A stretch of DNA of 64,000 nt from the NCBI GenBank assembly GCA_047601445.1, contig JASGJH010000001.1, positions 1,152,001 to 1,216,000 on the forward strand. The letters run 5' to 3'. Each line of letters begins with the position of its first letter. Positions within the stretch are counted from its first letter, which is position 1. The DNA comes from Myxococcales bacterium. GTDB taxonomy: Bacteria > Myxococcota_A > Polyangia > Polyangiales > DASUME01. The notes beneath the pieces were generated by a model. The model did no database searches and had not been told where the DNA came from. It saw only the letters and a program-made list of their open reading frames with translations. Of the stretch, positions 1 to 64,000 are shown in pieces. Both the position numbers and the translations under genes were made by a program.

Positions 1-1
1 C

Positions 2-592
2 TTCGGATTGCCGGATCCTCTCACGGGGCAACGGCTTCTCGACATGGGGCAGCCGAACGTCGCTGACAATATCCAGGTCGGTGGCGGCTGGGGCAGTCTT
101 CAGAACACGCCCTTCCGACTGTTCAAGCGCTACACCCATGGTGGCGGCGTGCGCTCGCCGCTCGTGGTGTCTTGGCCCGCCAAGTTCAAGAATCGCGGAG
201 GCTGGACGAATCAGGTCGCCCACGTCATCGACATTGCGCCAACCATCCTCGAGGCTGCCGAAGTAGAGCTCCCCGAGACCTTCGAGGGGCACACCATCCT
301 GCCGTTCGAAGGGCGCTCGCTGATGCCGTCCCTGAATCGGCCCACCGCCACGCACACGCGCACGCTCGCCTTCGAACACGAGGGCAATCGCGCGTGGATC
401 CACGGCAATTACAAACTCGTGGTGCGCCAGCGGTCAGGGGACCTGATCGAGCTCTTCGACCTGGACAGCGATCCCAGCGAGCTCGTCGATCTCTCCGCGG
501 CGCAGCCCGCCCGCGTTACCAGGCTTGTAAACGCCTGGAACGAATGGGCGACCCGCGTCGGGTTGCCGGCCGACCGACAGATCTTCCATTGA
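2..592 (+). CDS. Arylsulfatase, C-terminal part (5' end lies outside the window)
   Basis: Sulfatase C-terminal motifs GWGSLQNTPFRLFKRYTHGGGVRSPLVVSWP, HVIDIAPTILE and ELFDLDSDPSELVDL. Confidence 0.85.
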   Translation, partial: FGLPDPLTGQRLLDMGQPNVADNIQVGGGWGSLQNTPFRLFKRYTHGGGVRSPLVVSWPAKFKNRGGWTNQVAHVIDIAPTILEAAEVELPETFEGHTILPFEGRSLMPSLNRPTATHTRTLAFEHEGNRAWIHGNYKLVVRQRSGDLIELFDLDSDPSELVDLSAAQPARVTRLVNAWNEWATRVGLPADRQIFH

Positions 593-647
593 CCGGCACG
601 CGAGCGCGTCGCGCAGGCGAGCAACCGGTCCGCGGAGTGAATGTCCG

Positions 648-2243
648 CTAAGCGTTGGGCGCGACGGCTGCGTTGCTCGCGAGCACGGCAGCCTGCCGAA
701 GCGCCGCGTGCAGCTCTTCCTCGGGATGGTCGGCGAGCTCCGCTGAGCGCCAAGCAATGTAGCCGTCGGGGCGCACCAACACGGCACCGCTCGCGCTCAG
801 GCCAAAGGCCCCTGCGAAGGAGCCTGCTTCGCTGGCGGTCACGTCGATACCGATCCGCACGTGATCGATGCCGAGTGCGGCCGCGGCTGCAAACCAGCGT
901 TCGTCCTCACTCAACACCAGCCACCCCCGCTGATAGAGATCCAAGCTGGAGATGCGCTCCTCGCCGCGCAGGAGCCACAGGTGCGGTGCGCGCGTGCCTG
1001 GCTGCCCACGCCACTGGTCTGGGCGCTGAGCAGCTGGCAGCTCGGGCCCCGCAGCAAGCACGATGCTCGAGCGGTAGAGCTGGCCGAACTCCATCGCATC
1101 GTCGTCGAAGATGATGCTCGTGCCGCCGCCCGCGTAGGCATGATCCGGGCGCGCAAAGATCTGGTCGTGACGCAGCCACGCGATGGGACGCCGCTCGGCG
1201 TCGTAGCTGTCGAGCAACTCGGGCGCGGATCTTCCCGAAAGCACCGCGGCGAGTTTCCAGGCCAGATTGTTAGCGTCGTCGATGCCGGTATTCGCACCGA
1301 ACCCCCCGCGATTGGGCGGCAGGGTGTGGGCGGCGTCACCCGCCAGGAACACGCGCCCTTCCGAGAAGCGATCGGCGATCAGACCGCTCACTTCCCAGCG
1401 CCCGGTGGCCACGATCTCCACGCTCAGATCCGCGATGCCAATCGCCTGGCGCACCCCCCTCTGAAGCGTGACCTCATCGCGCTCTTCGTCGTCCTGGAAC
1501 ATGAAGATGAAGCGACCATCCGGGTACTCACCCAGGAGTCCGCGCAAGTCCGGCTGTTCCACCGCAAACTGCACGATGGCCTGGCGACGCGCTTCGTCGA
1601 CCCGAGTACGCAGCTGCGGCGGGAGGGCAGCTCGGAACAGCACACTGCGCACGGGCGCCACGGTACCGCGTCCACTGCGGCGGATGCCCAGCGCTTCGCG
1701 CACGGGGCTGCGGCTCCCATCGGCGGCCACCACATACGACGCGCGTAGCTGGCTCGTCGTACCGTCCGCGCCGCGGATCTCCGCCGTGACTCCCGACGTG
1801 TCTTGCTCGAGATGAAGGAGCTGCGTGCTCATGCGAAGGTCCGCTCCGAGCTCGCGCGCCCGTTGACGCAGCAAGGGCTCGAGTTCGTCCTGCGCCATGC
1901 GCGCATTCGTATGCGGCGAGAAGCGCTTGCTCGGCGGCGCGGCGCCTGGCGTCCATGCCATCTCCTCGGTCCACTCAGCGGCCAAGGTCTGTACGCGCAC
2001 GCGACGCGGCTTGCTCGCACTCACCTCCGCCTGCGGGATCTGGTCACCCAGCCCGACGGACGCGAACAGCTCCATGGTGCGCGGCGTCCAGCCGACCGCG
2101 CGCGGATGGGGCGCGCTCCCCGGATGTTTCTCGACCAGCACCACCGGAACCCCCTGGGAGGTGAGGAAGATCGCAGTGGAGAGCCCTACTGGCCCGCCAC
2201 CCACCACCAGCACGGGATCACACAGAATTTTAGCCTGGGCCAC
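648..2243 (-). CDS. FAD-dependent monooxygenase (PheA/TfdB/RdmE-like aromatic hydroxylase)
   Basis: GxGxxG (VVGGGPVGL), ADGSRS, RVFLAGDAAH and C-terminal LVRPDGYIAW. GTG start at 2243 chosen because GAGGTG lies just upstream. Confidence 0.9.
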   Translation of the reverse strand: MAQAKILCDPVLVVGGGPVGLSTAIFLTSQGVPVVLVEKHPGSAPHPRAVGWTPRTMELFASVGLGDQIPQAEVSASKPRRVRVQTLAAEWTEEMAWTPGAAPPSKRFSPHTNARMAQDELEPLLRQRARELGADLRMSTQLLHLEQDTSGVTAEIRGADGTTSQLRASYVVAADGSRSPVREALGIRRSGRGTVAPVRSVLFRAALPPQLRTRVDEARRQAIVQFAVEQPDLRGLLGEYPDGRFIFMFQDDEERDEVTLQRGVRQAIGIADLSVEIVATGRWEVSGLIADRFSEGRVFLAGDAAHTLPPNRGGFGANTGIDDANNLAWKLAAVLSGRSAPELLDSYDAERRPIAWLRHDQIFARPDHAYAGGGTSIIFDDDAMEFGQLYRSSIVLAAGPELPAAQRPDQWRGQPGTRAPHLWLLRGEERISSLDLYQRGWLVLSEDERWFAAAAALGIDHVRIGIDVTASEAGSFAGAFGLSASGAVLVRPDGYIAWRSAELADHPEEELHAALRQAAVLASNAAVAPNA

Positions 2244-2262
2244 GGGATACACCTCATCAACA

Positions 2263-2285
2263 AATACACTGTATTGCATCAATAC
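2263..2285. promoter_or_regulatory. Probable TetR operator (two overlapping inverted repeats)
   Basis: AATACA-C-TGTATT (2263-2275) overlaps GTATTG-CAT-CAATAC (2271-2285) in the AT-rich gap between the divergent monooxygenase and TetR genes. Confidence 0.65.
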
Positions 2286-2326
2286 GGTTGTTGTCGAAGG
2301 GCGCAAGAGCGTTACAACCATGAGCC

Positions 2327-3067
2327 ATGGGCCGCCCGCCAGCGAAGAAGCGCACCAGCACTCTGGAAGCACCGCTCCCTATTTGGGAGCGACCCGAGCC
2401 CCCGAGCCGCCCGGCTCCCACACCGCTAAGCCGCGAGAGCATCGTGACTGCCGCCATGCGCCTGGCGGACCAGCAAGGTCTGAGCGCGGTTTCACTCCGC
2501 AACGTGGCCGCGGCGCTTCAAGCGGGGCCGATGCGCCTGTACGGCTACGTGGCCACGAAGGAAGAGCTGCTCGAGTTGATGGTCGATGCCGTATGGGGCG
2601 AGCTCGACGGCGCATTCCGAGGCGGCTGGCGCGAGGTGCTAAGCGAGATCGCGGAGCGCTTGCGCGCGACCCACCGCAAGCATCCCTGGTTCGTCAGCTT
2701 GCTTGGCGGCCGTCCTTCCTTCGGACCCCATGTGCTCGCACACCGGGAGGCGGCCTTCGCTGCGCTCTCCGAGTCGCCCGGCTTCGCGGATATCGACCTC
2801 GTGCTTCAGGCCTATCGGACGCTGCTCTCCTACGTGATCGGCGCGTTGCAAAGCGAGGATCACGAGCTGCGCGCCGAGCGCGAGAGCGGCCTCGCGGAAA
2901 GCGAGTGGCAGGCCGCGATGTGGCCCTACATGCGACGAACCATCGCCACGGGGCGTTATCCCGCGTTGGCGAGAGTGGTCAGTGAAGCCAGCCATCCGCC
3001 CGCCGAGGCTCTGTTCCAACTCGGGCTCGAGATGGTGCTCGACGGCATCGCCGCGCACATCCGCTGA
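2327..3067 (+). CDS. TetR/AcrR family regulator with TetR_C-type domain
   Basis: HTH LSRESIVTAAMRLADQQGLSAVSLRNVAAALQAGPMRLYGYVATKEELL; C-terminal FQLGLEMVLDGI. Confidence 0.92.
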   Translation: MGRPPAKKRTSTLEAPLPIWERPEPPSRPAPTPLSRESIVTAAMRLADQQGLSAVSLRNVAAALQAGPMRLYGYVATKEELLELMVDAVWGELDGAFRGGWREVLSEIAERLRATHRKHPWFVSLLGGRPSFGPHVLAHREAAFAALSESPGFADIDLVLQAYRTLLSYVIGALQSEDHELRAERESGLAESEWQAAMWPYMRRTIATGRYPALARVVSEASHPPAEALFQLGLEMVLDGIAAHIR

Positions 3068-3294
3068 GCGCGCGACGCACGCGACGCCGCGACCAAGCAT
3101 CCCACGTTCGGGGGCGCCCCCTCGTGCCCGCTTTGCGTTCTCGCACCCGCAGGAATTCTTTCCTGTGGCGCACACCCGAGTCGGCGCGTCAGTACAAGGA
3201 GTACACGAAGTAACCGCATTTCGTTCGTTGGCCGTTGGTTCTAGCGCCTAGGCGCGACCTTGATCCCTTGCGAGCCCGCTCCCTGGGCGAGAGG

Positions 3295-4926
3295 ATGCAC
3301 ATGGCACGAGGGTGGTGGTCCATCAGCCAGCGGCTCGTGGTCTGGCATGCGGCGGCGCTCCTGCCGGCGCTCGGGTGCGCGTTACTGAGCCATGCCCCGC
3401 TGAAACAGGTCGCGAGGTGGCTGGGACTGCTCGCTGTCACCGGACTGTGGTCCCTGAGTTGGGGGCCCGTGCTGTTGCGCATGCACCTCCTCGTGGCCCG
3501 CACGCTGCTGGCGCTTGCGGGGATCTTGATGACGGCGTTCGTGCTGATCGCGTCGTTCCATCTGGTCGTCTACGATCAGTTGCCAGGCATCTCGGTGGTC
3601 TATGCGATCGCCGACTCCCATCCCTCGGAAGCCACTCAGTTCGTCGGGCTCATCTCGAGACCTTGGGCTTGGGTGGTAAGTCTCAGCGGCGCTGCGCTCG
3701 TGGCGGCACTGGGCTGGCGCTGTCAGCGGGCCCTGGAGGCACCGGGAGTTCCTCCGCCTCGGCCCGCGGTGGCGCTCACGGCCCTGGGGCTGATGCTCGG
3801 GCTTCCGTGGGCACTCTGGAGCCACCCGAGCTTCGTGCTCAGCCATCCGATCACCTTCGCGATCGCGACCGGCAAGGACGTCCTCAGCTACCGCGCGGAT
3901 TTGATGGCGGCGACCCCGGACTCACCGGCGCGGCTCGAGACCACGGTGAGATCTCCGCGGCGTCCGACCCGACACATTCTGATCTTGGGCGAGTCGCTCA
4001 CGTCGACGCACCTGCGCACGTGTGGCTACAGCCGCGAGACCACGCCCGAGATCGACCGGACGCGGCGGTTCGAACGCGTCGTCCTGTGCGACGCATGCTC
4101 TTCGCAAAACAACACGGCGCTGGCGCTGCGTGACGTCATGACGCCGCGTGGACGCTACGCCGAGTCGCCCTTCCTCTCGCGCCCGAACTTGATCTCCACG
4201 CTGCAGCGCAGTGCCTACCAGGTCTACTGGATCTCCAACCAAACCCTCCGCTATGACCCGCTCGAGTCGATGGCGTCCATCTGGTCCGGCTTTGCGGGTA
4301 CGCGCTGGTTCACCAACCTCGAGGGATACCAATACGACGGAGTGATGCTGCCGCGCGTGGAAAAGGCGCTGGTCGCGCGGGGCGACCGCAAGGTGGTGGT
4401 CCTCCACATGGCGGGCTCCCATCCGGCCTACGCGATGCGCTACCCGCCGACCTTCTCGCGCTGGAGCGCGGACGCCGCGGTGCCCTCCTCGGTGCCACGG
4501 CGCGGCGACCCCGAATTTCTGCGCGCGCCCTACAACGAGTATGACAACTCGGTGCTCTACACGGACCACGTGGTCGGCAAGGTGCTCGAGATCGCGGAGC
4601 GCTACGCGGTAGACAGCGTGACGTTCTTCTCCGACCACGGGCAAAACCTCGGCGAAAAGAGCGTCCACCTCGGGCACAGCGGTGAGACGGGTCCGCGCCA
4701 AGGTTACATGGTCCCGGTCTTCTTCTGGCTCAGCCCGGAGGCCGACGTGACCATGGAGCAGCGCACGCTGCTCGCGCACCATGCTGCGCTGCCGTTCCAA
4801 ACGGATCAGCTCTTCGCGACGCTCCTCGAGCTGTACGGCATCTCCACGGACGACGAGGCCCTGACGAACAGCTTGATGCGTGACGGCTACGCGCCCGTTC
4901 CGCGCGTATGCGACGGAATGGAGTAG
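3295..4926 (+). CDS. Phosphoethanolamine transferase (EptA/CptA-like, sulfatase fold)
   Basis: N-terminal TM helices; ILGES, putative catalytic Thr (NNTALAL), HMAGSH, YDNSVLYTD, FSDHG. Confidence 0.85.
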   Translation: MHMARGWWSISQRLVVWHAAALLPALGCALLSHAPLKQVARWLGLLAVTGLWSLSWGPVLLRMHLLVARTLLALAGILMTAFVLIASFHLVVYDQLPGISVVYAIADSHPSEATQFVGLISRPWAWVVSLSGAALVAALGWRCQRALEAPGVPPPRPAVALTALGLMLGLPWALWSHPSFVLSHPITFAIATGKDVLSYRADLMAATPDSPARLETTVRSPRRPTRHILILGESLTSTHLRTCGYSRETTPEIDRTRRFERVVLCDACSSQNNTALALRDVMTPRGRYAESPFLSRPNLISTLQRSAYQVYWISNQTLRYDPLESMASIWSGFAGTRWFTNLEGYQYDGVMLPRVEKALVARGDRKVVVLHMAGSHPAYAMRYPPTFSRWSADAAVPSSVPRRGDPEFLRAPYNEYDNSVLYTDHVVGKVLEIAERYAVDSVTFFSDHGQNLGEKSVHLGHSGETGPRQGYMVPVFFWLSPEADVTMEQRTLLAHHAALPFQTDQLFATLLELYGISTDDEALTNSLMRDGYAPVPRVCDGME

Positions 4927-5285
4927 AAGAAGCAGGGGCGCGCTCGACACCGCCGCAGTGATTGCCAGCAGGCGCCTCTGTGAGCCGGCTCGCGCGCTGG
5001 ACGGTCTCACCGTTGAGCTGCGGCGATATCGCGACGATTGATCGGGATAGAATGCAGACGTCTCCGAACGCTCCATCGTTGCGTATGCGAGAGCACGCGC
5101 GCGTCTCATAACTCGTCTCCCCAGGAGATTTGCGAGCGAACGTGGTTGCGGACTTTTGCCACGGTTCGATAGTCTCTTGAGGACGCAGGCGAGGACCTCC
5201 CTCGCGACGCGCGATGGGGATCGCGTTCTGTGTACAGTACGGGCGCGCCTGGAAGTTGAGCGCGCGCGGCTTCTTGTGGAGGAAC

Positions 5286-6323
5286 GTGTCGCGATCCAGG
5301 GCGATTCTCGCCGACGCTGGCCCAGCCGGGCGGCGACAACTCAAGACTGCCCTCACGGAGTCCGGCTTCGACGTTCTCGAAGCGCGCACCTTCGAAGAAG
5401 CTTCGGCTCTCGTGCGGCGGGACGTCACCGTCGCGGTCTGCGACGCCAATCTCACGGGGGATGACTGCGCTCAATTGGTGGAGAGGTGGGACGCGCGCCT
5501 GCCGGTGGCGCAGGTTCCTCTGGTCGTCGTCTCGGGCCAGCGTGCGCTTGCCGTACGCCTCAGCGCACTCCGTGCTGGCGCTTCCAATTTCGTGGTCAAG
5601 CCAGCCTCGGCGAGCCTGCTGCTCCGGAATGTGAGCTCGGGCACCCGTGTCATGCCGTGGGCAGCCCCCCGTAGAGTGCTGGTGGTCGATGACAGCGTCA
5701 CTTACGGACACGCCCTCGCCGAAGCCCTCTCGAACGACGGGCACGATGTGGTCCTCGCGGTTTCGGCACAGGAAGCGCGTGAGTATCTCAGCGTCGATCT
5801 GCCTGATCTGATCTTGCTCGACGTCTTCTTGCCCGACACCGACGGCATCGACCTCGCTCGGACGCTGCGCCGAGCCGACCCAACGAGTCAGCTGCCCATC
5901 ATGATGCTGACCGGTCGCGAGAACACGCTGATCAAGCAGCGCGCGAGCGAAGCCGGGGTGTCAGGCTTCGCGTCCAAGAACACGCCGCTCGGTGAGATCT
6001 GCGCCCAGGTCCAGAACCTCGCGCAGGGTGGCCTGGCGCCCCCCCCGAAGGCCAGCGCCGGCCGTGCCCCGACTCCCGCCACGACCACCGGCGGGCCGGT
6101 GCTGTTTGCGCGCGTGGTCGCCGCTTCGGGGCTTTCGGAGGTTCTGGGACGCTCGACCCTGGAGCTTGCGCTGAAGCGGGCCGGAGTCGATGTCGCCGGC
6201 CTCAATCCCGACGGACTTCGCGCCGCCATGCCTCACATCGAGCAAGCATTGAACACGTTTCTGCCGCAGTCGGAGATCCGCAAGCGGGTAATGGCGATCT
6301 CCGCGATCGCACGGGAAGGCTAG
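5286..6323 (+). CDS. Response regulator with two receiver domains and a small C-terminal helical domain
   Basis: REC1 (AVCD..FVVKP) and REC2 ([14 protein letters not shown]). GTG start follows GGAGG; the start is uncertain. Confidence 0.85.
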
Positions 6324-6331
6324 TCGAGCGA

Positions 6332-7822
6332 ATGAAGATGTTGTCGAAAAACGCCAGCTTCGGTCAGCAGATCGCCCTGGCGTTGGCTGTGATCGCGCTC
6401 CTCGGCGTGGTGAGCAACGTCATCGCGGTGTTCGCGCTTCGGTCCGTGGTCGACGCCAAGGATCAGGTCATCACGCAGAACGCCGAGACCCTGATCGCCA
6501 TCGAGACCGGTCGCGTGGCCCGCGAGCGTCGCGCCAAGCACGTGCGCAGCTTCGTGATTACCGGGAACGACAAGTTCGCCAAGCAGATGGCTGATGCGCG
6601 CGACGAGCTCCTGGCGAGCATCGAGCAGCTCACGGCGCGCGCGGAGACCGACAAAGAACGCGCGTTGGTCCGTCAGGTCGAGCTGGGGAACCAGGAAATG
6701 CAGGTCGCCTGGGACAAGCTCATCGATATGGTTCGATCTCACGCGTCCCAGGAAACCGTGGTGACCTACTTCGAGCAGCAGTCCAAGGGGGCCGTCGCGA
6801 ACCTCGACAAGGCCTTCGTGACGCTCAGCGAGTACGAGCGCGAGCGCCTCGCGGAAGCCCAGGCAGCGGCGTCTCGCAACGCGGAGAAGGTCGTGGAGAC
6901 GCTGGTCTTGAGCGGGATTGCGACCGCAGGGTTGGCGCTCGGCCTCGCGCTGTGGCTCTCGGGGGCGCTGCGCAGGAGGATCGGCGCCGCCGTGCAGGGA
7001 GTGCAGAGCTCCTCGACCGAGCTCGAGGCCGCCGCTCACCAGCAAGTGAGCAGCACCCAGGAGCTCACCAGCACCACCAACGAGATCACGGTCACCATCC
7101 GTGAGCTGCTCGCCACGGCGCGACAAATCGCCGAGAGCGCGCAGCGCGTTGTGCACATCGCCGAGGAGACCGGGGACAGCGCCCGCGTGGGCGATGCGAC
7201 CGTGCAGCGCACCCAGGAGGCCATCGGCCGCATCAAGGGCCAGGTCGACCAGATCGTGAATCGCATGATCGACCTCGGGCGCAAGTCTCAGCAGATCGGG
7301 GGCATCCTCGAGCTGATCAACGAGCTCGCGGAACAAACGAACATCCTTTCGATCAACGCGACCATCGAGGCCGCTGGGGCAGGCGAGGCGGGCAAGCGCT
7401 TCGCGGTGGTCGCAGACGAGATCCGGCGGCTCGCCGATCGGGTCAGCGGCTCCGCTCGCGAGATCCGCGCCTTGATCGACGAGATTCGGGCGGCGGCCAA
7501 CGCGACGGTGATGGCGACCGAAGACGGGTCGAAGTCGGTCGAAGTGGGGGCACGGCAGTTCAGCGAGGTACTCTCGACCTTCAAGGGCATCACCGACCGC
7601 GTCGCGGGGACCACGGACGCAGCCCGCGAGATCGAGCTCTCGACGAAGCAGCTGAGCACCGCGGTCGAGCAGCTCAACGTGGCCATCGGCGGCGTGGCCC
7701 AGGCTGCGCGCGAGACGCAGACGAGTTCCTCGCAAACGCTCGCCACCTGCTCGGAGCTGGCCAATGTCTCTCGCGGCTTGAGCTCGATGATCCGCGAAGT
7801 CTCTCACGGTCATGTGGCCTAG
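6332..7822 (+). CDS. Methyl-accepting chemotaxis protein (two TMs, periplasmic 4-helix/CHASE3-like sensor)
   Basis: Hairpin-tip motif [40 protein letters not shown]. Confidence 0.95.
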
Positions 7823-7824
7823 TC

Positions 7825-8274
7825 GTGGCGAGTCAGCCCTTCCTCCTCGTGCGCGCCGGCGCCTGGCTGTGTGCCTTGCCGCTGGGGTCCGTGCTCGAGA
7901 CCATGCGCGTGCTGCCGCACCGGAAGTTGCTCGGAGTGCCGAGCTACGTGCTGGGGGTTGGCTCGATTCGCGGAGAGCCCACGCCCATCGTGGCCCTTGG
8001 TGCGCTGCTCGAAGGCGGCGTGGCGGAGCCGTGTACGCGTCTGGTTACGGTGCGCAGTGCGCAGGGAAGGGTGGCACTGGGCGTCGCTGCGGTGGTAGGC
8101 GTTCGCCAGCTCGGTCGCGAGAGCAGCGCACCATGGGTCGGCGTGCTGTCGCAATTGCCGAGCTATCACGTGGAGTCCCTGACCCATCTCGACGGCGAGC
8201 TCTTGGCCGTCTTGAGTACGGCGAACCTGGTTCCGGAGGAGCTCGCGCAAGCTTTGCTCGCCGAGGGCAGATGA
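7825..8274 (+). CDS. cheW: CheW-like coupling protein
   Basis: LLGVPSYVLGVGSIRGEPTPIVALGALL; lies directly after the MCP. Confidence 0.85.
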   Translation: MASQPFLLVRAGAWLCALPLGSVLETMRVLPHRKLLGVPSYVLGVGSIRGEPTPIVALGALLEGGVAEPCTRLVTVRSAQGRVALGVAAVVGVRQLGRESSAPWVGVLSQLPSYHVESLTHLDGELLAVLSTANLVPEELAQALLAEGR

Positions 8275-9743
8275 CGGCAGCCAGGCGAGCGTACGCACGC
8301 GGCGCGGAGGTCCTCGAGGATCTCCTGGGATTTCGGCCAGAGCCGACTCGGGCCGACGACGTCGAGGAGGCGGTGCGTGAGCGTATCGCGCGCAGGCAGC
8401 TCGGGAGCCTGGACGCGTACGCGGAGCTCCTGGTCGATCCCCAACAGCGGCTGATCGAGGCCAGGGCCTTGGCGGACCTGGCGACGGTCAACGAAACGTA
8501 TTTTTATCGCGAGCCAGAGCATCAGGCGATTCTGCGCGCCTTGGCGGTGATGCCTGGGCGCACGGCGAGCGAGCGACAACCGCTGCGAGTCCTGTCTCTC
8601 GGCTGCTCGACGGGTGAGGAACCGTACACGGTGGCGTTGGTCCTGTCCGAGGCAGGCCTGGATCACGAGGCCGCGCGCATCCACGCCGTCGATGCCAGTC
8701 CCTCCGTGGTCGCGCGTGCCGAGCGCGGCGTCTACAGCGCTTGGTCGCTCAGAAACCTTCCGGAGCACCTGCGTGACCGCCACTTTACCCACCGCGGCGG
8801 CCAGTTCACTTTGAGCGAGAAGATTCGGCGCTACGTGCGCTTCGAGGCGAGAAATGCCCTCGAGGACGACAACCGTTTCTGGGACCGGCCGTCGTTCGAC
8901 GTGGTCTTCTGCCGAAACCTCCTCATCTACCTGACGCCACGCGCGGCCCGCACCGTGATTGAACGTTGCGCCCAGGTTCTCCACGCGGGCGGCTACTTGT
9001 TCCTTGCCCACAGCGAAACGGGTCACGCCGGGCGCCATTTCTCGGTGCAGTCTGCCCACGGCGCCTTCTACTTCGTGCGCAAGTCGGATGCCGCGCCGCT
9101 CGGTTCCGCATCTGCGCCGGCCGCTCGAGCCCCCACACGCCCTGCGCCGACCGGGGAGGCGTTGGTCGCGCAGCCGTCGCAGGCCTCGCCCGTCAGCGCC
9201 GTTGCGCCGCAGCACGAGCGGCCGTCTCTCGCCCGCACTCCTCGCTCGACGGGCCTCCCCGGGGAGCTCTGGCATCTGTGGCGCGAGGAGCGCTTCACGG
9301 AGTTGCGCGCGAAACTGCGCCTCATCCCATCACCGGGTACGGAGCTGATGCCGCTCATGGCTTCCCTGTCCATGCAAGAGGGCAAGCTGACCGAGGCACA
9401 CGAGTGTTGCGTCGCCATGTTGGCGTTCGAACCTGCCTGGGCGAGCGCACACCATCTGCTCGGTCTGATGTCGGAACAACGCGGTGAGACCCGAGAGGCG
9501 TGCCGGCATCATCTCAGGGCCGTCGCGCTGGATCCGGACTTTGCGCTACCCAGTTTGCGTGCGGGCATCCTGGCCCGGCGCCTGGGCGACCGCCCGCTGG
9601 CTCGCCGCCTGCTGCGCGAGGCGATTCGGCTGCTGCCCTTCCAGACCGCGGAGCACCTCGTGCTCTTTGCGGGTGGGTTCTCGGCGGAAGCTCTGGTCGC
9701 CCTCGCACGCGCGGAGCTGCAGGCCTGTGGAGGCGAGCCGTGA
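8271..9743 (+). CDS. cheR: CheR methyltransferase with C-terminal TPR (WspC-like)
   Basis: TVNETYFYRE, SLGCSTGEEPYT, FDVVFCRNLLIY; TPR-like tail. ATG at 8271 overlaps the cheW stop. Confidence 0.92.
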   Translation: MTAARRAYARGAEVLEDLLGFRPEPTRADDVEEAVRERIARRQLGSLDAYAELLVDPQQRLIEARALADLATVNETYFYREPEHQAILRALAVMPGRTASERQPLRVLSLGCSTGEEPYTVALVLSEAGLDHEAARIHAVDASPSVVARAERGVYSAWSLRNLPEHLRDRHFTHRGGQFTLSEKIRRYVRFEARNALEDDNRFWDRPSFDVVFCRNLLIYLTPRAARTVIERCAQVLHAGGYLFLAHSETGHAGRHFSVQSAHGAFYFVRKSDAAPLGSASAPAARAPTRPAPTGEALVAQPSQASPVSAVAPQHERPSLARTPRSTGLPGELWHLWREERFTELRAKLRLIPSPGTELMPLMASLSMQEGKLTEAHECCVAMLAFEPAWASAHHLLGLMSEQRGETREACRHHLRAVALDPDFALPSLRAGILARRLGDRPLARRLLREAIRLLPFQTAEHLVLFAGGFSAEALVALARAELQACGGEP

Positions 9744-10249
9744 CCGACCTGGCGTCCCAACTGGAGTCCCTGGCCCGTGCCTTCGATGAGCGCTTCGCGG
9801 CCCCCCAGCAATCGCCGTCCCAGGCTGTCGTGGACCTGCTCGAGGTCCGCTGTGCGAGCGAGCGGCTGGCGCTCGAAACGGGGCGCCTTCTCCTGGTGGA
9901 ACCCGCTCGGCGTGTGATCGCGGTGCCGGGCGCACCCGCAAGCTGCTCGGGGGTCGCTGGCGTCAGGGGCAAGCTGGTCGCGGTGTATCCGCTGCTGTCG
10001 TCATGTCGCCCAGGCCAGACTCCCTCCGGGGTCCTGTTGCTGACTCGCCTGGATCCCAGTCTTGCTTTCTTCGTGGATGCAGTGGAGCGCTATTCCCGCG
10101 TCGAGAGCGATCGGATCTCCGTCCTCCCGGCCGGTCCCGACGAGCCTTCGCGGGCCATCGCCAAGCTCGCGAGTGGTCCGGTGCCGCTCGTCAGCGTGGA
10201 CGACCTCGTACGCAAGATCTTGAGTGCGGCCGGAGGCGAGCATGCATGA
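9740..10249 (+). CDS. cheW: Second CheW-like protein
   Basis: VPGAPASCSGVAGVRGKLVAVY; GTGA overlap with the cheR stop. Confidence 0.8.
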   Translation: MTDLASQLESLARAFDERFAAPQQSPSQAVVDLLEVRCASERLALETGRLLLVEPARRVIAVPGAPASCSGVAGVRGKLVAVYPLLSSCRPGQTPSGVLLLTRLDPSLAFFVDAVERYSRVESDRISVLPAGPDEPSRAIAKLASGPVPLVSVDDLVRKILSAAGGEHA

Positions 10250-12236
10250 CGCCAGCCACTATTTCCGGCTCGAATCCTCCGAGCTCGTCGATGCGCTCGA
10301 GCGTGGTCTGCTGGCTCAAGCGCAGGGCTCCGGCAATCTCAACGAGCTCTTCCGCCAGGCCCACACGCTGAAAGGCGCGGCGCGCGTCGTCGGTGAAGAC
10401 GCCATCGCGGACCTCTCCCACACCCTGGAGGACGTGCTGGCGCACCACCGCGAGCGGCGAGAACCCCTCGGACACCGGGAAATCTCGGAGCTGCTGCGTC
10501 TCGTCGACGCCGTGAAAGGGCTTCTCTCGCGAGGTTCTGTCGCCCAAGGGGAAGGTTCGGTGGCGGCACCCGCCGCGCGCCCGGGCGACGAGCTCCTCCG
10601 CATCCCGTCCGCCGAGATGGACGAGCTCGCGGCGCAAGTCCTGGACACGCAGGTGCATGCCACGAGCTTGCGCAAGGAGCTCAAGCGCCTGCAGGAGTTG
10701 CGGACGGCGACCGTGGCGCTCGTACGACAGGCGAGCGGCATCGAAAGCCTGACGGCTCGCGTGCGGGCAGGGCTCGAAGATCTGATCTCGGGAATGAACG
10801 AGCGGCACGACTCGCTGCGCGCCCTGTCCGACCAGCTCGAGCTCGACCTGAGGCAACTCACCGACCGTTCCTCGAGTCTACGCCTTCTTGAACTGAGTGG
10901 TCTGCTGGCGGAGCTCGAGCGGAGCGTCCACGACACGGCCCAGACCTTCGAGCGCAGCGTCGCCTTTACTCACAGCGGGCTCGATGTTCGTGTCGATGGT
11001 CCCATCTACGGCCTGCTGCGCGTCGCCCTGGGACACCTCGCACGCAACGCGGTCGCGCATGGAATCGAAGCCCCGGAGCTCAGGCGCGAGCTTGGGAAGC
11101 CCAGCGCGGGCAGCGTTCACCTCGCGGTGCAGCGAGAAGGCAATCGCTTGCGCGTCACACTCAGCGACGACGGGCGTGGCATCGACCGCGATGCCGTCAC
11201 ACGGGCCGCGGAGCGCATGGGCCTGCCGGTGGATCCGAAAGCCGATCCCAGGGAAGTCGAGGCCTGGATCTTCGCACCGGGGCTCAGCACGGCGAGTCGG
11301 CTCACCGATCACGCCGGGCGTGGCGTGGGCCTCGACGCGGTGCGCGACGCCATCGAGCGTTGCAAGGGGAGCGTGCGCGTGGAGAGCACCTCACGCATTG
11401 GGACGCGGTTCGAGCTCATCGTTCCCGTTTCGGTGACCGCGCTGACCACGCTCTCCATCGAGGTTTCCGGCGCGACCTATCTGGTGCCGTTGCACAGCGT
11501 CCGGGCCGCCTGCCTCCTCGGTGAAGCCGATGTCGTTCGCGACGGCGACCGTTCGTTCGTCATGCATCAGGGCGAAGCCATCCCGTTGCGGCGGCTGACG
11601 TCGACGCTGACCGAATCGGGAACGGAGAAGGGCAGCCTGCGGGCGGTGGTCGTCGTCGAGGCACGTGGGCAAAGACTGGCGCTGGGAGTCGGCGCCATCC
11701 GCAGCACCCGTGACGTCATCGTTCGGAGCCTGCCGAAGGCGGCGGGACAATCCTCGCTGTTTCTCGGCGCCGCGTTCGACGAATCCGGTCACCCAGAGCT
11801 GGTGCTGTCCACCGATGCGTTGGGCAGCTTGCCCGAGCACGGTACCTCCGCGAATGTGGTGCGCCCCCGACGCAAACCCGTCCTGGTCATCGACGATTCG
11901 CTCACCACGCGCATGCTCGAGCAGAGCATCCTGGATGCCGCCGGCTACGAGGTCGAACTCGCGTCCTCCGCCGAGGAAGGGCTCGACAAGGCACTCGCGC
12001 TCGATTTCGGTCTGATCATCGTCGACGTCGAGATGCCCGGAATGAACGGCTATCAGTTCACGCGCGCCGCTCGGGGTACGCCCAAGCTCAAGGACCTTCC
12101 CATCATCATGGTTACCTCATTGTTCAGCGAGGAAAGCCGTCGCAACGCGCGCGAGGCGGGCGTGTCGGCCTATATCGTCAAGGGAGAGTTCGACCAGGGA
12201 CGCTTCCTCGGAAGGGTCGCAGAGTACCTGCCATGA
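10242..12236 (+). CDS. cheA: Hybrid CheA histidine kinase (Hpt-HATPase-CheW-REC; WspE-like)
   Basis: Hpt FRQAHTLKGAA, HLARNAVAHGIE, DDGRGID, GRGVGLD; C-terminal REC (VIDDS, IVDVEMP). Confidence 0.95.
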   Translation: MHDASHYFRLESSELVDALERGLLAQAQGSGNLNELFRQAHTLKGAARVVGEDAIADLSHTLEDVLAHHRERREPLGHREISELLRLVDAVKGLLSRGSVAQGEGSVAAPAARPGDELLRIPSAEMDELAAQVLDTQVHATSLRKELKRLQELRTATVALVRQASGIESLTARVRAGLEDLISGMNERHDSLRALSDQLELDLRQLTDRSSSLRLLELSGLLAELERSVHDTAQTFERSVAFTHSGLDVRVDGPIYGLLRVALGHLARNAVAHGIEAPELRRELGKPSAGSVHLAVQREGNRLRVTLSDDGRGIDRDAVTRAAERMGLPVDPKADPREVEAWIFAPGLSTASRLTDHAGRGVGLDAVRDAIERCKGSVRVESTSRIGTRFELIVPVSVTALTTLSIEVSGATYLVPLHSVRAACLLGEADVVRDGDRSFVMHQGEAIPLRRLTSTLTESGTEKGSLRAVVVVEARGQRLALGVGAIRSTRDVIVRSLPKAAGQSSLFLGAAFDESGHPELVLSTDALGSLPEHGTSANVVRPRRKPVLVIDDSLTTRMLEQSILDAAGYEVELASSAEEGLDKALALDFGLIIVDVEMPGMNGYQFTRAARGTPKLKDLPIIMVTSLFSEESRRNAREAGVSAYIVKGEFDQGRFLGRVAEYLP

Positions 12237-13288
12237 CCACGCCCAAGCCGCTCCGTGTCATTGTCGCCGACGACTCAATCACGGTCCGAAAGAGCCTGAT
12301 CCGAGCCCTTGCTCAGGCTTCGGACATCGAGGTGATCGCGGAGGCCGCCGACGGTCGGCAGCTCGTCGACCTTTGCACCCGACTGCGGCCCGACGTGATC
12401 ACGATGGACGTCGTGATGCCTGGTATGGATGGCGTCCACGCGACCGAAGAGATTATGGCCCGTGTGCCAACTCCGATCCTGGTGGTGTCCGCTGCCGAGA
12501 ACCGAGGGGAGAACTTCACGACCCTGAGCGCGCTCGCGGCAGGCGCCGTGGAGGTCCTCGAGAAGCCCCGTGAGTCCGGCAAACTGGCGAGCTTCGAGGA
12601 GGCGCTGCGGCGCACGGTCCGCCTGGTGGCGCGAATCCCCGTCATCACGCGTCCGCGCGGCTGGCTGCAACCGCGCGCCTTCGCCGCCCCGGCGCCAGCC
12701 TGGTCCGGTTCGGCGCGCCTGGTCGCCATCGGGGCGTCGACGGGGGGCCCAGCGGTGCTGGCTCAGATCCTGACCGGTCTGCCCCGCGACTATCCTCTGC
12801 CCATCCTGTTGGTCATGCACATCGGCCCGGCCTTCGGTTTCGCACTCTCCGAGTGGCTCGACGGGATGAGCAAGCTCAAGGTGCAGCAGGTCCAGGACGG
12901 AGAACGACTCGCGGTCGGCCGCGTGCACGTCTGCCCGCCGGATCGGCACCTGATCCTGCGTGACGAGCGCCTCTTTCTTACGTCCGATCCGGAGCGCCAT
13001 TCCTGCCGCCCCTCGGTCGACGTTCTGTTCGAATCCGTCGCCGGGCAATGTGGCCGCCAGGCCGTGGGGTGCTTGCTCACCGGTATCGGCCGCGACGGCG
13101 CTCAGGGGCTTCTCGCCATGCAGCGCGCCGGTGCGCTCACCATCGCACAGGACGAGGCGTCGAGCGCCGTGTTCGGGATGCCACGCGAGGCCATCGCGCT
13201 CGGGGCCGCCGACCTGGTCGGGAACCCGCAACAAATCACGGGCCACCTCCTGGGCTTGATCAATCGTCAGAACGCCAGCTGGAGCTGA
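12233..13288 (+). CDS. cheB: CheB methylesterase with REC domain
   Basis: REC plus GASTGG, VMHI, RPSVDVLF, TGIGRDGA. Confidence 0.95.
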   Translation: MTTPKPLRVIVADDSITVRKSLIRALAQASDIEVIAEAADGRQLVDLCTRLRPDVITMDVVMPGMDGVHATEEIMARVPTPILVVSAAENRGENFTTLSALAAGAVEVLEKPRESGKLASFEEALRRTVRLVARIPVITRPRGWLQPRAFAAPAPAWSGSARLVAIGASTGGPAVLAQILTGLPRDYPLPILLVMHIGPAFGFALSEWLDGMSKLKVQQVQDGERLAVGRVHVCPPDRHLILRDERLFLTSDPERHSCRPSVDVLFESVAGQCGRQAVGCLLTGIGRDGAQGLLAMQRAGALTIAQDEASSAVFGMPREAIALGAADLVGNPQQITGHLLGLINRQNASWS

Positions 13289-14583
13289 CTGCGCGCGCGC
13301 ACCAGGTCGTCCTGACGCACGTCCGCGCTGGCCACCTTGCCCGTGCGGATGAGTTCGACGTCGGACTGCCAGGCCAAGCTGCGCCCGATGATGTAGACGT
13401 TGAAGCCGATGCCGATCTCCTCGCGCGCCAAGATCATCCCCGCGTTCGCGTACTGATCCTGCAGGTCTGCCTGCTCCGCGGGGGCTGCCGCCGCGATGGC
13501 GCGGGCGGCCCGCGTGCGGGCGTCCGCGCGTAGCCTTCGGGGCGTGTCGACGCGGCTGTAGCGCGCCGCAAGCTCGAACCGCGCATCGAAGCGATAGGTG
13601 GCTTCGAGGGTCGCGCCCAGGAGACCCACACGATCGCGGCCATCGGTCGCCTCGAACATGCTGCCGAATCCGACCAGGTTGCAGGAGAGATGACGGTACT
13701 TGAGCAGGACCTCGGGGGAGAGCCGCGCCAAGAAGTCCTGGCCGAGCTCCGGCTTGGCGTCCCAGGTTCCACTGATCGCCACGAAGCTTCGAAGTCCTCC
13801 TCCTTCCAGGTCCGTCACCGCGGTGGCGTCCATGCCTCGGCTCGAATAGCCGAGAAGGCCGGCGAGCTCCGGGTGTAGCGTCGTGGGGAGTGGGGAGCTG
13901 CGGAAGCTCGAACGGTTGGGGAGCGACTCGCCGTAGGTGTCCGCCATCCCTTTGGCGAAGGCGCTCCGCGCGTTCACACCGGAGAAGATGCCCAGGGAGT
14001 AGTTGACGTGACCATCGCCACGCATTCCGTCGTGGAGCTGGAACCCGATCTGGCGCTCCGCGCCGAATGCCACCGCCGCGATGTCCCACTCGACCATCGG
14101 AAGCAGCGTAAACGACTGCCCGCGGTGACGCGTGAAGGGAAGTTTTTGCTGTCCGATGCGGAGGCGAGCTGCAGGATTGAGTGCGTACTCTCCCCACAGG
14201 TCCACGAGTTCCGGTGAGCTGGGCGACAGACTGAACTGAACCAGGGTTCGGATGCGGTCGTCCAGGAAGGAACCCCGCAGATACAGCCGCACGCGCCGCA
14301 GCTCCACGGTGGTCTCGGTCTCACGCGGGCCATCTCCGACCCGCGTTCCCTCGTCACGGCCCTGGTTCGCGACATTCAGTCGAAGTTGCCCGGCAAACCC
14401 GAGGCCGAGCTTCGAACCATCCTTCGCCACGAACTCGTAAGGTCCCAGCTTGCTCGGCGGCGGTGCGGCCGCCGGCTCGGGCGCTTTCGCCGCTGTCTTC
14501 TGTTCCGTTATCGCTTGCGCCCTGACAACCGTGGCCCAGCAGCTGCAAAGGCAGCCGACGAGAACCCATACTACGAACTGCAT
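13267..14583 (-). CDS. Outer-membrane porin (OprO/OprP-like)
   Basis: Signal peptide; ELRRVRLYLRG, LRIGQQKLPF; terminal QLQLAF beta-signal. Confidence 0.75.
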   Translation of the reverse strand: MQFVVWVLVGCLCSCWATVVRAQAITEQKTAAKAPEPAAAPPPSKLGPYEFVAKDGSKLGLGFAGQLRLNVANQGRDEGTRVGDGPRETETTVELRRVRLYLRGSFLDDRIRTLVQFSLSPSSPELVDLWGEYALNPAARLRIGQQKLPFTRHRGQSFTLLPMVEWDIAAVAFGAERQIGFQLHDGMRGDGHVNYSLGIFSGVNARSAFAKGMADTYGESLPNRSSFRSSPLPTTLHPELAGLLGYSSRGMDATAVTDLEGGGLRSFVAISGTWDAKPELGQDFLARLSPEVLLKYRHLSCNLVGFGSMFEATDGRDRVGLLGATLEATYRFDARFELAARYSRVDTPRRLRADARTRAARAIAAAAPAEQADLQDQYANAGMILAREEIGIGFNVYIIGRSLAWQSDVELIRTGKVASADVRQDDLVRARSQLQLAF

Positions 14584-14858
14584 CCGTCCCCCGCCTGCGA
14601 TTGTCCTACGGGAAAAATCGGGCAATCAAGGGGTGCTTCCCGGGTCTTTCAGGTCGAGCAGAAGTAAGCATACGGTCGCGTGTGAGAGCGAGTGAAGTAA
14701 GGAAAAGACACTACACAGGGAAGGGCTGCTCTGGCTCGCCCGAGCCACGCGACTCGAATCGAGTCTCACTTTGCTCGAAGCTGCGGACGCTCGAATAACC
14801 AATTCAGATTGCCGCTCGCACGCGCGCAGAGATATCCTGTTCTGGGGAGTTCGAACCG

Positions 14859-16046
14859 TTGACTCAAATCAAGACAGGTCGCAGCACCAGCTCGAATCCG
14901 GAGCGGGCAGTTCTCGAAGTACTCGAGCAAATCGCCCCCAAAGACGCTGGCCTGGTCGTCTACTTTGCACCCGCTTCACTCGATCAAGCGCGCGTGCAGC
15001 AAGCGTTCGCGAAGGCCCTGGGCGGCACGCCGTTCATCGGTGGTTCCTCGTTGCACATGACGGTTCCCTTACTCACGATGAGACACAACATCGCGAGCGA
15101 TGGATTCTGCGACGGCCTCTGCGCGCTTAGCCTCGGATCGTCCGGGGTGATGGCGGACGTCGATCTCGTCCAGGACGTCGCACAGCCGGGAGCCGTCGAA
15201 GCCGCCGTCGCCGCTCTACAACGTCTCGCCTCCCGCGCTGGCTTGCAGCTGGACCAGCCCGAAATCGAGGGCCACTTTCTGCTGGTCCTGTGCGACGGAC
15301 CTTCCGGGCACGCAGACGCGATCCTCGACGGGCTGTTCATGGCCGCCCCCGGGCTGCAGATCGTGGGCGGTGGAACCGCGGGCACCTTCAGCTTCGCCAC
15401 CGGACAACCACGCTCAGGCTCCGTTCACACCGCGGGGGGCTGCCACCACCGCGGCGCGGCGCTCGCTCTGATCCGAGTCGCCGGGCCCTTCGTGACCAAG
15501 ATGGTGACCAGCTACCGCCCCACGGCGAAGCAGTTCGAGGTCACCAAAGCCTCGGGCAAGGTCGTGTCGGAGCTGAACGGAAACCCTGCAGCACGCGAGT
15601 ACGCGCGGGCGCTCGGTGTGCCGGCCTGGAAACTCGGCTACTCGCGCTTGCCCAACTTCCGGCTCTTTCTGCGCAATCCGGTCGGTCTGGTGGTGGATGG
15701 GCAGCCCTATCTGCGCGGCATCAGCGCGCGCTCTGGAGACGACCTGCGCGTCGTCGTCGGCGACATGGCACCCGGGCAGGTCCTTCGGTTGATGGAACCC
15801 GGCGATCTGGTGACCGAGACACGCAAAGTCATCGAGCAGACGCACGCGGAGCTCGGCGCGCTTTCTGGAGCGCTGCTCTTCAGCTGCGCCTATCGAGAGC
15901 TCGAGGCCGACATCTTGGGCACGCAAAACGAGCTCTTCCAGGCGCTCAAGCTCGGTCCAATGGCGGGGCTCATCTCGTTCGGAGAGTACTTTCGGGGGCT
16001 CGCCGTCGAACAAACCCTGACACTGGTCGCCTTTGGTAAGACCTGA
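14859..16046 (+). CDS. FIST-N/FIST-C domain sensor protein
   Basis: LCDG, IVGGGTAG, VSELNGNPAAREYA, LFSCAYR, FGEY..EQTLT. Confidence 0.85.
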   Translation: MTQIKTGRSTSSNPERAVLEVLEQIAPKDAGLVVYFAPASLDQARVQQAFAKALGGTPFIGGSSLHMTVPLLTMRHNIASDGFCDGLCALSLGSSGVMADVDLVQDVAQPGAVEAAVAALQRLASRAGLQLDQPEIEGHFLLVLCDGPSGHADAILDGLFMAAPGLQIVGGGTAGTFSFATGQPRSGSVHTAGGCHHRGAALALIRVAGPFVTKMVTSYRPTAKQFEVTKASGKVVSELNGNPAAREYARALGVPAWKLGYSRLPNFRLFLRNPVGLVVDGQPYLRGISARSGDDLRVVVGDMAPGQVLRLMEPGDLVTETRKVIEQTHAELGALSGALLFSCAYRELEADILGTQNELFQALKLGPMAGLISFGEYFRGLAVEQTLTLVAFGKT

Positions 16047-16051
16047 AGCCC

Positions 16052-16240
16052 ATGCCAGGAGAAACGGAGTCACTTCTCACGTTCCTGCGTGCCAAGCACT
16101 CGCCGTTCCTGGTGGCGCGGGTGTTCTTGAAGCTTGGACGTGAGGTTCCGGACCGGTTCAAGACCGCCGAGGACGATCACGCCATGGCGGACCTGATACG
16201 CAAGACCTGCCTGGCTTTGGGCATCAAGGAACTGCCCTGA
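16052..16240 (+). CDS. Small hypothetical protein (62 aa)
   Basis: ATG 5 nt after the FIST stop; fills the gap to the convergent gene; amphipathic helical composition. Confidence 0.55.
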   Translation: MPGETESLLTFLRAKHSPFLVARVFLKLGREVPDRFKTAEDDHAMADLIRKTCLALGIKELP

Positions 16241-16270
16241 GGCTCGACGTCGCAGCTGTCGCGACGGCCC

Positions 16271-17497
16271 TTAGAGAACTCTCGCGATAGTCCGGAAGAG
16301 CTCGATAGTCTGGATCTCGCGGTAGGCGCTCTCGTCCCAACCCAGCGCATATCCGCTGAAGGCCGACAACTTGACGATGACGACATTGCGCGTCGGGTTC
16401 ACGTAGACGAACTGGTTGTAGATGCCGATGGCGGAGAACTCGCGCTCGCTGCCGGCCGGGATCCACCACTGAAAGCCGTAGCCGACGGGGAACGGGTCGT
16501 TCGCCTTCGCTTCTGGCGTGAGGTGAGGCGCGTCGGGCGTGATGGACGCGTCGACCCAGGCCTGCGGGACGAGCTGTTTGCCGCGCCAGGTACCGCGCTG
16601 ACGATACAGCTCACCGATCTTGGCGTAGTCCCGCGCGGTCGCGTTGAGACCGCCGAAGACCATCTCCATGCCTGCATCGTCGGTCAACCAGTACCCGGTA
16701 CTCTCCATGCCGAGCGGTTCCCAGAGCTTCTCTCGCATGTAGTCGGTGACCGAGCGGCCCGTGGCCTTCGCAAGCAGCATGCCCAGCGCGTGCGTGTCGG
16801 CCGAGCTGTAGTGATTGAGCGTTCCGGGCTTCCGCGCGCGCTGCAGGGAGGCGGTAAATGCGTCGAGTGACCCCCCGAGGAACATCACGGTGCCGAAGCG
16901 ATTGACGTCGCTAAACGGGTTGGCATAGGTCTCGTCCCAGCTCACGCCCGAGGACATCTGGAGCACGTCCTTGATGCGCACGCCGTCGTACCCCGAGCTT
17001 CGCAGGGCAGGCACATACTTGCTGATGGGTTCCTCGATGCTCGCGATGTGTCCCTCGCCGACGGCAATGCCGACCAGCGCAGAAACGAAGCTCTTGGCAA
17101 CCGACCACGAGAGCCAGTGCACGTCGGGGCCGCCGGTCAGGTCATAGCGCTCGTAACGGACCTTCCCATCTTTGAGGACCAGGAGCGCGCTGGTATCGGT
17201 CTCGGCGAGAAAGTCTTCGACGGTGGTTGTCTTCCCCTTGTAGGCGAAGGCAACGGGCAACTGCGTCGGCTCGCCTCGGGGAAACTGAAAGGGTGCACGC
17301 GACCGCGGCATGGTCGAGGCGGGAAACAGCTGCGCGGCGCGGCTGAAGTTCTCCGCTTGCTCGGCGCCATGGAAGAGCGTTACCCCCATGGCGATGCGAC
17401 CCGGGCCCCGACGGTACAGGACCACGCCTGCCATGGCGACGAAGCCGCTGATCAGCGCGATGGCCAGGAGGCCCTTCTTGGAGCGCAACGTATTCAT
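16271..17497 (-). CDS. Serine hydrolase, beta-lactamase class C / NylB-like
   Basis: SxxK (SVAKS), YSS, LQMSSG, YGFQWW, GIYNQFVYVNP. Confidence 0.9.
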   Translation of the reverse strand: MNTLRSKKGLLAIALISGFVAMAGVVLYRRGPGRIAMGVTLFHGAEQAENFSRAAQLFPASTMPRSRAPFQFPRGEPTQLPVAFAYKGKTTTVEDFLAETDTSALLVLKDGKVRYERYDLTGGPDVHWLSWSVAKSFVSALVGIAVGEGHIASIEEPISKYVPALRSSGYDGVRIKDVLQMSSGVSWDETYANPFSDVNRFGTVMFLGGSLDAFTASLQRARKPGTLNHYSSADTHALGMLLAKATGRSVTDYMREKLWEPLGMESTGYWLTDDAGMEMVFGGLNATARDYAKIGELYRQRGTWRGKQLVPQAWVDASITPDAPHLTPEAKANDPFPVGYGFQWWIPAGSEREFSAIGIYNQFVYVNPTRNVVIVKLSAFSGYALGWDESAYREIQTIELFRTIARVL

Positions 17498-18087
17498 CGG
17501 TCTTTACCGTGCGTAAGGGTGGAAACCAGGCGCAGTGCCATCTCCTTGATCCTCGCGCGCGACACCGTGGTCATGCCGAGGGTGCGGAAGCTGGCTTCGC
17601 CGTAAGCCAGTGAAAGCAGGGAAAAGGCGACGCCCTGGACATCCTTGCTCGGGGCTTGCACGGCGGGGTCCTCCCCCAGCGTCGCCGTCAGTCTCTGGGC
17701 GAGGCGTGCGTAGAGGGCCTTCAAGCGTTGGCGGGTTTCTTCGTCGCGCTGGGCGAGGTACCAGAGCTCTCCGACAACGACATTGGACGTCTCGTCCGCG
17801 AAGACTGCCTCGAACAGGAACTCCACCATCTTGGGCGCGTCGAGGGTGCCCCGCTGCTGCTGGAAGAGGAGGAGGCCGGACTCGGCCCGCGCCACCATGC
17901 GCTCGATGAGCAGGCCGACCATGTCGTCTCGGTTGCCCATGAAGTAGCGCACGAGGGATCTCGGGAGACCGGCCTCCGTGGCGACGTCTTGGAGGGTGGT
18001 GTCCAGCAAGCCTTTGCGAACGACGCAGGTCTCGAAGGCAGCCAGAATCTCTTCACGTCGTTGATCTTCGACTTTGGCGCGAACCAC
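17494..18087 (-). CDS. TetR family regulator
   Basis: RREEILAAFETCVVRKGLLDTTLQDVATEAGLPRSLVRYFMGNRDDM; GTG start follows GGAG. Confidence 0.88.
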   Translation of the reverse strand: MVRAKVEDQRREEILAAFETCVVRKGLLDTTLQDVATEAGLPRSLVRYFMGNRDDMVGLLIERMVARAESGLLLFQQQRGTLDAPKMVEFLFEAVFADETSNVVVGELWYLAQRDEETRQRLKALYARLAQRLTATLGEDPAVQAPSKDVQGVAFSLLSLAYGEASFRTLGMTTVSRARIKEMALRLVSTLTHGKDR

Positions 18088-18101
18088 GGCCAGCTCCAAT
18101 C

Positions 18102-18156
18102 TTGTCTTGTGCGACAATATTGGCGCGAACCAAACTTGTCAAGCGCGACAAGTTTG
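18102..18156. promoter_or_regulatory. Tandem TetR-like operators TTGTC-N6-GACAA
   Basis: Perfect inverted repeat CAAACTTGTC-AAGCGC-GACAAGTTTG (18131-18156) and TTGTC-TTGTGC-GACAA (18102-18117), both upstream of the TetR gene. Confidence 0.7.
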
Positions 18157-18222
18157 AGCGGCGGGCGGACCGGGCGGCTCGCCGGGCCGTGCACCTCGTC
18201 ACCATGATGCAACCCGTGCGGG

Positions 18223-19491
18223 TCAGCTGCCTTCCGCGATGACGCGCGCGAGGCGGCTACGATTCTCGACCCCGAGCTTGTCGTAGATCGCCTGGAGCTG
18301 CTTGGCGACGGTGCTCGGCGCGACGCCGCGGGAGGCTGCGATGCGTGCGTTGCTCCAGCCGCGGGCGACACACTCGGCGATCTCACGCTCGGCGCTGGTG
18401 AGCCGTTCGCGCACGGAACCGCTGGCGGTGAGGTCGACCGCCACCACGGAGACTTTTTCCTCGCTGAGCGGCAGGTCGAAGCGGGACGAGCGCGAAGCGT
18501 CGAATACCGCGGCCAGCTCCACGCGTGAGCGCAACCCGAGCTTCTTCAGGATTTGGGTGACGCACGCCGAGACGGTCTTCTCGGGCAGCCCGAGCGCGTA
18601 GCTCGCCTCGCCGTTGGTGGCGCCCAGCGAAAGACAGCGCAGCACGCTCTGTTCGGTGGGCGTGAGGGCGCGCGGATCACGCTGGCCGGGCCGGTTCTCG
18701 TAGGCCGCGATGTAGCGACGGCCACCGCTCTCCCAGTGATCGACCAGCGACCATTGCCCTGCCACGAGGCCTTGCCACAACTGGAGCGCTTCGGCCGGTG
18801 ACGAGCGGACGTTGGCGCGTCTCGCCTGCTCCATGGACCTGACGGCCTCGGCGAGCGAGCGGCGCGCCGCACCGTCGTCGGCAATCGCGGTACTCGCGTC
18901 CTCGAGGGCCCCCGTCGGTGAGAGCAGCGCATCGCGTTGGGTGGCCGAGGCAGCCAGCCGGCGCCGCAAGCGCAGACCCGCGACGACGTGGAGGCCCACC
19001 CGTTGCCACATGCCGCGCACGCGCGGCGCGGGCGAGACCACGGCGCTCGAGGGCGCGGAGATGGTCACGCTCCCGCCGCGCGTGTCCTGCGCAAACATGC
19101 AGAAGCCATCGACGATACCGGCGCTCGCCATGAGTCCTCGAAAGTGCGACACCACCGGAGACTCCGGGCCCAAGACCTGCTCGAGCCCCCCGCACGTGAC
19201 CAGGCGCTTCTTCAGTAGCTCGAAGATGGCGTTCGGCGCCTCGGCGTTGAGCGCCGCGACCCGCTCGAGAAAGGCCGGACTCAAGCGGCGCTCGGCGAAA
19301 GCGGGGCTCGTCGCGAGGTCTGGAGCGGAGTCGTCACCGGTGAACCCGTAGACCCCGCTTCCGGTGTCGAGGTCGCCTCCAGCGTGCTCGAGGAGCGACG
19401 CCAGCCAGGCAGTCTCCGAGCCTCCGAGCTGGTAAGCTGCCTCGACCACGTCGATAGCCGTTACTGCGCGAATCCTGTGGGGGCGGGGCAT
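18223..19491 (-). CDS. LuxR-family regulator with two C-terminal HTH domains
   Basis: LTPTEQSVLRCLSLGATNGEASYALG and LTSAEREIAECVARGWSNARIAASRGVAPSTV. Confidence 0.85.
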   Translation of the reverse strand: MPRPHRIRAVTAIDVVEAAYQLGGSETAWLASLLEHAGGDLDTGSGVYGFTGDDSAPDLATSPAFAERRLSPAFLERVAALNAEAPNAIFELLKKRLVTCGGLEQVLGPESPVVSHFRGLMASAGIVDGFCMFAQDTRGGSVTISAPSSAVVSPAPRVRGMWQRVGLHVVAGLRLRRRLAASATQRDALLSPTGALEDASTAIADDGAARRSLAEAVRSMEQARRANVRSSPAEALQLWQGLVAGQWSLVDHWESGGRRYIAAYENRPGQRDPRALTPTEQSVLRCLSLGATNGEASYALGLPEKTVSACVTQILKKLGLRSRVELAAVFDASRSSRFDLPLSEEKVSVVAVDLTASGSVRERLTSAEREIAECVARGWSNARIAASRGVAPSTVAKQLQAIYDKLGVENRSRLARVIAEGS

Positions 19492-19609
19492 AGGCGTAGA
19501 ATATACGCCGGATTGAGCGCGCGCCCCGGGCCGGCCGCACGCGCCAAAGCGGGGTAGGGGCCTGTCGGCCAGGGGGCAGGCCGGCTGCGACGAGGATTTC
19601 GAAGCAGGC

Positions 19610-21142
19610 TCACCTCCTCGGCATCCGATAGAGCGTCCAGCCGTCCGATTGGTAGGCGCGCGGAAAGGGCAGCCACGGGTTCTCGGTGAGCATGTAATCG
19701 AGGCCATAATCGAGGGCGATTTGCCGCGCTTCGTCGCCTGCCATGCCGCGATAGGCGGCGTCCAGCTCCGCTCGCGCGGCGAGTCCCTGTGCGCTGGGCA
19801 TCGCGCCCCCCGCCAGGCGCTCGAGGCGCGTCTCCCATTCGATGAGATCCTGCTCGGCCTGAGGCGCGTGCTTGAACGTCACGAACGCCGCCCGCTCGGC
19901 ATCGACGTAGAAGCTGTCCAAGATCGGATCGATGAGGAAGCTCGCCTCTGGATCCGTGTGTCGTTGAATCCAGCTGCCCACCGCCGTCGGTCGTCGACCG
20001 GGGAGTACCCAACTCCTCCGGACGTCCTCTCCGAACAGCTCGGCGGGCCCCCGTAGGAAGTAGAGCGACAGCGTCGCCGCGCCGAGCGCCGCGCTTGCGA
20101 TCCAAGCGAGGGAGAACCGACGGGACCCGCCCAGCTCGATAGAAGCCGAGGCGAGATAGCGGTCGCTCAGTCGCATGGTGAGCAGAAACCAGGTCAGCAG
20201 CGGGATCATCGTATCGCCGAAGCGAAACCAATAGAAGCGCAGCAATGTATGCCATCCGAGCCCCCAGATGACGAGGCCGGCGCAGAAGATCGCGGCAGCG
20301 ACCAGCACGTACTGCGACACGACCCGATAGCGCGCTTCGCGCCGGCGCAGGAGCAAGGCCGTGGCCACGCAAACTCCCAGCCACAGGGGCCACAGTCGCG
20401 ACGACCACGCCGACGGCAAGACGTGATGGGAGACGCGTAGCTCCACATAAATCTGGGCGCCGTTCGCGACGAGGTTGCGGTCATGTCCGCGTTCGACCTG
20501 GTAACCGACCAGAACCCAAAGCCCAGGCAGCCCCGTCAACGGCCCAGGCCACGCGCTCTTCGCAATCCGTCGCCACTGGGCGCGATGCTCCTTGAGCGCA
20601 AGGCAGCCGAGCGTGCACAGGCAGGCGTAGCTCCCGATCAAAGCGTGGAACGTGACGGCAAGCCCAAGCCAGGCGGCCATCGCCCGGTACCGATGACGGA
20701 CCAGCGCCGCCAGCGAAGCCACCACGGCGATGTACGCGAAGGGCTTGGTCTCGAGGGACTTGAGGACCCATTCGCCGGCGGCCAGGGATTGCGTGGGTAG
20801 GTAGGCATAGATCCAAGGGAGACAGAGCCACAACGAAACCCGGCAGGCGCGACACAGCGCGACCGCCGCGCTCGAGAACGCCAGGAAAATGAGACTCCGC
20901 CCCAGCAGCACCACCTGAGGAAACGACCAGGCCTTCAGCGCGGTGCCGGCCAGCACGTTGAACGCCCAGCGATAGCCAGCTGGACGATTCAGATACCAGT
21001 CGCGCGGCAGCCAGTGCGGGTCCATGTACTGCTTGGCGACCGGCAACACATCGTACTCGTTGCCCCGCAGCGGCCCGAGGCCGAGCATGGTCACGAGGCA
21101 ACCGGTCAGCGCGAGAACCGTCAAGACGGCCTGCAGCTCCAG
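19610..21142 (-). CDS. Polytopic membrane protein (DUF6798-like, possibly GT-C fold); start uncertain
   Basis: Many TM helices; NEYDVLP..DPHWLPRDWY, YVELRVSHHVLP, FVTFKHAP. Confidence 0.6.
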   Translation of the reverse strand: MELQAVLTVLALTGCLVTMLGLGPLRGNEYDVLPVAKQYMDPHWLPRDWYLNRPAGYRWAFNVLAGTALKAWSFPQVVLLGRSLIFLAFSSAAVALCRACRVSLWLCLPWIYAYLPTQSLAAGEWVLKSLETKPFAYIAVVASLAALVRHRYRAMAAWLGLAVTFHALIGSYACLCTLGCLALKEHRAQWRRIAKSAWPGPLTGLPGLWVLVGYQVERGHDRNLVANGAQIYVELRVSHHVLPSAWSSRLWPLWLGVCVATALLLRRREARYRVVSQYVLVAAAIFCAGLVIWGLGWHTLLRFYWFRFGDTMIPLLTWFLLTMRLSDRYLASASIELGGSRRFSLAWIASAALGAATLSLYFLRGPAELFGEDVRRSWVLPGRRPTAVGSWIQRHTDPEASFLIDPILDSFYVDAERAAFVTFKHAPQAEQDLIEWETRLERLAGGAMPSAQGLAARAELDAAYRGMAGDEARQIALDYGLDYMLTENPWLPFPRAYQSDGWTLYRMPRR

Positions 21143-21287
21143 GCCGTGATGCAAGGCTCGCCGCGTCGGAGAGCGAGGGCGACCGACCGCTGAAATCACG
21201 GCGTCCGTCAGTCGCCCGAGCGCGCGAGCGTTTGGAGATAGGCGGAATGGTGCAGTGCATCTTCGTTCGGCATGGCTATCTCCAGAT

Positions 21288-22070
21288 TTAGAATGTCTGC
21301 GACAGCGCACGCTGGACGTCGAGCAGCGAGTTCTTGCTAACGTCGAACAGGTGTTGCCACGGCCGATCCATGTCGATGATGAGCAACAACACCAGCGCGA
21401 CGGCCAAGTTGACCGCCATGGTCGAGAAGGGCGCACGAAGTCCGGATAGCCCTGCGCTGTACCCGAGCGCGATCAGGCACAGAAAGGCGATGGTGTACAA
21501 GGTCGCCAGCAGCACCAGCGGCAGGCGCTGATAAATCGCCTTGTTGATCCGCTCCTCCTGAATGTTGATCACCTCGTTCAGCGATTCGAGCAGGAGCGCG
21601 ACGACTTCCGAGTCGGGCTGCGCCAGCGCGAGCCTTCGCGCCTGGCTCCAGATGAGGTGATGAATCTGTTCGGATCGCGCGAGCGCATCGGGCAAGCTTT
21701 GCGGGTCGAGCTTGGTGACCAGAACGTCGACGTAAGCTCTGAGCTGCGCCTGGATTTCCGCCCCCTCTGGTGCCGCGACGGCGGTCGCCCGTAAGTAAGC
21801 GGTACCGATGGCGTTGGCCTCCTCAATCACCAGAGTCTTCCGCTCCGAGTAACGCGATTCGGCAATTCCAAAGCTAAAGGCCAGGAGGAGCCCCAATAGC
21901 GCGAGCATCGCTCCGAGCACGACCCCCACATGCGGCTCGCGCGTGTGGGCGCTTTGCACCTGGCGCGGGATCCGGGCAACGCGGAATCCGAGCTCTGCTC
22001 CTACGGCCAGCAGCAGAACTGTCAGCGCGAACACCGTAAGAACCCCCATGCCGTCCAACAGCGCTCGCAT
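21288..22070 (-). CDS. DUF4239/bestrophin-like membrane protein
   Basis: LLGLLLAFSF..EEANAIGTAYLR..LIIDMDRP. Confidence 0.75.
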   Translation of the reverse strand: MRALLDGMGVLTVFALTVLLLAVGAELGFRVARIPRQVQSAHTREPHVGVVLGAMLALLGLLLAFSFGIAESRYSERKTLVIEEANAIGTAYLRATAVAAPEGAEIQAQLRAYVDVLVTKLDPQSLPDALARSEQIHHLIWSQARRLALAQPDSEVVALLLESLNEVINIQEERINKAIYQRLPLVLLATLYTIAFLCLIALGYSAGLSGLRAPFSTMAVNLAVALVLLLIIDMDRPWQHLFDVSKNSLLDVQRALSQTF

Positions 22071-22166
22071 TGCTCGACTCCCCCGCACGAAGGCAAAGCA
22101 AGCCATGTACCGGGCCGACAAACTGGGGTGCGGACCCGTGCACCGGCTCCAAGGCCCGCCCCGCGC

Positions 22167-23597
22167 CTAGTGCCGAGTTTCGCGCGTAGCGCTCTCTCGT
22201 GCGGCAAAGGGCCAGCTTCCCTGGTCGGTTCCCGGCTCTTCAGGTTCCGCGGCATGGCTCATCAGGCTTCGCCGTTCCGCAGCGGCTCCAATGTCGCGCA
22301 CCAATTCGCTCGCGACCTCCGACACGATCGAAACGAGTTGTTCGCGGCTGGACTGGCACTCAGGGGAAGCCAGCGCCGTGGTCAAGAGCTGGCGAGCCGT
22401 GCGTCGACCGTCCTCCGACTCCAAGACTCGAGCGAACGCCGCGAGCGCGGCCAGGAAGGCGTGTTCGAATAGCGTGTGTGTGAGCCCGCGCGCCAAGGGC
22501 CAGGAACGTGTTCCCGCGAGGGCTTCGTTCGTTGTGAGCGCGGCCAGCTCGAGCGCTTGCTGTTGGGCGTGGGGGGCAGCCAGCATGGATTGAAGCTGAG
22601 CGACCACTGCATCGATCAACTCGCCTCGGTGCCGCGACAGACTTGCTTCCAGCGAATGGTGAAACGTCTTTTCCTCGAACTCCGTCTTGAGACGTTCGAC
22701 GACGCGCAACTGGACTTGATTGGTCACCTCATCGGTGATTGCGCGCGCGGCACGGCTCGACATGCGCTTGATCGCGTTGTCGCGGACGTTCTGCAGCTCC
22801 CCTCGGTAGATTCGCGAGTAAATTGATACCAGTCGAAACAGGCGAAAGACACGCAACCGCCCGGGCAGAAGCCCGAGGACGTCGTACCAGTGCACGAGCG
22901 GGTAGCGATACCAACGCTCCGACCGTCGTAGCGCGATGGCCCAGCCGATCCAGAAGTCGAGCCAAAACAGCGACAGAAGCGGTAGCTCCAGGCGTCCAAA
23001 ATGATCGACTGGCCAGCCGCTACGATCCACGGCTCGGTAGTAGTTCGCCTTGAGGGCGTCCTTCACCGGTCCATCGCGCCCCAGCAGGTCCATGAGCTCG
23101 GCCTGGTTCATCGTCGGCCAAAGCTTGGCGACCCCCTTCTCTTGGTTGGGTGGATGGTCCATCCCCGCAGGGTCCATCGCCACTCGGTCTGCCACCGCTT
23201 CGAGCAGCATGTCATTGGCTCCGGCAGCTTCGCTGTGCCGGAAGGCGTTCTCGCGCATGACGCGGAGGGTCAATCCACGCAGCGCGGCCACATGGGTAGC
23301 CAGCACCTCTGGGTCGGCGGGGCTATCGCCAAGCGATCGTAGGTAGTCTCGCGTGGCGTCCATTTCTCGCAGGAGGCCTTGGCTTGCGGGGTGCGGACGC
23401 ATCCCCTTGACCGGGTCGTAGAGCGCCACGAGGCCGGGGGCGACGCGCAGATACGTCGGCCGCAGCCACAGGTAAGTCAGGTCGAACCCGATCAAAGCCA
23501 GGTCGACCAGGGCGACAGCCACCATGAAGAGATCCCAGAGCACGCGTCGCCGTTCGCGGTCGTGCCAGACGCGCCGACTGATGCTCCTCCTCCCCAT
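22167..23597 (-). CDS. Ion-transport-like membrane protein
   Basis: TM helices, HWYDVLGLLP and an S4-like RLRVFRLFRLVSIY segment; no obvious pore signature. Confidence 0.6.
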   Translation of the reverse strand: MGRRSISRRVWHDRERRRVLWDLFMVAVALVDLALIGFDLTYLWLRPTYLRVAPGLVALYDPVKGMRPHPASQGLLREMDATRDYLRSLGDSPADPEVLATHVAALRGLTLRVMRENAFRHSEAAGANDMLLEAVADRVAMDPAGMDHPPNQEKGVAKLWPTMNQAELMDLLGRDGPVKDALKANYYRAVDRSGWPVDHFGRLELPLLSLFWLDFWIGWAIALRRSERWYRYPLVHWYDVLGLLPGRLRVFRLFRLVSIYSRIYRGELQNVRDNAIKRMSSRAARAITDEVTNQVQLRVVERLKTEFEEKTFHHSLEASLSRHRGELIDAVVAQLQSMLAAPHAQQQALELAALTTNEALAGTRSWPLARGLTHTLFEHAFLAALAAFARVLESEDGRRTARQLLTTALASPECQSSREQLVSIVSEVASELVRDIGAAAERRSLMSHAAEPEEPGTDQGSWPFAARESATRETRH

Positions 23598-23735
23598 CTG
23601 CTCAGGGTGGTCCCGTCAAGCGCTGCTCGTCAAACGGGCGCACGCGTGAGCGCCGAGGAACTGCTGACATCCTGTCGCACCGCTGATGCGCTTGGTGGCC
23701 GACTCGTACCCTGCTCACGCGCCAGCGACATGCGT

Positions 23736-24845
23736 TCAGAAAGGCTGCATGGTGTCGCAGTCGAGGTTCGAACCGGGCGCGACCCCGAGCATCCCCGTGA
23801 AGCGAGCGTAGAAGCCCAGGCGATCGGTGACACTGGGCGAGCGCGCGTAACCGCACTCGATGCCGCCGTTGATGATGTCTATGGTGAGGCCCATGCCGGG
23901 GTGCCGGCCCGCGGCCTCGTCGCTCGAACTCGGGACGAAGGCGCCGGTCATCACAGCATGGCAAGAAGGTTTGGGCGACTGAGCGGTCATCCAAAACCAG
24001 AAGGCCGTGCGGAAGGCAAGCGTTCCGTTCGACGTGACTAGGTCGGGGTTGCTCAGGGAATCGACCCCGAGCACGACCCCGAGTTGTCCGTAGTTGTAGT
24101 TCCAGCTCAACTGCAAAGGCCCGCGACCCTGGTAGGTCTTCCCCGGTTGGCAGGGATAAGTCGCGTTGGAGGCGTCGCAGTATTGGGTGCAGGCCCCGCC
24201 TTCGCAGCCGACCTCTTGAGTGAAGTAGAGACCCCACGCGAAGCGGCCGCCCGGAGCCGTATCCCAGCCACCCGTGGTCTCGTGCGCGATGTTGGCCAGG
24301 AAAGCTGCCACCTCCTGTTTGCGCTGGGTGTCGGTTCCGTGGGCTGCAAACGCCGGGTAGTAGGCTGCCGCAGCCAGGAATGCCGAGTAGGAGTAGAGCG
24401 CGGCGCGCTGCGGAAACATCTGTTCGAAGAGCGCCTGCGGTAGCAAGTCCGCGAGTTTGGCGTTGGGTTCAACAGGTCCTGCGTCGACCCCGGCTTGGGG
24501 GTCCGGCGGCGCCGGTTCGTCGTTCTTGGGCGTACTGGAATCGGCGTCAGCACTCGGCTCGGTGGAAAGCTGCGAGCCGTCAACGACACTGGCATCCTGT
24601 GCTGCCCGAGCTCCAGCGTCGTCGGCTCCGATCCCGCCTTGGTCGCCCTGATTTTGGGTATTCGGATCGACAGAAGCCGGCGCCGAATGAGACGCGTCGT
24701 CGTTCGCGCCATCGGGCGGTGCCAGCATGCCTGCGTCCGCGGTCGCCGACGGCGCTGGGAAGTCGCCTTGCCCGGGGTAACCTGTCGGAGCCAGGCAAGC
24801 CGATCCAAACACGAGCGCGCAGGTAGCGATGGCGACGTAACGCAT
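23736..24845 (-). CDS. GH19 chitinase, probable lipoprotein with a long low-complexity linker
   Basis: EVAAFLANIAHETTGG, YQGRGPLQLSWNYNYG, AFWFWM, IINGGIEC; lipobox-like FGSAC. Confidence 0.92.
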   Translation of the reverse strand: MRYVAIATCALVFGSACLAPTGYPGQGDFPAPSATADAGMLAPPDGANDDASHSAPASVDPNTQNQGDQGGIGADDAGARAAQDASVVDGSQLSTEPSADADSSTPKNDEPAPPDPQAGVDAGPVEPNAKLADLLPQALFEQMFPQRAALYSYSAFLAAAAYYPAFAAHGTDTQRKQEVAAFLANIAHETTGGWDTAPGGRFAWGLYFTQEVGCEGGACTQYCDASNATYPCQPGKTYQGRGPLQLSWNYNYGQLGVVLGVDSLSNPDLVTSNGTLAFRTAFWFWMTAQSPKPSCHAVMTGAFVPSSSDEAAGRHPGMGLTIDIINGGIECGYARSPSVTDRLGFYARFTGMLGVAPGSNLDCDTMQPF

Positions 24846-24980
24846 AGGCCTCCACACGGATGGAGCGCGTCCGCCTCGGGGTCGGGTCAATCAAAACATC
24901 AGACAGTTCGAAGCTCCAGCGTAAGCGCCGCTCGCGACGGTGGAATTGATGGTTGCTCGACATCTCTGAGCGCACTCGGC

Positions 24981-25496
24981 CTAGTACTCGATGCGGCCGC
25001 CCAGGGCCCACGAGGTCACGCCCGATGCCGTGGTCTGCACGTACACAAAGGGCTGCGCGGCGACGGCGAAGAACATGATCTGGTAGCCGACTCCGATGCG
25101 GCCCAGCGCCTCCGCATGTCCGCCCTGCTTGATGCGCGGTCCGGCCTGCATGAAGATGCGCAGATGCTGGATCGGGTACCACGCAAGCCCCGCCCCCAGG
25201 AAGTACTCGTGGGTCTTGCGCCCCGGGTGCCTCAACGGCCCCACCGACTGGCCCAGCACCTCGAAACCCACGCCATTGTACTTGCGATCGACCAGGTAGT
25301 TGTAGCCTACGCTGTACGAAACCACCTTGCGGAAGTCGTCGCCGGTCCAGCGCGTCCCATCGAAGCGCTGTCCCGCAAAGTCCAGCGTCACGTGATGGCG
25401 CCGTTCGCTGAACTGGCGCTGCATGCGCACGAAGTCCTCGGGCGTGGGCTGCACGCCGAACATGCCGAGAAACCAGACCAGGAACCCCATTACCAT
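24981..25496 (-). CDS. Hypothetical protein, probable small beta-barrel
   Basis: Alternating aromatic/Gly beta-strands; ends GGRIEY. Confidence 0.55.
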   Translation of the reverse strand: MVMGFLVWFLGMFGVQPTPEDFVRMQRQFSERRHHVTLDFAGQRFDGTRWTGDDFRKVVSYSVGYNYLVDRKYNGVGFEVLGQSVGPLRHPGRKTHEYFLGAGLAWYPIQHLRIFMQAGPRIKQGGHAEALGRIGVGYQIMFFAVAAQPFVYVQTTASGVTSWALGGRIEY

Positions 25497-25915
25497 GAGG
25501 CCCGTCCTTGGTTCGGGGGCAACGTGCAGCTGCAGGATTGGTTCACCGCCGGAGCGCCGGGCACCACCGGCGGGAACGAGCAGTCCTTGACGTAGGTCAC
25601 GACCGTGGCGAGCACGTAGCGCCCGAAGCCGTCGATGCCGGGGACCACGGCTTCGCCGCCTACTTTGCAGACCTCCTTGGCTATCAGCTCGCGGAAGTCC
25701 GCCTCGCGGCGCGGGATGGCGCGCGGTGAGAAGGCGTCGATCTCAATCACGCCGATTTCTCGGAGCGGCGGGCGCGGGCCCAGGTCGATCACGTCGAAGC
25801 TGCAACCTGCCTGGCGGGGCTTGCTCGCCGCGCGCCGCGTCCAGGTCACGCTGGGCGTGCATGCCGTCAAAAACGCGAAACCCAAGACGGCGCTCGAAGC
25901 GGCCACCCCGCGCAT
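25490..25915 (-). CDS. Hypothetical lipoprotein
   Basis: Lipobox LTAC; EIGVIEI..KEVCKVGGEAV. Confidence 0.55.
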   Translation of the reverse strand: MRGVAASSAVLGFAFLTACTPSVTWTRRAASKPRQAGCSFDVIDLGPRPPLREIGVIEIDAFSPRAIPRREADFRELIAKEVCKVGGEAVVPGIDGFGRYVLATVVTYVKDCSFPPVVPGAPAVNQSCSCTLPPNQGRASW

Positions 25916-26111
25916 GACAAGCCTCCCCATCCACGCGCGCGGTCCACGGCGCGAGCAAAGCAGACCAGGCCAGCGTTCGACCGCAATGGTCAGACTGCAG
26001 ACGGCCTCAGCAACGCTAGCACGCGAAAGTGTGCCGGGTCGCGCGCGCACCGGACGGCTGCGCGGCGTATCAAGCGGTCACGCCCAGATCGTGGAACCGA
26101 GCTACTGGTCC

Positions 26112-26946
26112 TCAGTTCCCATCCTGTGTCGGCCCCAACACCGTGTGGTGCGTGATCACCAGCGTCGTGTCGGAGACGAACCAGTCAAAGCAAGCCTTGG
26201 AAGGCCAGTGAGAATGTTCCGCCGTGCGCGCGTGGTAGACGTCGTAGTCGCCGATTTGCTTGCGCTCACGCGTACCCAGAGATGCCTCTTGCCCGTCGAT
26301 GCTGACGTCGAGATTGTAGAGCGCGTAGTCACCGCACTCGTCGTGCACTGCACAAATGGCGTCCCCCCGAGTTGTCGTGACCCCCTGCGGCAACTTGTCC
26401 GGGAAGGCATCCTGCTCGAGGTAGAAGGCCAGCGCATAGTCCGTTCGGAGCTCGAACGCGCTGTGCGCGCCCCCGCTGAACGCATTCCAAAGCCACGATG
26501 CGACGACCCCGGTGCCTTGCTCGACGGCGAATCCCGCCTCGGTACCCATAACCAGCACAATCCATTCGCCAGCGGCGGCGCCATCGATGCGAAGCCAATG
26601 CGTCTCCGCCGCCGGGAACGCGCCTCTCCGCCTGTTGCGCCTCCGCCGGGATGCTACCGGCGCCGATTTCAGTCACCGTGCCGCTCAAACTGACCTGCGT
26701 AAGACCGCTCTCCATATCTTCGAGCACCACGCCGTTGCGCACGTCGAACACGAGCGTGTCCGGTCGGGTTACGTCCGGGTTTGAGCATTCCGGCAGCATC
26801 ATCCCGGCGTCCGGCTCACCAGCGTGATCGGTGGTGCAGCCGGACAGTCCCAAGGCTCCGCACATGGCCAGGAGCGTACGACGTCGAGTACGAGTGCGGG
26901 AGCTTCCCGCAACGAGAGACACAAGCCTGCGACGACGCTGGTCCAT
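26112..26946 (-). pseudogene. Hypothetical lipoprotein split by a frameshift near 26630
   Basis: Frame with lipobox LSGC (ORF 26329-27087) continues as ETHWLRIDG..LVMGTEAGF in the frame of ORF 26112-26558. Confidence 0.5.
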
Positions 26947-27088
26947 GAGAACCTCGGGACGGGTTGGGGGGAGTCCGAACGCGCAGGAACCAGCCACCGG
27001 GCGCGGCCTATTCCTGGAATACGTCGATTCCGGGGTGAAGGTCGTGTGCCCACCTCGCGCTGAGAACATCGAGCACGACCGACGCACG

Positions 27089-27496
27089 TTACGTCGGGTC
27101 TAGGTCCGTGGGGCGCAACTGCACTCGCAGTGTGTAGGCGATCAGCGCGAGGGCGCAGACCGCCTCGAGCATGATCAAGGCGTTGATTGACGCGGACCAG
27201 CGCCAGGGCGGCAAGACGAGATAGTGCGCGAGCACGAGCATGCCCATCGCTCCGTACACGTAGTTCGCCGCAAAGGCCGCGCGCTCTTTCCCCTTCTTGT
27301 ACAGGCGGTATCCCGCAATTCCAAAAGGAGTCATCAGAAACCAAAACGCGTCGATGCGCATCGGACTGAGCCAAGACGGATCCTGGTATTCCGCGAAGCG
27401 AATGATGTTGTCTGCGTAGTGGGCGATGCTGGCCGCGATATTCATGACCAAAAGCACCGCGAAAACTCGCGCCTTCTTGCTGAGGTTCGCTGGCAT
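27089..27496 (-). CDS. Small 4-TM hypothetical membrane protein
   Basis: HYADN motif; four hydrophobic segments. Confidence 0.65.
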   Translation of the reverse strand: MPANLSKKARVFAVLLVMNIAASIAHYADNIIRFAEYQDPSWLSPMRIDAFWFLMTPFGIAGYRLYKKGKERAAFAANYVYGAMGMLVLAHYLVLPPWRWSASINALIMLEAVCALALIAYTLRVQLRPTDLDPT

Positions 27497-27625
27497 GACA
27501 GCTTCGTACCACCGGCTCGGCGAGACCTCTGTCACCGATCAGTCATGCGTCGCCGCCACCAGCGCGTTGGAGCCAACGATTTCGCGCCGCCGTCTGCTAG
27601 GCTCGCATCGATGCGGGAGGAGCCC

Positions 27626-28024
27626 ATGCGGCGATGGTTGGGAGTGGTCCTCATGCTCGCAGGCTGTGTCCCGGACGGCATCGCACGCGCCACATGCGAG
27701 AGCGAGATGCTGGCGACGGGAGACCCCGAGCACTGCAAGGTGTACGCAGACTTCGTCACCCAGAAGTCAGCCATCCACTTCGACTCGGAATCGCGCAATT
27801 TCGTGGCCCAAGTCCAGATCAGCCTGCGGGTCGCCAAGGGCACGCTGGACGTCGTCTATCGCGACCTCGAGGGGCCCCATCGGGTCACGATCACCCCACA
27901 GGCCCCCTTCGCGACGAGCATGGAGACCAAACTCCATCGCGAGACCCGCTCCTTCACGCTGGACTTCGAACCGCAGGGACGGGTCGAGGGGCTCAGCGGC
28001 ACCGTGGATTTCGCGACGCGGTGA
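27626..28024 (+). CDS. Hypothetical lipoprotein
   Basis: GGAGGAG RBS; MRRWLGVVLMLAGC lipobox. Confidence 0.7.
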   Translation: MRRWLGVVLMLAGCVPDGIARATCESEMLATGDPEHCKVYADFVTQKSAIHFDSESRNFVAQVQISLRVAKGTLDVVYRDLEGPHRVTITPQAPFATSMETKLHRETRSFTLDFEPQGRVEGLSGTVDFATR

Positions 28025-28076
28025 GATATCCTCGAGCACTATCACGATAGAAGTCACCAGACCTTGCCAGCACCTA

Positions 28077-28631
28077 TTGGCCTCACGAGCGCGAGCGAAC
28101 AACGGCCGCGCCTGGGTCAGGCTCCTCGTCTTTGGCATCGTGCTCGGGGCAGCCGGCTGCGCCAAGGACGAGTGCTCCGAGGTGGGCAGCCGCTGGTGCC
28201 GCGGCGACCAAGTCGTGACATGCGAAGAAGATGATGGCTCCGACACGTTCGGCCCGGGTTCGCGCAGCGGCCACGTGATCGAGGTCGAGGAAGACTGCGC
28301 CGAGGAGGGGCTGGCGTGCATCGAGCACAACGCCGAGCCCGCCTGCGGTTTCGCGAAGGTTCGCTGTCTGGATGGGCGCCCCTTGTGCGTCGGCAACTGG
28401 GCCGCCTCGTGCGCTGACGGCCGGAAACATCCCGAGGCAATCCAAGAGTGCAGCGGCGAGACCGCCCACTGCGTCGTGGGACTGCTCGAAGCGCATTGCT
28501 CCGCCATCGGCGAGATGTGCGACCCGGCCACGGCGGAACCGCGCTGCGTAGAGCCATGGATGGTTGCGTGCCTGGACGGCGCCTGGCTCACGCATGGGCC
28601 GGGTGGGTTCTCGACAGCGTGCCCCAAGTAG
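28077..28631 (+). CDS. Cys-rich hypothetical lipoprotein (start uncertain)
   Basis: LGAAGC lipobox followed by many spaced Cys. Confidence 0.6.
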   Translation: MASRARANNGRAWVRLLVFGIVLGAAGCAKDECSEVGSRWCRGDQVVTCEEDDGSDTFGPGSRSGHVIEVEEDCAEEGLACIEHNAEPACGFAKVRCLDGRPLCVGNWAASCADGRKHPEAIQECSGETAHCVVGLLEAHCSAIGEMCDPATAEPRCVEPWMVACLDGAWLTHGPGGFSTACPK

Positions 28632-28693
28632 CAGGGTGCCGAAGAGAGCTTCCCCCCGGGGATCGTGATAGCGTCCGCCCGGCCGGCAGCAGG

Positions 28694-29806
28694 ATGGACC
28701 TCGAAAGAAGCAGCGCGCACGCCCGCGCCCCCCGCGTCGTAGGGGTTCTCGCCGCCGGCATCCTGTGGGCCGCGAGCTCATCGACTGCACAGGCTAGTCC
28801 ACCCGAGCGGCCCGCGCTCAACTGGGTGCGCATGCCGGGAGCGGAGTCGTGCATCGATCCCAAGAACCTCGGCCGACGCGTCGAGGCCCTCACGGGGGCC
28901 GTTTTCGCCCTCTCCTCGGAAGCCGATTTCGTGATCGAAGCCCGGGTCGCGCCCACCGACCACGGGTTTGAAGCCCACGTCGTGACCCCTCCACGCCGCT
29001 CGACCTCGGCCGAAGCGGGAGAACGGGTGCTGGAGGCACCGAGCTCGGACTGTCATGCCCTCGATGAGGCGCTCGTCTTCGTCTTGGCCGTGGCCATCGA
29101 TCCCAGCCTGTCCGAGGCGGCCATCGGCGCGAACCTCGGCAGCTTCGCGCAGGAAGTACCGCCCGAGCAGAGTTTGCTCGTCGAGCTCGAGCAGCAGCCA
29201 CCCGTACCTGCGCCGCCGCCACAGGACGTCTCCACTCCCGCCGGGCCGAGCGCCTCGCTCCCTTCGCAGAGAGCTGAGGTGAAGCCCACGCAGCTCCATG
29301 GCGTGGTCGCTGCGAGCGCCAATCTACTGGGCTTGATGCTGCCCAAGACCCGCTGGGGGCTAGGAGTACTCGGTGACCTCGAGTTCTCCAAGCGCTTCGG
29401 CGTGCGCCTCGCGGTACGAGCTTTTCCGTGGGGCCCTCGCACCGCGCTTGGCAATGGTTCGCTCGCGGTCCAGGTCTATCAGTCCGCCCTGCTGGGCTGC
29501 CTGCAGGTGGTCCCGGTGGGCAACCTGACCTTCGCCCTGTGTGGTGGCGCGGAGCTCAGCTATGCCCGCGGAAGCGGCGAGCAATTCGTGAGAAACCACG
29601 CCCGATCCCTGTGGCTGCCGGCGCTGACGGCGAGCGTCACGGCGCGGGTCTCGCTGAACCCGCGCTTCGGTTTCCTGGTCGACGTGGCGGGTAGGGTGGG
29701 GTTCAGGTCGCCGGCCTTTTTTGCCGATCAGGGGGCCGCGCCGGCGACTTTCACCCCTGGTCGGTATGGCCTCGGCCTCACGCTCGGACCCTACTTCGAA
29801 TTTTAA
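28694..29806 (+). CDS. Secreted/outer-membrane protein of ECF cassette 1
   Basis: Signal peptide, N-domain with a Cys pair (ESC..SDC), Pro-rich linker, beta-rich C-terminus ending YFEF. Confidence 0.65.
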   Translation: MDLERSSAHARAPRVVGVLAAGILWAASSSTAQASPPERPALNWVRMPGAESCIDPKNLGRRVEALTGAVFALSSEADFVIEARVAPTDHGFEAHVVTPPRRSTSAEAGERVLEAPSSDCHALDEALVFVLAVAIDPSLSEAAIGANLGSFAQEVPPEQSLLVELEQQPPVPAPPPQDVSTPAGPSASLPSQRAEVKPTQLHGVVAASANLLGLMLPKTRWGLGVLGDLEFSKRFGVRLAVRAFPWGPRTALGNGSLAVQVYQSALLGCLQVVPVGNLTFALCGGAELSYARGSGEQFVRNHARSLWLPALTASVTARVSLNPRFGFLVDVAGRVGFRSPAFFADQGAAPATFTPGRYGLGLTLGPYFEF

Positions 29807-29842
29807 ACTGAGTTTTCCTCTCCGCCCCGCACCCACCTCCAC

Positions 29843-30391
29843 GTGACCGAGCATTTCCCCCAGCTGTTTCGCACTCACGCGCCGTTCGTGTGGCGTGTGC
29901 TGCGGCGCTACGGCGTGCGCGAGCAGGACCTCGAGGACGCCTGTCAGGAGGTGTTTCTGGTGGTGCACCGCCGCCAGGGAGACTTCGAAGGCCGCTCGAG
30001 CCTGCGCACTTGGCTCTACGGCATCGCACGCAAGGTGGCCTCCGGGTCACGGCGCACCATGCGCCCCACGGCCTCGGCCGAGGCGCTGGAGTTCGAATCG
30101 AACCTGCCAGTCTCGGAGAGCGATCCCGAGGCCGACCTGGACCGCAACCGAACCCTCCTCTGGCTCAACACGGCCCTGGGCGAAATCGACGAGGACCAGC
30201 GCGAGGTGTTCGTGCTCTACGAGCTCGAGTACCTGACCATGGCTGAAGTGGCCGAGGCGGTCGGCTGCAACGAAACCACCGCGCTCTATCGGCTCGAGGC
30301 CGCACGGGACAAGCTGCGTCGCGCGCTGAAGCGGCGGGCACTGGCGCGAACGTATTCGGCCCCGACGAATCTCAGGGAAGGTGTGCGATGA
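29843..30391 (+). CDS. ECF sigma-70 factor
   Basis: EDACQEVFLVV, SSLRTWLYGIA, region 4 EVAEAVG. Confidence 0.92.
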   Translation: MTEHFPQLFRTHAPFVWRVLRRYGVREQDLEDACQEVFLVVHRRQGDFEGRSSLRTWLYGIARKVASGSRRTMRPTASAEALEFESNLPVSESDPEADLDRNRTLLWLNTALGEIDEDQREVFVLYELEYLTMAEVAEAVGCNETTALYRLEAARDKLRRALKRRALARTYSAPTNLREGVR

Positions 30392-31179
30392 CACATGAGC
30401 CCCAGCGTTGGTTGGAGGACCGCGCGTCACTCGACCCCGATTTCGCGGAGGCGGCCGTCAGCTTCCAGCGCGATGCCCCGAGCCAAGCCCAGCTGGATCG
30501 CATGCTGCAACGCTTCGCTGTGCCGGAGCCCGTACCGCAAGTGAAGCTTGCGCCCGAAAACCTGCCCATGACCGTCAAGTGGCTCGGGGTCACCAGCCTT
30601 GCGCTGCTCACGGGACTTGGAGCTCTCTGGTTTTGGCCGAGTGAGGCTGCCACGCCTGTGCCCGCGCGAGCCGCGCCGGAGCAAGCGAGCCCCACGGCCG
30701 AAGCCCATGCGGCGTCGCTCGAACATGCGGCCGTTCCGCGCGAAGAGGCTCCGCCCGCCAAGGTAGCGCGCAAAACCCGCGTTCTGCCCGCGCGGACGGT
30801 GTCCCAAGAGGCGACCGAAGAGAACGTCCTGCCCGCGGCCGAGCCGCGAAACTCCACGAGCGAGCTCGAGCTCCTACAGCGTGCCCGTCGCGTCCTTGGG
30901 GCCAGCCCTACACGTGCCCTGGAGCTGGCCGAAGAGCACCGCGCCGCGTTTCCCCGCGGCCTATTTGCAGAAGAACGTGAGCTCCTGGCCATCGAAGCTT
31001 TGCTCGCGCTCGGCCGCCGAGGCGAGGGCGCGACGCGGGCCGCAGCGTTCGAAGGCCAGTATCCGCGCTCGATCCATGCCCAGCGCCTGCGGAGGCTGAT
31101 GGCCCCTGAAGAAAAATCTGAGCTTCCCTCCGCGACCGGTCACTCATCGCAGGAGAAGGAGACGACACCCCAACCATGA
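30388..31179 (+). CDS. Putative anti-sigma factor (single TM, Pro/Ala linker, C-terminal TPR-like helices)
   Basis: ATGA overlap with the sigma gene; TM; ELELLQRARR..FPRGLFAEERE. Confidence 0.65.
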   Translation: MTHEPQRWLEDRASLDPDFAEAAVSFQRDAPSQAQLDRMLQRFAVPEPVPQVKLAPENLPMTVKWLGVTSLALLTGLGALWFWPSEAATPVPARAAPEQASPTAEAHAASLEHAAVPREEAPPAKVARKTRVLPARTVSQEATEENVLPAAEPRNSTSELELLQRARRVLGASPTRALELAEEHRAAFPRGLFAEERELLAIEALLALGRRGEGATRAAAFEGQYPRSIHAQRLRRLMAPEEKSELPSATGHSSQEKETTPQP

Positions 31180-31950
31180 ATGACGTGCCTCTGCTTGGTT
31201 CGCTCGGTCGCATGGGCTCGGCCCTCGCATGGACGCTGTTTGGTCTCGCCGCGGGCTGCGGAGACGACGTGCGCGTCGGCAGCAACTACCCGGTCCACGA
31301 TGGTGGCCAAGGGGTGAATGAGTCCGGCCCTGAAAGCTGCGTCGCCACCGAAGACCTCAGCGCCGTGCCCACCCAAGAGATTTACTATGCGACGAGTCCC
31401 GCGCTGTTCGTCGAGACCGCCCGCGGGGTCTTCAGCAACGCGAACGGTGACACGTTCAGCGCGCAGATCGCGTATGCCACGAAGCGCGTCGAGGATAGCT
31501 GCGTCGACGATCCTTCCCTTCCTGCAGCGTCGGACCTGTCGCCCAATCCGCCCAGCGCCATTCCAGATGGCGCCGAGCTCCCTTACGTGACGTTCGACCT
31601 TCAAGCGCAAATCGCGTTCCACACTGCCGACGGCGCTTGGGACGAACACTTCGATACGACCTTGCTGTTGACACCGCACCGTGAGGGCAACAACGGGGCG
31701 CTCGGTCTCTCCGGCAGCACCGAGCTCGCGCTGGCCGATTCTCGCAGGCACGTTCACGCTGCCGGGCGAGGACCCGGGGACGACAGATGGGGCGAACGTG
31801 AATCTCACCCTCAGCTTCATCGACGGCGGTTGGTTCCTCGACCGCATCATTTACGAGCACGCCAGTGTCCCCGCGGGTGAGGAGGGGCTCCCCGGAGTCG
31901 CCTGGTCCGCGGGCTCGGTGTTCATCAAGGAGAGCGGGAGCCAGCCATGA
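31176..31950 (+). pseudogene. Lipoprotein (paralog of 31947-32675) with a +1 frameshift near 31740
   Basis: LAAGC lipobox. Deleting one T in GCCGATTCTC gives ADLAGTFTLP, which aligns with the paralog's ADLHGTFVVP. Confidence 0.65.
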
Positions 31951-32675
31951 CCCTCCATGTTTCCACCGACGTGACTCGCCTCGTGTTGTGCTTCGCGCTC
32001 GCTTGTGCTCCGACGCTCCTGGCCTGTGGCGAGGACGCTCTGGTCGGGGAGGGCGACAAGAGCGGAGAGCCCCACGGGAATGGTGACCCCGGTGATCCAG
32101 AAGCCGACTGTTGGCGGGTCGAAGACTTCGCATCCGTGCCTGCTAGTGACGCCGCTTTCGCACAGAGTCCTGCGGTAAGCATCGAGACCGCGCGCGGCAG
32201 TTGGGGCAACTCCCTTGGAGATTCCTTGCTGGTCGAGATCCCCGGCGCTGGCAAACGTCGCGAATGGATTTGCTACGACGACCAAAACACGCCGGCCCCC
32301 CCGGGCCCCATGCCCTACGTGGAGTTCGAGCTCCCGGCCGTACTCACGCTGCGCACGGCCGACGGCGGCTGGGACGAACGATTCGACACCAAGCTCGCGC
32401 TCCATTCCTACGGACCCGATACGGGCGACAACGTGTTCAGCCTCCGGGGCGGCGGGTCTATTCCGCTGGCTGATTTGCACGGCACCTTCGTCGTCCCCGA
32501 GGATCCGCAACATCCAGCGGCGGACAGCGTGTACATCAGCGCAAGCTTCGAGAGCGGTGGCTGGTTGGTGAGCCGAACGGTCAACCAAGCGCGCAACGAT
32601 GGCGAGTCCTGTGGCTGCCTTGCCGACATCGGCCCCGCGTGGGAAGGCGAACCGCTGGCCTTGGTGCGGAAGTAA
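31947..32675 (+). CDS. Hypothetical lipoprotein (tandem paralog)
   Basis: LLAC lipobox; shares SPA..ETARG, PYV.F.L and TADG.WDE.FDT.L with the upstream gene. Confidence 0.7.
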   Translation: MTLHVSTDVTRLVLCFALACAPTLLACGEDALVGEGDKSGEPHGNGDPGDPEADCWRVEDFASVPASDAAFAQSPAVSIETARGSWGNSLGDSLLVEIPGAGKRREWICYDDQNTPAPPGPMPYVEFELPAVLTLRTADGGWDERFDTKLALHSYGPDTGDNVFSLRGGGSIPLADLHGTFVVPEDPQHPAADSVYISASFESGGWLVSRTVNQARNDGESCGCLADIGPAWEGEPLALVRK

Positions 32676-32934
32676 GGCGCGAACCCGCCGCTGGCTGGCG
32701 CCCCTAGGTCGCTGCGCTAGCCCCTTCGGCATCGCGGCCCGCCGAAGGTGGGCATGAATACGACTGTCGCCCTTTCTCGGAGTCAGCGACGACCATGGAC
32801 ATGGTGTAAGGAAGCACTGCCCTGGTTGACGCAAAAATCCTTCGCGTGAGGCCGACAACGATGGAACCGCGACCGCCGGTGTACGCCAAGCAAGCTTCTT
32901 GCGAAACCGTGGAGTGAAGAGGGACGCTTGGCTC

Positions 32935-33595
32935 ATGGGAGCGCTCTTGGCCGTCACTGGCCTCTCCTGCCTGTGGTGCTTGATCCACTCCAGACGCAGA
33001 CTTCGCTTACAAAAACAGCAAGAAACGGCGGTGTTTGAATCCGCCCAGCTAAAGCTTGCCGTGCATTTCCCCTCGATGACGTGGGCGAACTGGTCCCTCG
33101 GCGGAGGCGGCGTCCTGGTGACGGGGCCCGTCCGACGCAAAGGCCGACGACAGTGGCTGCTGGGCCACCGCGAGAAGCCGGCAAGGACGCCCGTCTGGCA
33201 GGCCATCGATCCGGCGCTCGTGGAGACCATCGAGGCCGCCTATCAACGCTTCGCACATGCGGAGTTCGAGTCCGAGATCGCCAATCAGTTGGGCAGTGCG
33301 TGGCTCGAACAACTGCGCCAGCGCGTCGGCAAACCCGACCAGCGCCCTGCAATCGTCCTCATCAGCCACCTTCGCCTGGCGAAGGCGCAAAAGAACGACC
33401 GAGCACGTCCGCCTAGCTAGAGAGCGAGCGGCAACATTCGCGCCGAACAACCTGAAGGACCTCGAACAAGCCAAGGTGCCCGTGTTGAACATCGTGCGCG
33501 ATGAATGGACGCCAGCATACGTCCAGTTCGCCAAGGACTACGACGAAGCCAAGCTCCGCAAGGCATTCGCGGACGATCCGCCACCCCCGCCGTGA
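32935..33595 (+). pseudogene. Hypothetical membrane-anchored protein, possibly frameshifted near 33400
   Basis: N-terminal TM. The ORF stops at 33420, but another frame continues EHVRLARE..DDPPPPP to 33595. Confidence 0.4.
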
Positions 33596-33671
33596 CAGGC
33601 GGTAGCGCCGCGAGGCGGGGCATCGTTCAGCCTTACCGCCTCGCCATGCGCTTCTGCTTACCCGCTGTCGG

Positions 33672-36600
33672 CTACGGCCTGACGCACACGCTCGGACTTC
33701 CCATGCAGGTCCATCCGCTCTCGATACGACAGGGGGCGAGCAAACTGCTCGACATCACACAACCATCACCGCTCACGTTGTTGGCGTCGTCGCATTGCTC
33801 GGTGCCTTCTACGATGCCGTTGCCACAAGTGTGAATGCACGTGGTCCGGCCACCGCTGGGCGTCGTGCAGGTGTAGCCAAGCTCCAGCTTGCACAGGCTC
33901 GAGCAGCCGTCCGCTGGCGTACGGTTGCCATCGTCGCAGGCCTCTCCAGCGTCGAGCGAGCCGTTGCCACAAAGCGTGGTGCACACGCTCCTCCCGCTCG
34001 CGTTGGTCACACAGGTCCAGGTGGCTTCCACGAAGCACGAGAGGGTGCATCCGTCACCGTTCACCCCGTTCCCGTCGTCGCACATCTGTCCGGGGTCGAC
34101 GATCCCGTCGCCGCAGCGGTAACAATGACTCTTCCCGCTGGCGTCGCTCGTACAAGTCCAGCCACTGTCGATGCGACAGGTCGCATCGCATCCATCGCCG
34201 ACGATCGCATTGCCGTCATCACAGTTCTCGCCGACTTGCACGACGCCATTGCCGCAATTCTTCGTGCAAGTGCTCCGCGCATCGGCGTCGACCGCGCAGC
34301 TCCACCCGGTCTCCACAGCACAAATACCGGAGCACCCGTCGCCGGTCGCCATGTTGCCGTCATCGCATGCCTCGGAGCTCCGCATGACGCCGTCGCCACA
34401 GGTATTCGGACACGCGCCGTGCAGCACCTCGACAGTGGCCTGCCGGCCGTCCGACGAGAAACCGTTCACGCGCACCGCGAGGCGCCGGTATTTGTCGCAG
34501 AACGTATCCCCAACCTGCATCGCGCGGCCGAATCCAGCCGGGCGAACGAAACGGGTGTCGGCATCGCTGTTGACGACCGTGTTGTCGTACAGCCCCACGT
34601 AGACCCCCCTCGCGTCGATCTCCTCGTTCGTGACACCGGGCGGAGGCTGGTTGAAGCCTTCGTCGGTGCGGTACTCAACGAAGTAGAAGGCGTTCTTGTC
34701 GAGCGGAATGCGGAGCTGCTTGGATCCGCGGTAAACAGCTCGGAAAGGGTCCACGTCCCTCCCAGCATGTTCGTGTCGCTCACGATCTCGGCCGGCTGGA
34801 GCCAATTCATGTTCCAGAGGTGATGCGTGCTGAAGAGCGAAATCGTCTGCCTCACACCGCCCATGGGTTCGAAGTAGCCGTACTTCAGTGCTTGGCAGCC
34901 GCCGGCGGACAGGTCCGCGAGCCACGGTCCGGTGTCGCCATTGGGGCAGCTCCAAGACCCCGAGTGCATCAGGTTGCCGATGCCGTGTCCGATCATCTCG
35001 TGAACGAAGGTCGAGCGGTCGATCGTCTCGTAGGCGAGCGCATCGGGGCTCAGCTTGCCTCTCATGACGGCCGAGCCCGCGGTGACACCCGCGTCGGCGC
35101 TGCCCTGGAGGAAGTAGATCAGACGCTCGTAGTTGTCGACGGGAACGCCCGCCGCGCGGACGCGCGCCAAGATGTCGGCAGGCAAGGCACATTGATTTCC
35201 GACGCGGCCGATGGGAGCTGAGGGAGGCGCGCTGCACGTCGCCCAGTTCTCGGGCGTGCACTGGCAGTTCTTGGCGATGGTCTCACCCGCAAGCGTGATC
35301 CAATCGCCATTGGCGTCGCCGTGCACGTCTCCGATAATCCCCGCCTTTCCGCGCGACACGGTGCTCACGTACTGCCCCACCGTGTATCCCTGCCCGAAAA
35401 TCAGATCCCGGACCTCCTGAATGGTGTGCGGGCGGTTTCCGCCGGGGGCGTCCTCGTAGCGCACCAGAATCACGCCGAGATCAGCCTTGCTCGGCTGGTC
35501 CGTGGAGGTCTGCACGTTCGCGTATTCAGGATTCAAACACGGTGCCGGCGAAGTCGCGGTGAGCGAGGCCAGATGACTCATGGGCCCGCCGTTGGACGAG
35601 TAGCCGACCTGGAACGTATAGGTGGTGTTCGGCACTACGTTATACGAAATGGCGAAGGGGTTCTTCGTGATGCCTAGCGGCTGACCGTCGCGGAAGACCT
35701 GGTAATCGGGCGATGCAACGCCGGCGGGCGGATTCCAATCGACCCTCATGACGAGGTCGTTGCACGCCTCGTTGGTGGTCAAGCGCAGGTTCGTGGGCGC
35801 GGCCGCACGTGAGGCATACGGCAGGTAGCTGCAACTGAACGGCCCCTGGTACTCCCAGATGAGCCCGGACGCCGTGAGCCAGTTGCCCGAAACGGCCGGC
35901 GGCTGAAACGGTGCGGTGCCCTTGAGTTTGGTGTGGATCGTGACTCGGTCCGTGTGGAGCCCGGCAAAGCCTACGTCGGTGCCGAGTGGCTGGTTCGGCA
36001 CAACGACTGACTTCACGAGGGCGTTGTTCTTATAAAACTCAACCGTCAGGTTCGGACTGTCGCCGGCCCAAGCTTTCGCCAGGATGCGATACGTCGTCCC
36101 ATCGTTGACGAGCGGCGGCAAGACGTTCAGGCCGTTGTCCTGCGCGAGGAATACGCTGTTTTCCCCAAAGCGAGAGAGGATCTCGCAGAGTTCTTCATGG
36201 TCCTGTTCGGGGCGCCCGGGGGACTCCAATCGTTCGATGGTCCAGCCACCGTCGCCATGCCAACACGCCTCGACGAGCTTACAAGCGCTTCGTGCCGCGA
36301 GCTGCGCGCAGACCTGGCGACGCGGGCCGTTCGCCACTGTGTTGTACTGCGTCGCGCTGCTCGTAACCTGAAACTCGAGGTCGGTCTGCGCGGCCCATTG
36401 CGTCCAGCCCACACCCGTCCCGCCCAGAAATGCCGTCCCCTGCGGGCGCGTCACGTTGATCCAGCCGTCTCCGGGGGCATCGAAGCCGCTCGATACATCG
36501 AGCATACAGAGGGCCGATGGCCACGTAACGACTGGAGCCACGAGCGCCTGTTCGCTCGACGCGACGGTCGACTCGTTTGCGATCGTCGACTCGCTTGTCG

Positions 36601-36724
36601 GGGACTCCTCCTCTACACCGCATCCTGCAGCAAGCGCCAGCACGCAGGTCAGAAGCTGCCAAGACCGTCGGACCTTACCGCCACAATCAACGGAAGTTCG
36701 TCTGAGAGATACCTTTTGAACCAT
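33672..36724 (-). pseudogene. Large lipoprotein metalloprotease (M11/M6-like) with FN3 domain and five Cys-rich DUF4215-type repeats; frameshift near 34730
   Basis: LAAGC lipobox; FN3 (APTNLR..DWNPP..YQVFRDG..PNTTYTFQV); HEMIGHGIGNLMHSG; YFVEYRT; CGDG/CGNG..CDDGN repeats in the second frame. Confidence 0.7.
33680..34400 (-). repeat. Five tandem myxobacterial Cys-rich repeats (about 48 aa each)
   Basis: CGDGVMRSSEACDDGN, CGNGVVQVGENCDDGN, CGDGIVDPGQMCDDGN, CGNGSLDAGEACDDGN, CGNGIVEGTEQCDDAN. Confidence 0.9.
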
Positions 36725-37194
36725 CTTCCACCTCAGCGCCCAACCATGCCCATCGGATGAAGCGTTGCTGCGAAGTTCCTGAAACAGCCCGCTTACGCAT
36801 CGGCGCCAACCACCACTAGAATTCAGGGGTGAACGCGAACGCGTGAAGGCGGTGCATGAAATCTCGCTGCACCGTGCGTCAGGGTGAACGCGTGACGCGG
36901 CCATCGTCCATGGAGGTACAGCTCGCAGGCTGCAGTAAGGTCGACTCGTCTGCCGTTGGAAGGGAGCAACCGGTGGTGCCGAGGATGAACGTCTCCGACG
37001 TGAAGGCGAGCCTCCGCCGCGTCGATCGGCAAGTCCAGGCCCCGCCGGCCCCAGCTGTTGATAATTATTGAAGAACTCGACCACAGCGCCGCCCCGAGCG
37101 CAAAAAGGCTCGGATTCGGTCACACTTGGGGGAGTAGCTGCTAGGAGCTCGGGTAGGGCAAAAGACTGCCCCCGGCGCAGCACCGCCCACTCCG

Positions 37195-37656
37195 ATGACC
37201 CGAGGCCCCCACGTCCCCCCGCGCAATTCCGACATCGGCCGCCCCCCGTGGCTGGCGATCCTGCGGGCATGGGCTCTCCTCGCCATCGCGCTGACCGGTA
37301 CCGCGCGAGCTCAAGGGCCCCTCGATCTCTTTCAGTGCTCGTTCACGGGCGCGGTTCTTACGGAGTGCTGCTGCCCGGCCAAGCAGCCAGCCCCTGTAGC
37401 AACGCTCTCGCAAGCGTGCTGCTGTGAACACCTGCACGTTGAAGCGGCGCCCGCCCCGAGCGCGACGATGTCCCAGGCGGCGCCCGCGCCAACCACGCCG
37501 CCGTGTGTGCTGCCATCGCGGCAGCCGACGGCGACTCTCGCACTCGCTGTGCCCGCGCGTGGCGCGCCTCGAAAACGCGACCTGGCACGACCTACGGCGC
37601 TCCGCTCCCGTGCGGGACCGCCGCTAACCATCGCCCACTGTCGCCTTCTGATTTGA
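37195..37656 (+). CDS. Cys-rich small protein preceding the metal efflux operon (DUF2946-like)
   Basis: Signal/TM, ECCCP and ACCCEH clusters, C-terminal RAGPP..HCRLLI. Confidence 0.6.
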   Translation: MTRGPHVPPRNSDIGRPPWLAILRAWALLAIALTGTARAQGPLDLFQCSFTGAVLTECCCPAKQPAPVATLSQACCCEHLHVEAAPAPSATMSQAAPAPTTPPCVLPSRQPTATLALAVPARGAPRKRDLARPTALRSRAGPPLTIAHCRLLI

Positions 37657-37719
37657 GATCCGACCTTGCTCTGAATCGCTGGGGACCGCGCTTGCGCGCG
37701 GGCGAACCGAAATTCTGAG

Positions 37720-39054
37720 TTGGAGGTCTGTGTGCGAACCCGAGGGGTGTTCGCCGGGCTGTCGTTCTGGCTAGCGTCGACGCTGACGTACGCCCAGACG
37801 ATCGCGCCGGTGTCGATGAATGAGCTGGATGCGAGGCTCGCGCAGGAGGCGCGGCTCGAGTGGATCGAGCGCGTGGCGTTGGCGGGGCAACCGTCCCTGG
37901 CAGAATCCAGAGCGCGGGCGCTGGCAGCGGAGGAACGGGCCACGGGCGCCGCTCGTCTGCCTGATCTCGAGTTCAAGTACGAGCAGTGGGCGGTGCCGCT
38001 CAATCGCCCCTACGCGCTGAACCGGGCCGACACCGTGATGTTCGGCCTCAGGCAGGCCTTCCCCGCACCGGGCACGCGACAGGCGCGAGAACGAATCGCC
38101 AACGAAGAAGCTCACATGTTCTCGGGCCAGACGCGCGTCGCCACCCGGGATCTGATGGTTCGCGTTCGGAGAGCGTTCTTCGAGTACTACGTCGCGGACC
38201 GCGTCCTGCGCCTACACCTCGAGCACGTCGGCGTGGCAGAGCAAATCGTCGCCCAGGTCCGAGCCAACTACGAGGTGGGCCGCGGCGATCAGCAGGACGT
38301 GCTGAAAGTCCTGGTGGAGCTTTCGCGCCTGCACAACGACCTCGCGGAGATTCGTCAACAGCGTGAGTCCAGTCGCCTGCTGCTGAACGCACTGATGGCG
38401 AGAACGCCGCAGGCCCCCCTCGGTCCCCCTTCCGAACCGAGTCTTTCCGGCGCGGCTCCGTCGGTTGCCGAGCTCGAAAAGGAACAGGCTACCGGTAGGC
38501 CCGAACTCGAGCTCGCGCGCCGCGCCATCAGACGTTCTGAAGAGACGTTATCGCTGGCGCGAAGCGCTGCGCGCCGACCGAGCTTCGTGGTGGGGGCGGA
38601 CTACTGGCTCATGCCGACCGAGAACATGCCGCACGCCTACGGCGCCATGGTGATGATGTCGCTGCCTTGGCTCAACGGAGCTCGCCGCGCCGACGTACGA
38701 GAGGCCGAACGACTCTTGGCCGCCGATCGCCACGCGGCCGAAGCGACCCACAATACAACGGCCTTCCAGCTTCACGACGCCGTGGCCCGGCTCGACGCTG
38801 CGAGAACTTCGTTCGAAGCCATCGACCGCTCCGTGCTACCGCAAGCGGAGAAGAGCATGGTGGCGACCCGCTCGGCCTTCGCTGTCGGGCAATCCTCGCT
38901 CCTCTCCCTGCTGGACTCCCTGCGCGCGTACTTCGAGGTGCGGCTCGAGCACAGCCGGGCGTGGTCACGCGTGATGACCGAGCTTGCCAATGTCGATTTC
39001 GCCTCGGGTGGACGCGTGATTCCGACCCCGAGCATCGTGGAGGACAAGCCGTGA
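37720..39054 (+). CDS. cusC: TolC/CusC-type outer membrane factor
   Basis: OEP repeats (RLPDLEF, QAFPAPG, SLPWLN, LLSLLDS); lies upstream of the MFP and RND genes; start uncertain. Confidence 0.85.
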   Translation: MEVCVRTRGVFAGLSFWLASTLTYAQTIAPVSMNELDARLAQEARLEWIERVALAGQPSLAESRARALAAEERATGAARLPDLEFKYEQWAVPLNRPYALNRADTVMFGLRQAFPAPGTRQARERIANEEAHMFSGQTRVATRDLMVRVRRAFFEYYVADRVLRLHLEHVGVAEQIVAQVRANYEVGRGDQQDVLKVLVELSRLHNDLAEIRQQRESSRLLLNALMARTPQAPLGPPSEPSLSGAAPSVAELEKEQATGRPELELARRAIRRSEETLSLARSAARRPSFVVGADYWLMPTENMPHAYGAMVMMSLPWLNGARRADVREAERLLAADRHAAEATHNTTAFQLHDAVARLDAARTSFEAIDRSVLPQAEKSMVATRSAFAVGQSSLLSLLDSLRAYFEVRLEHSRAWSRVMTELANVDFASGGRVIPTPSIVEDKP

Positions 39055-40610
39055 CTGACCGAGATTCCCCGAACGAACCTGGTGTAGGCGCGGAGCTCGA
39101 GCACTTCGAAGAAGGCGTGGAGGCAGCACCTCCGGGCACGCGCGTGATGGCTGTCCTCCGCTGGGCACTGGTGGCCCTGATGGCTGGCGCCGCCGTCCTG
39201 TCGTTCGTCTATGCTTTCGGAGACACCAGTCACGCCGAGGGCGGCGGCCCGGTGCAGTACTACTGCCCGATGCACCCGTCGGTGGTGCAAGACCATCCGG
39301 GCGAGTGTCCGATCTGCAGCATGACGCTGGTTCAGCGCGAAGGCCCCGACGAGCACCAGGCAGAAGCGACGAAGCCAGGTCATGAAGGACACCGGCACGA
39401 GCCAAGCGATCCCTACTTCTGCCCAATGCATCCCGAGGAGACGGGTGACGAGGCGTCGGACCGGTGCCCCTTGTGCAGCATGAAGCTGGAGCAGCGCACG
39501 TCGACGGCGCCGCCGCCGACGGGAACGAGACCGTCGGCCCAAGCCGCCTCCAAGCCTGCGAGCGGCGACGCTCCAGCTCTCGCCGAGCCCCTTTCGCCCC
39601 TCGAGCTCACGCAGGACCGCGTGCAGCTGATCGGGATGAAGACGGCCCAAGTCACACGGGAAGGCCTCTCCGCCGATGTCCGCGCCGTTGGCTACGTGAC
39701 CGCTCCCGAATCCGGTCTGGCCGTGGTGCAGACGCGGTTTTCCGGTTGGATTCAGGAGCTGCACGTGGCGCAGACCGGACAGCTCGTGCAGCGCGGTCAG
39801 CTCCTCGCCCGGGTCTATAGCCCAGAGCTCCTGGCCGCCCAACAAGAGCTGCTGAACGCAAGACGCTGGAGCGCCAGTGCCACCGGCGAAGGGGCCGGCA
39901 CACCGGCGGTGAGTGGCCTCGCCCAGAGTGCCCGCGACCGACTCGAGCTGCTCGGGATGCATCCCGAAGAGATCACCCAAGTCGAGCGTGCAGGTACGCC
40001 CCACAAGTTGGTCGAGCTCCGATCCCCCACGCGCGGCTACGTGGCCCAGAAGAACGCCATCGAGGGGCTCTACATCCAACCCGGTACGCGCCTCTTCGAC
40101 ATCGCCGACCTCTCGAAGGCCTGGGTCATCGTCGAACTCTTCGAGCGAGACGCCGGACGGGTAAGCGTGGGCCAGCGGGTCAGCCTCCACCTCACCGCCT
40201 ATCCCGGAGAGGAGTTCGTGGGGACGGTTCAATTCCTCTATCCCATGATCGATCCGGAAACCCGAACCCAGCGCGCGCGCATCGAGTTTCCGAATCCTCG
40301 CTTCCGGCTACGACCCGGCATGTTCGGCGAGCTGCTCATGCGCATGCCCAGCACAGATTCGCTGGTCGTGCCGCGAGAGGCGGTCATCGACACCGGCGAC
40401 TACCAGTACGTGTTCGTCACCCAGGGAGAGGGCCGGTTTGCGCCGCGCGCTGTGCGCCTGGGCATGCGTTCCGACGAGCGCGTGCAGGTGCTCGCGGGGC
40501 TCTCCGAGGGCGAGTCCGTGGTGACCACCGGTAACTTTCTGCTGGACTCGGAGAGTCGGCTCCGCTCCGCGATCGAAGGGGCTTCACATAAGCCCGCTGG
40601 CACGCACTGA
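39051..40610 (+). CDS. cusB: CusB-type membrane fusion protein with two heavy-metal-binding domains
   Basis: YYCPMHP..CPICSM and YFCPMHP..CPLCSM; YSPELLAAQQE; LRPGMF; FLLDSES. Confidence 0.92.
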   Translation: MTDRDSPNEPGVGAELEHFEEGVEAAPPGTRVMAVLRWALVALMAGAAVLSFVYAFGDTSHAEGGGPVQYYCPMHPSVVQDHPGECPICSMTLVQREGPDEHQAEATKPGHEGHRHEPSDPYFCPMHPEETGDEASDRCPLCSMKLEQRTSTAPPPTGTRPSAQAASKPASGDAPALAEPLSPLELTQDRVQLIGMKTAQVTREGLSADVRAVGYVTAPESGLAVVQTRFSGWIQELHVAQTGQLVQRGQLLARVYSPELLAAQQELLNARRWSASATGEGAGTPAVSGLAQSARDRLELLGMHPEEITQVERAGTPHKLVELRSPTRGYVAQKNAIEGLYIQPGTRLFDIADLSKAWVIVELFERDAGRVSVGQRVSLHLTAYPGEEFVGTVQFLYPMIDPETRTQRARIEFPNPRFRLRPGMFGELLMRMPSTDSLVVPREAVIDTGDYQYVFVTQGEGRFAPRAVRLGMRSDERVQVLAGLSEGESVVTTGNFLLDSESRLRSAIEGASHKPAGTH

Positions 40611-40620
40611 GGGAGGCGTC

Positions 40621-43600
40621 ATGGTCGAGCACATCATCGAGTTCTGCGCCAGGAATCGCTTCCTCGTGCTCCTGGGGGTAGGGTTCGCCACCCTCGCTGC
40701 CCTCTGGTCCGTCGAGCGCGTCAAGCTCGATGCGATCCCCGACCTCTCGGATCCGCAGGTGATCGTCTTCACGGAGTGGATGGGGCGCAGCCCCACGCTC
40801 GTCGAGGACCAGGTGACGTATCCGATCGTCTCGTCCCTGCTTGGCGCTCCTCACGTGACCGACGTGCGCGGCTACTCGATGTTCGGCATGTCGTTCGTCT
40901 ATGTGATTTTCGATGAGGGCACCGACGTGTACTGGGCGCGCAGTCGCGTGCTCGAGTACATGAACGGGATCCGGAGTCGGCTCCCGCCCGCGGTCGACCC
41001 GGTAATAGGGCCAGACGCCAGCGGCATCGGCTGGGTGTTTCAGTACGCCCTGGTCGACAAGAGCGGCAAGCACGGCCTGGACGAGCTGCGCACCTTTCAG
41101 GACTTCAACCTGCGCTACGCGCTGGGGAGCGTTCAAGGGGTTGCCGAAGTGGCGAGCGTCGGAGGGTACGAAAAGCAGTACCAGGTTACCGTGGACCCGA
41201 ACCGGCTGCGCGCCTTCGGCGTGACGCTGGATGACGTGATCGCAGCGATTCGTGATTCGAACAGCGACGTCGGCGGGCGCATCCTCGAGATGTCCGGCCG
41301 CGAGTACTACATCCGGGGTCGCGGCTATATCCAGGACCTGGCCAGTATCGAGAGGATTGCCCTGAAGGCTGCACCCCCCACGGGGACTCCGGTGTTGGTG
41401 CGGGACGTGGCCCAGGTGCGCTTCGGGCCCGAGATCCGGCGCGGGCTTCTGGAGTGGAATGGGGAAGGGGAGGCGGTCGGGGCGATCGTCGTGATGCGGT
41501 ATGGCGAGAACGCGCTGGAAGTCATCGAGCGGATCAAGCAAAAGCTCGTGGAGATCAAGTCGAGCATTCCGGAGGGAGTGGAGCTGGAGATTGCATACGA
41601 TCGGTCGGGCTTGATCCAGCGCTCGGTCGACACGTTGAAAACCGCCCTGATCGAAGAAGCCGTGGTGGTGAGTCTCGTCATCGTGCTGTTCCTGCTGCAC
41701 GTGCGGAGCTCGCTGTTACCCATTCTCTCGCTGCCGATCAGCGTGGCGCTCTCGTTCATCCCGATGTACCTGCTGGATATCCCGTCCACGATCATGAGCC
41801 TGGGTGGCATCGCGATCGCAATTGGAGCCACCGTCGACGCCGAGATCGTGATGATCGAAGCGTCCCACAAGAAGCTCGAGGAAGCCGGGCCGAACGCGGA
41901 CCGACGCAAACTTCTCGCCGAGGCTGCCAAGGAGGTGACGCCGGCGATCTTCTTCTCGCTGCTCATCATCGCGGTGGCGTTCTTGCCAGTATTCACGCTC
42001 ACGGGACAAGCCGGTCGGCTATTCAAACCACTCGCCTACACCAAGACCTTCGTCATGCTGTTCTCGGCGCTCCTGTCCATCACCTTCGCTCCGGCGCTTC
42101 GGGACGTCTTGATTCGCGGGCGCATTTTTCCCGAGAAGAAGCACCCGATCTCTCGCTTCATGGTCGCGCTCTACAAGCCATTCGTGTTCGTGGCGCTGCG
42201 CAACCCACTCTCGACCATCGCAATCGGTGTGCTCGCCCTGGCTTCGGCCGTCCCGCTGGCAAGCAAGCTCGGACACGAGTTCATGCCGCCGCTCAATGAG
42301 GGCGACATCCTGTACATGCCGATCACGTTTCCGAACATCTCGATTGAACAGGCCAAGCAGCAGCTGCAGCAGCAGGACCGCATCTTGAAGACGTTCCCGG
42401 AGGTCGAGAGCGTCTTCGGCAAGGTGGGCCGCGCGGAGACGCCCACCGACCCGGCACCGATTACGATGGTCGAGACCACGGTGCGCCTGCGCCCCCGCGA
42501 ACATTGGCGCAAGGTCATGGTGCAGCGCTGGTACTCGTCGTGGTGTCCAGAGTGGCTCAAGCCCGCGCTGCAACCTCTGTGGCCCGAGCTCGAACCGATC
42601 AGCTGGGATGCGCTCACGAGCGAGATGAACCGGCAGATGCGATTCCCGGGTTGGACGAATGCGTGGACCATGCCGATCAAAACGCGCGTGGATATGTTGA
42701 CGACAGGCATTCGCACGCCCATCGGGATCAAGGTATTCGGTAGCGACCTGGCGAAGGTCGAGGCTGTCGGCGTCAAGCTGGAGGAGCTCCTCGCGCCGGT
42801 GCGCGGTACGCGCAGTGTGCTCTATGAACGCAGTCTCGGGGGGCTCTACCTCGATATCGAGCCAAACCGGGAAGCGCTCGCGCGCTATGGCCTGCGTGTT
42901 GGCGACGTGCAGCGGGTGATCGAAACGGCCATCGGCGGAACGCCGATCACGATGACGGTTGAAGGCCGTAGCCGCTTCACCGTGAACGTGCGCTATCCCC
43001 AGGACCTTCGCAGTGACATCGAACGGCTGCGACAGGTGCTCGTGCCCGTGCCGGCCGGAATGCAAGGGCCTGCGCCGATGACACCCGAGAAAGGGGCGCA
43101 GCTGGCCCCCGACGTGGAGTCCCGCGTGTACCTCGCGCAAGCGATGCCGGGAATGGAGAACGTCGCAAGCCGCCCGGCAACGGCAACGTCGGGACTTCCC
43201 GCTCCCATGACGCAGTCCGATGCTCCGGCCATGGACTTGGGGGGAGGGGGCATGGGACCTTCACAGCCGGCCACTGGCGCGCAGGGCGCCGTTCCACTCG
43301 AGCCGGGCACCGGCCGAACCGCGGGCAAGACCTACATCCCGCTCGGAGAGCTCGCGTCGATCCGCATAGTCGGCGGTCCTCCCATGGTGCGCGACGAGGA
43401 CGGCATGCTGGTCGGTTACGTCTATGTGGACATCGACCAGGTCGCTCGCGACATTGGCGGCTACGTCGACGACGCCAAGAGAGTCGTCCAGGAGGCGATC
43501 GCCCAGGGAGAGCTCGTCCTTCCGCCCGGCTACAGCCTGCGCTGGACAGGACAGTACGAGCTGCTCCAAGAGACCGCTGCACGCATGAAGGTCGTCATCC

Positions 43601-44346
43601 CGGTGACCCTCATGATCGTCGTGCTTTTGCTGTTCTTGCACTTCAAGAACCTCATCGAGGTCTTGATCGTCCTGCTCTCGATCCCCTTCGCCTTGGTGGG
43701 CAGCGTATGGTTGCTGTGGCTCCTCGACTACCGCGTCTCGACCGCCGTCTGGGTGGGCATCATCGCCCTGGTCGGCCTCGCAGCCCAGACCGGGATCGTG
43801 ATGATCGTCTACATCGACCATGCCTACGAGCGCCGCAAGCGCGCAGGCAAGATTCGCGACCTCAACGACATCATCTGGGCGCACATGGAGGGCACGGTGC
43901 TGCGCGTTCGACCCAAGCTCATGACCGTCTCCACGATGCTGATCGGGCTGGTCCCGCTCCTCTGGGCGAGCGGTTCGGGCTCCGACGTGATGAAACGCAT
44001 CGCTGCTCCCATGGTCGGCGGCCTACTGACTTCGGCTTTCCTGACGCTCGAAATCATCCCGGTGATCTACACGTACTGGCGGCAGGAGCAGCTGCTCTGG
44101 GAGCTGCTGCCTGGTCACGACCGCGAACGGCTCGTGCGTCTCAAGGCGTTGGCGACGCTTCACGGTGCCGCGTGGCTGTCGCTGGCGGCGCTTGGTGTCA
44201 CGTTGGTCTACGTGCCACTGCCCGAAAGCCCCCGCGTCACCTGGCTAGCGGGTTCCTTGCTGCTCATCCTTGGCAGTGCGACGGGCTACCTCGCCCTGAG
44301 ACCTGCCGCGCGGCAGCTGGTGTGGCCGCGGGCCTCGAGCGGCTGA
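40621..44346 (+). CDS. cusA: CusA/SilA-type heavy-metal RND pump
   Basis: LDAIPDLSDPQVIV, EFMPPLNEGDILYMP, RVRPKLMTV, MKRIAAPMVGG. Confidence 0.95.
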   Translation: MVEHIIEFCARNRFLVLLGVGFATLAALWSVERVKLDAIPDLSDPQVIVFTEWMGRSPTLVEDQVTYPIVSSLLGAPHVTDVRGYSMFGMSFVYVIFDEGTDVYWARSRVLEYMNGIRSRLPPAVDPVIGPDASGIGWVFQYALVDKSGKHGLDELRTFQDFNLRYALGSVQGVAEVASVGGYEKQYQVTVDPNRLRAFGVTLDDVIAAIRDSNSDVGGRILEMSGREYYIRGRGYIQDLASIERIALKAAPPTGTPVLVRDVAQVRFGPEIRRGLLEWNGEGEAVGAIVVMRYGENALEVIERIKQKLVEIKSSIPEGVELEIAYDRSGLIQRSVDTLKTALIEEAVVVSLVIVLFLLHVRSSLLPILSLPISVALSFIPMYLLDIPSTIMSLGGIAIAIGATVDAEIVMIEASHKKLEEAGPNADRRKLLAEAAKEVTPAIFFSLLIIAVAFLPVFTLTGQAGRLFKPLAYTKTFVMLFSALLSITFAPALRDVLIRGRIFPEKKHPISRFMVALYKPFVFVALRNPLSTIAIGVLALASAVPLASKLGHEFMPPLNEGDILYMPITFPNISIEQAKQQLQQQDRILKTFPEVESVFGKVGRAETPTDPAPITMVETTVRLRPREHWRKVMVQRWYSSWCPEWLKPALQPLWPELEPISWDALTSEMNRQMRFPGWTNAWTMPIKTRVDMLTTGIRTPIGIKVFGSDLAKVEAVGVKLEELLAPVRGTRSVLYERSLGGLYLDIEPNREALARYGLRVGDVQRVIETAIGGTPITMTVEGRSRFTVNVRYPQDLRSDIERLRQVLVPVPAGMQGPAPMTPEKGAQLAPDVESRVYLAQAMPGMENVASRPATATSGLPAPMTQSDAPAMDLGGGGMGPSQPATGAQGAVPLEPGTGRTAGKTYIPLGELASIRIVGGPPMVRDEDGMLVGYVYVDIDQVARDIGGYVDDAKRVVQEAIAQGELVLPPGYSLRWTGQYELLQETAARMKVVIPVTLMIVVLLLFLHFKNLIEVLIVLLSIPFALVGSVWLLWLLDYRVSTAVWVGIIALVGLAAQTGIVMIVYIDHAYERRKRAGKIRDLNDIIWAHMEGTVLRVRPKLMTVSTMLIGLVPLLWASGSGSDVMKRIAAPMVGGLLTSAFLTLEIIPVIYTYWRQEQLLWELLPGHDRERLVRLKALATLHGAAWLSLAALGVTLVYVPLPESPRVTWLAGSLLLILGSATGYLALRPAARQLVWPRASSG

Positions 44347-44394
44347 AGCGGTCCTCGGTGAGCGCAGGCTTTGGCGCTCTCATTTCTTGCCTCG

Positions 44395-45075
44395 CTACGA
44401 GCGGACTGGTTGGGGATCGAACCGTGGCAATGCGTCTCGACTCCGGTCGATTCGGGCGCCAATCCACAGCACCACAAGCAAGAGCAAATTGGTCGCCGCC
44501 ATAGCTTCGACTCCAGGCGGTGGTGGTCCGAAGTAGGCCCCGACGTTCACCGCAACCAGGAACGCGCTGAGCACCGCAAGCGCGATGACGCTACCGCGTC
44601 CGCGAGGCGAAGTGCTTCTCAGGTAGAGCGACATTCCAACCGCGAACAGCACCAGTTCCACGGAGAGAGCGGTTACCGGATAGTTCCAGAGGCCTAGCCC
44701 GAAGCGCGGACCGTGTGGAACCAGCGGCATGTCCGGTCCGTGGGAGATCCAGTCGAGAACGAAGTGGCTGACGACGCCGAGGAACAGCACCACAGCGATG
44801 CGGAAGGCACCGCGATGCAGTGCGAGATATCCCGCGCCGACCAGGAGTCCCCAGACGATCGACATCACGAAGCTATGGCTCACCCCCGTGTACTGGAGGT
44901 CGAGGGGCATGGCCTCGGTGATGCCCGGAACGATGCGAGCCTGCTCGATGCCCGTCACGATGAACACGCCCCACAGCAGGTCGAGGAAGACCGGCGCGAA
45001 GAGAAGCCAGCCCAACGAAGCGTCTCTGGCCCAACGCTTCGACGCGAAACCCACAGCGAGATGACCGATGCCCAT
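44395..45075 (-). CDS. Metal-dependent membrane hydrolase (YdjM/LexA-binding-like)
   Basis: IGHLAVG, SHS, SHFVLDWISH motifs; TM helices. Confidence 0.7.
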   Translation of the reverse strand: MGIGHLAVGFASKRWARDASLGWLLFAPVFLDLLWGVFIVTGIEQARIVPGITEAMPLDLQYTGVSHSFVMSIVWGLLVGAGYLALHRGAFRIAVVLFLGVVSHFVLDWISHGPDMPLVPHGPRFGLGLWNYPVTALSVELVLFAVGMSLYLRSTSPRGRGSVIALAVLSAFLVAVNVGAYFGPPPPGVEAMAATNLLLLVVLWIGARIDRSRDALPRFDPQPVRS

Positions 45076-45178
45076 GGCGCGCAGTGTACCGCACCGATCT
45101 CGGTCCGCTTCGACGCGCTCGCCAATCACCCCGTCGCAGCGAAGCGCAAGATGCCGCGCGGCGCTGGCCCCTCATGTC

Positions 45179-46657
45179 TCAGGGCGCGCTTGCCTTCCAA
45201 TCCGGCGCATAATTGTTGCCGCCGTAGGCCATGCAGAAGGCAGTGTTATCGTCGGCGTAGGTGGGGTCGGCGTTCACGACGGCGGGCCGAAGAGCGTCCC
45301 ACAGCTTGGCAGGGGAGTTCTGCTGCGCGAGATCTTCCAGTGAGAGCATGGCGGGGTCGAAGGTGTTCACGGGCGTGAGGTTGACGCCGACGACCACGAG
45401 ATCGAGGCCCGGATGGCCCTGGATCACCTGACCTCCCACGCCAATCGCTTGCCACACGCCCACGTCATACTGCTGCGAGCACGTGTACGGAAGGGTGTAG
45501 CCGCAGTTCGGTGATTCCATGAGCGGCGGGTGGGGATAGCTCTTGTGCAGTGCCACAGGCGCGCAGGAGCCTGGAAGCAAGGGCCCGACGGGCAGGGGGC
45601 CTGTCGCGAGATCGGCGATGCCGAGTCCATATCCTGAAGCGGAATTGAGCCAAGTCAGGTACCCGTACCCCGTGTTCGCGTCCTCGAAGGATGGGTGCGT
45701 CATGCGATAGATCCACTCGGCATCGAGAAGGCGCTCGCCCTTCCACACACCTCCGCGCAGCATGAGAAGGCCGACTTTGGCCATGTCATAGACGTCGGTG
45801 ATCCAACTGAAGGCGAGGACCTTATCCGGCGAGCCGTTGTTCCATGAGGAGTGTGCGAGGCCCAGCTTCTTGAAGAGGAAGCGCTGCGTGAACTCCTCGA
45901 GGTTCGCGCCCAGCCGTGCTGGGTCTTGCGCAATCGCAGTGTTCAGGACGTCGCTCAAGCTATTGATCTGCACCGTGCCCAGTGTGTCGTACTGCATGGA
46001 GCGCTTGCGCAAGCCGCTCGGGTCGTAGCTGAGGTCGGTATTGTGCGCGATCATGGCGAGCACGTGAGCGATCTTGGCGTCTTTGTTGTAGGTGAACTTC
46101 TCGTTGTCCGCGTCGAGCCAGTGATCGATGCGATCGGCGTCGCTCAGGGGGCCTTTCTTCAGCTCCGCGGTCGCCGGGATCTCGCGGGTCTGATAGGCCA
46201 CCATGCCGGTCACGAGGGCGCCAAGCGTCTTGGTCGCGGACCACGCACCGACCAGCGGCATACCTTCCACCTTGTATTGATGGCAGAGCTTGCCGTAGCG
46301 AACCACGGCCCAAGGCGTATTGAGGATGGCGTCGGCTGCCTTGAGCGCTTCAGGATCGAGCTTGCAGGCTTCGCGCACCTGGTCTTCAGGCACGAGCTCC
46401 CAGGGCATGGTGTCGAGGTTCTCGGTGGGCATCTCTTCGGATGCGTCTGGCTTGTCGAAATACCAGGCCCGCCCGGCGTCCTTGGCGGGTTCGCCTGCAT
46501 CCTCGTTCTGACGGGGCAGCGCGGCGGCGTCGGCTGGACCACCATCATCGGGCTCCTCGTGGGTACTCTTGTGACTGTCCCCTCCGCACGCGGTAGAGGC
46601 CAAGACCGTCAGGAACAGCAAGCGAGAACACCTTAGGCCAAGCGAGTCGAGCTTCAT
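45179..46657 (-). CDS. Lipoprotein with serine hydrolase/beta-lactamase fold
   Basis: STAC lipobox; WSATKT (SxxK), DMAKVGLLMLRGGVWKGERLL, YGYLTW. Confidence 0.75.
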   Translation of the reverse strand: MKLDSLGLRCSRLLFLTVLASTACGGDSHKSTHEEPDDGGPADAAALPRQNEDAGEPAKDAGRAWYFDKPDASEEMPTENLDTMPWELVPEDQVREACKLDPEALKAADAILNTPWAVVRYGKLCHQYKVEGMPLVGAWSATKTLGALVTGMVAYQTREIPATAELKKGPLSDADRIDHWLDADNEKFTYNKDAKIAHVLAMIAHNTDLSYDPSGLRKRSMQYDTLGTVQINSLSDVLNTAIAQDPARLGANLEEFTQRFLFKKLGLAHSSWNNGSPDKVLAFSWITDVYDMAKVGLLMLRGGVWKGERLLDAEWIYRMTHPSFEDANTGYGYLTWLNSASGYGLGIADLATGPLPVGPLLPGSCAPVALHKSYPHPPLMESPNCGYTLPYTCSQQYDVGVWQAIGVGGQVIQGHPGLDLVVVGVNLTPVNTFDPAMLSLEDLAQQNSPAKLWDALRPAVVNADPTYADDNTAFCMAYGGNNYAPDWKASAP

Positions 46658-46824
46658 GGAAATGCACCCCAGCCCGTGACCTATCACGCAGCCTGCTCCG
46701 GCCTGAGCGGGTGGGACCTCTCTATCAACGAAAGGGCCGCTCCCTGCCAACCGCCCTCTGCGCGTGTGACCTCCGGGACCCAAATCTTGTCTCCCTGGAG
46801 CCCTCTCTTCGACGCGGTGCCTTC

Positions 46825-47844
46825 TCAGGGGCATCCCTCGACTGGCTGGATATTGTCGACGAACACGCCCGCGATTCCGCCGCCAGGAGCCGCAGCAAAT
46901 CGAATGTGGTCAAAAGCCTCCTTGGCTGTGAACGTGACGCAACTTGTTTGCCAATCACTGGTCGCAACCGCCGACGTGGCCACTAGCTGGTCTTGTCCGC
47001 AAGCTTGGCCTCCGACCCAAATCTCGGCGGCGCCAGCGCTTGCTCCAAAGAAAGCCCCCTGGGTTCGGAACGCCAGGTCGAACTGGAAGCTGTAGCTCTT
47101 GCCAGGCATCAAAGGGCTACACAACTTGGCCCCGACGGATTCGCGATTCCCCAGGACGTTGTAGACGACGAGGTAGGTGGCTCCGTCGCTCGCCGCAGGA
47201 GCCCCTTGAGACCCACTCCAACTCTGGTGCTCGTCCCAGATGTCGGGGCTGAACGAGCACTCTTGCCACGCCGCTGCGTCGAACGTGACGCCTGCGGACG
47301 CACCGGGCGTGCCAGGAGCCACGGCGCCCGCGGACGTGTTCACGCCCGGCACCCCTTCGAACGACGGATTCGACAGGCAGAGTTCGGCTGCTGGGCCGCC
47401 ACACCTGAGAACCTCCGCGGCCACCTCCGTGCTCGCGGTTTCAGCAGGACGCCCCAACTCGATACCTTCGATAGCGGTGTCGGTGGCGCTCACCGAGAGC
47501 TTGGCGCTGGCATCCAGACAGACATGGCGCTTCGCGCTCGTCGAGCCGTCCTCCCATAGGAACGTATAGGGGGCATTGCCCCCTTTCGCGACGGCTTCAA
47601 TGTCAGCGCAGTCACCGGTACAGGCCAGGGTGATGACCTCAATGGTCATCTTGTCCTGGTCTTGAACACGCACACGGAGCGCCTTATCGTCCCCGGCCCC
47701 CTGGTCGCCCGGGTCGTCAGCTCGCTCGTCGTCGCCACCATCATCCGGCTGACCGCGCTCAGGCCCTCGGTTGCTGTCGGTGTTCTGGCCGGAACAGGCG
47801 AACAAGAGGGCCACGAGCATCAGGGGAAGGGCGGTCCGCGTCAT
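46825..47844 (-). CDS. Hypothetical lipoprotein (SprB-like repeat plus jelly-roll-like domain)
   Basis: LFAC lipobox; AKGGNAPYTFLWEDG; LSNPSFEG..VFVDNI. Confidence 0.65.
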   Translation of the reverse strand: MTRTALPLMLVALLFACSGQNTDSNRGPERGQPDDGGDDERADDPGDQGAGDDKALRVRVQDQDKMTIEVITLACTGDCADIEAVAKGGNAPYTFLWEDGSTSAKRHVCLDASAKLSVSATDTAIEGIELGRPAETASTEVAAEVLRCGGPAAELCLSNPSFEGVPGVNTSAGAVAPGTPGASAGVTFDAAAWQECSFSPDIWDEHQSWSGSQGAPAASDGATYLVVYNVLGNRESVGAKLCSPLMPGKSYSFQFDLAFRTQGAFFGASAGAAEIWVGGQACGQDQLVATSAVATSDWQTSCVTFTAKEAFDHIRFAAAPGGGIAGVFVDNIQPVEGCP

Positions 47845-48102
47845 ATCTCTTCATGAGCCCACGCGCCGGATCCTTGGCGCGGGGGGCCGATGAAGCGACG
47901 AAGAGGCTCATCGAGTCGTTCGACCCTCCGGGGGCTCGCTAGCGCCCGGGTAGGACGTGTCGTGACGACATATGTACTGCCGACGAGAGAATCGGGGCGT
48001 TTTCATGAATTTTTTATGAGGCGGGAAAGCGACCTTCCGTCTGATCAAGTGCGCCCGCCCCGAGCTCAGGAGCAGTACATGGAAGTCGGCGCTCGCCGAA
48101 AC

Positions 48103-48837
48103 TCACCCCGTTGGACTCAGGTCGACGTTGAGCACCTTCAGCAAGACATTTGCTTGTGCGAGCTCGGTTTCGCTGGCGAGCACGCCGAATGCGAGCCGTA
48201 GCATGGTGTCGCGCGTGCCCTTCCAGCTCGCGTCGCTCCCATCCGACTCGAGCTGATAGCGATAGCCGAGAAACTCGATCCCGTGAATCAGCGCGTCGAG
48301 CACGTGCTCCTGCGTGGGTGGGCGACCAAGGGCCGCGGTCGCGTCGACCCAGCTCCGCTTCAACACTTGAATGCTCTCGCGGCGATAGTGCGATACCGGC
48401 GAGTACTCGTCGTGGAGCTCCGAGAACAGCGGGCGCAGCATAGGTCCGAGTTGCTCGCCCCAGCGCCGCCAGGCCAAGAGGCCGGCTTCGACCTTCTCGT
48501 AGGGTGCACGCGCTTGTGCGATCGCGCTGAGTATTCCGTCGATGAGCGCCTGGTTGACCTCGGCCAGGACCAGCTCGATGGGCTCGTCTACCGAGGTGAA
48601 ATACTTGTAGAAGGTGGGCCGCGACAGACGGGCCTCGGCGATCACCAGCTCCACGCTCATACCGTGATAGCCGACCCGTGTGAACACCGTGCGCGTCGCG
48701 TCGACCAGCGCCCGCTGCATGAGTGCTTGTTCGTCGGCACTCTTGAGCGGGCGACCGCGCGGCGGCGAGCGCCGAGTGCTTCGGCCGGTCGCCGCGTGAA
48801 CGGTCGCGCGTTTGGGCTTCTTGCGGGGCGAAGGCAT
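48103..48837 (-). CDS. TetR family regulator
   Basis: VFTRVGYHGMSVELVIAEARLSRPTFYKYF. Confidence 0.9.
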   Translation of the reverse strand: MPSPRKKPKRATVHAATGRSTRRSPPRGRPLKSADEQALMQRALVDATRTVFTRVGYHGMSVELVIAEARLSRPTFYKYFTSVDEPIELVLAEVNQALIDGILSAIAQARAPYEKVEAGLLAWRRWGEQLGPMLRPLFSELHDEYSPVSHYRRESIQVLKRSWVDATAALGRPPTQEHVLDALIHGIEFLGYRYQLESDGSDASWKGTRDTMLRLAFGVLASETELAQANVLLKVLNVDLSPTG

Positions 48838-48852
48838 CTCACACGAATTACG

Positions 48853-48909
48853 CTAACACGACTGTTAATGCAACTGCCTCTCGCAGAATTGTGCTAACAC
48901 GTTAGTTAG
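48853..48909. promoter_or_regulatory. Two probable TetR operators CTAAC-N6-GTTA(A/G)
   Basis: CTAAC-ACGACT-GTTAA (48853-48868) and CTAAC-ACGTTA-GTTAG (48894-48909) between the divergent TetR and SDR genes. Confidence 0.65.
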
Positions 48910-49009
48910 TTTAATTATGCGACGCAGGATCAGCCTTCTGCCGTCGCGGCAGGCGCCCCTGTTTTGCGGGTTTCCTCGCCAGAGCGGGTCCTCGTTACCG
49001 GAGTGCAAC

Positions 49010-49855
49010 ATGCTCAACGATCAAGTCATCCTCCTCACAGGCTGTTCCGCGGGCATCGGACATGCGCTCGCGCTCGAGCTCGCACAGCGGGGAAACCGCG
49101 TCTTTGCCAGTGCCCGCAAGCTCGATGGTTTGAAGGACCTCGAGGGCGAACCCAACATCGAAATTGTGCAGCTGGATGTGACTGACCTGGCGTCGATGGA
49201 GCGGGCAGTGGCCGAGGTTGTGAAGCGCGCGGGGCGCGTCGACGTGTTGGTGAACAACGCAGGCTTCAACTTGATTGGGCCCTTGGCCGAGGTTCCACTC
49301 GACGGTGTACGGCGCCTGTTCGAGACCAACGTGACGGGCCCTTTGGCCCTCATCCAGATGGTCTTTCCGCACATGGCGGAGCGGCGCTCGGGTCGCATCG
49401 TGAACGTGGGCAGCGTGGTTGGACTCTTGCCCACTCCGTTCGCGGGACCTTACTGCGCCACGAAGGCCGCCGTACACATGCTCTCCGAAGTGCTGCGAAT
49501 GGAACTCACCCCCTTCGGCATCGAGGTGGTGGTAGTCCAACCCGGTGGTGTGCGCTCCGGTCTCGCGGATGCCGCCGCCCAGGACTTGGCGCGCTACGCC
49601 GCACCTAGCTCGCGCTATCACCGCGCCTACGCGGGAATCGAGAAACGGGCGCGCGCCTCCCAGGATCGCCCCATGGAGAGCAGTGCCTTTGCACGCGAGA
49701 TCGCCGCAGCCATCCTCGCCGTAAGAGCGCCACGTGTCGTGCGGGCCGGCCGCGGCGCACGGCTGTACCCTGCGCTGAGCAGGGTGCCGGCACCGTTGCG
49801 GGACCGGCTCTTGATGAGGAACTTTGGACTCGAGCAGCTCAAGGCGCGCGAGTGA
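49010..49855 (+). CDS. Short-chain dehydrogenase/reductase
   Basis: TGCSAGIG, NNAG, YCATK. Confidence 0.93.
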   Translation: MLNDQVILLTGCSAGIGHALALELAQRGNRVFASARKLDGLKDLEGEPNIEIVQLDVTDLASMERAVAEVVKRAGRVDVLVNNAGFNLIGPLAEVPLDGVRRLFETNVTGPLALIQMVFPHMAERRSGRIVNVGSVVGLLPTPFAGPYCATKAAVHMLSEVLRMELTPFGIEVVVVQPGGVRSGLADAAAQDLARYAAPSSRYHRAYAGIEKRARASQDRPMESSAFAREIAAAILAVRAPRVVRAGRGARLYPALSRVPAPLRDRLLMRNFGLEQLKARE

Positions 49856-50196
49856 GCCACGAGCGCTGGCACCGTCGCGCCTGGTTTCCGGCGGAAACGC
49901 AATCAAGCCGCTTCTACGCCGCCGGGCATGGACCATCCACCGCCTCCGCTACTCGATCCCGTTGGCCGCGTTGCGGGCCAAGATGCACCACGGCGAGAGT
50001 GGCGTCGCTATCTCGTCTTGCTGCCCGTCGGAATCCTCTGCCCGAGCCATCCCGGCCAGCGGAGGGGGAGGACCGACCGCAGGATCACGAACCGCTTCTC
50101 CGAACGCTCCCCACCGTGGAGATGCTCGAGCATCACGATGACCGCGGCGAGGCTGAAGCTAGTGGCGCCCGCGCACAAGACGGCCCAGCTTGCTTC

Positions 50197-51081
50197 ATGC
50201 GGGGATCCCTTCGACGACCAAGCGCCCGGCGTCAGCATGGGCTGCTGGCGCTCCTATTCACGTGCTTGGTGGCCAGTGCCAGAGCGTCCGCGGAGGACGC
50301 CACCGACCTTCAAAAGAAGACGCAGAACCCGGTCGCGGACCTAGCCTCTGTGCCGTTTCAGTTCAACTTCAACTCCGGCGGCGACCTCAAAGATCGAACC
50401 CAATCGGTCGTGAACTTCCAGCCTGTCGTGCCCTTGCCAGTGACCGATCGTTGGAACGTGATCGTACGACCCGTGATCCCCATCGTGAATACCCCGACGG
50501 CCGGGGGAGGGCGCAAGCTAGGCCTGGCGGACATTCAACCCCAACTGTTCTTCACGCCTGCAGACGCGGGCAAGATTGTATGGGGACTCGGACCCGTGCT
50601 CTCCTTCCCGACCGCCACCAATGACGCCCTCAGGACGGGACAGTGGGGAGCGGGGCCGGCCGGCGTTCTGGTCATCTCCACGGGGCACTGGGTCGTGGGC
50701 CTGTTGAGCAACAACGTGTGGCGCGTCGCCGGTTCAAGGCGAGAACCCAAGCTCAATGCCTTTACCCTGCAGCCCTTCATCAACTTCAACTTCGGTCACG
50801 GCTGGGCCCTCTCGTTTGCCCCTCTCATCACCGCGAACTGGACCGCTCCATCACGCAACACTTGGACCGTGCCGCTCGGTGCGGGCGTGTCCAAGGTTCA
50901 TGCGATCGGCAAGCAGCCGGTCAATCTGTCGCTGCAGTACTACCGCAACGTGGCGTACCCGGACGGGTCCGGTGCAAACCAGCTGCGCATCGTTGTTGCG
51001 TTTCTCTTTCCGAAGGTCCCAATGGGGGCCGGTCCGATGGCCGCACCCGCGCCAGTCGGCGCGCCAGCGGAGCCGCACTGA
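50197..51081 (+). CDS. Outer-membrane beta-barrel ('neuromedin U'-annotated/transporter family)
   Basis: Signal peptide; QNPVADLASVPFQ, FQPVVP, QPFINFN, WTVPLG. Confidence 0.75.
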   Translation: MRGSLRRPSARRQHGLLALLFTCLVASARASAEDATDLQKKTQNPVADLASVPFQFNFNSGGDLKDRTQSVVNFQPVVPLPVTDRWNVIVRPVIPIVNTPTAGGGRKLGLADIQPQLFFTPADAGKIVWGLGPVLSFPTATNDALRTGQWGAGPAGVLVISTGHWVVGLLSNNVWRVAGSRREPKLNAFTLQPFINFNFGHGWALSFAPLITANWTAPSRNTWTVPLGAGVSKVHAIGKQPVNLSLQYYRNVAYPDGSGANQLRIVVAFLFPKVPMGAGPMAAPAPVGAPAEPH

Positions 51082-51128
51082 CGTCGGACAGGACTCGGCC
51101 CCACGGACCTTCGCGGCGCGACGACGGC

Positions 51129-52664
51129 TTACCGGCCTTGCTCGACGGCGGGCGGGGTCCAGGCTCCGCTGAGCACTTCGGGTTTCGGCCAGTATGTGCG
51201 AATGGTCATCTCGAAGTCGCTCATAGGCGCCGGCAGCCAGTTGGGTTCCTGGTCCTTTCCAGGCGAAGCGTGCTGGATGTAGAGCGTGAGTGAACCGTCG
51301 GAGTTGAGCTTCATGCTTTTCAGGTTCTTCGTCCCCACCGAATAACGGTTCATGGCATTGGGCACGAAGAAGTGGCGCGGGTCGTACATGCTCAGCGACC
51401 AAAAGCCGTCGACTGGCGGGATTCGGCCCTTGGCGAACGTAATCGTGTACTTCTTCTCGCCGTTCAATCGCTTCCCTTGACTGTCGACTTCCACGAAGAA
51501 GTAGCGGGTTTCTTCGGGCTTGTTGACATACATATTCGATTTGGCGGTGGCTGTACGCGTGAGGTAATCGAGACCAAAGCGTGCTCCGTTCGGCGGCGTA
51601 TTCCAGCCTCCAGGCAGCGCGATACCATTCGTGCGGAAGTCGAGCAGCGGTGCAACGACCTCTCGCTCCGTCTCCACAGCCGCCTTGGTTATCTTCGCTT
51701 TGACCTCCGGATTCTCCTGAGCGGCCTTCAACACCGCGCGAGCCATGGCGTAGCGACTCTTCTCGCCAGGCAGCGGCGGCACCTGTTCGAGCACCTGGGG
51801 CAGCTGGTCGAAGAACGTCTTCGGGTCCACCCACTTGGTCTCCGAGGAGGTCTTCTCTCCTGCGGAAAAGTGCGGTGTGTTCTTCCAGTCCTTGGTGACC
51901 TGCTTGCCCGTGTACTGGCTCAACGGGTAGACCACCACCTTGCTCAGCAGGCCTTGAATCGCTTCCCGATCTTCGGGGCTGTCGTCCATGAAGACACGTG
52001 GCCCCATCGCTACCAAATCGGTTGGCGCGCGTACGACCCCAGCAAAGCCATCAGGCCTTTCGCCGTCCCAGTTCGGGCCGACCACCAGGTAGTTTCCAGG
52101 CTTGGTGCCGTACTGTTGTCCAAGCGCTGAGAACTCGTCGCTCCGTGCGTCATAAAGCGAGTACACCCAGAAGCGGTCCCCGAAGTCTGGGATTTGAAGC
52201 ACGACCGGTTCTCTGTCCACAGCGCCGAACCCGAATCCGTAGACCACGTCTTGATTTGGATGCGCGACCCAGCGCTGCTCCGGGGACACGTAGTCGGTCA
52301 GCATCGACACGTAGCCGGTTGGTGCAACCGGCAGGATTCCGCCCTTGAGGCCAGGTTCCGGCGCCTTCGCAAAAGACTCACGTCGGTTGAACGCGTTGAC
52401 GAGGGCCCAACCCCAAACGTACAGGTCGCGCGCCGTCATCTCTGCGAACTCGGGCGTCATCACGGTGCCGTCGGGAACCCCTGGAATGGGCTGTGCTGCT
52501 GCAGAGGTCGCCACCGACGAGCTCTGGGGCTCCTTTGTCGTCGCGCTTTCGGGATCCGCACACTCGGGCGCAGCCGCTCCCATTGCGGGGCGTTGCTGCG
52601 AACTACAACTGCACAGCAGTAGAGCTAACGAGCGGCTGGCAAACTTCGATGCGCTCCGAGTCAT
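51129..52664 (-). CDS. DUF1254/DUF1214 domain lipoprotein
   Basis: [31 protein letters not shown]. Confidence 0.88.
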   Translation of the reverse strand: MTRSASKFASRSLALLLCSCSSQQRPAMGAAAPECADPESATTKEPQSSSVATSAAAQPIPGVPDGTVMTPEFAEMTARDLYVWGWALVNAFNRRESFAKAPEPGLKGGILPVAPTGYVSMLTDYVSPEQRWVAHPNQDVVYGFGFGAVDREPVVLQIPDFGDRFWVYSLYDARSDEFSALGQQYGTKPGNYLVVGPNWDGERPDGFAGVVRAPTDLVAMGPRVFMDDSPEDREAIQGLLSKVVVYPLSQYTGKQVTKDWKNTPHFSAGEKTSSETKWVDPKTFFDQLPQVLEQVPPLPGEKSRYAMARAVLKAAQENPEVKAKITKAAVETEREVVAPLLDFRTNGIALPGGWNTPPNGARFGLDYLTRTATAKSNMYVNKPEETRYFFVEVDSQGKRLNGEKKYTITFAKGRIPPVDGFWSLSMYDPRHFFVPNAMNRYSVGTKNLKSMKLNSDGSLTLYIQHASPGKDQEPNWLPAPMSDFEMTIRTYWPKPEVLSGAWTPPAVEQGR

Positions 52665-52733
52665 GCACACCAGGCTGCAATCGCGGTGCCAGCTTTTGTG
52701 CTGAACCGTGCACCTCCAAAAGAAACGTGCCGG

Positions 52734-54107
52734 CTAGTTGCGGGCCGCTGAGTTGGGCGCGGCACGCCGAATGACCGGCGGTCGCCAGGATCCATCGAGG
52801 ATGGGGGCCTTGCCCCAGTACGCCCGGATGTAGAGCGAAAAGGGGCCTTCGGGGGCCGGTAGCCAATTGGACTCCCTGTCGGGGCGCGCCGGTTGCGCGC
52901 CGACGTATAGAGTCAAGGAGCCGTCGTCCATTCGCTTCAAGTCCTCGTTCTTGGTACCGATTGAATAGCGACCCAGACTGTTTGGAAAGAAGAAGTGCTC
53001 TTCGTTGTAGAGTGTCAGCGACCAGAAGCCATGCACCGGCGGTTCTTGACCAGGCGCGAACACGACCTCGTAGGCGTTGCCGCCATGGAGCTTCGCTCCC
53101 GACGAATCGACATCGGTGTAGAAGTACTGCGTCTCACTGGGCCGGTTGTCGAACATGTTCGACTTGGCAGTGCCAGTGCGATCGAAGTAGTCGAGGCCCC
53201 ACTGCGCGTTGTTCACGGAACGGTTCCAGCCGTTGCCCGCTGGCCGGCCGTTGTGCCTCCATGCGAAGAAGGGCGCGATGACGTCCTGCTCTGCCGCGAC
53301 CGCCTCTGCCGCGATCGCGCGCTTTAGCTCTGGATCTCGGGCCGCGACCTGCAGGAGCCAGCGGAACTGCGCGTACTGCGCCTCCTCTCCGGCGAGCGGG
53401 GGAACCATCTCTAGCACCTGCGGCAAATCGTCGAAGAACTTGTCTGGAACCACCCATCCGGTTTCCCTCTTTCCCTGCGGCTCGGGGCTCGGAAGACTTG
53501 GCGCTTCGCTCCAATCAATGTACTTCATCTTCCCGTCGAACTCCCCGAGCGGGTAGGCGGCGATCTGGTCGATGACGGGCTGGATCGCGGCGCGGTCGCT
53601 GTCGCTACTCTTCATGAAAACGCGAGGGATGGCATTGGCCAGCGTCGTTGAGGATCGGATCACGCTCGCAATCCCGTTGGGCACATCGCCCTGCCAGCTT
53701 GGTCCCACCAACAAGTAGAAGCCCGGCTTGGTGCCGTAGGGCTGACCGAGTTCACCAAACTGATCAGTCCGCTGATCGTACAGCGCGTATACCCAGAACC
53801 GTTCGCCAAAGTCGGGCACCTGAATGACGACGGGCTCGCTATCGAGATCGAAGAAGCCCAGGCCATAGACCACGTCCTGGTTTGGGCACACTACGAAGCG
53901 CTCACTCGGCTCGATGTAATCGTGGAGCATGCACAGGTGCCCGCGCGGCGCGACAGGCAGGACCCCGCCCAGCAGGCCGGGGCGAGGCGCGCGCGTAATC
54001 TTGGCCCTGCGGTTGAGCATGTTGACCATCGGCCAACCCCAAATGTACGCAGCCCTCGCGACCGTCCTGGCGTACGCGGAATGTGCCACTGCGTCCTCGT
54101 TCGGCAT
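52734..54107 (-). CDS. DUF1254/DUF1214 domain protein (paralog)
   Basis: [31 protein letters not shown]. Confidence 0.88.
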
Positions 54108-54428
54108 TTCGCCCTCCCGGCAGCGACGACTTTGTCGAACACAGACGCACGACCCGAAGTCGCCAGCTTTGCACTGAGACGTACTCGCGCCGCGCGAGTC
54201 GCCAAGTGGTTCGAGCCAAGTCCGCGCCGGCAGGTGGACCGTGCACCGTCGAGGCCGGGGGATGACCGCGACGCAACTGCACTGCGTGAGCGACGAGGAA
54301 CCGCGAACTGTGGAAGCCCGGTGACACGGGGGAGGGAACGGCTGACACAACGTACTGCACGGCCGACGCATCGATAGACATCCTGACCATCTAGGTTCGT
54401 GCACGTGTGCCGACGACCAGGATGCGTC

Positions 54429-55202
54429 TTAGAGAGTCACGTCGGGAAACATGCTGTCCTCCGGGAAGTCCGAGCCTAGACATGCTTCGCGCGTCGGTTC
54501 GGTGGGCGGCATGTCTTCCACCTTGCGCAGCGTAAGCGTCGCGCTGCCGCCCAGGTCTTCCCCAAGCGCGGTTGGCTCTCGCACAGCGAACTTGATGTTT
54601 GGAAAGGCCTTCATCGCGGGATCGTACTTACCCTTGATGCGTCCCTTGTAGAAGTACTTCCGTTCGCCGACCAGGCTCGTTGCGTGATAGAAGCCGCGCG
54701 ATTCCCCCTCGAACTCGCCGGACAGACAGTCCACGACTCCTTCGATAAAGGACCGAGCTTTGCCGTCGTCGACGTTGGTCTCTGGGTTCACGACATGCAC
54801 ACAGCCGGTGCCGACCGTGCTGAACTCGCCCGGCTCCGGATCTTGCAACGTCAAGGTGTAGGCGCTCTTCATCTCCACCGGGAAGATCAGGAGGCCGCCA
54901 AAGGTTGCTGCCGCGGAGCGATACGTGCCTGTTGCGTTTCCCTGATAGGTCCCGGGCACACAAAGCAGCGGCACGGGCTCACAGCGGTCGTCGGCACACG
55001 CGTCGGTCGCTTCTTGGTCGCCATCTCCGTCGCCATCTCCGTCGCCGTCACCGACGCTACCGTCACCGTCACCGTCACCGTCGCCCTGCAAAGAGGCGTC
55101 TGGCCCCTCGACGCGGCCGACCGTGCCTTGGGTACATGCCATGCCGGCAGTGGTCGCGAGCAAGAGTTGCCAGGTTCGTGTCAACCGCGAGATTCGCTTC
55201 AT
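54429..55202 (-). CDS. Hypothetical lipoprotein with a GD-repeat linker
   Basis: GMAC lipobox; GDGDGDGDGSVGDGDGDGDGDGD. Confidence 0.7.
   Translation of the reverse strand: MKRISRLTRTWQLLLATTAGMACTQGTVGRVEGPDASLQGDGDGDGDGSVGDGDGDGDGDGDQEATDACADDRCEPVPLLCVPGTYQGNATGTYRSAAATFGGLLIFPVEMKSAYTLTLQDPEPGEFSTVGTGCVHVVNPETNVDDGKARSFIEGVVDCLSGEFEGESRGFYHATSLVGERKYFYKGRIKGKYDPAMKAFPNIKFAVREPTALGEDLGGSATLTLRKVEDMPPTEPTREACLGSDFPEDSMFPDVTL
55020..55086 (-). repeat. Hexanucleotide-type repeat encoding Gly-Asp
   Basis: Runs of ccgtca/ccgtcg on the + strand. Confidence 0.85.
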
Positions 55203-55231
55203 GTCATCCTCTCGCCGTGAATGTCTCGAGC

Positions 55232-56215
55232 ATGACCGGCCTTGGAGAAAACGCGCGCGCGAACGGACTCATGTTCATCCTCTTCCTCGCGTGCTTCGGC
55301 GGCGGCGATGCCGCACGCGCGACGGCGCAAGATCACGGTGGGGGCACTGGGACTGCTGAAACTCTCGCTTTGGAGGTCACACCAGGAGCAACCTGCTTGA
55401 TGCGCACGAGGCTCATGGAGCGGCTCACAGAATGGATGACCGGGCGGCCCATGGCCCCTGGCTTGCGCGCAGAAGTCATCGGATCCCCTGACGATCCGCA
55501 AGGGGTGCACTTCGTGCTCTGGCGTGATCTCGAGAGGCTGACCGAGCGCCGCTTTGCTCCTGGTCCAACCGATTGCGCACAGCTCCATGCCGTGGTTGCG
55601 CTGGCGATCGCCATAGCCCTGCGCACCACACTGCTCCACGATCTCGCCGTTATCCCGCCGCCGCTCCCACCGGCAGTACCTGCACCAGCCCACCCTCGAG
55701 TCGCGATAGGCGTGGACGCGCTCTTGGGTAGTGGGCTGGCTCCGGGCCTGGGCGCAGGGCTCTCGGCGCACGCCTCGTATGCGCCGCGACGGTGGTTCGG
55801 AGCGCGCTTCGGCGGGCTCGCCTCATTCGGACATCATGGACAAATTTCGGGTACTTCCGGCGGCTACAGCGCCGACCTGGTCGCCAGCCTGCTCGAACTC
55901 TGCTTCCAGGGGCGCGGCGCCGCCTGGCTTGAGGTTGCGACGTGCACTGGACCCGCGCTTGGTGCGCTGTTTACCGAAGGCGAAGGCTTCACCACGAACA
56001 GCTCGGCCTCCATGCTGTGGGCGCGCTGGCTGGCCAACGCCGAAGTTGTGCTGCGCATTGGCCCCCGCCTGGGGATTGCCCTCGGGGTCTTGATGGGGGT
56101 TCCGCTGATGGCTCCGCGCGCCGTGGTCCGCGACCAACGAGGCGGAATCGCGCACCATTCCCGGGTGGACGGCTTGGGTAGCGCAGTCACCGCCGGCCTG
56201 CGCGTGGACCTCTAA
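55232..56215 (+). CDS. Secreted/outer-membrane protein of ECF cassette 2
   Basis: Same layout as 28694-29806: Cys pair (ATC..TDC), ALAIAIAL, Pro linker, beta-rich C-terminus. Confidence 0.6.
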   Translation: MTGLGENARANGLMFILFLACFGGGDAARATAQDHGGGTGTAETLALEVTPGATCLMRTRLMERLTEWMTGRPMAPGLRAEVIGSPDDPQGVHFVLWRDLERLTERRFAPGPTDCAQLHAVVALAIAIALRTTLLHDLAVIPPPLPPAVPAPAHPRVAIGVDALLGSGLAPGLGAGLSAHASYAPRRWFGARFGGLASFGHHGQISGTSGGYSADLVASLLELCFQGRGAAWLEVATCTGPALGALFTEGEGFTTNSSASMLWARWLANAEVVLRIGPRLGIALGVLMGVPLMAPRAVVRDQRGGIAHHSRVDGLGSAVTAGLRVDL

Positions 56216-56272
56216 CCGGTCACCCCGCTTTTTCTCCAAGGCCGCGCCCGCCGGCGACATATATGTCGCACG

Positions 56273-56839
56273 ATGGCGGAGTTGCGGCCCGAAGGGCCAA
56301 TCGACACGGAGGCCCTCTTTCGAGGCTATGCCCCCTTCGTCGCACGCTTTTTGTATCGACTCGGGATACAGCGGAGCGCAGTGGAGGATCTCGTTCAAGA
56401 GGTCTTCCTTGTCGTCCATCGAGATGGCGGGTACCAGCCGGGACCAGCAAAGCCGAGCACCTACCTTGCGACCATTGCGGTCCGGATCGCCGCGAATCAT
56501 CGACGACGGCAACGCGCGCGCAACCTGTTGCTACAAAGTCTCTGGGCGCGAAAGCCCTCGGCCACCTCCTGCGCTTCCCCGCTCCTCGTGCTCGAAGCAA
56601 CGGAGGCGCAGCGCCTCCTGCAGCAAACCCTGGAGATGCTACCGCCTCCCCTTCGCACGATCCTGGTACTCGCAGACCTGGAGGAAATCGCCTGCCCTGA
56701 GATCGCCCAAGTGCTTTCGCTACCTGTAGGCACGGTGTATTGGCGCCTCCATCAAGCGCGCGAGCGCTTTGCTCGTGCGGCCGAGAAGAACCAGCGCACG
56801 GCACGGTACATGCGAATGCAGACGCGGGAGGGCCAATGA
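56273..56839 (+). CDS. ECF sigma-70 factor
   Basis: VEDLVQEVFLVVH, EIAQVLSLPVGTVYWRLHQAR. Confidence 0.92.
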   Translation: MAELRPEGPIDTEALFRGYAPFVARFLYRLGIQRSAVEDLVQEVFLVVHRDGGYQPGPAKPSTYLATIAVRIAANHRRRQRARNLLLQSLWARKPSATSCASPLLVLEATEAQRLLQQTLEMLPPPLRTILVLADLEEIACPEIAQVLSLPVGTVYWRLHQARERFARAAEKNQRTARYMRMQTREGQ

Positions 56840-57639
56840 GCACCGACCCAACACAGCATCGGCGTGACCTCGCGCACGACCTCATCGAGGCTGGCCGGGC
56901 GTCGAACGTCGTCCAGTACGATGTCGAAATCGGTCTCGCGCGACACCGCCGCCTCGTGGACCTCACCCTCGTTGCAGGTCCGCTCACCCTCGGCCAACGC
57001 ATGCTCCGCTGGAGCACCAGCAAACTTGGCCTTGGCTTTCTGAGCCTAAGCATGCTGGTCAGCGCATTCGTCGTGCTGCGATGGGCACCTGAGGAGCGAC
57101 CAGCGGAGAGGGCGCCTCCAAATCCGAGGCCCGTGCTCGCCCAGCCCATCGCCGTTTCTCTCGCGACAGCGGAGAGCCCTGTGCCTCCGCGAACCGCCCC
57201 TCCAGCCCCCGCGCAAGCTGCGAGGAGGCGGCCATCGCGCACAACGGTGCATGCCCATCGAGTCAAACCCGTGCCCAACGAGGGCGACCAGCCCGCGGCC
57301 AACGCCCCCGAACCGTCTCTCGCACAGCCATCACTCGCCTCCGCGTCTCCCGAGGACCCGACCGCGCGGGAAGTGCGAGAGCTCGCCGATGCGGAACGTG
57401 TGCTCGCCGCGGATCCGAGCCTCGCCCTACGTCTCGCGCGCACGAGCGACGCACACTTCGCCCCCGGCTTCCTGCGACAGGAGCGATGCTACGTGATTCT
57501 GCGGGCTCTTCTTGCGCTCGAGCGGCGGAGCGAAGCCGAGCACGAGGCGCGACGCTTTCGAGCGCTCGACCAGGATCCCGCCTTTGCGGCGCGCTTGCAG
57601 CGCATTCTGGACGATGCGAAGCGGAAGTTGACTCCATGA
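56836..57639 (+). CDS. Putative anti-sigma factor (TM, Pro-rich linker, TPR-like C-terminus)
   Basis: ATGA overlap; EVRELADAERVL..FAPGFLRQER parallels 30388-31179. Confidence 0.65.
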   Translation: MSTDPTQHRRDLAHDLIEAGRASNVVQYDVEIGLARHRRLVDLTLVAGPLTLGQRMLRWSTSKLGLGFLSLSMLVSAFVVLRWAPEERPAERAPPNPRPVLAQPIAVSLATAESPVPPRTAPPAPAQAARRRPSRTTVHAHRVKPVPNEGDQPAANAPEPSLAQPSLASASPEDPTAREVRELADAERVLAADPSLALRLARTSDAHFAPGFLRQERCYVILRALLALERRSEAEHEARRFRALDQDPAFAARLQRILDDAKRKLTP

Positions 57640-58127
57640 GCTGCGACAGACCTCAGGGCTAGCCACCGCGGCGGATGCGATTGCGGAGGCGCGTGTACGC
57701 GACCGCGAACACAGCACTTGGGCTGGTTAGGGTGCGTCAGCGCGCCCGCGCGGCGGCTGAGAGAGAAGAGGGCGGGGGCGGGGATCTTTCGCTAGGCGGA
57801 CCCCTTTCGAGGTCCCACGTGGGAGGGGCTCGACGCGAATCAACATGCTGCGCACTTTCAGCTCCCGGTAGCGCTCGAGAACCCGCGCACTCGAGCCGTC
57901 TCGAAAACGGTATCCAGGTCTGGACAGCAACTCGCGGAAGGCATGTCCTAAGCACGGGCGCGTTCATGGATGAATGTCGCTCGTTCGCCGAGCGCTTGTC
58001 GTCTTCAATGAGCATGCGACTCGCGAAGATTGAAAAAGGCCACGCAATCCCGGGCAGGCCACTCACACACCGCAATGACGCACGCTGGCTGCGCTGATGG
58101 GCTGGGTGCTGCGGCGATCTTCTCGCG

Positions 58128-58877
58128 TCATGGGCATGTAACACCCGCTTCGTTCGCTCGGCACGCTTCGAGACGACGCAAGAGAGCTCGATAGAAGGTG
58201 TCCAGGATTTCCGGTCTGGGCACTCGGAGCTCATTCCATTCGAAGGCAGTCCGGAGCACGTTGCGGATGCGGATGAGCTGTTCGCGGCGCGCGAAATGCA
58301 GCTCGCACAGCGAGACCGTGCGCGTCTTGGTGGCGACGCCGGGACCCGGCGCTGCCGTGTCGGGTGGATAGCCGTACTTGTCGGAACCTTCCCGAAGCGC
58401 CAGAGTCACGGACTTCCCATCGTCTGACAGCGTCATTTGGTCCACCAATGCGTTGTCCATGCGCCAGTACCCGCTGTTCTCGTGGGGCGTCAGCTCCAGG
58501 CGATAGCCACTGGCGAGCTCGTGGCGAAACGCGTCGCTTCGCGGAGCGCGCTTGGTGTTGAGGAGGAGGCCGTGGATCGTCCCGGCCTCGATGCGCTCGA
58601 TGTGTTGTGACGGGAAGTAGTGGGCCGACGAAAGGCGCAGATTGCGGTTCCAGAAGAGCAGGTGAGGGTATTTGTGATCATCGAGCGGAGGGGCCAGAGT
58701 GTAGGTGGTGATCAACTCACGACCCTGCGGGCAGATCTGTTCTGCCTGGGCCAGGGCCTGGGTGCTCAGGGCGGTGCCCTGAGGAAACGTCAGGTAGACA
58801 TCGTGGGATGGCCCGGACTCCGTGCAGCTCGTGACGAAGAGCGCGAGGGCGCCGATACCGATCGAGACCGGATTCAT
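58128..58877 (-). CDS. Hypothetical lipoprotein
   Basis: MNPVSIGIGALALFVTSC lipobox. Confidence 0.55.
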   Translation of the reverse strand: MNPVSIGIGALALFVTSCTESGPSHDVYLTFPQGTALSTQALAQAEQICPQGRELITTYTLAPPLDDHKYPHLLFWNRNLRLSSAHYFPSQHIERIEAGTIHGLLLNTKRAPRSDAFRHELASGYRLELTPHENSGYWRMDNALVDQMTLSDDGKSVTLALREGSDKYGYPPDTAAPGPGVATKTRTVSLCELHFARREQLIRIRNVLRTAFEWNELRVPRPEILDTFYRALLRRLEACRANEAGVTCP

Positions 58878-58985
58878 GTGCTGTTTCCCCTGTTCAGAGA
58901 CGAAGTTCGCGTGGTGCGGGATCCTAGGGGCGGGTTGCCTTTTTTGTTTCCGACCCGACTGGTGCGCGATAGGTTCGCGGTTCCC

Positions 58986-59459
58986 ATGGTGACCAGAGGC
59001 GGCCAAGTGCGAAGAGTGATAGGTCTGGCCGCGCTCGCAGCAGTTGTGACTGGCTGCATGCGCATGTGGCACTGGATTGAGGGCGTCGAGGAGCTGGGCG
59101 CTGGATACGTGTTCGACGGCACTGACCTGATTGTGCATATTCAGACGGATCACTACGAGGGGGCTGGCACGATCGCCGTGCCGCCGAAGGTGATCGCGTA
59201 CGCCTACGACGACAAATTTGCGCTCGTTTCGTCGAAGGATTCTTGCAGCGGGGCCGTCGTGTACTGGCTGATTTTGAAGACGGAGCCGTCGACGCAGCAA
59301 GCCATCGTCAAGGTCGGCTTTCCGAGTGGGCCTGCGTGGGCCAGCGCGTGCATCCCGCCGTCGCACTACAAGTTCTCGAACGTGCTCGGCCCGATGACGC
59401 AGGCGACATTTAGTGAGGCTCGGACGCAATACGCCGTTCCAGCGGAGCTTGGTTTGTGA
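58986..59459 (+). CDS. Hypothetical lipoprotein, DUF3997-like
   Basis: VTGC lipobox; ELGAGY..VPPKVIAYAYDDKFALV..YWLI. Confidence 0.5.
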   Translation: MVTRGGQVRRVIGLAALAAVVTGCMRMWHWIEGVEELGAGYVFDGTDLIVHIQTDHYEGAGTIAVPPKVIAYAYDDKFALVSSKDSCSGAVVYWLILKTEPSTQQAIVKVGFPSGPAWASACIPPSHYKFSNVLGPMTQATFSEARTQYAVPAELGL

Positions 59460-59725
59460 GGGGGTCTCCAAAATGGACAAAATGTCGGGGGAAGGGGCTC
59501 CCCGCTCTCCAAATGACATTGGCTCTACAAAGCTGGGATCGTGGATGGGGAGTTTCGACAACCAGCTCGGGTGCTCCGGGCGTTTGTTCAGACTATGAGC
59601 AAACGTGATTTCGTTTCCTGGATAGCGCCGGCGCCCTCGGCCGTTGGCACGAGCGAGGGCTTCCGCCTTGCCCACGGGCCTCGGGCCTGTGTCCCCGCTG
59701 CAAACTATTCTCAGGCCCACGAACT

Positions 59726-60706
59726 ATGCCAACCATGATGAAAGCCGCGCTCGTCACCCGTTATGGGAGCGCAGACGCCGTTCGCCTCGGCGAACGGCCC
59801 ACCCCGGTTCCCAAGGCTGACGAAGTCTTGATCCGTGTGCACGCCAGCACGGTAAGTGCCGCTGATTGGCGCATACGCAGCGCTTCCGTGCCCCGCGGCT
59901 TCGGCCTTTTGATTCGCTTCGTGTTCGGCTTCCGCGGACCGCGTCAGCCCGTGCTAGGCTCGGAGCTTTCGGGCGTCGTGGAATCCGTCGGCGCGCGCGT
60001 CAGCCGCTTCCGTCCGGGCGACCGGGTCTTTGCGTTCCCAGGCGTCAAAATGGGCGCCCACGCGGAGTACCTCGCGATGCCTGAAGACGGTAAGGTGCTG
60101 CCCATTCCGGCCGGTCTCAGCATGGCGGAGGCGGCCGCGATCTGCTTCGGTGGCACCACGGCGCTCTACTTCTTGCGCGACAAAGCCAAGGTTCAGGCGG
60201 GGGAGAAGGTGCTGATCGTCGGAGCGTCAGGCAGCGTGGGTAGCGCCGCAGTTGAGCTCGCCAAGCACTTCGGCGCCGCGGTCACGGGCGTGTGCAGCGC
60301 TGCCAACCTGGAGTTCGTGCGCGACCTGGGAGCGGACCACGTCATCGACTATCAGGTGCAGGACTTCACGCAGGACGGCCAGCGCTACGACGTGATCATG
60401 GACTGCACCGGCACCGCGTCCTTCGCACGCTGCCGCGATTCGCTGACGCCTGGAGGACGGCTGCTCTTGGTGGTGGCGACCATGGGCCAGACGCTGGCCG
60501 CTTTGACGCGGAGGCAAGTCATCACGGGTGGCGGGCCCGAATCAGTGGATGACATGGCGACTTTGGCCGAACTTTGTGCGCGGGGAGTCTTTCATCCGCG
60601 GATCGGCGCAACCTTGACCTTCGAGGAGATCGCTCGTGCCCACGCGTTGGTGGAAAGCCAACACAAGCGCGCCAACTTGGTGCTTACGATGCCTTTGTCG
60701 CACTGA
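59726..60706 (+). CDS. NAD(P)-dependent MDR-family oxidoreductase (quinone-reductase-like)
   Basis: GSELSGVV, GASGSVGSAAV, LGADHVIDY; no Zn-binding Cys cluster. Confidence 0.92.
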   Translation: MPTMMKAALVTRYGSADAVRLGERPTPVPKADEVLIRVHASTVSAADWRIRSASVPRGFGLLIRFVFGFRGPRQPVLGSELSGVVESVGARVSRFRPGDRVFAFPGVKMGAHAEYLAMPEDGKVLPIPAGLSMAEAAAICFGGTTALYFLRDKAKVQAGEKVLIVGASGSVGSAAVELAKHFGAAVTGVCSAANLEFVRDLGADHVIDYQVQDFTQDGQRYDVIMDCTGTASFARCRDSLTPGGRLLLVVATMGQTLAALTRRQVITGGGPESVDDMATLAELCARGVFHPRIGATLTFEEIARAHALVESQHKRANLVLTMPLSH

Positions 60707-60713
60707 TCGCCGA

Positions 60714-60749
60714 GAGCGCTTCGCAACCTGCGAAGCGCTCTACCTTTAT
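60714..60749 (+). terminator. Probable intrinsic terminator
   Basis: Perfect 12-bp stem GAGCGCTTCGCA-ACC-TGCGAAGCGCTC just after the stop codon, followed by TACCTTTAT. Confidence 0.6.
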
Positions 60750-61066
60750 GCCCGAAGAGGAAAACGCACCAGGCATTTCAGCAGGTGTTGTGTCGGTTGA
60801 CTTCAGCAGGCTGGATTTCTCCAAGAAGCGAGTTCTCCCCGGGTACGCCGCAGTTCGCAATGTCGCCTTCGCCCCGGGGCGAAACACGGCGTGTCTGGGC
60901 ACGGGTAGGCGTGGGAGACGAGTGTTACCTGGCTGCCGTCCACGCGATCAGAGCTCAATACTGTTGAGCTCGTTGCCCCGGCATATGCGCATGTGCGCCA
61001 AGCCGCTCAGTGGTTTGAGTTGGCACGCGACGACGCACGTGCCCTCGTGCCTCCCGGGAGAGCCGG

Positions 61067-61120
61067 GCGACCCGACATTTCTAAAAACCGCGATCCCGAC
61101 ATCTCTATAAAACGCCAACA
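61067..61120 (-). mobile_element. Orphan terminal inverted repeat of an IS1202/ISNCY-like insertion sequence
   Basis: Minus strand TGTTGGCGTTTTATAGAGATGTCGGG..TAGAAATGTCGGG: TGT terminus plus two TAGA(A/G)ATGTCGGG repeats 24 bp apart; no transposase seen. Confidence 0.6.
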
Positions 61121-61130
61121 CAACCACTTC

Positions 61131-62186
61131 GGAGAGTAGACGCCGGGATCGCTCCCGGGGCCCCTCGCAGAACCGTACGTGCGGCTTTCCCGCATACGGC
61201 TCCCAGCTCAGCGCATCCGCGTCGGGGAAGGGTACAGGTGATGGACGACTCGAGGCTTAGGGATGATGTATCCCTCTTTCCAAAGCTGCAGGAAGCGCGC
61301 CCATGAGAACGACTTGCGCTGACTCCGCCGATTCAGCCACTTAAACAGCAGTTTCGCCGCCTGTCGGAAGTAGGCCCGGAGCGATCCGGAGTTCCCGCTG
61401 ACGCCGTAGTACTGCTCGTAGCCGCGTAGGTGTTGCCGAGCGTAGTCGAGCATGGCGCGCCCACCATCGGTTCGCAGACTCTTCAACCGCTCCTTGAGCC
61501 CCTGCAGCTGCCGCCGCATTCGCTTCGCGTCCGTGCGCCGGCCGACCACGAACTGGCCGGCTTGGCTCTTGGCTGCGTAGTGAGTGAACCCGAGGAAGGT
61601 GAAGGTCTCTGGTCGTGTTCGATTTTCTCGGTGGCAGTGCTGTTGGGCGAAGCGCCCAAAGCGCAGCATCTTCGTCTTGGAGGGTTCAGCCTCCAGGGCG
61701 AACTGACCGAGTCGCGCCACAAGCTCCGAGTGGAACCGCGTCGCGTCTTCCTGCTTCTCGAAGCACGCCACGAAGTCGTCCGCGTAGCGGATGAGCTCGG
61801 CGTCTCCGGTGCAGGTCTTTCGAAAGCGTCCCTCGAACCACCAGTCGAGCACGTAGTGAAGGTAGATGTTCGCGAGCACGGGCGACACGAGTCCGCCTTG
61901 CGGCGTTCCCGTGTTCGTGATCTCGAACGCACCATCGTGCATGACGCCAGCTTTGAGAAACCGTCGCAGCGTCCGCACAAAGTGCGGGTCCGCAATCCGG
62001 TGCTCGAGAAATCGCAGCATGTGATCATGGTTGACCTCATTGAAGAAGCCTTTGATGTCGGCTTCGACGACCCAGCCGATTCTCTGTTACCCGGGCGCAC
62101 GCAAGGCTGGATACCGGGCTCCCGGCTACGGGCTTCCCGGGGAGGAGTCCCACCTCCTAGGCAAACATGTCTTAACCAGTCACTTC
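61131..62186 (-). mobile_element. Group II intron, internally deleted
   Basis: Domain V GAGCCGTATGCGGGAAAGCCGCACGTACGGTTC (61202-61170); DVI with bulged A ending CTACTCTCC; RT/X remnant; about 100 nt of DI-like 5' sequence (GGAGGTGGGACTCCTCC hairpin, CCTTGCGTG..GGGTAAC). The 5' boundary is inferred. Confidence 0.85.
61208..62086 (-). pseudogene. ltrA: Group II intron reverse transcriptase/maturase, 5'-truncated (RT3-7 plus X, no endonuclease)
   Basis: VVEADIKGFF, GTPQGGLVSPVLANIYLH, RYADD, FTFLGF, WLNRRSQ; in-frame TAA at 62089-62087; RT0-2 absent. Confidence 0.9.
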
Positions 62187-62209
62187 GCAGAAGATAGATT
62201 ATGTAAACC
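62182..62209 (+). other. dif: dif-like XerC/XerD recombination site
   Basis: ACTTCGCAGAA-GATAGA-TTATGTAAACC, an 11-6-11 layout resembling dif (E. coli GGTGCGCATAA-TGTATA-TTATGTTAAAT); AT-rich; inner XerC arm reads CAGAA instead of CATAA. Confidence 0.7.
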
Positions 62210-62349
62210 GACGGGGTCGGTAAAGGAAAGCCACGCCGGGCGCACGAAGCGCGAGCCTACGCTATTCGACCTAGTCCATCGTGCATGCGGCATCGGACTT
62301 CCGTCCCGTTGCGGCGAGTCATGTCGCCGATCCATGGTCGGCAGAGAAC

Positions 62350-62982
62350 ATGGCAAACTCGGAACAACCCACAAACCGTGATCTTGAAACCCTCACGACG
62401 CGGCTTGCGCACCTCGAACGGAGGGAGCGCAGACGTCGCAAGCGCGCGTGGACGCTCGCGGGGATAGCGGCACTCCTGTGCGCGGGACTCTGGGCAGATC
62501 GCGCGCTCTCGGAGCCCAACGCGCCCAACGCCAATCGCGGCCATGGCTGGCTCTACTACTTCAACGCTGGTAGCCCGGCGGTGGCCATTCATGTCAACAG
62601 CAACTTCGAGGAGCTCGCAAACAGGATCGATGGTCTCAGCGCAGCGCTGGCTGATACGAACAACGCCGTGAGCTCGCTCGGCGGCAGCCTGGCTGGAATC
62701 GGAGCTCGAACAGGCACGCTTGAGAGCTCCGTGGGTGGACTCTGGGGCCGGCTGAACGGGGGCCTGAAAATAGGCGAGCCCGTAAGGACGAATGGCCTGC
62801 ATGTAGCAGACCAGATCCGGCTGAAGCTCACAGGCGACAAGAGCTCATTTTGCGCGCTCGTCTACGCGAGAAACCTGAGTCAGCCAGACTCGCGTTGCTA
62901 CGTGTCACTCGAAGACGACGGTTGGTACGTCTATTCGAACTGGTACGCTGATTGCGAGGCTCGCTGCGTCTGGGGACCATGA
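62350..62982 (+). CDS. Hypothetical exported coiled-coil protein with a Cys-containing C-terminal domain
   Basis: TM/signal, FNAGSPAVAIHVNSNF motif, heptad repeats, terminal CEARC. Confidence 0.65.
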   Translation: MANSEQPTNRDLETLTTRLAHLERRERRRRKRAWTLAGIAALLCAGLWADRALSEPNAPNANRGHGWLYYFNAGSPAVAIHVNSNFEELANRIDGLSAALADTNNAVSSLGGSLAGIGARTGTLESSVGGLWGRLNGGLKIGEPVRTNGLHVADQIRLKLTGDKSSFCALVYARNLSQPDSRCYVSLEDDGWYVYSNWYADCEARCVWGP

Positions 62983-63022
62983 CCGTCGAGACCAACCGCG
63001 AACCAGTTGCACATAGTTTCAA

Positions 63023-63640
63023 TCACTTGGCCCGGCCGTCGGCCAGGCTCTCGTGTTCGCGCTCCTGGGTGAGACCGCGAGAGCTGGAGAGTTTGGCGTC
63101 CCCGTGCGGATTGGGCTCTGCCACCGAGTCGGCCTGGCTTCCGGTCGGGTCCGCGTCACTGAGCGCGCGACCCGTGGCTTGTGCCTCGGCGAGCGGCTTG
63201 GCGCTCCCGGGCCGTCCATCTGCCAACGTGTGTCCCGAGCCCAAATGAACCGGCGGCTTCGACGCGCTGTCGCCTGCTGACCAGCTCGCGAGGTTCGGCA
63301 GCTCCCGCTCGACGCGGCTCCGGGTCTCGTCGCTGCAAAGACCCATGACGGCCCGCCATGCCAGCTCGGCGTGCTCCTGGGCTCGGGCGCGCTCCACGTG
63401 GGCCGCGCGGGCCACGTCGGCGATCAAGCCGTCCAGCGTCGCGTCATGCGCACCGCTTGCGGGTCGGCACAGCCGTTGTGAAAGCTCGTTTGGAAGCTCA
63501 TCGCTCAGCGTCTCCTTCAGATGTTTCGGCAGGCGCCGGCCCAGCGCATCGAGCGTCGTCAGCAACGCGCGCTCGGCTTCGGCCCGGGGCCATGGGGCGC
63601 TTCGCTGCAAGTGATCCAAAAGTTGCGTATAGACCGTCAT
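63023..63640 (-). CDS. DUF2267-like protein
   Basis: EAERALLTTLDALGRRL..LSDELP; C-terminal TLADGRPGS..NPHGDAKLSS. Confidence 0.7.
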   Translation of the reverse strand: MTVYTQLLDHLQRSAPWPRAEAERALLTTLDALGRRLPKHLKETLSDELPNELSQRLCRPASGAHDATLDGLIADVARAAHVERARAQEHAELAWRAVMGLCSDETRSRVERELPNLASWSAGDSASKPPVHLGSGHTLADGRPGSAKPLAEAQATGRALSDADPTGSQADSVAEPNPHGDAKLSSSRGLTQEREHESLADGRAK

Positions 63641-63763
63641 CGCTTGGGTCCTCCAGCTAGATGGTGGGAACGGCGCGGGCCTACGAAAGTCCGTGGCGAG
63701 CTGCCTGAGTCTTGGCGTGAGCAGCGCTGCGTAGGGAGTGGCCCTCACGACGCAACTCGAGCC

Positions 63764-64000
63764 CTACTCCCCGTATTGCGCTGACTCCGCTGCATGGGGT
63801 CCCTGGCGCAGCGCGGCTAGCGGTTGGCTCGAGACCGCAAGAGCCATGGTGTTCTCGGGCTCCGAGCTCGGGCTCTCGGGTCTCCCGGGCTGGGACTGCT
63901 CCTGTTCCGGCTCGGGCTTGTGATCGTTGGGTTTGTATTTGCCGATCGGGATGTCTACCCCGAAGGACACGCTCCAGTTGCGGATGGCCTTCTGCGGGTT
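63764..64000 (-). CDS. C-terminal part of a CDS extending beyond the window
   Basis: Open frame to the window edge (..WSVSFGVDIPIG..) ending TAG at 63764. Confidence 0.45.
   Translation of the reverse strand, partial: NPQKAIRNWSVSFGVDIPIGKYKPNDHKPEPEQEQSQPGRPESPSSEPENTMALAVSSQPLAALRQGPHAAESAQYGE

Follow-up and report, generated by a model that had tools for sequence, protein, structure and literature searches.

A solo left end of an IS1202-family element and a group II intron nested at one dif-like Xer site

The DNA analysed here, referred to below as the window, is a 64,000-nucleotide stretch of a 9,502,601-bp genome assembled as one contig. Towards its right-hand side, the end of an insertion sequence (IS; 61066–61120, minus strand) is followed by five bases of spacer, by five bases of a XerC arm, by a group II intron (61131–62186, minus strand) and by a complete dif-like site (62182–62209, plus strand). 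To the left of these features, an oxidoreductase gene (59726–60706) is directly followed by a small inverted repeat at 60713–60741, possibly a terminator, and the interval 60742–61060 had no match in relatives. To the right, a DUF2267 protein is encoded on the minus strand (63023–63748). The open reading frames at 58128–58886, 58620–59459 and 62281–62982 had no Pfam or NCBIfam match.

On the plus strand the IS end closes with ACA at 61120, and the spacer CAACC (61121–61125) and the bases ACTTC (61126–61130) come next. Two copies of CCCGACAT (family D15) start at 61071 and 61095; they are spaced 24 nt apart and are 79% alike. The copy at 61095 is the inner part of a 26-bp terminal inverted repeat (61095–61120, minus strand), and the other copy marks a second, internal predicted transposase-binding site (61071–61085, minus strand), of the kind that Harmer et al. 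(PMC10132070) describe for the subgroup discussed below. Read inward from 61120 on the minus strand, the repeat consists of TGT, 10 nt and a conserved transposase-binding core that reaches down to 61095, with the second copy of the core 24 nt deeper. The original prediction had described an ACA/TGT end with two internal repeats, 5 bp and then ACTTC, and rereading the sequence returned the same letters. It had also considered that the motif might occur throughout the genome; by BLAST, the motif is single copy.

When the genome was scored with a matrix built from 48 distinct related 26-nt ends, this end was the top site in the 9.5 Mb at 24.6 bits (runner-up 17.3), and it was also the sole strong tandem pair of sites. 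The matrix is partly circular, as its training ends were drawn with a pattern derived from the window end itself. Support that does not depend on the matrix came from an intact IS in another genome (G212:C1:1234453–1235963; L241:4454–5964). This element is 1511 bp long, encodes a 441-aa transposase, carries a 5-bp duplication, and has its left inverted repeat (IRL) 5 bp from a dif-like site. The IRL matches the window at 50 of 55 nt (91%; E 9e-14) and at 24 of 26 nt of the terminal repeat, whereas the right inverted repeat (IRR) matches at 26 of 55. Therefore, the window carries an IRL, the first 55 nt of an element that reads inward from TGT at 61120. The likeness of the window end to a public read extends to about 61060. 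The transposase of the intact element scores 466 bits on the NF033594 model (cut-off 250), has a glutamine seven residues past the catalytic glutamate (E+7), and is 47% identical to the transposases of 1482-bp Acinetobacter elements. The IS1202-type identity given in the original prediction is upheld by this element. A relative of the element at 69% identity (G719; L245) likewise lies 5 bp from a Xer site.

The Tn7-like, IS21 and IS481 families also have TGT ends with repeated binding sites. The window end could, on these shared traits, be a chance likeness or come from an unrelated element that also ends in TGT, and a likeness of the subgroup's ends to Tn7 is stated in PMC10132070. We regard this as extremely improbable and as refuted by the 91% identity over 55 nt to the intact element: against the ISNCY/IS1202 model its transposase reaches 466 bits, but against those for IS481 and IS21 only 102 and 47.

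Our results confirm that 61066–61120 is the left end of an IS of the IS1202 family, ISAba32/ISAjo2 subgroup. The ISAba32 subgroup of Siguier et al. (10.1101/2022.12.17.520857) and the ISAjo2 subgroup of Harmer et al. (PMC10132070) are the same, and both papers define it by the geometry of its ends. As in that subgroup, the window end has a 5'-TGT terminus, a terminal repeat within the 24–26-bp range, and an extra internal binding site near the end (24 nt inward). It also faces the XerC arm with its left end, at 5 bp from the original outer arm (5–6 bp in the subgroup); the target is likely the chromosomal dif; and it is an IRL-only partial copy, a type that Siguier et al. (10.1101/2022.12.17.520857) report to retain the IRL at 5–6 bp. 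A DDE transposase of 400–500 aa with Q at E+7 is seen in the intact relative and is absent from the window's genome. Target duplications of 5–6 bp are seen in the intact relative and at 15 of 63 assessable loci from the scan described below; at the window the partner end has been lost. The end differs from the published subgroup at IRL position 9, where Siguier et al. (10.1101/2022.12.17.520857) give C as completely conserved and where 40 of the 48 related ends have C. The window end has T, and so does the intact G212 element; this T is a lineage variant and is outweighed by the transposase evidence. Two further differences are the host, which is likely a myxobacterium, whereas the main text of both papers deals mainly with alpha-, beta- and gammaproteobacteria, and the intron that has split the neighbouring XerC arm. 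Thus, with the IS stub an already published dif-targeting subgroup gains a new member, likely myxobacterial, and taken alone the stub is an ordinary IS end.

To see how such ends are placed elsewhere, genomes of GTDB were scanned with a pattern that combined the core of the end with a XerC arm. The scan returned 80 loci, many of them from Acinetobacter and rhizobia, and the pattern imposed both the arm and the 5–6-bp offset. A distance of 23 nt from core to terminus was kept in 78 of the 80, though the pattern permitted 23–25, and a XerD arm, which was absent from the pattern, was present in 66. Transposase sequence read inward from the end at 44 loci, was reversed at one, and was missing at 35, seven of which were too short to judge. 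Among the 63 loci long enough to assess, 15 held whole elements of 1456–1607 bp with 5–6-bp duplications. One of these 15, a whole Acinetobacter element of 1482 bp (L030) whose duplication measures 6 bp, has its transposase reading toward the Xer site and its right end abutting the XerC arm, an orientation that contradicts the published left-end rule.

Because the pattern imposed the arm and the offset, 401 order-level genomes were searched with the end alone, without any Xer letters. This search gave 12 matches in eight genomes, compared with two for a control pattern. Leaving the window aside, six of the matches were left ends whose terminus is intact; one of the six belongs to the whole G212 element. 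For five, one of them with a poor XerD arm, the distance to a XerC arm is exactly 5 bp; the sixth is separated by 5 bp from the end of another IS, an arrangement like the tandem insertions described by Siguier et al. (10.1101/2022.12.17.520857). The count leaves out one match without an ACA terminus (in G012), two right-type ends in G226, the inner site and one truncated end in G212, and the window itself. In two relatives from the genus (G007 and G004), 5' fragments of an IS1202 transposase gene lie 6 and 5 bp, respectively, from the same dif.

Some side observations came from these surveys. At L244:628–680 (G262:C283), two IS ends stand back to back 5 bp apart, the junction of a tandem insertion. 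In one Sandaracinaceae assembly, the same IS recurs beside near-identical dif-like sites with frameshifted transposases (L049, L057, L067, L069, L077 and L086), and this may represent an amplified unit or long-read error.

The rest of the window's IS is missing from the genome, and the remnant status assigned to it by the original prediction is upheld. A transposase was sought there with the NF033594 profile (best E 7e-4, 21 bits) and by tblastn with 12 related proteins (best E 1e-3), and neither search found one; translation inward of the end gave no transposase start. The intact G212 element matched this end alone. A partner end flanked by CAACC, which the original prediction had suggested as a check, was not found in the one-contig genome by BLAST, by the matrix, by a scan for tandem sites or by a motif anchored on the duplication. 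The spacer CAACC is likely one copy of the target duplication, as the intact relative has a 5-bp duplication; its other copy appears to be lost, since no partner was found. As the transposase, the partner end and the second copy of the duplication are absent from the genome, the insertion event can be traced only indirectly.

Instead of being a simple deletion stub, the end could be part of a same-family element that is non-autonomous or a larger composite, with its far end elsewhere in the chromosome. Such an arrangement would fit two-site ends without a nearby transposase in G005 and G008, and the 28 of 80 scan loci that offer at least 700 nt inward of the end and yet lack a transposase. The second end that it calls for is absent from the one-contig genome by all four types of search; one loose motif match at 7,034,144 has two core mismatches and falls outside the top matrix sites. 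We therefore consider a composite element very unlikely and treat the end as a deletion stub.

The original prediction placed the IS end 5 bp from the start of a XerC arm. This stands for the history of the site: ACTTC (61126–61130, plus strand) represents the original outer five bases of the arm, separated from the IS terminus by CAACC, and an intact allele of the arm exists in another record (run X7, below). It does not stand for the present function, as ACTTC is now the 3' exon of the intron and a dead half-site, with a full-site xrs score of −10.7. The complete site lies at 62182–62209 (plus strand), with its XerC arm at 62182–62192, a 6-bp centre and its XerD arm at 62199–62209; the outer five bases of this XerC arm are contributed by the 5' end of the intron. 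It scores 32.0, the best in the genome, and the next site scores 23.2. That second-best site (G000:C1:5873053, minus strand) has a good XerC arm and a poor XerD arm and lies near the GC-skew minimum.

The site at 62182–62209 is likely the chromosomal dif, judging from its sequence and position. It has the 11-6-11 layout, is the single best match, and lies on the plateau of the cumulative GC skew, 93 kb from the maximum at 1,120,880. The genome has both xerC and xerD genes; XerD scores 362 bits, above its cut-off, and XerC 331 bits, just below its cut-off of 335. BLAST matched the site in 11 of 40 relatives, with only eight candidates scored per genome, and in all six relatives whose sites were read the site was the same.

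Between the half-site and the complete site lies a group II intron of 1056 nt. Its domains V–VI match RF00029 at 61131–61204 (52 bits), and its truncated reverse transcriptase (RT)/maturase reading frame (61208–62083, minus strand) gives a partial match of 194 bits to TIGR04416 and is 92% identical at the DNA level to an RT gene in G005. A full-length relative (P0001) scores 342 bits on the same model, over its cut-off. Domains V–VI and an RT/maturase, the features that define a group II intron, are thus both present. A contig from run X1 (record 3) has about 0.9 kb of extra sequence at 62082–62086; therefore, the window intron has been internally deleted, and it lacks the EBS1 region and the N-terminus of the RT.

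As EBS1 is deleted in the window copy, its pairing was taken from relatives. Of 25 related introns, 13 have an EBS1 loop (near nt 213) that exactly matches the six bases before the initial G of the intron. A boundary placed one base later was rejected, as it gave an exact match in 0 of the 25. The intron is therefore assigned to 61131–62186, and the XerC arm is split into an inner six and an outer five bases. By sequence complementarity, EBS1 pairs with the XerC arm in all four full-length copies of the clade, in one of them through a G-U pair.

This clade comprises the nine nearest RTs (FastTree support 0.86) in a tree of 46, which was built from the RTs of the window, G005, four outgroups and 40 of the 80 metagenome loci. 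Every visible 5' exon in the clade group (7 of 7) ends within a XerC arm, at its inner half, compared with 0 of 49 among relatives; G008 and G009, which supply two of the seven, were placed in the group on DNA similarity and not by their RTs. Five of the seven 5' exons are accompanied by a clear, correctly spaced XerD arm and the other two by a decayed one, and the 3' exons of the clade open with the outer bases of a XerC arm. Introns of the clade start with GAAGT, GTAGT or GCAGT, whereas most relatives start with GTTGC or GATGC, and each of the clade variants yields an arm that resembles natural XerC arms. An attP-like element carrying its own dif was also considered for these insertions and dropped, because the central regions and XerD arms differ among them. 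A close RT was found among 301 genomes of the order only in G005. Searches for close intron relatives found none in viral contigs, a best identity of 49% in plasmids, and none in 401 genomes of the phylum at E 1e-95, a search that included no positive-control match.

Xer-exploiting integrative elements such as the CTX phage also insert at dif and leave a complete dif behind. In those elements XerC/D recombination takes place in the central region, whereas at the window the split lies inside the XerC arm, at the splice boundary of an intron. Integrons harbour a lineage, the group IIC-attC introns, whose insertion point is one fixed base in a tyrosine-recombinase site (PMC7923331), and the window intron group shares this trait. 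Unlike those introns, as far as they are described in the text of PMC7923331, the window clade targets the XerC arm of dif-like sites, through a predicted 6-bp EBS1–IBS1 pairing; insertion at TTGT/T of the attC bottom strand does not apply. The 5' end of the clade's introns is G-N-A-G-T-G instead of GUGYG and rebuilds the arm. We found no published report of an intron homing into dif or Xer sites in literature that was mostly openly accessible; PMC6053426, in the text available, mentions group II introns and Xer/dif topics separately. What appears new at the locus is the target of the intron and the nesting of IS and intron, not the IS end. That two unrelated elements converge on one Xer site, as the original prediction had it, is borne out by the IS end and the intron.

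We have proposed a model that orders these events. We believe it very probable that the IS inserted with its left end 5 bp short of the XerC arm in the chromosomal dif, and that the intron then homed into the arm and rebuilt its sequence with its own first five bases. In the first step, a DDE transposase would have inserted the IS with its left end toward dif, duplicating 5 bp, as in the intact relative and the literature. A deletion would then have taken the transposase and the right end; solo left ends are common in the subgroup. In the third step, the intron may have reverse-spliced between the sixth and the fifth base of the XerC arm, counted from its outer edge, a boundary given by the EBS1 pairing of relatives, with an EBS1 complementary to the inner six bases of the arm used for targeting. 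As a result, the outer five bases would have stayed beside the IS stub, and a complete dif would have come to lie about 1.06 kb from there. The two elements would recognize the site in different ways, the IS through a protein or DNA-architecture cue (the cue is left undefined in both papers) and the intron through RNA–DNA pairing. Both elements are now broken, the IS being reduced to an end and the intron internally deleted.

Evidence on the order comes from run X7. One of its contigs (record 5) covers 61095–61135 with three differences and then, uninterrupted by an intron, runs on into the same dif's centre and XerD arm. Although this is a single contig from a different organism, it likely represents the pre-intron state in that organism, which makes it likely that the IS came first. 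Furthermore, as the half-site scores −10.7, it is unlikely that the IS was drawn to it, and had the intron come first, the IS would be expected inside the 5' end of the intron. The order of IS then intron is thus likely, on the assumption that the IS requires a complete Xer site.

It is possible that there were three layers instead: an earlier intron of the same family in dif, an IS that landed 5 bp from the rebuilt arm and hence inside the 5' end of that intron, and a second intron homing, so that CAACC would be bases 6–10 of the first intron. CAACC does correspond to bases 6–10 of the variant in G009, L141 and L166, and the frequencies in the genome of the four 5-mers observed there add up to about 0.5%, a match noticed after the fact. 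However, the variants in G009, L141 and L166 begin with GCAGT or GTAGT, whereas the 3' exon here begins with GAAGT. A second intron copy leaves no trace in the genome, the flanks of the dif sites of intact relatives vary freely, and the spacer match is the one observation in favour. We think this sequence of events unlikely, and keep to an IS insertion followed by one intron homing.

If that order is correct, the IS stub serves as a time stamp. Because elements of this kind keep a constant distance to an intact XerC arm, the stub shows where dif formerly lay, and the splitting and rebuilding of the arm came later. The stub is valuable in that it dates and corroborates the insertion of the intron.

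A second nesting of an IS end and an intron is suggested by run X2. Its record 8 contains a 93%-identical intron, and its alignment starts at 61070 and shows gaps scattered ahead of the arm that add up to 24 nt, a total taken to equal exactly the combined length of the terminal repeat, the 5 bp and two bases of the arm; the suggestion depends on this gapped alignment. On balance, we favour the view that dif-like sites are a shared, re-used landing pad for IS1202 elements and for an undescribed clade of introns that home to the arm through EBS1. The 5' end of these introns would have evolved to rebuild the arm, keeping dif intact for further rounds, with the window recording an IS and then an intron and run X2 apparently a second, independent nesting. 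If this is true, a group II intron targets a chromosome-segregation site by RNA pairing and leaves the site undestroyed, which would add a new class of target to terminators and attC sites and amount to a naturally occurring safe-harbour system for retrohoming. The locus also poses a test of how IS1202 elements find dif, namely whether they insert next to an arm that an intron has rebuilt.

Two minor observations concern other loci. The intron-occupied dif-like sites in G008, G009 and L141 (L141:1900–2200; L020:100–160; L022:6740–6830) share their XerD-side flank; in L141, the 3' end of a further group II intron lies immediately before this flank. At L018:4156–4210 and L019:5619–5671, two-site ends finish with GCA, not ACA, and share the spacer between their sites with the window end; they lie away from Xer sites and without a transposase, and the one in G005 is about 550 bp from a fragment of the RT of the same intron.

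What the first reader, a model, noticed from the sequence alone, without database searches (positions are those of the whole stretch)
61121..62209. Group II intron inserted in the XerC arm of a dif-like site, with its 5' end regenerating that arm
Seen: CACTTCG flanks the intron on both sides (61125-61131 and 62181-62187). DVI geometry (bulged A at -7, ..CTACTCTCC) places the 3' splice site at 61131. Excising 61131-62186 gives CAACC-ACTTCGCAGAA-GATAGA-TTATGTAAACC, a contiguous 11-6-11 dif-like site. The intron would then begin GAAGUG rather than GUGYG, identical to the start of its 3' exon, so a full dif-like site survives at 62182-62209. Established: group IIC introns target terminators or attC sites, and IMEX elements integrate at dif and preserve it. 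Inference: this may be a dif-targeting, dif-preserving group II intron lineage, which I do not recognise as described. An alternative reading is a GUGAC start at 62183 plus a 3-bp duplication, which also preserves the site.
Basis: partly seen in the sequence, partly recalled or inferred. Interest (0 to 1): 0.9.

Follow-up and report, generated by a model that had tools for sequence, protein, structure and literature searches.

The report
Dif-homing intron remnant in chromosomal dif
A broken copy of a mobile self-splicing intron sits inside the one short DNA site this soil bacterium uses to separate its chromosomes after replication; its relatives aim at the same kind of site, and the intron's first letters rebuild the part of the site it displaced.

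Summary
Window 62182-62209 is the genome's real chromosomal dif. It is unique in the 9.5-Mb genome and lies where GC skew and GGGNAGGG orientation switch. It is conserved almost letter for letter in 11 other genomes of the order.

A group II intron on the minus strand (62186 to 61131, 1056 nt) splits the XerC arm 6|5. The left flank (61046-61130) is homologous to the uninterrupted dif flank of six relatives.

The copy is dead. About 897 nt are deleted, removing most of domain I through RT motif 2, including EBS1.

Full-length relatives from metagenomes and sister genomes sit at the same spot of dif-like sites. Their EBS1 loop pairs with the inner six bases of the XerC arm and covaries with it. 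This pairing, outgroup introns and empty target copies place the 5' end at GAAGUG, not GUGAC. Intron bases 1-5 restore the arm.

In sister genomes the main targets are dispersed dif-like repeats, so this chromosomal dif may be an occasional target.

Seven literature searches found no report. This scan noted similar introns on other genomes (e1-7161894, e1-8060126). Whether the 5' mimicry is adaptive is inferred.

The parts
61046..61125 (+). Native flank on the XerC side of dif, now about 1 kb from the dif core. It holds two GACATYTCTA motifs (61074-61083, 61098-61107) and ...CAACACAACC.
   Evidence: It aligns with the sequence directly left of the uninterrupted dif in G004, G007, G021, G039, G027:C366 and G009:C440.
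61126..61130 (+). The displaced outer 5 bp of the native XerC arm (ACTTC). On the intron strand this is GAAGU, the start of the 3' exon.
   Evidence: All 7 distinct 3' flanks of the clade begin GAA.
61131..62186 (-). Group II intron remnant, 1056 nt, reading GAAGUG...CUACUCUCC. It is internally deleted.
   Evidence: Rfam D5/D6 match. It is 86-90% identical to L047, L048 and L049 over both retained parts. Boundaries come from EBS1-IBS1 pairing, outgroups and empty sites.
61131..61204 (-). Domains V and VI, with the bulged A 7 nt from the 3' end.
   Evidence: RF00029, 52.4 bits against a gathering score of 40, model positions 1-77 of 77.
61208..62083 (-). Remnant of the intron-encoded reverse transcriptase/maturase (291 codons: RT motif 2 to the C-terminus, stop at 61208-61210). 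RT0, RT1 and the start of RT2 are missing.
   Evidence: Pfam RVT_1 E 6.2e-22, profile positions 69-204 of 205. Translation. The full-length homologue in L048 is 449 aa.
62084..62086 (-). Junction of an internal deletion of about 897 nt. It removed L048-equivalent positions 184-1080: most of domain I including EBS1, domains II-III, the start of domain IV and the RT N-terminus.
   Evidence: The two matches to L048 (79-183 and 1081-2039) both end at window 62086. G005, L083 and G009 homology also breaks there.
62087..62186 (-). The retained first ~100 nt of the intron (5' part of domain I).
   Evidence: Matches L048, L050, L051, L083 and G009:C404. The core 62101-62158 also matches more distant introns.
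62182..62209 (+). The present chromosomal dif: XerC arm 62182-62192 (ACTTCGCAGAA; its outer 5 bp, 62182-62186, are intron nucleotides 1-5), centre 62193-62198 (GATAGA), XerD arm 62199-62209 (TTATGTAAACC).
   Evidence: Unique in the genome. At the skew and GGGNAGGG switch. The same 28-mer with 0-2 differences is found in 11 genomes of the order. XerD and a second Xer gene are present.

Best explanation
This is a dead, internally deleted copy of an endonuclease-less bacterial group II intron whose lineage homes into XerC/XerD recombination sites.

The intron RNA carries a 6-nt EBS1 loop (GCAGAA, or GYAUAA in some copies) preceded by a U. These pair with the inner six bases of the XerC arm and the next base, on the strand that reads XerD arm, centre, XerC arm (UUCUGC|G). 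The intron therefore reverse-splices between positions 6 and 5 of the arm. Here it hit the true chromosomal dif of a Polyangiales genome.

The intron's own first five bases (GAAGU) equal the five arm bases it pushed away. A complete 28-bp dif therefore stands at the upstream junction, and the cell keeps its only dimer-resolution site. The copy later lost about 0.9 kb and can no longer splice or move.

Shown: the anatomy, the boundaries, the target pairing with covariation, the identity of the site and the empty alleles. Inferred: retrohoming as the route of arrival, extra recognition by the protein, continued Xer function of the rebuilt site, and the 5' mimicry being adaptive.
For: Site identity.
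- The 28-mer is unique in the genome.
- The cumulative GC-skew maximum is at 1.12-1.25 Mb and the minimum at 5.7 Mb.
- GGGNAGGG-type octamers are the most strand-skewed (up to 83% on the leading strand). Their cumulative orientation peaks at 1213225, the next event is at 1218647, and dif is at 1214182-1214209. 18 of 19 motifs in the left 80 kb are plus-oriented and 20 of 22 in the right 80 kb are minus-oriented.
- XerD scores 361.6 bits, over its cut-off, and a second Xer gene scores 289.5 bits.
- searched 40 relatives. 11 gave a 25-30-nt match to the dif, and all 11 show an uninterrupted 11-6-11 site.

Insertion.
- The left flank plus ACTTC aligns with six uninterrupted loci.

Intron.
- D5/D6 match and RT remnant.
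- L048 holds both retained parts 897 nt apart.
- The L048 protein scores 346.9 bits to TIGR04416.

Boundaries and targeting.
- The EBS1 hairpin has 3 of 6 stem pairs with compensatory changes and none broken in 11 sequences.
- Unbroken pairing from exon position -1 upstream runs 6 nt in 9, 5 nt in 3 and 4 nt in 1 of 13 introns. In 146 non-cognate loop/exon combinations the commonest run lengths were 2-3.
- Exon UUCUGC goes with loop GCAGAA (L048, L083). Exon UUAUGC goes with GUAUAA or GCAUAA (L050, L051).
- Outgroups begin GUUGYG right after their IBS1.
- L052-L054 against L055 limit the 3' splice site to 8 nt or less after the bulged A.
- Empty repeat copies read TTCTGC|GAAAC TGGCTGG..., which is the 3' exon of the G009 and L049 copies.

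Mimicry.
- Intron nt 1-5 match GAAGU at 5 of 5 positions in 3 copies and at 4 of 5 in 4 copies.
- The 9 outgroup introns match at 2-3 of 5 positions.
Against: - No RNA data support the splice sites. G(A/U/C)AGUG...CC departs from the usual GUGYG...AY.
- The mimic is imperfect (GUAGU, GCAGU) in 4 of 7 copies. The native outer arm of the repeat targets is GAAAC, GAAAA or GAACC.
- In G008 and G009 the targets are dispersed repeats (at least 8 and 10 copies), not the chromosome's dif. Only G000, and perhaps G005, show the chromosomal site hit.
- 2 of 7 filled sites (L048, L051) lack a recognisable XerD arm.
- The 7-nt pairing motif TTCTGCG occurs 1438 times in G000, so further determinants are needed and were not identified.
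- No EBS2 was found.
- The target strand does not fold into a hairpin.
- The insertion moved the conserved flank motifs about 1 kb from dif. If they matter for Xer function, dif is not fully preserved.
- The sample is small: 7 five-prime junctions and 7 three-prime flanks.
Confidence: 0.8

Rival explanations
1. This is ordinary homing into a multi-copy repeat. The lineage's real target is the dispersed dif-like repeat seen in sister genomes. The chromosomal dif of G000 was an accidental look-alike hit. The likeness of the intron's 5' end to the displaced arm is coincidence or inheritance, not a dif-saving device.
For: The repeat has at least 10 copies in G009 and at least 8 in G008, and none was found in G000, G004 or G005. 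The G009 intron is multi-copy, with contigs breaking about 115-120 nt inside it. The copy here is single and dead. The mimic differs from the native repeat arm at 2-3 of 5 positions. Earlier scan notes e1-8060126 and e1-6565777 read similar cases this way.
Against: L050, and perhaps L051, sit in other dif-like sites with unrelated flanks. Three derived changes at the 5' end (positions 2, 3 and 5) all go towards the native arm. The rebuilt arm in G000 is letter-perfect and is the genome's only dif.
Confidence: 0.3
2. The intron runs from GUGAC (62183) to ...CCGAA (61128), a canonical GUG start. No arm is regenerated by intron sequence beyond GU.
For: All clade copies share ...CUACUCUCCGAA, and BLAST homology ends at 61126-61128. 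GUG is the usual intron start.
Against: EBS1 would then pair at -9 to -4, leaving 3 unpaired exon bases. In 9 outgroup introns EBS1 pairs right up to the junction. GUG aligns with GCG of the outgroup's GUUGCG. The bulged A would lie at -10, yet L052-L055 allow at most -8. The empty repeat copies read GCGAAAC, not the GCGCAAC this model predicts for G009. The shared GAA is explained as the conserved arm bases of the targets.
Confidence: 0.07
3. The intron reached dif passively, carried by an element that integrated through XerC/XerD recombination (IMEX-like), not by retrohoming into dif.
For: Sister genomes hold mobile-looking dif-like repeats. G009:C440 joins the chromosomal dif flank to a repeat-type site, as if sites had recombined.
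Against: In G000 there is one site only. The intron's 3' end abuts the rest of the native arm and the native flank exactly, with no foreign DNA and no second hybrid site. The repeat family was not found in G000.
Confidence: 0.05

Closest known systems
Group IIC-attC introns (for example S.ma.I2) of integrons
   Same: An En-less bacterial group II intron aimed at the recombination site of a tyrosine recombinase, in one fixed orientation, at a fixed position of the site (review PMC4424553, passages read; PMC3001079, abstract seen in a listing). The nearest solved maturases to the L048 protein are IIC ones: 7uim, 5hhl and 5hhj at 160-167 bits.
   Different: The target is the XerC/XerD site (dif and dif-like repeats), not attC. 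No stem-loop is evident in the target strand: minimum free energy -1.1 kcal/mol, z 0.61. Recognition includes a full 6-nt IBS1 inside the recombinase-binding arm. The intron's 5' end rebuilds the arm.
Homing of En-less introns into mobile or repeated DNA (RmInt1 in ISRm2011-2; named in earlier scan notes and recalled by me, not read here)
   Same: Sequence-specific homing by EBS-IBS pairing into a multi-copy element. The dispersed repeats of G008 and G009 fit this pattern.
   Different: The recognised sequence is a host-essential recombination site, and here the single chromosomal copy is occupied.
IMEX elements that integrate at dif and keep it (CTX-phi, TLC-phi, the gonococcal island; recalled, no paper read)
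   Same: A mobile element occupies dif, and a working-looking dif remains next to it.
   Different: No Xer-mediated integration is involved. The junctions are intron splice junctions, there is only one site, and the site is restored by the element's own terminal bases.
Group II introns with shifted 5' splice sites (C.te.I1 and fungal rRNA introns; review PMC4424553, passage read)
   Same: The 5' end is not GUGYG at position 1.
   Different: Here the whole lineage has one extra base (GUUGYG, G[A/U/C]AGUG) rather than a splice site many bases upstream, and EBS1 pairing is normal.

Membership tests
Bacterial group II intron | Domains V and VI with a bulged branch A | tested here: met
   RF00029, 52.4 bits against a gathering score of 40, at 61131-61204 minus strand.
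Bacterial group II intron | Intron-encoded reverse transcriptase/maturase in domain IV | tested here: met
   A remnant is present here (RVT_1 E 6.2e-22). The full-length L048 protein scores 346.9 bits to TIGR04416, cut-off 300.
Bacterial group II intron | Domains I-IV ribozyme core | tested here: inconclusive
   It is deleted in the window copy apart from the first ~100 nt. Relatives L039, L041 and L043 match RF02005 at 110-124 bits. L048 itself was not scanned.
Bacterial group II intron | EBS1-IBS1 pairing next to the 5' splice site | tested here: met
   Met in 13 of 13 related introns, with covariation. The EBS1 of the window copy is deleted.
Bacterial group II intron | Boundary consensus 5' GUGYG ... 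AY 3' | tested here: not met
   The intron reads GAAGUG...CC. The lineage has GUUGYG with a 3' end of CA or CC. This is a deviation within the family, not grounds for exclusion.
Class C (IIC) introns | Insertion just after a terminator or attC stem-loop | tested here: not met
   The 5' exon is the dif strand, which has no stable hairpin. Outgroup 5' exons showed no consistent hairpin by eye.
Class C (IIC) introns | En-less, short intron-encoded protein, and no EBS2 | tested here: inconclusive
   The protein is 449 aa and the TIGR04416 match reaches residue 411, leaving no room for an En domain. No consistent EBS2 was found. The best solved relatives are IIC maturases, but only by about 23 bits over LtrA. 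No class-level tree was made.
Chromosomal dif (XerC/XerD site) | 11-6-11 architecture, single copy, at the replication terminus, with Xer genes present | tested here: met
Chromosomal dif (XerC/XerD site) | Bound and recombined by XerC/XerD under FtsK control | not testable with these tools
   This needs biochemistry or genetics.
IMEX | Integration by Xer recombination, giving two flanking hybrid sites | tested here: not met
   There is one site only, with precise intron junctions.

The most novel reading that the evidence does not exclude
A group II intron lineage has taken the universal chromosome dimer-resolution site as its homing site. It has reshaped its own 5' terminus, normally the most conserved part of such introns, to imitate the arm bases it displaces (5 nt here, up to 11 nt in the G009 and L083 copies). 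The host's essential site therefore survives insertion. The direct repeat so formed could also allow scarless or near-scarless loss at the DNA level. G009:C440, whose arm reads GCAGT GGTTGT like that genome's intron start, would be such a scar.
Probability: 0.45. Interest if true: 0.85.

Novelty: new variant of a known kind. Interest (0 to 1): 0.74.

Why it matters
The review I read lists three target habits for bacterial group II introns: ordinary homing sites, terminators and attC sites. A lineage aimed at XerC/XerD sites would add a fourth.

Such a target exists in nearly every bacterial chromosome, is never lost, and lies where replication forks meet. That suits introns that need a fork for priming.

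The self-restoring 5' end would show how a retroelement can occupy an essential non-coding site at little cost. It would also show unexpected freedom at the intron's 5' terminal bases.

Practically, the EBS1/arm pairing gives a testable rule, and a natural example of a safe-harbour insertion site.

Tried and rejected
1. I first favoured a GUGAC...CCGAA intron, because all copies share ...CCGAA and homology ends at 61126-61128. I dropped this after the EBS1 analysis, the outgroup alignment and the empty sites.

2. Other copies in the window's own genome: none.

3. The wider order: the 5' half of L048 was found only in genus g1 and one weak hit among 401 genomes. That search scored only two candidates per genome.

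4. EBS2 search: only weak runs rich in G-U pairs, with no shared column in all four copies.

5. Hairpin in the target strand: none for the window's dif or for L050. The second sequence of that call (L110) was mis-aimed and says nothing.

6. EBS3: I looked by eye for a covarying base and found none. A constant U 5' of EBS1 can pair with the A or G that starts the 3' exon.

7. One search stopped on a script error and was rerun.

8. Literature: seven searches and passages of PMC6053426, PMC6764390 and PMC8987985 gave no intron-in-dif report. Papers outside the held library were not seen.

9. Whether G000 and G005 share one ancestral insertion could not be settled. Their XerD-side flanks do not align, and G005 is rearranged.

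Full report
**What is at the coordinates**

On the minus strand of the window, Rfam finds group II intron domains V and VI at 61131-61204 (52.4 bits, E 2.9e-8). The match ends ...CUACUCUCC, with the bulged A seven bases from the end.

Directly upstream lies an open frame, 61208-62083, that matches only the second half of the reverse-transcriptase profile (RVT_1 positions 69-204 of 205, E 6.2e-22).

CACTTCG occurs at 61125-61131 and again at 62181-62187. The sequence ACTTCGCAGAA GATAGA TTATGTAAACC fills 62182-62209.

**The 28-mer is the real chromosomal dif**

- The window is positions 1,152,001-1,216,000 of a single 9.5-Mb contig.
- Cumulative GC skew has its minimum near 5.7 Mb and its maximum on a plateau at 1.12-1.25 Mb.
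- An unbiased count of octamers found GGGGAGGG, GGGAAGGG and GGGCAGGG to be the most strand-skewed words, up to 83% on the leading strand. This is the form I recall for FtsK-orienting motifs.
- The running orientation count of GGGNAGGG peaks at genome position 1,213,225 and the next motif, at 1,218,647, points the other way. The 28-mer lies between them at 1,214,182-1,214,209. 18 of 19 motifs in the 80 kb to the left are plus-oriented and 20 of 22 in the 80 kb to the right are minus-oriented.
- A loose dif pattern with one mismatch allowed hits this place only.
- The genome encodes XerD (361.6 bits, over the curated cut-off) and a second Xer-type recombinase (289.5 bits).
- searched 40 relatives with the 4.1-kb surroundings. 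11 gave a 25-30-nt match to the site. I fetched all 11, and each shows an uninterrupted 11-6-11 site with 0-2 differences. The XerC arm reads ACTTCGCAGAA in 7, ACTTCGCATAA in 2, AGTTCGCAGAA in 1 and ATTTCGCAGAA in 1.
- A record title for a same-genus contig places the group in Polyangiales.

**The intron splits that site, and empty alleles exist**

The 80 bases left of the intron (61046-61125) plus ACTTC (61126-61130) align with the sequence that directly abuts GCAGAA in G004, G007, G021, G039, G027:C366 and G009:C440. The alignment includes two GACATYTCTA motifs and ...CTACACA... The ancestral state was therefore flank-ACTTC|GCAGAA-centre-XerD arm, and 1056 bp now lie at the bar.

**The copy is dead**

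The metagenome contig L048 (about 90% nucleotide identity) carries the window's 62086-62192 at its positions 79-183, and the window's 61128-62086 at its positions 1081-2039. About 897 nt are therefore missing here.

The missing stretch holds most of domain I, domains II-III, the start of domain IV, and the first ~158 codons of a 449-aa protein. That protein scores 346.9 bits to the group II RT/maturase model.

Homology of G005, L083 and G009 also breaks at 62086. There is no other copy in this genome.

**Where the intron begins and ends**

I first favoured GUGAC...CCGAA, because every close copy shares ...CUACUCUCCGAA. Four lines of evidence overturned this.

1. *The EBS1 hairpin.* Full-length copies have a hairpin about 205-225 nt into the intron. 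Its stem covaries: 3 of 6 pairs show compensatory changes and none is broken in 11 sequences. Its loop is complementary to the exon bases that end exactly before G of G-N-N-G-Y-G. Unbroken pairing from exon -1 upstream runs 6 nt in 9, 5 nt in 3 and 4 nt in 1 of 13 introns. In 146 mismatched loop/exon combinations the commonest run lengths were 2-3. Within the dif clade the pairing covaries: exon UUCUGC with loop GCAGAA (L048, L083), and exon UUAUGC with GUAUAA or GCAUAA (L050, L051).

2. *The outgroup.* Nine more distant introns (about 60% protein identity, at unrelated sites) all start GUUGYG. This aligns base for base with GAAGUG, GUAGUG and GCAGUG.

3. *The 3' splice site.* One outgroup intron occurs with different 3' flanks (L052-L054 against L055). 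This limits the 3' splice site to at most 8 nt after the bulged A. It fits ...CUCUCC|GAA and excludes the shifted model.

4. *Empty target copies.* G009 and G008 hold empty copies of a target repeat that read ...TTCTGC|GAAAC TGGCTGGCGCGGCCGAAGGGCGGA. The part after the bar is exactly what follows ...CUCUCC in the G009 and L049 copies.

A constant U just 5' of EBS1 can pair with the first base of the 3' exon, which is A in the outgroup and G here.

**Is the lineage aimed at Xer sites?**

Seven copies have a readable 5' exon: the window, G009:C404, G008:C575, L048, L050, L051 and L083. All seven end TT(C/A)(T/C)GC, in the same orientation.

Five of the seven have a full XerD arm and a 6-bp centre upstream, for example AGTTGACATAA ACACTC TTATGC in L050. 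L048 and L051 do not.

All seven distinct 3' flanks begin GAA, and four continue G(T/C) as a native arm does.

The flanks beyond the sites are unrelated, so these are several insertion events.

Pairing alone cannot give this specificity: TTCTGCG occurs 1438 times in this genome. I infer that the protein reads the centre and XerD arm, as in ordinary 20-35-bp homing sites (review PMC4424553, passage read). I found no EBS2 and no hairpin in the target strand.

**An important qualification**

The G008, G009 and L083 sites belong to a dispersed repeat of about 130 nt with a dif-like core. It has at least 10 copies in G009 and at least 8 in G008. None was found in G000, G004 or G005.

In G009 the intron is multi-copy, since contigs break about 115-120 nt inside it.

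The lineage's everyday targets may be these repeats, with the chromosomal dif hit because it carries the same arm. G005 may be a second case. Its canonical dif lies at a contig end cut inside the XerC arm, and it has a 3'-truncated copy of the intron (92% identical) beside an inverted piece of the dif flank.

**The rebuilt arm**

Intron bases 1-5 are GAAGU in the window, L048 and L050. They are GUAGU in L051, L083 and G008, and GCAGU in G009. The native outer arm is GAAGU in most genomes, and the outgroup introns read GUUGC or GUUGU.

Three derived changes therefore all move towards the arm. In G000 the result is a letter-perfect consensus arm, and the genome's only dif.

That this keeps Xer function, and that it was selected, is inference. 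The mimic is imperfect elsewhere, and the insertion has moved the conserved flank motifs away from the core.

One more hint comes from G009:C440, which is that genome's chromosomal dif flank. Its arm reads GCAGT GGTTGT, identical to the first 11 bases of the G009 intron. This is what recombination between the mimic and the displaced arm would leave after intron loss.

**Comparison and novelty**

Among solved structures, the protein is closest to IIC maturases (160-167 bits against 144 for LtrA). The defining IIC habit of inserting after a stem-loop is not met.

The nearest analogue in concept is the IIC-attC lineage, which targets another tyrosine-recombinase site.

Seven literature searches and the review's list of three known target types gave no report of Xer-site homing. 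Papers outside the library were not seen.

This scan has noted similar introns on other genomes (e1-7161894, e1-8060126, e1-6565777, e1-1988238). Those are unchecked notes, not independent proof.

I rate it a new variant of a known kind.

Noticed in passing
window 61074-61107 (motifs at 61074-61083 and 61098-61107); also L016, L019, L020, L021, L027, L108: Two GACATYTCTA motifs about 24 bp apart, then ..CTACACA.., lie directly outside the XerC arm of dif in 7 genomes from several families of the order. They may be accessory or protein-binding sites of this order's dif. Here the intron has moved them about 1 kb from the core.
   Followed up: partly
L110, L112 (G009:C251); L113 (G008:C661); L115 (G008:C581); L107 (G008:C272): A dispersed repeat of about 130 nt with a dif-like core (a doubled XerD-like arm ATGTTTACAT TGTTAACATAA, a variable centre, TTCTGCGAAAC) and a G+C-rich tail GGCGCGGCCGAAGGGCGG. 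It has at least 10 copies in G009 and at least 8 in G008, and none was found in G000, G004 or G005. How it spreads is unknown.
   Followed up: partly
L108 / L120 (G009:C440, around 6120-6204): The conserved chromosomal dif flank of G009 is joined to a repeat-type site (centre CCAGTT, XerD arm TGTTAACATAA, repeat sequence beyond). Its outer arm plus flank, GCAGTGGTTGT, equals the first 11 nt of that genome's intron. This could be a Xer-mediated exchange, a scar of intron loss, or both.
   Followed up: partly
L027 (G027:C366) and L026 (G027:C297): G027 has two dif-like sites. One has the conserved flank motifs but a different centre and XerD arm (GTGGCA, TTATGTTGACT). The other is the near-canonical 28-mer and lacks that flank.
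   Followed up: no
L119 (G005:C613 end) and L028 (G005:C194:4150-5876): G005's canonical dif ends a contig 2 nt before the insertion point. Another contig holds a 3'-truncated copy of the same intron (92% identical) and, about 670 nt away, the dif-flank motifs in inverted orientation. The terminus looks rearranged around an intron insertion.
   Followed up: partly
L052-L056, L059-L061, L088, L039: A wider intron lineage begins GUUGYG, one base more than GUGYG. L052-L054 sit after a shared ..GAAATC...GGGG motif at three different places. L053 and L055 share a 5' flank but not a 3' flank.
   Followed up: no
whole genome G000: GGGNAGGG-type octamers are up to 83% on the leading strand, and their orientation flips within 5.4 kb around dif. 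This is a clean marker of the terminus in this myxobacterial genome.
   Followed up: yes
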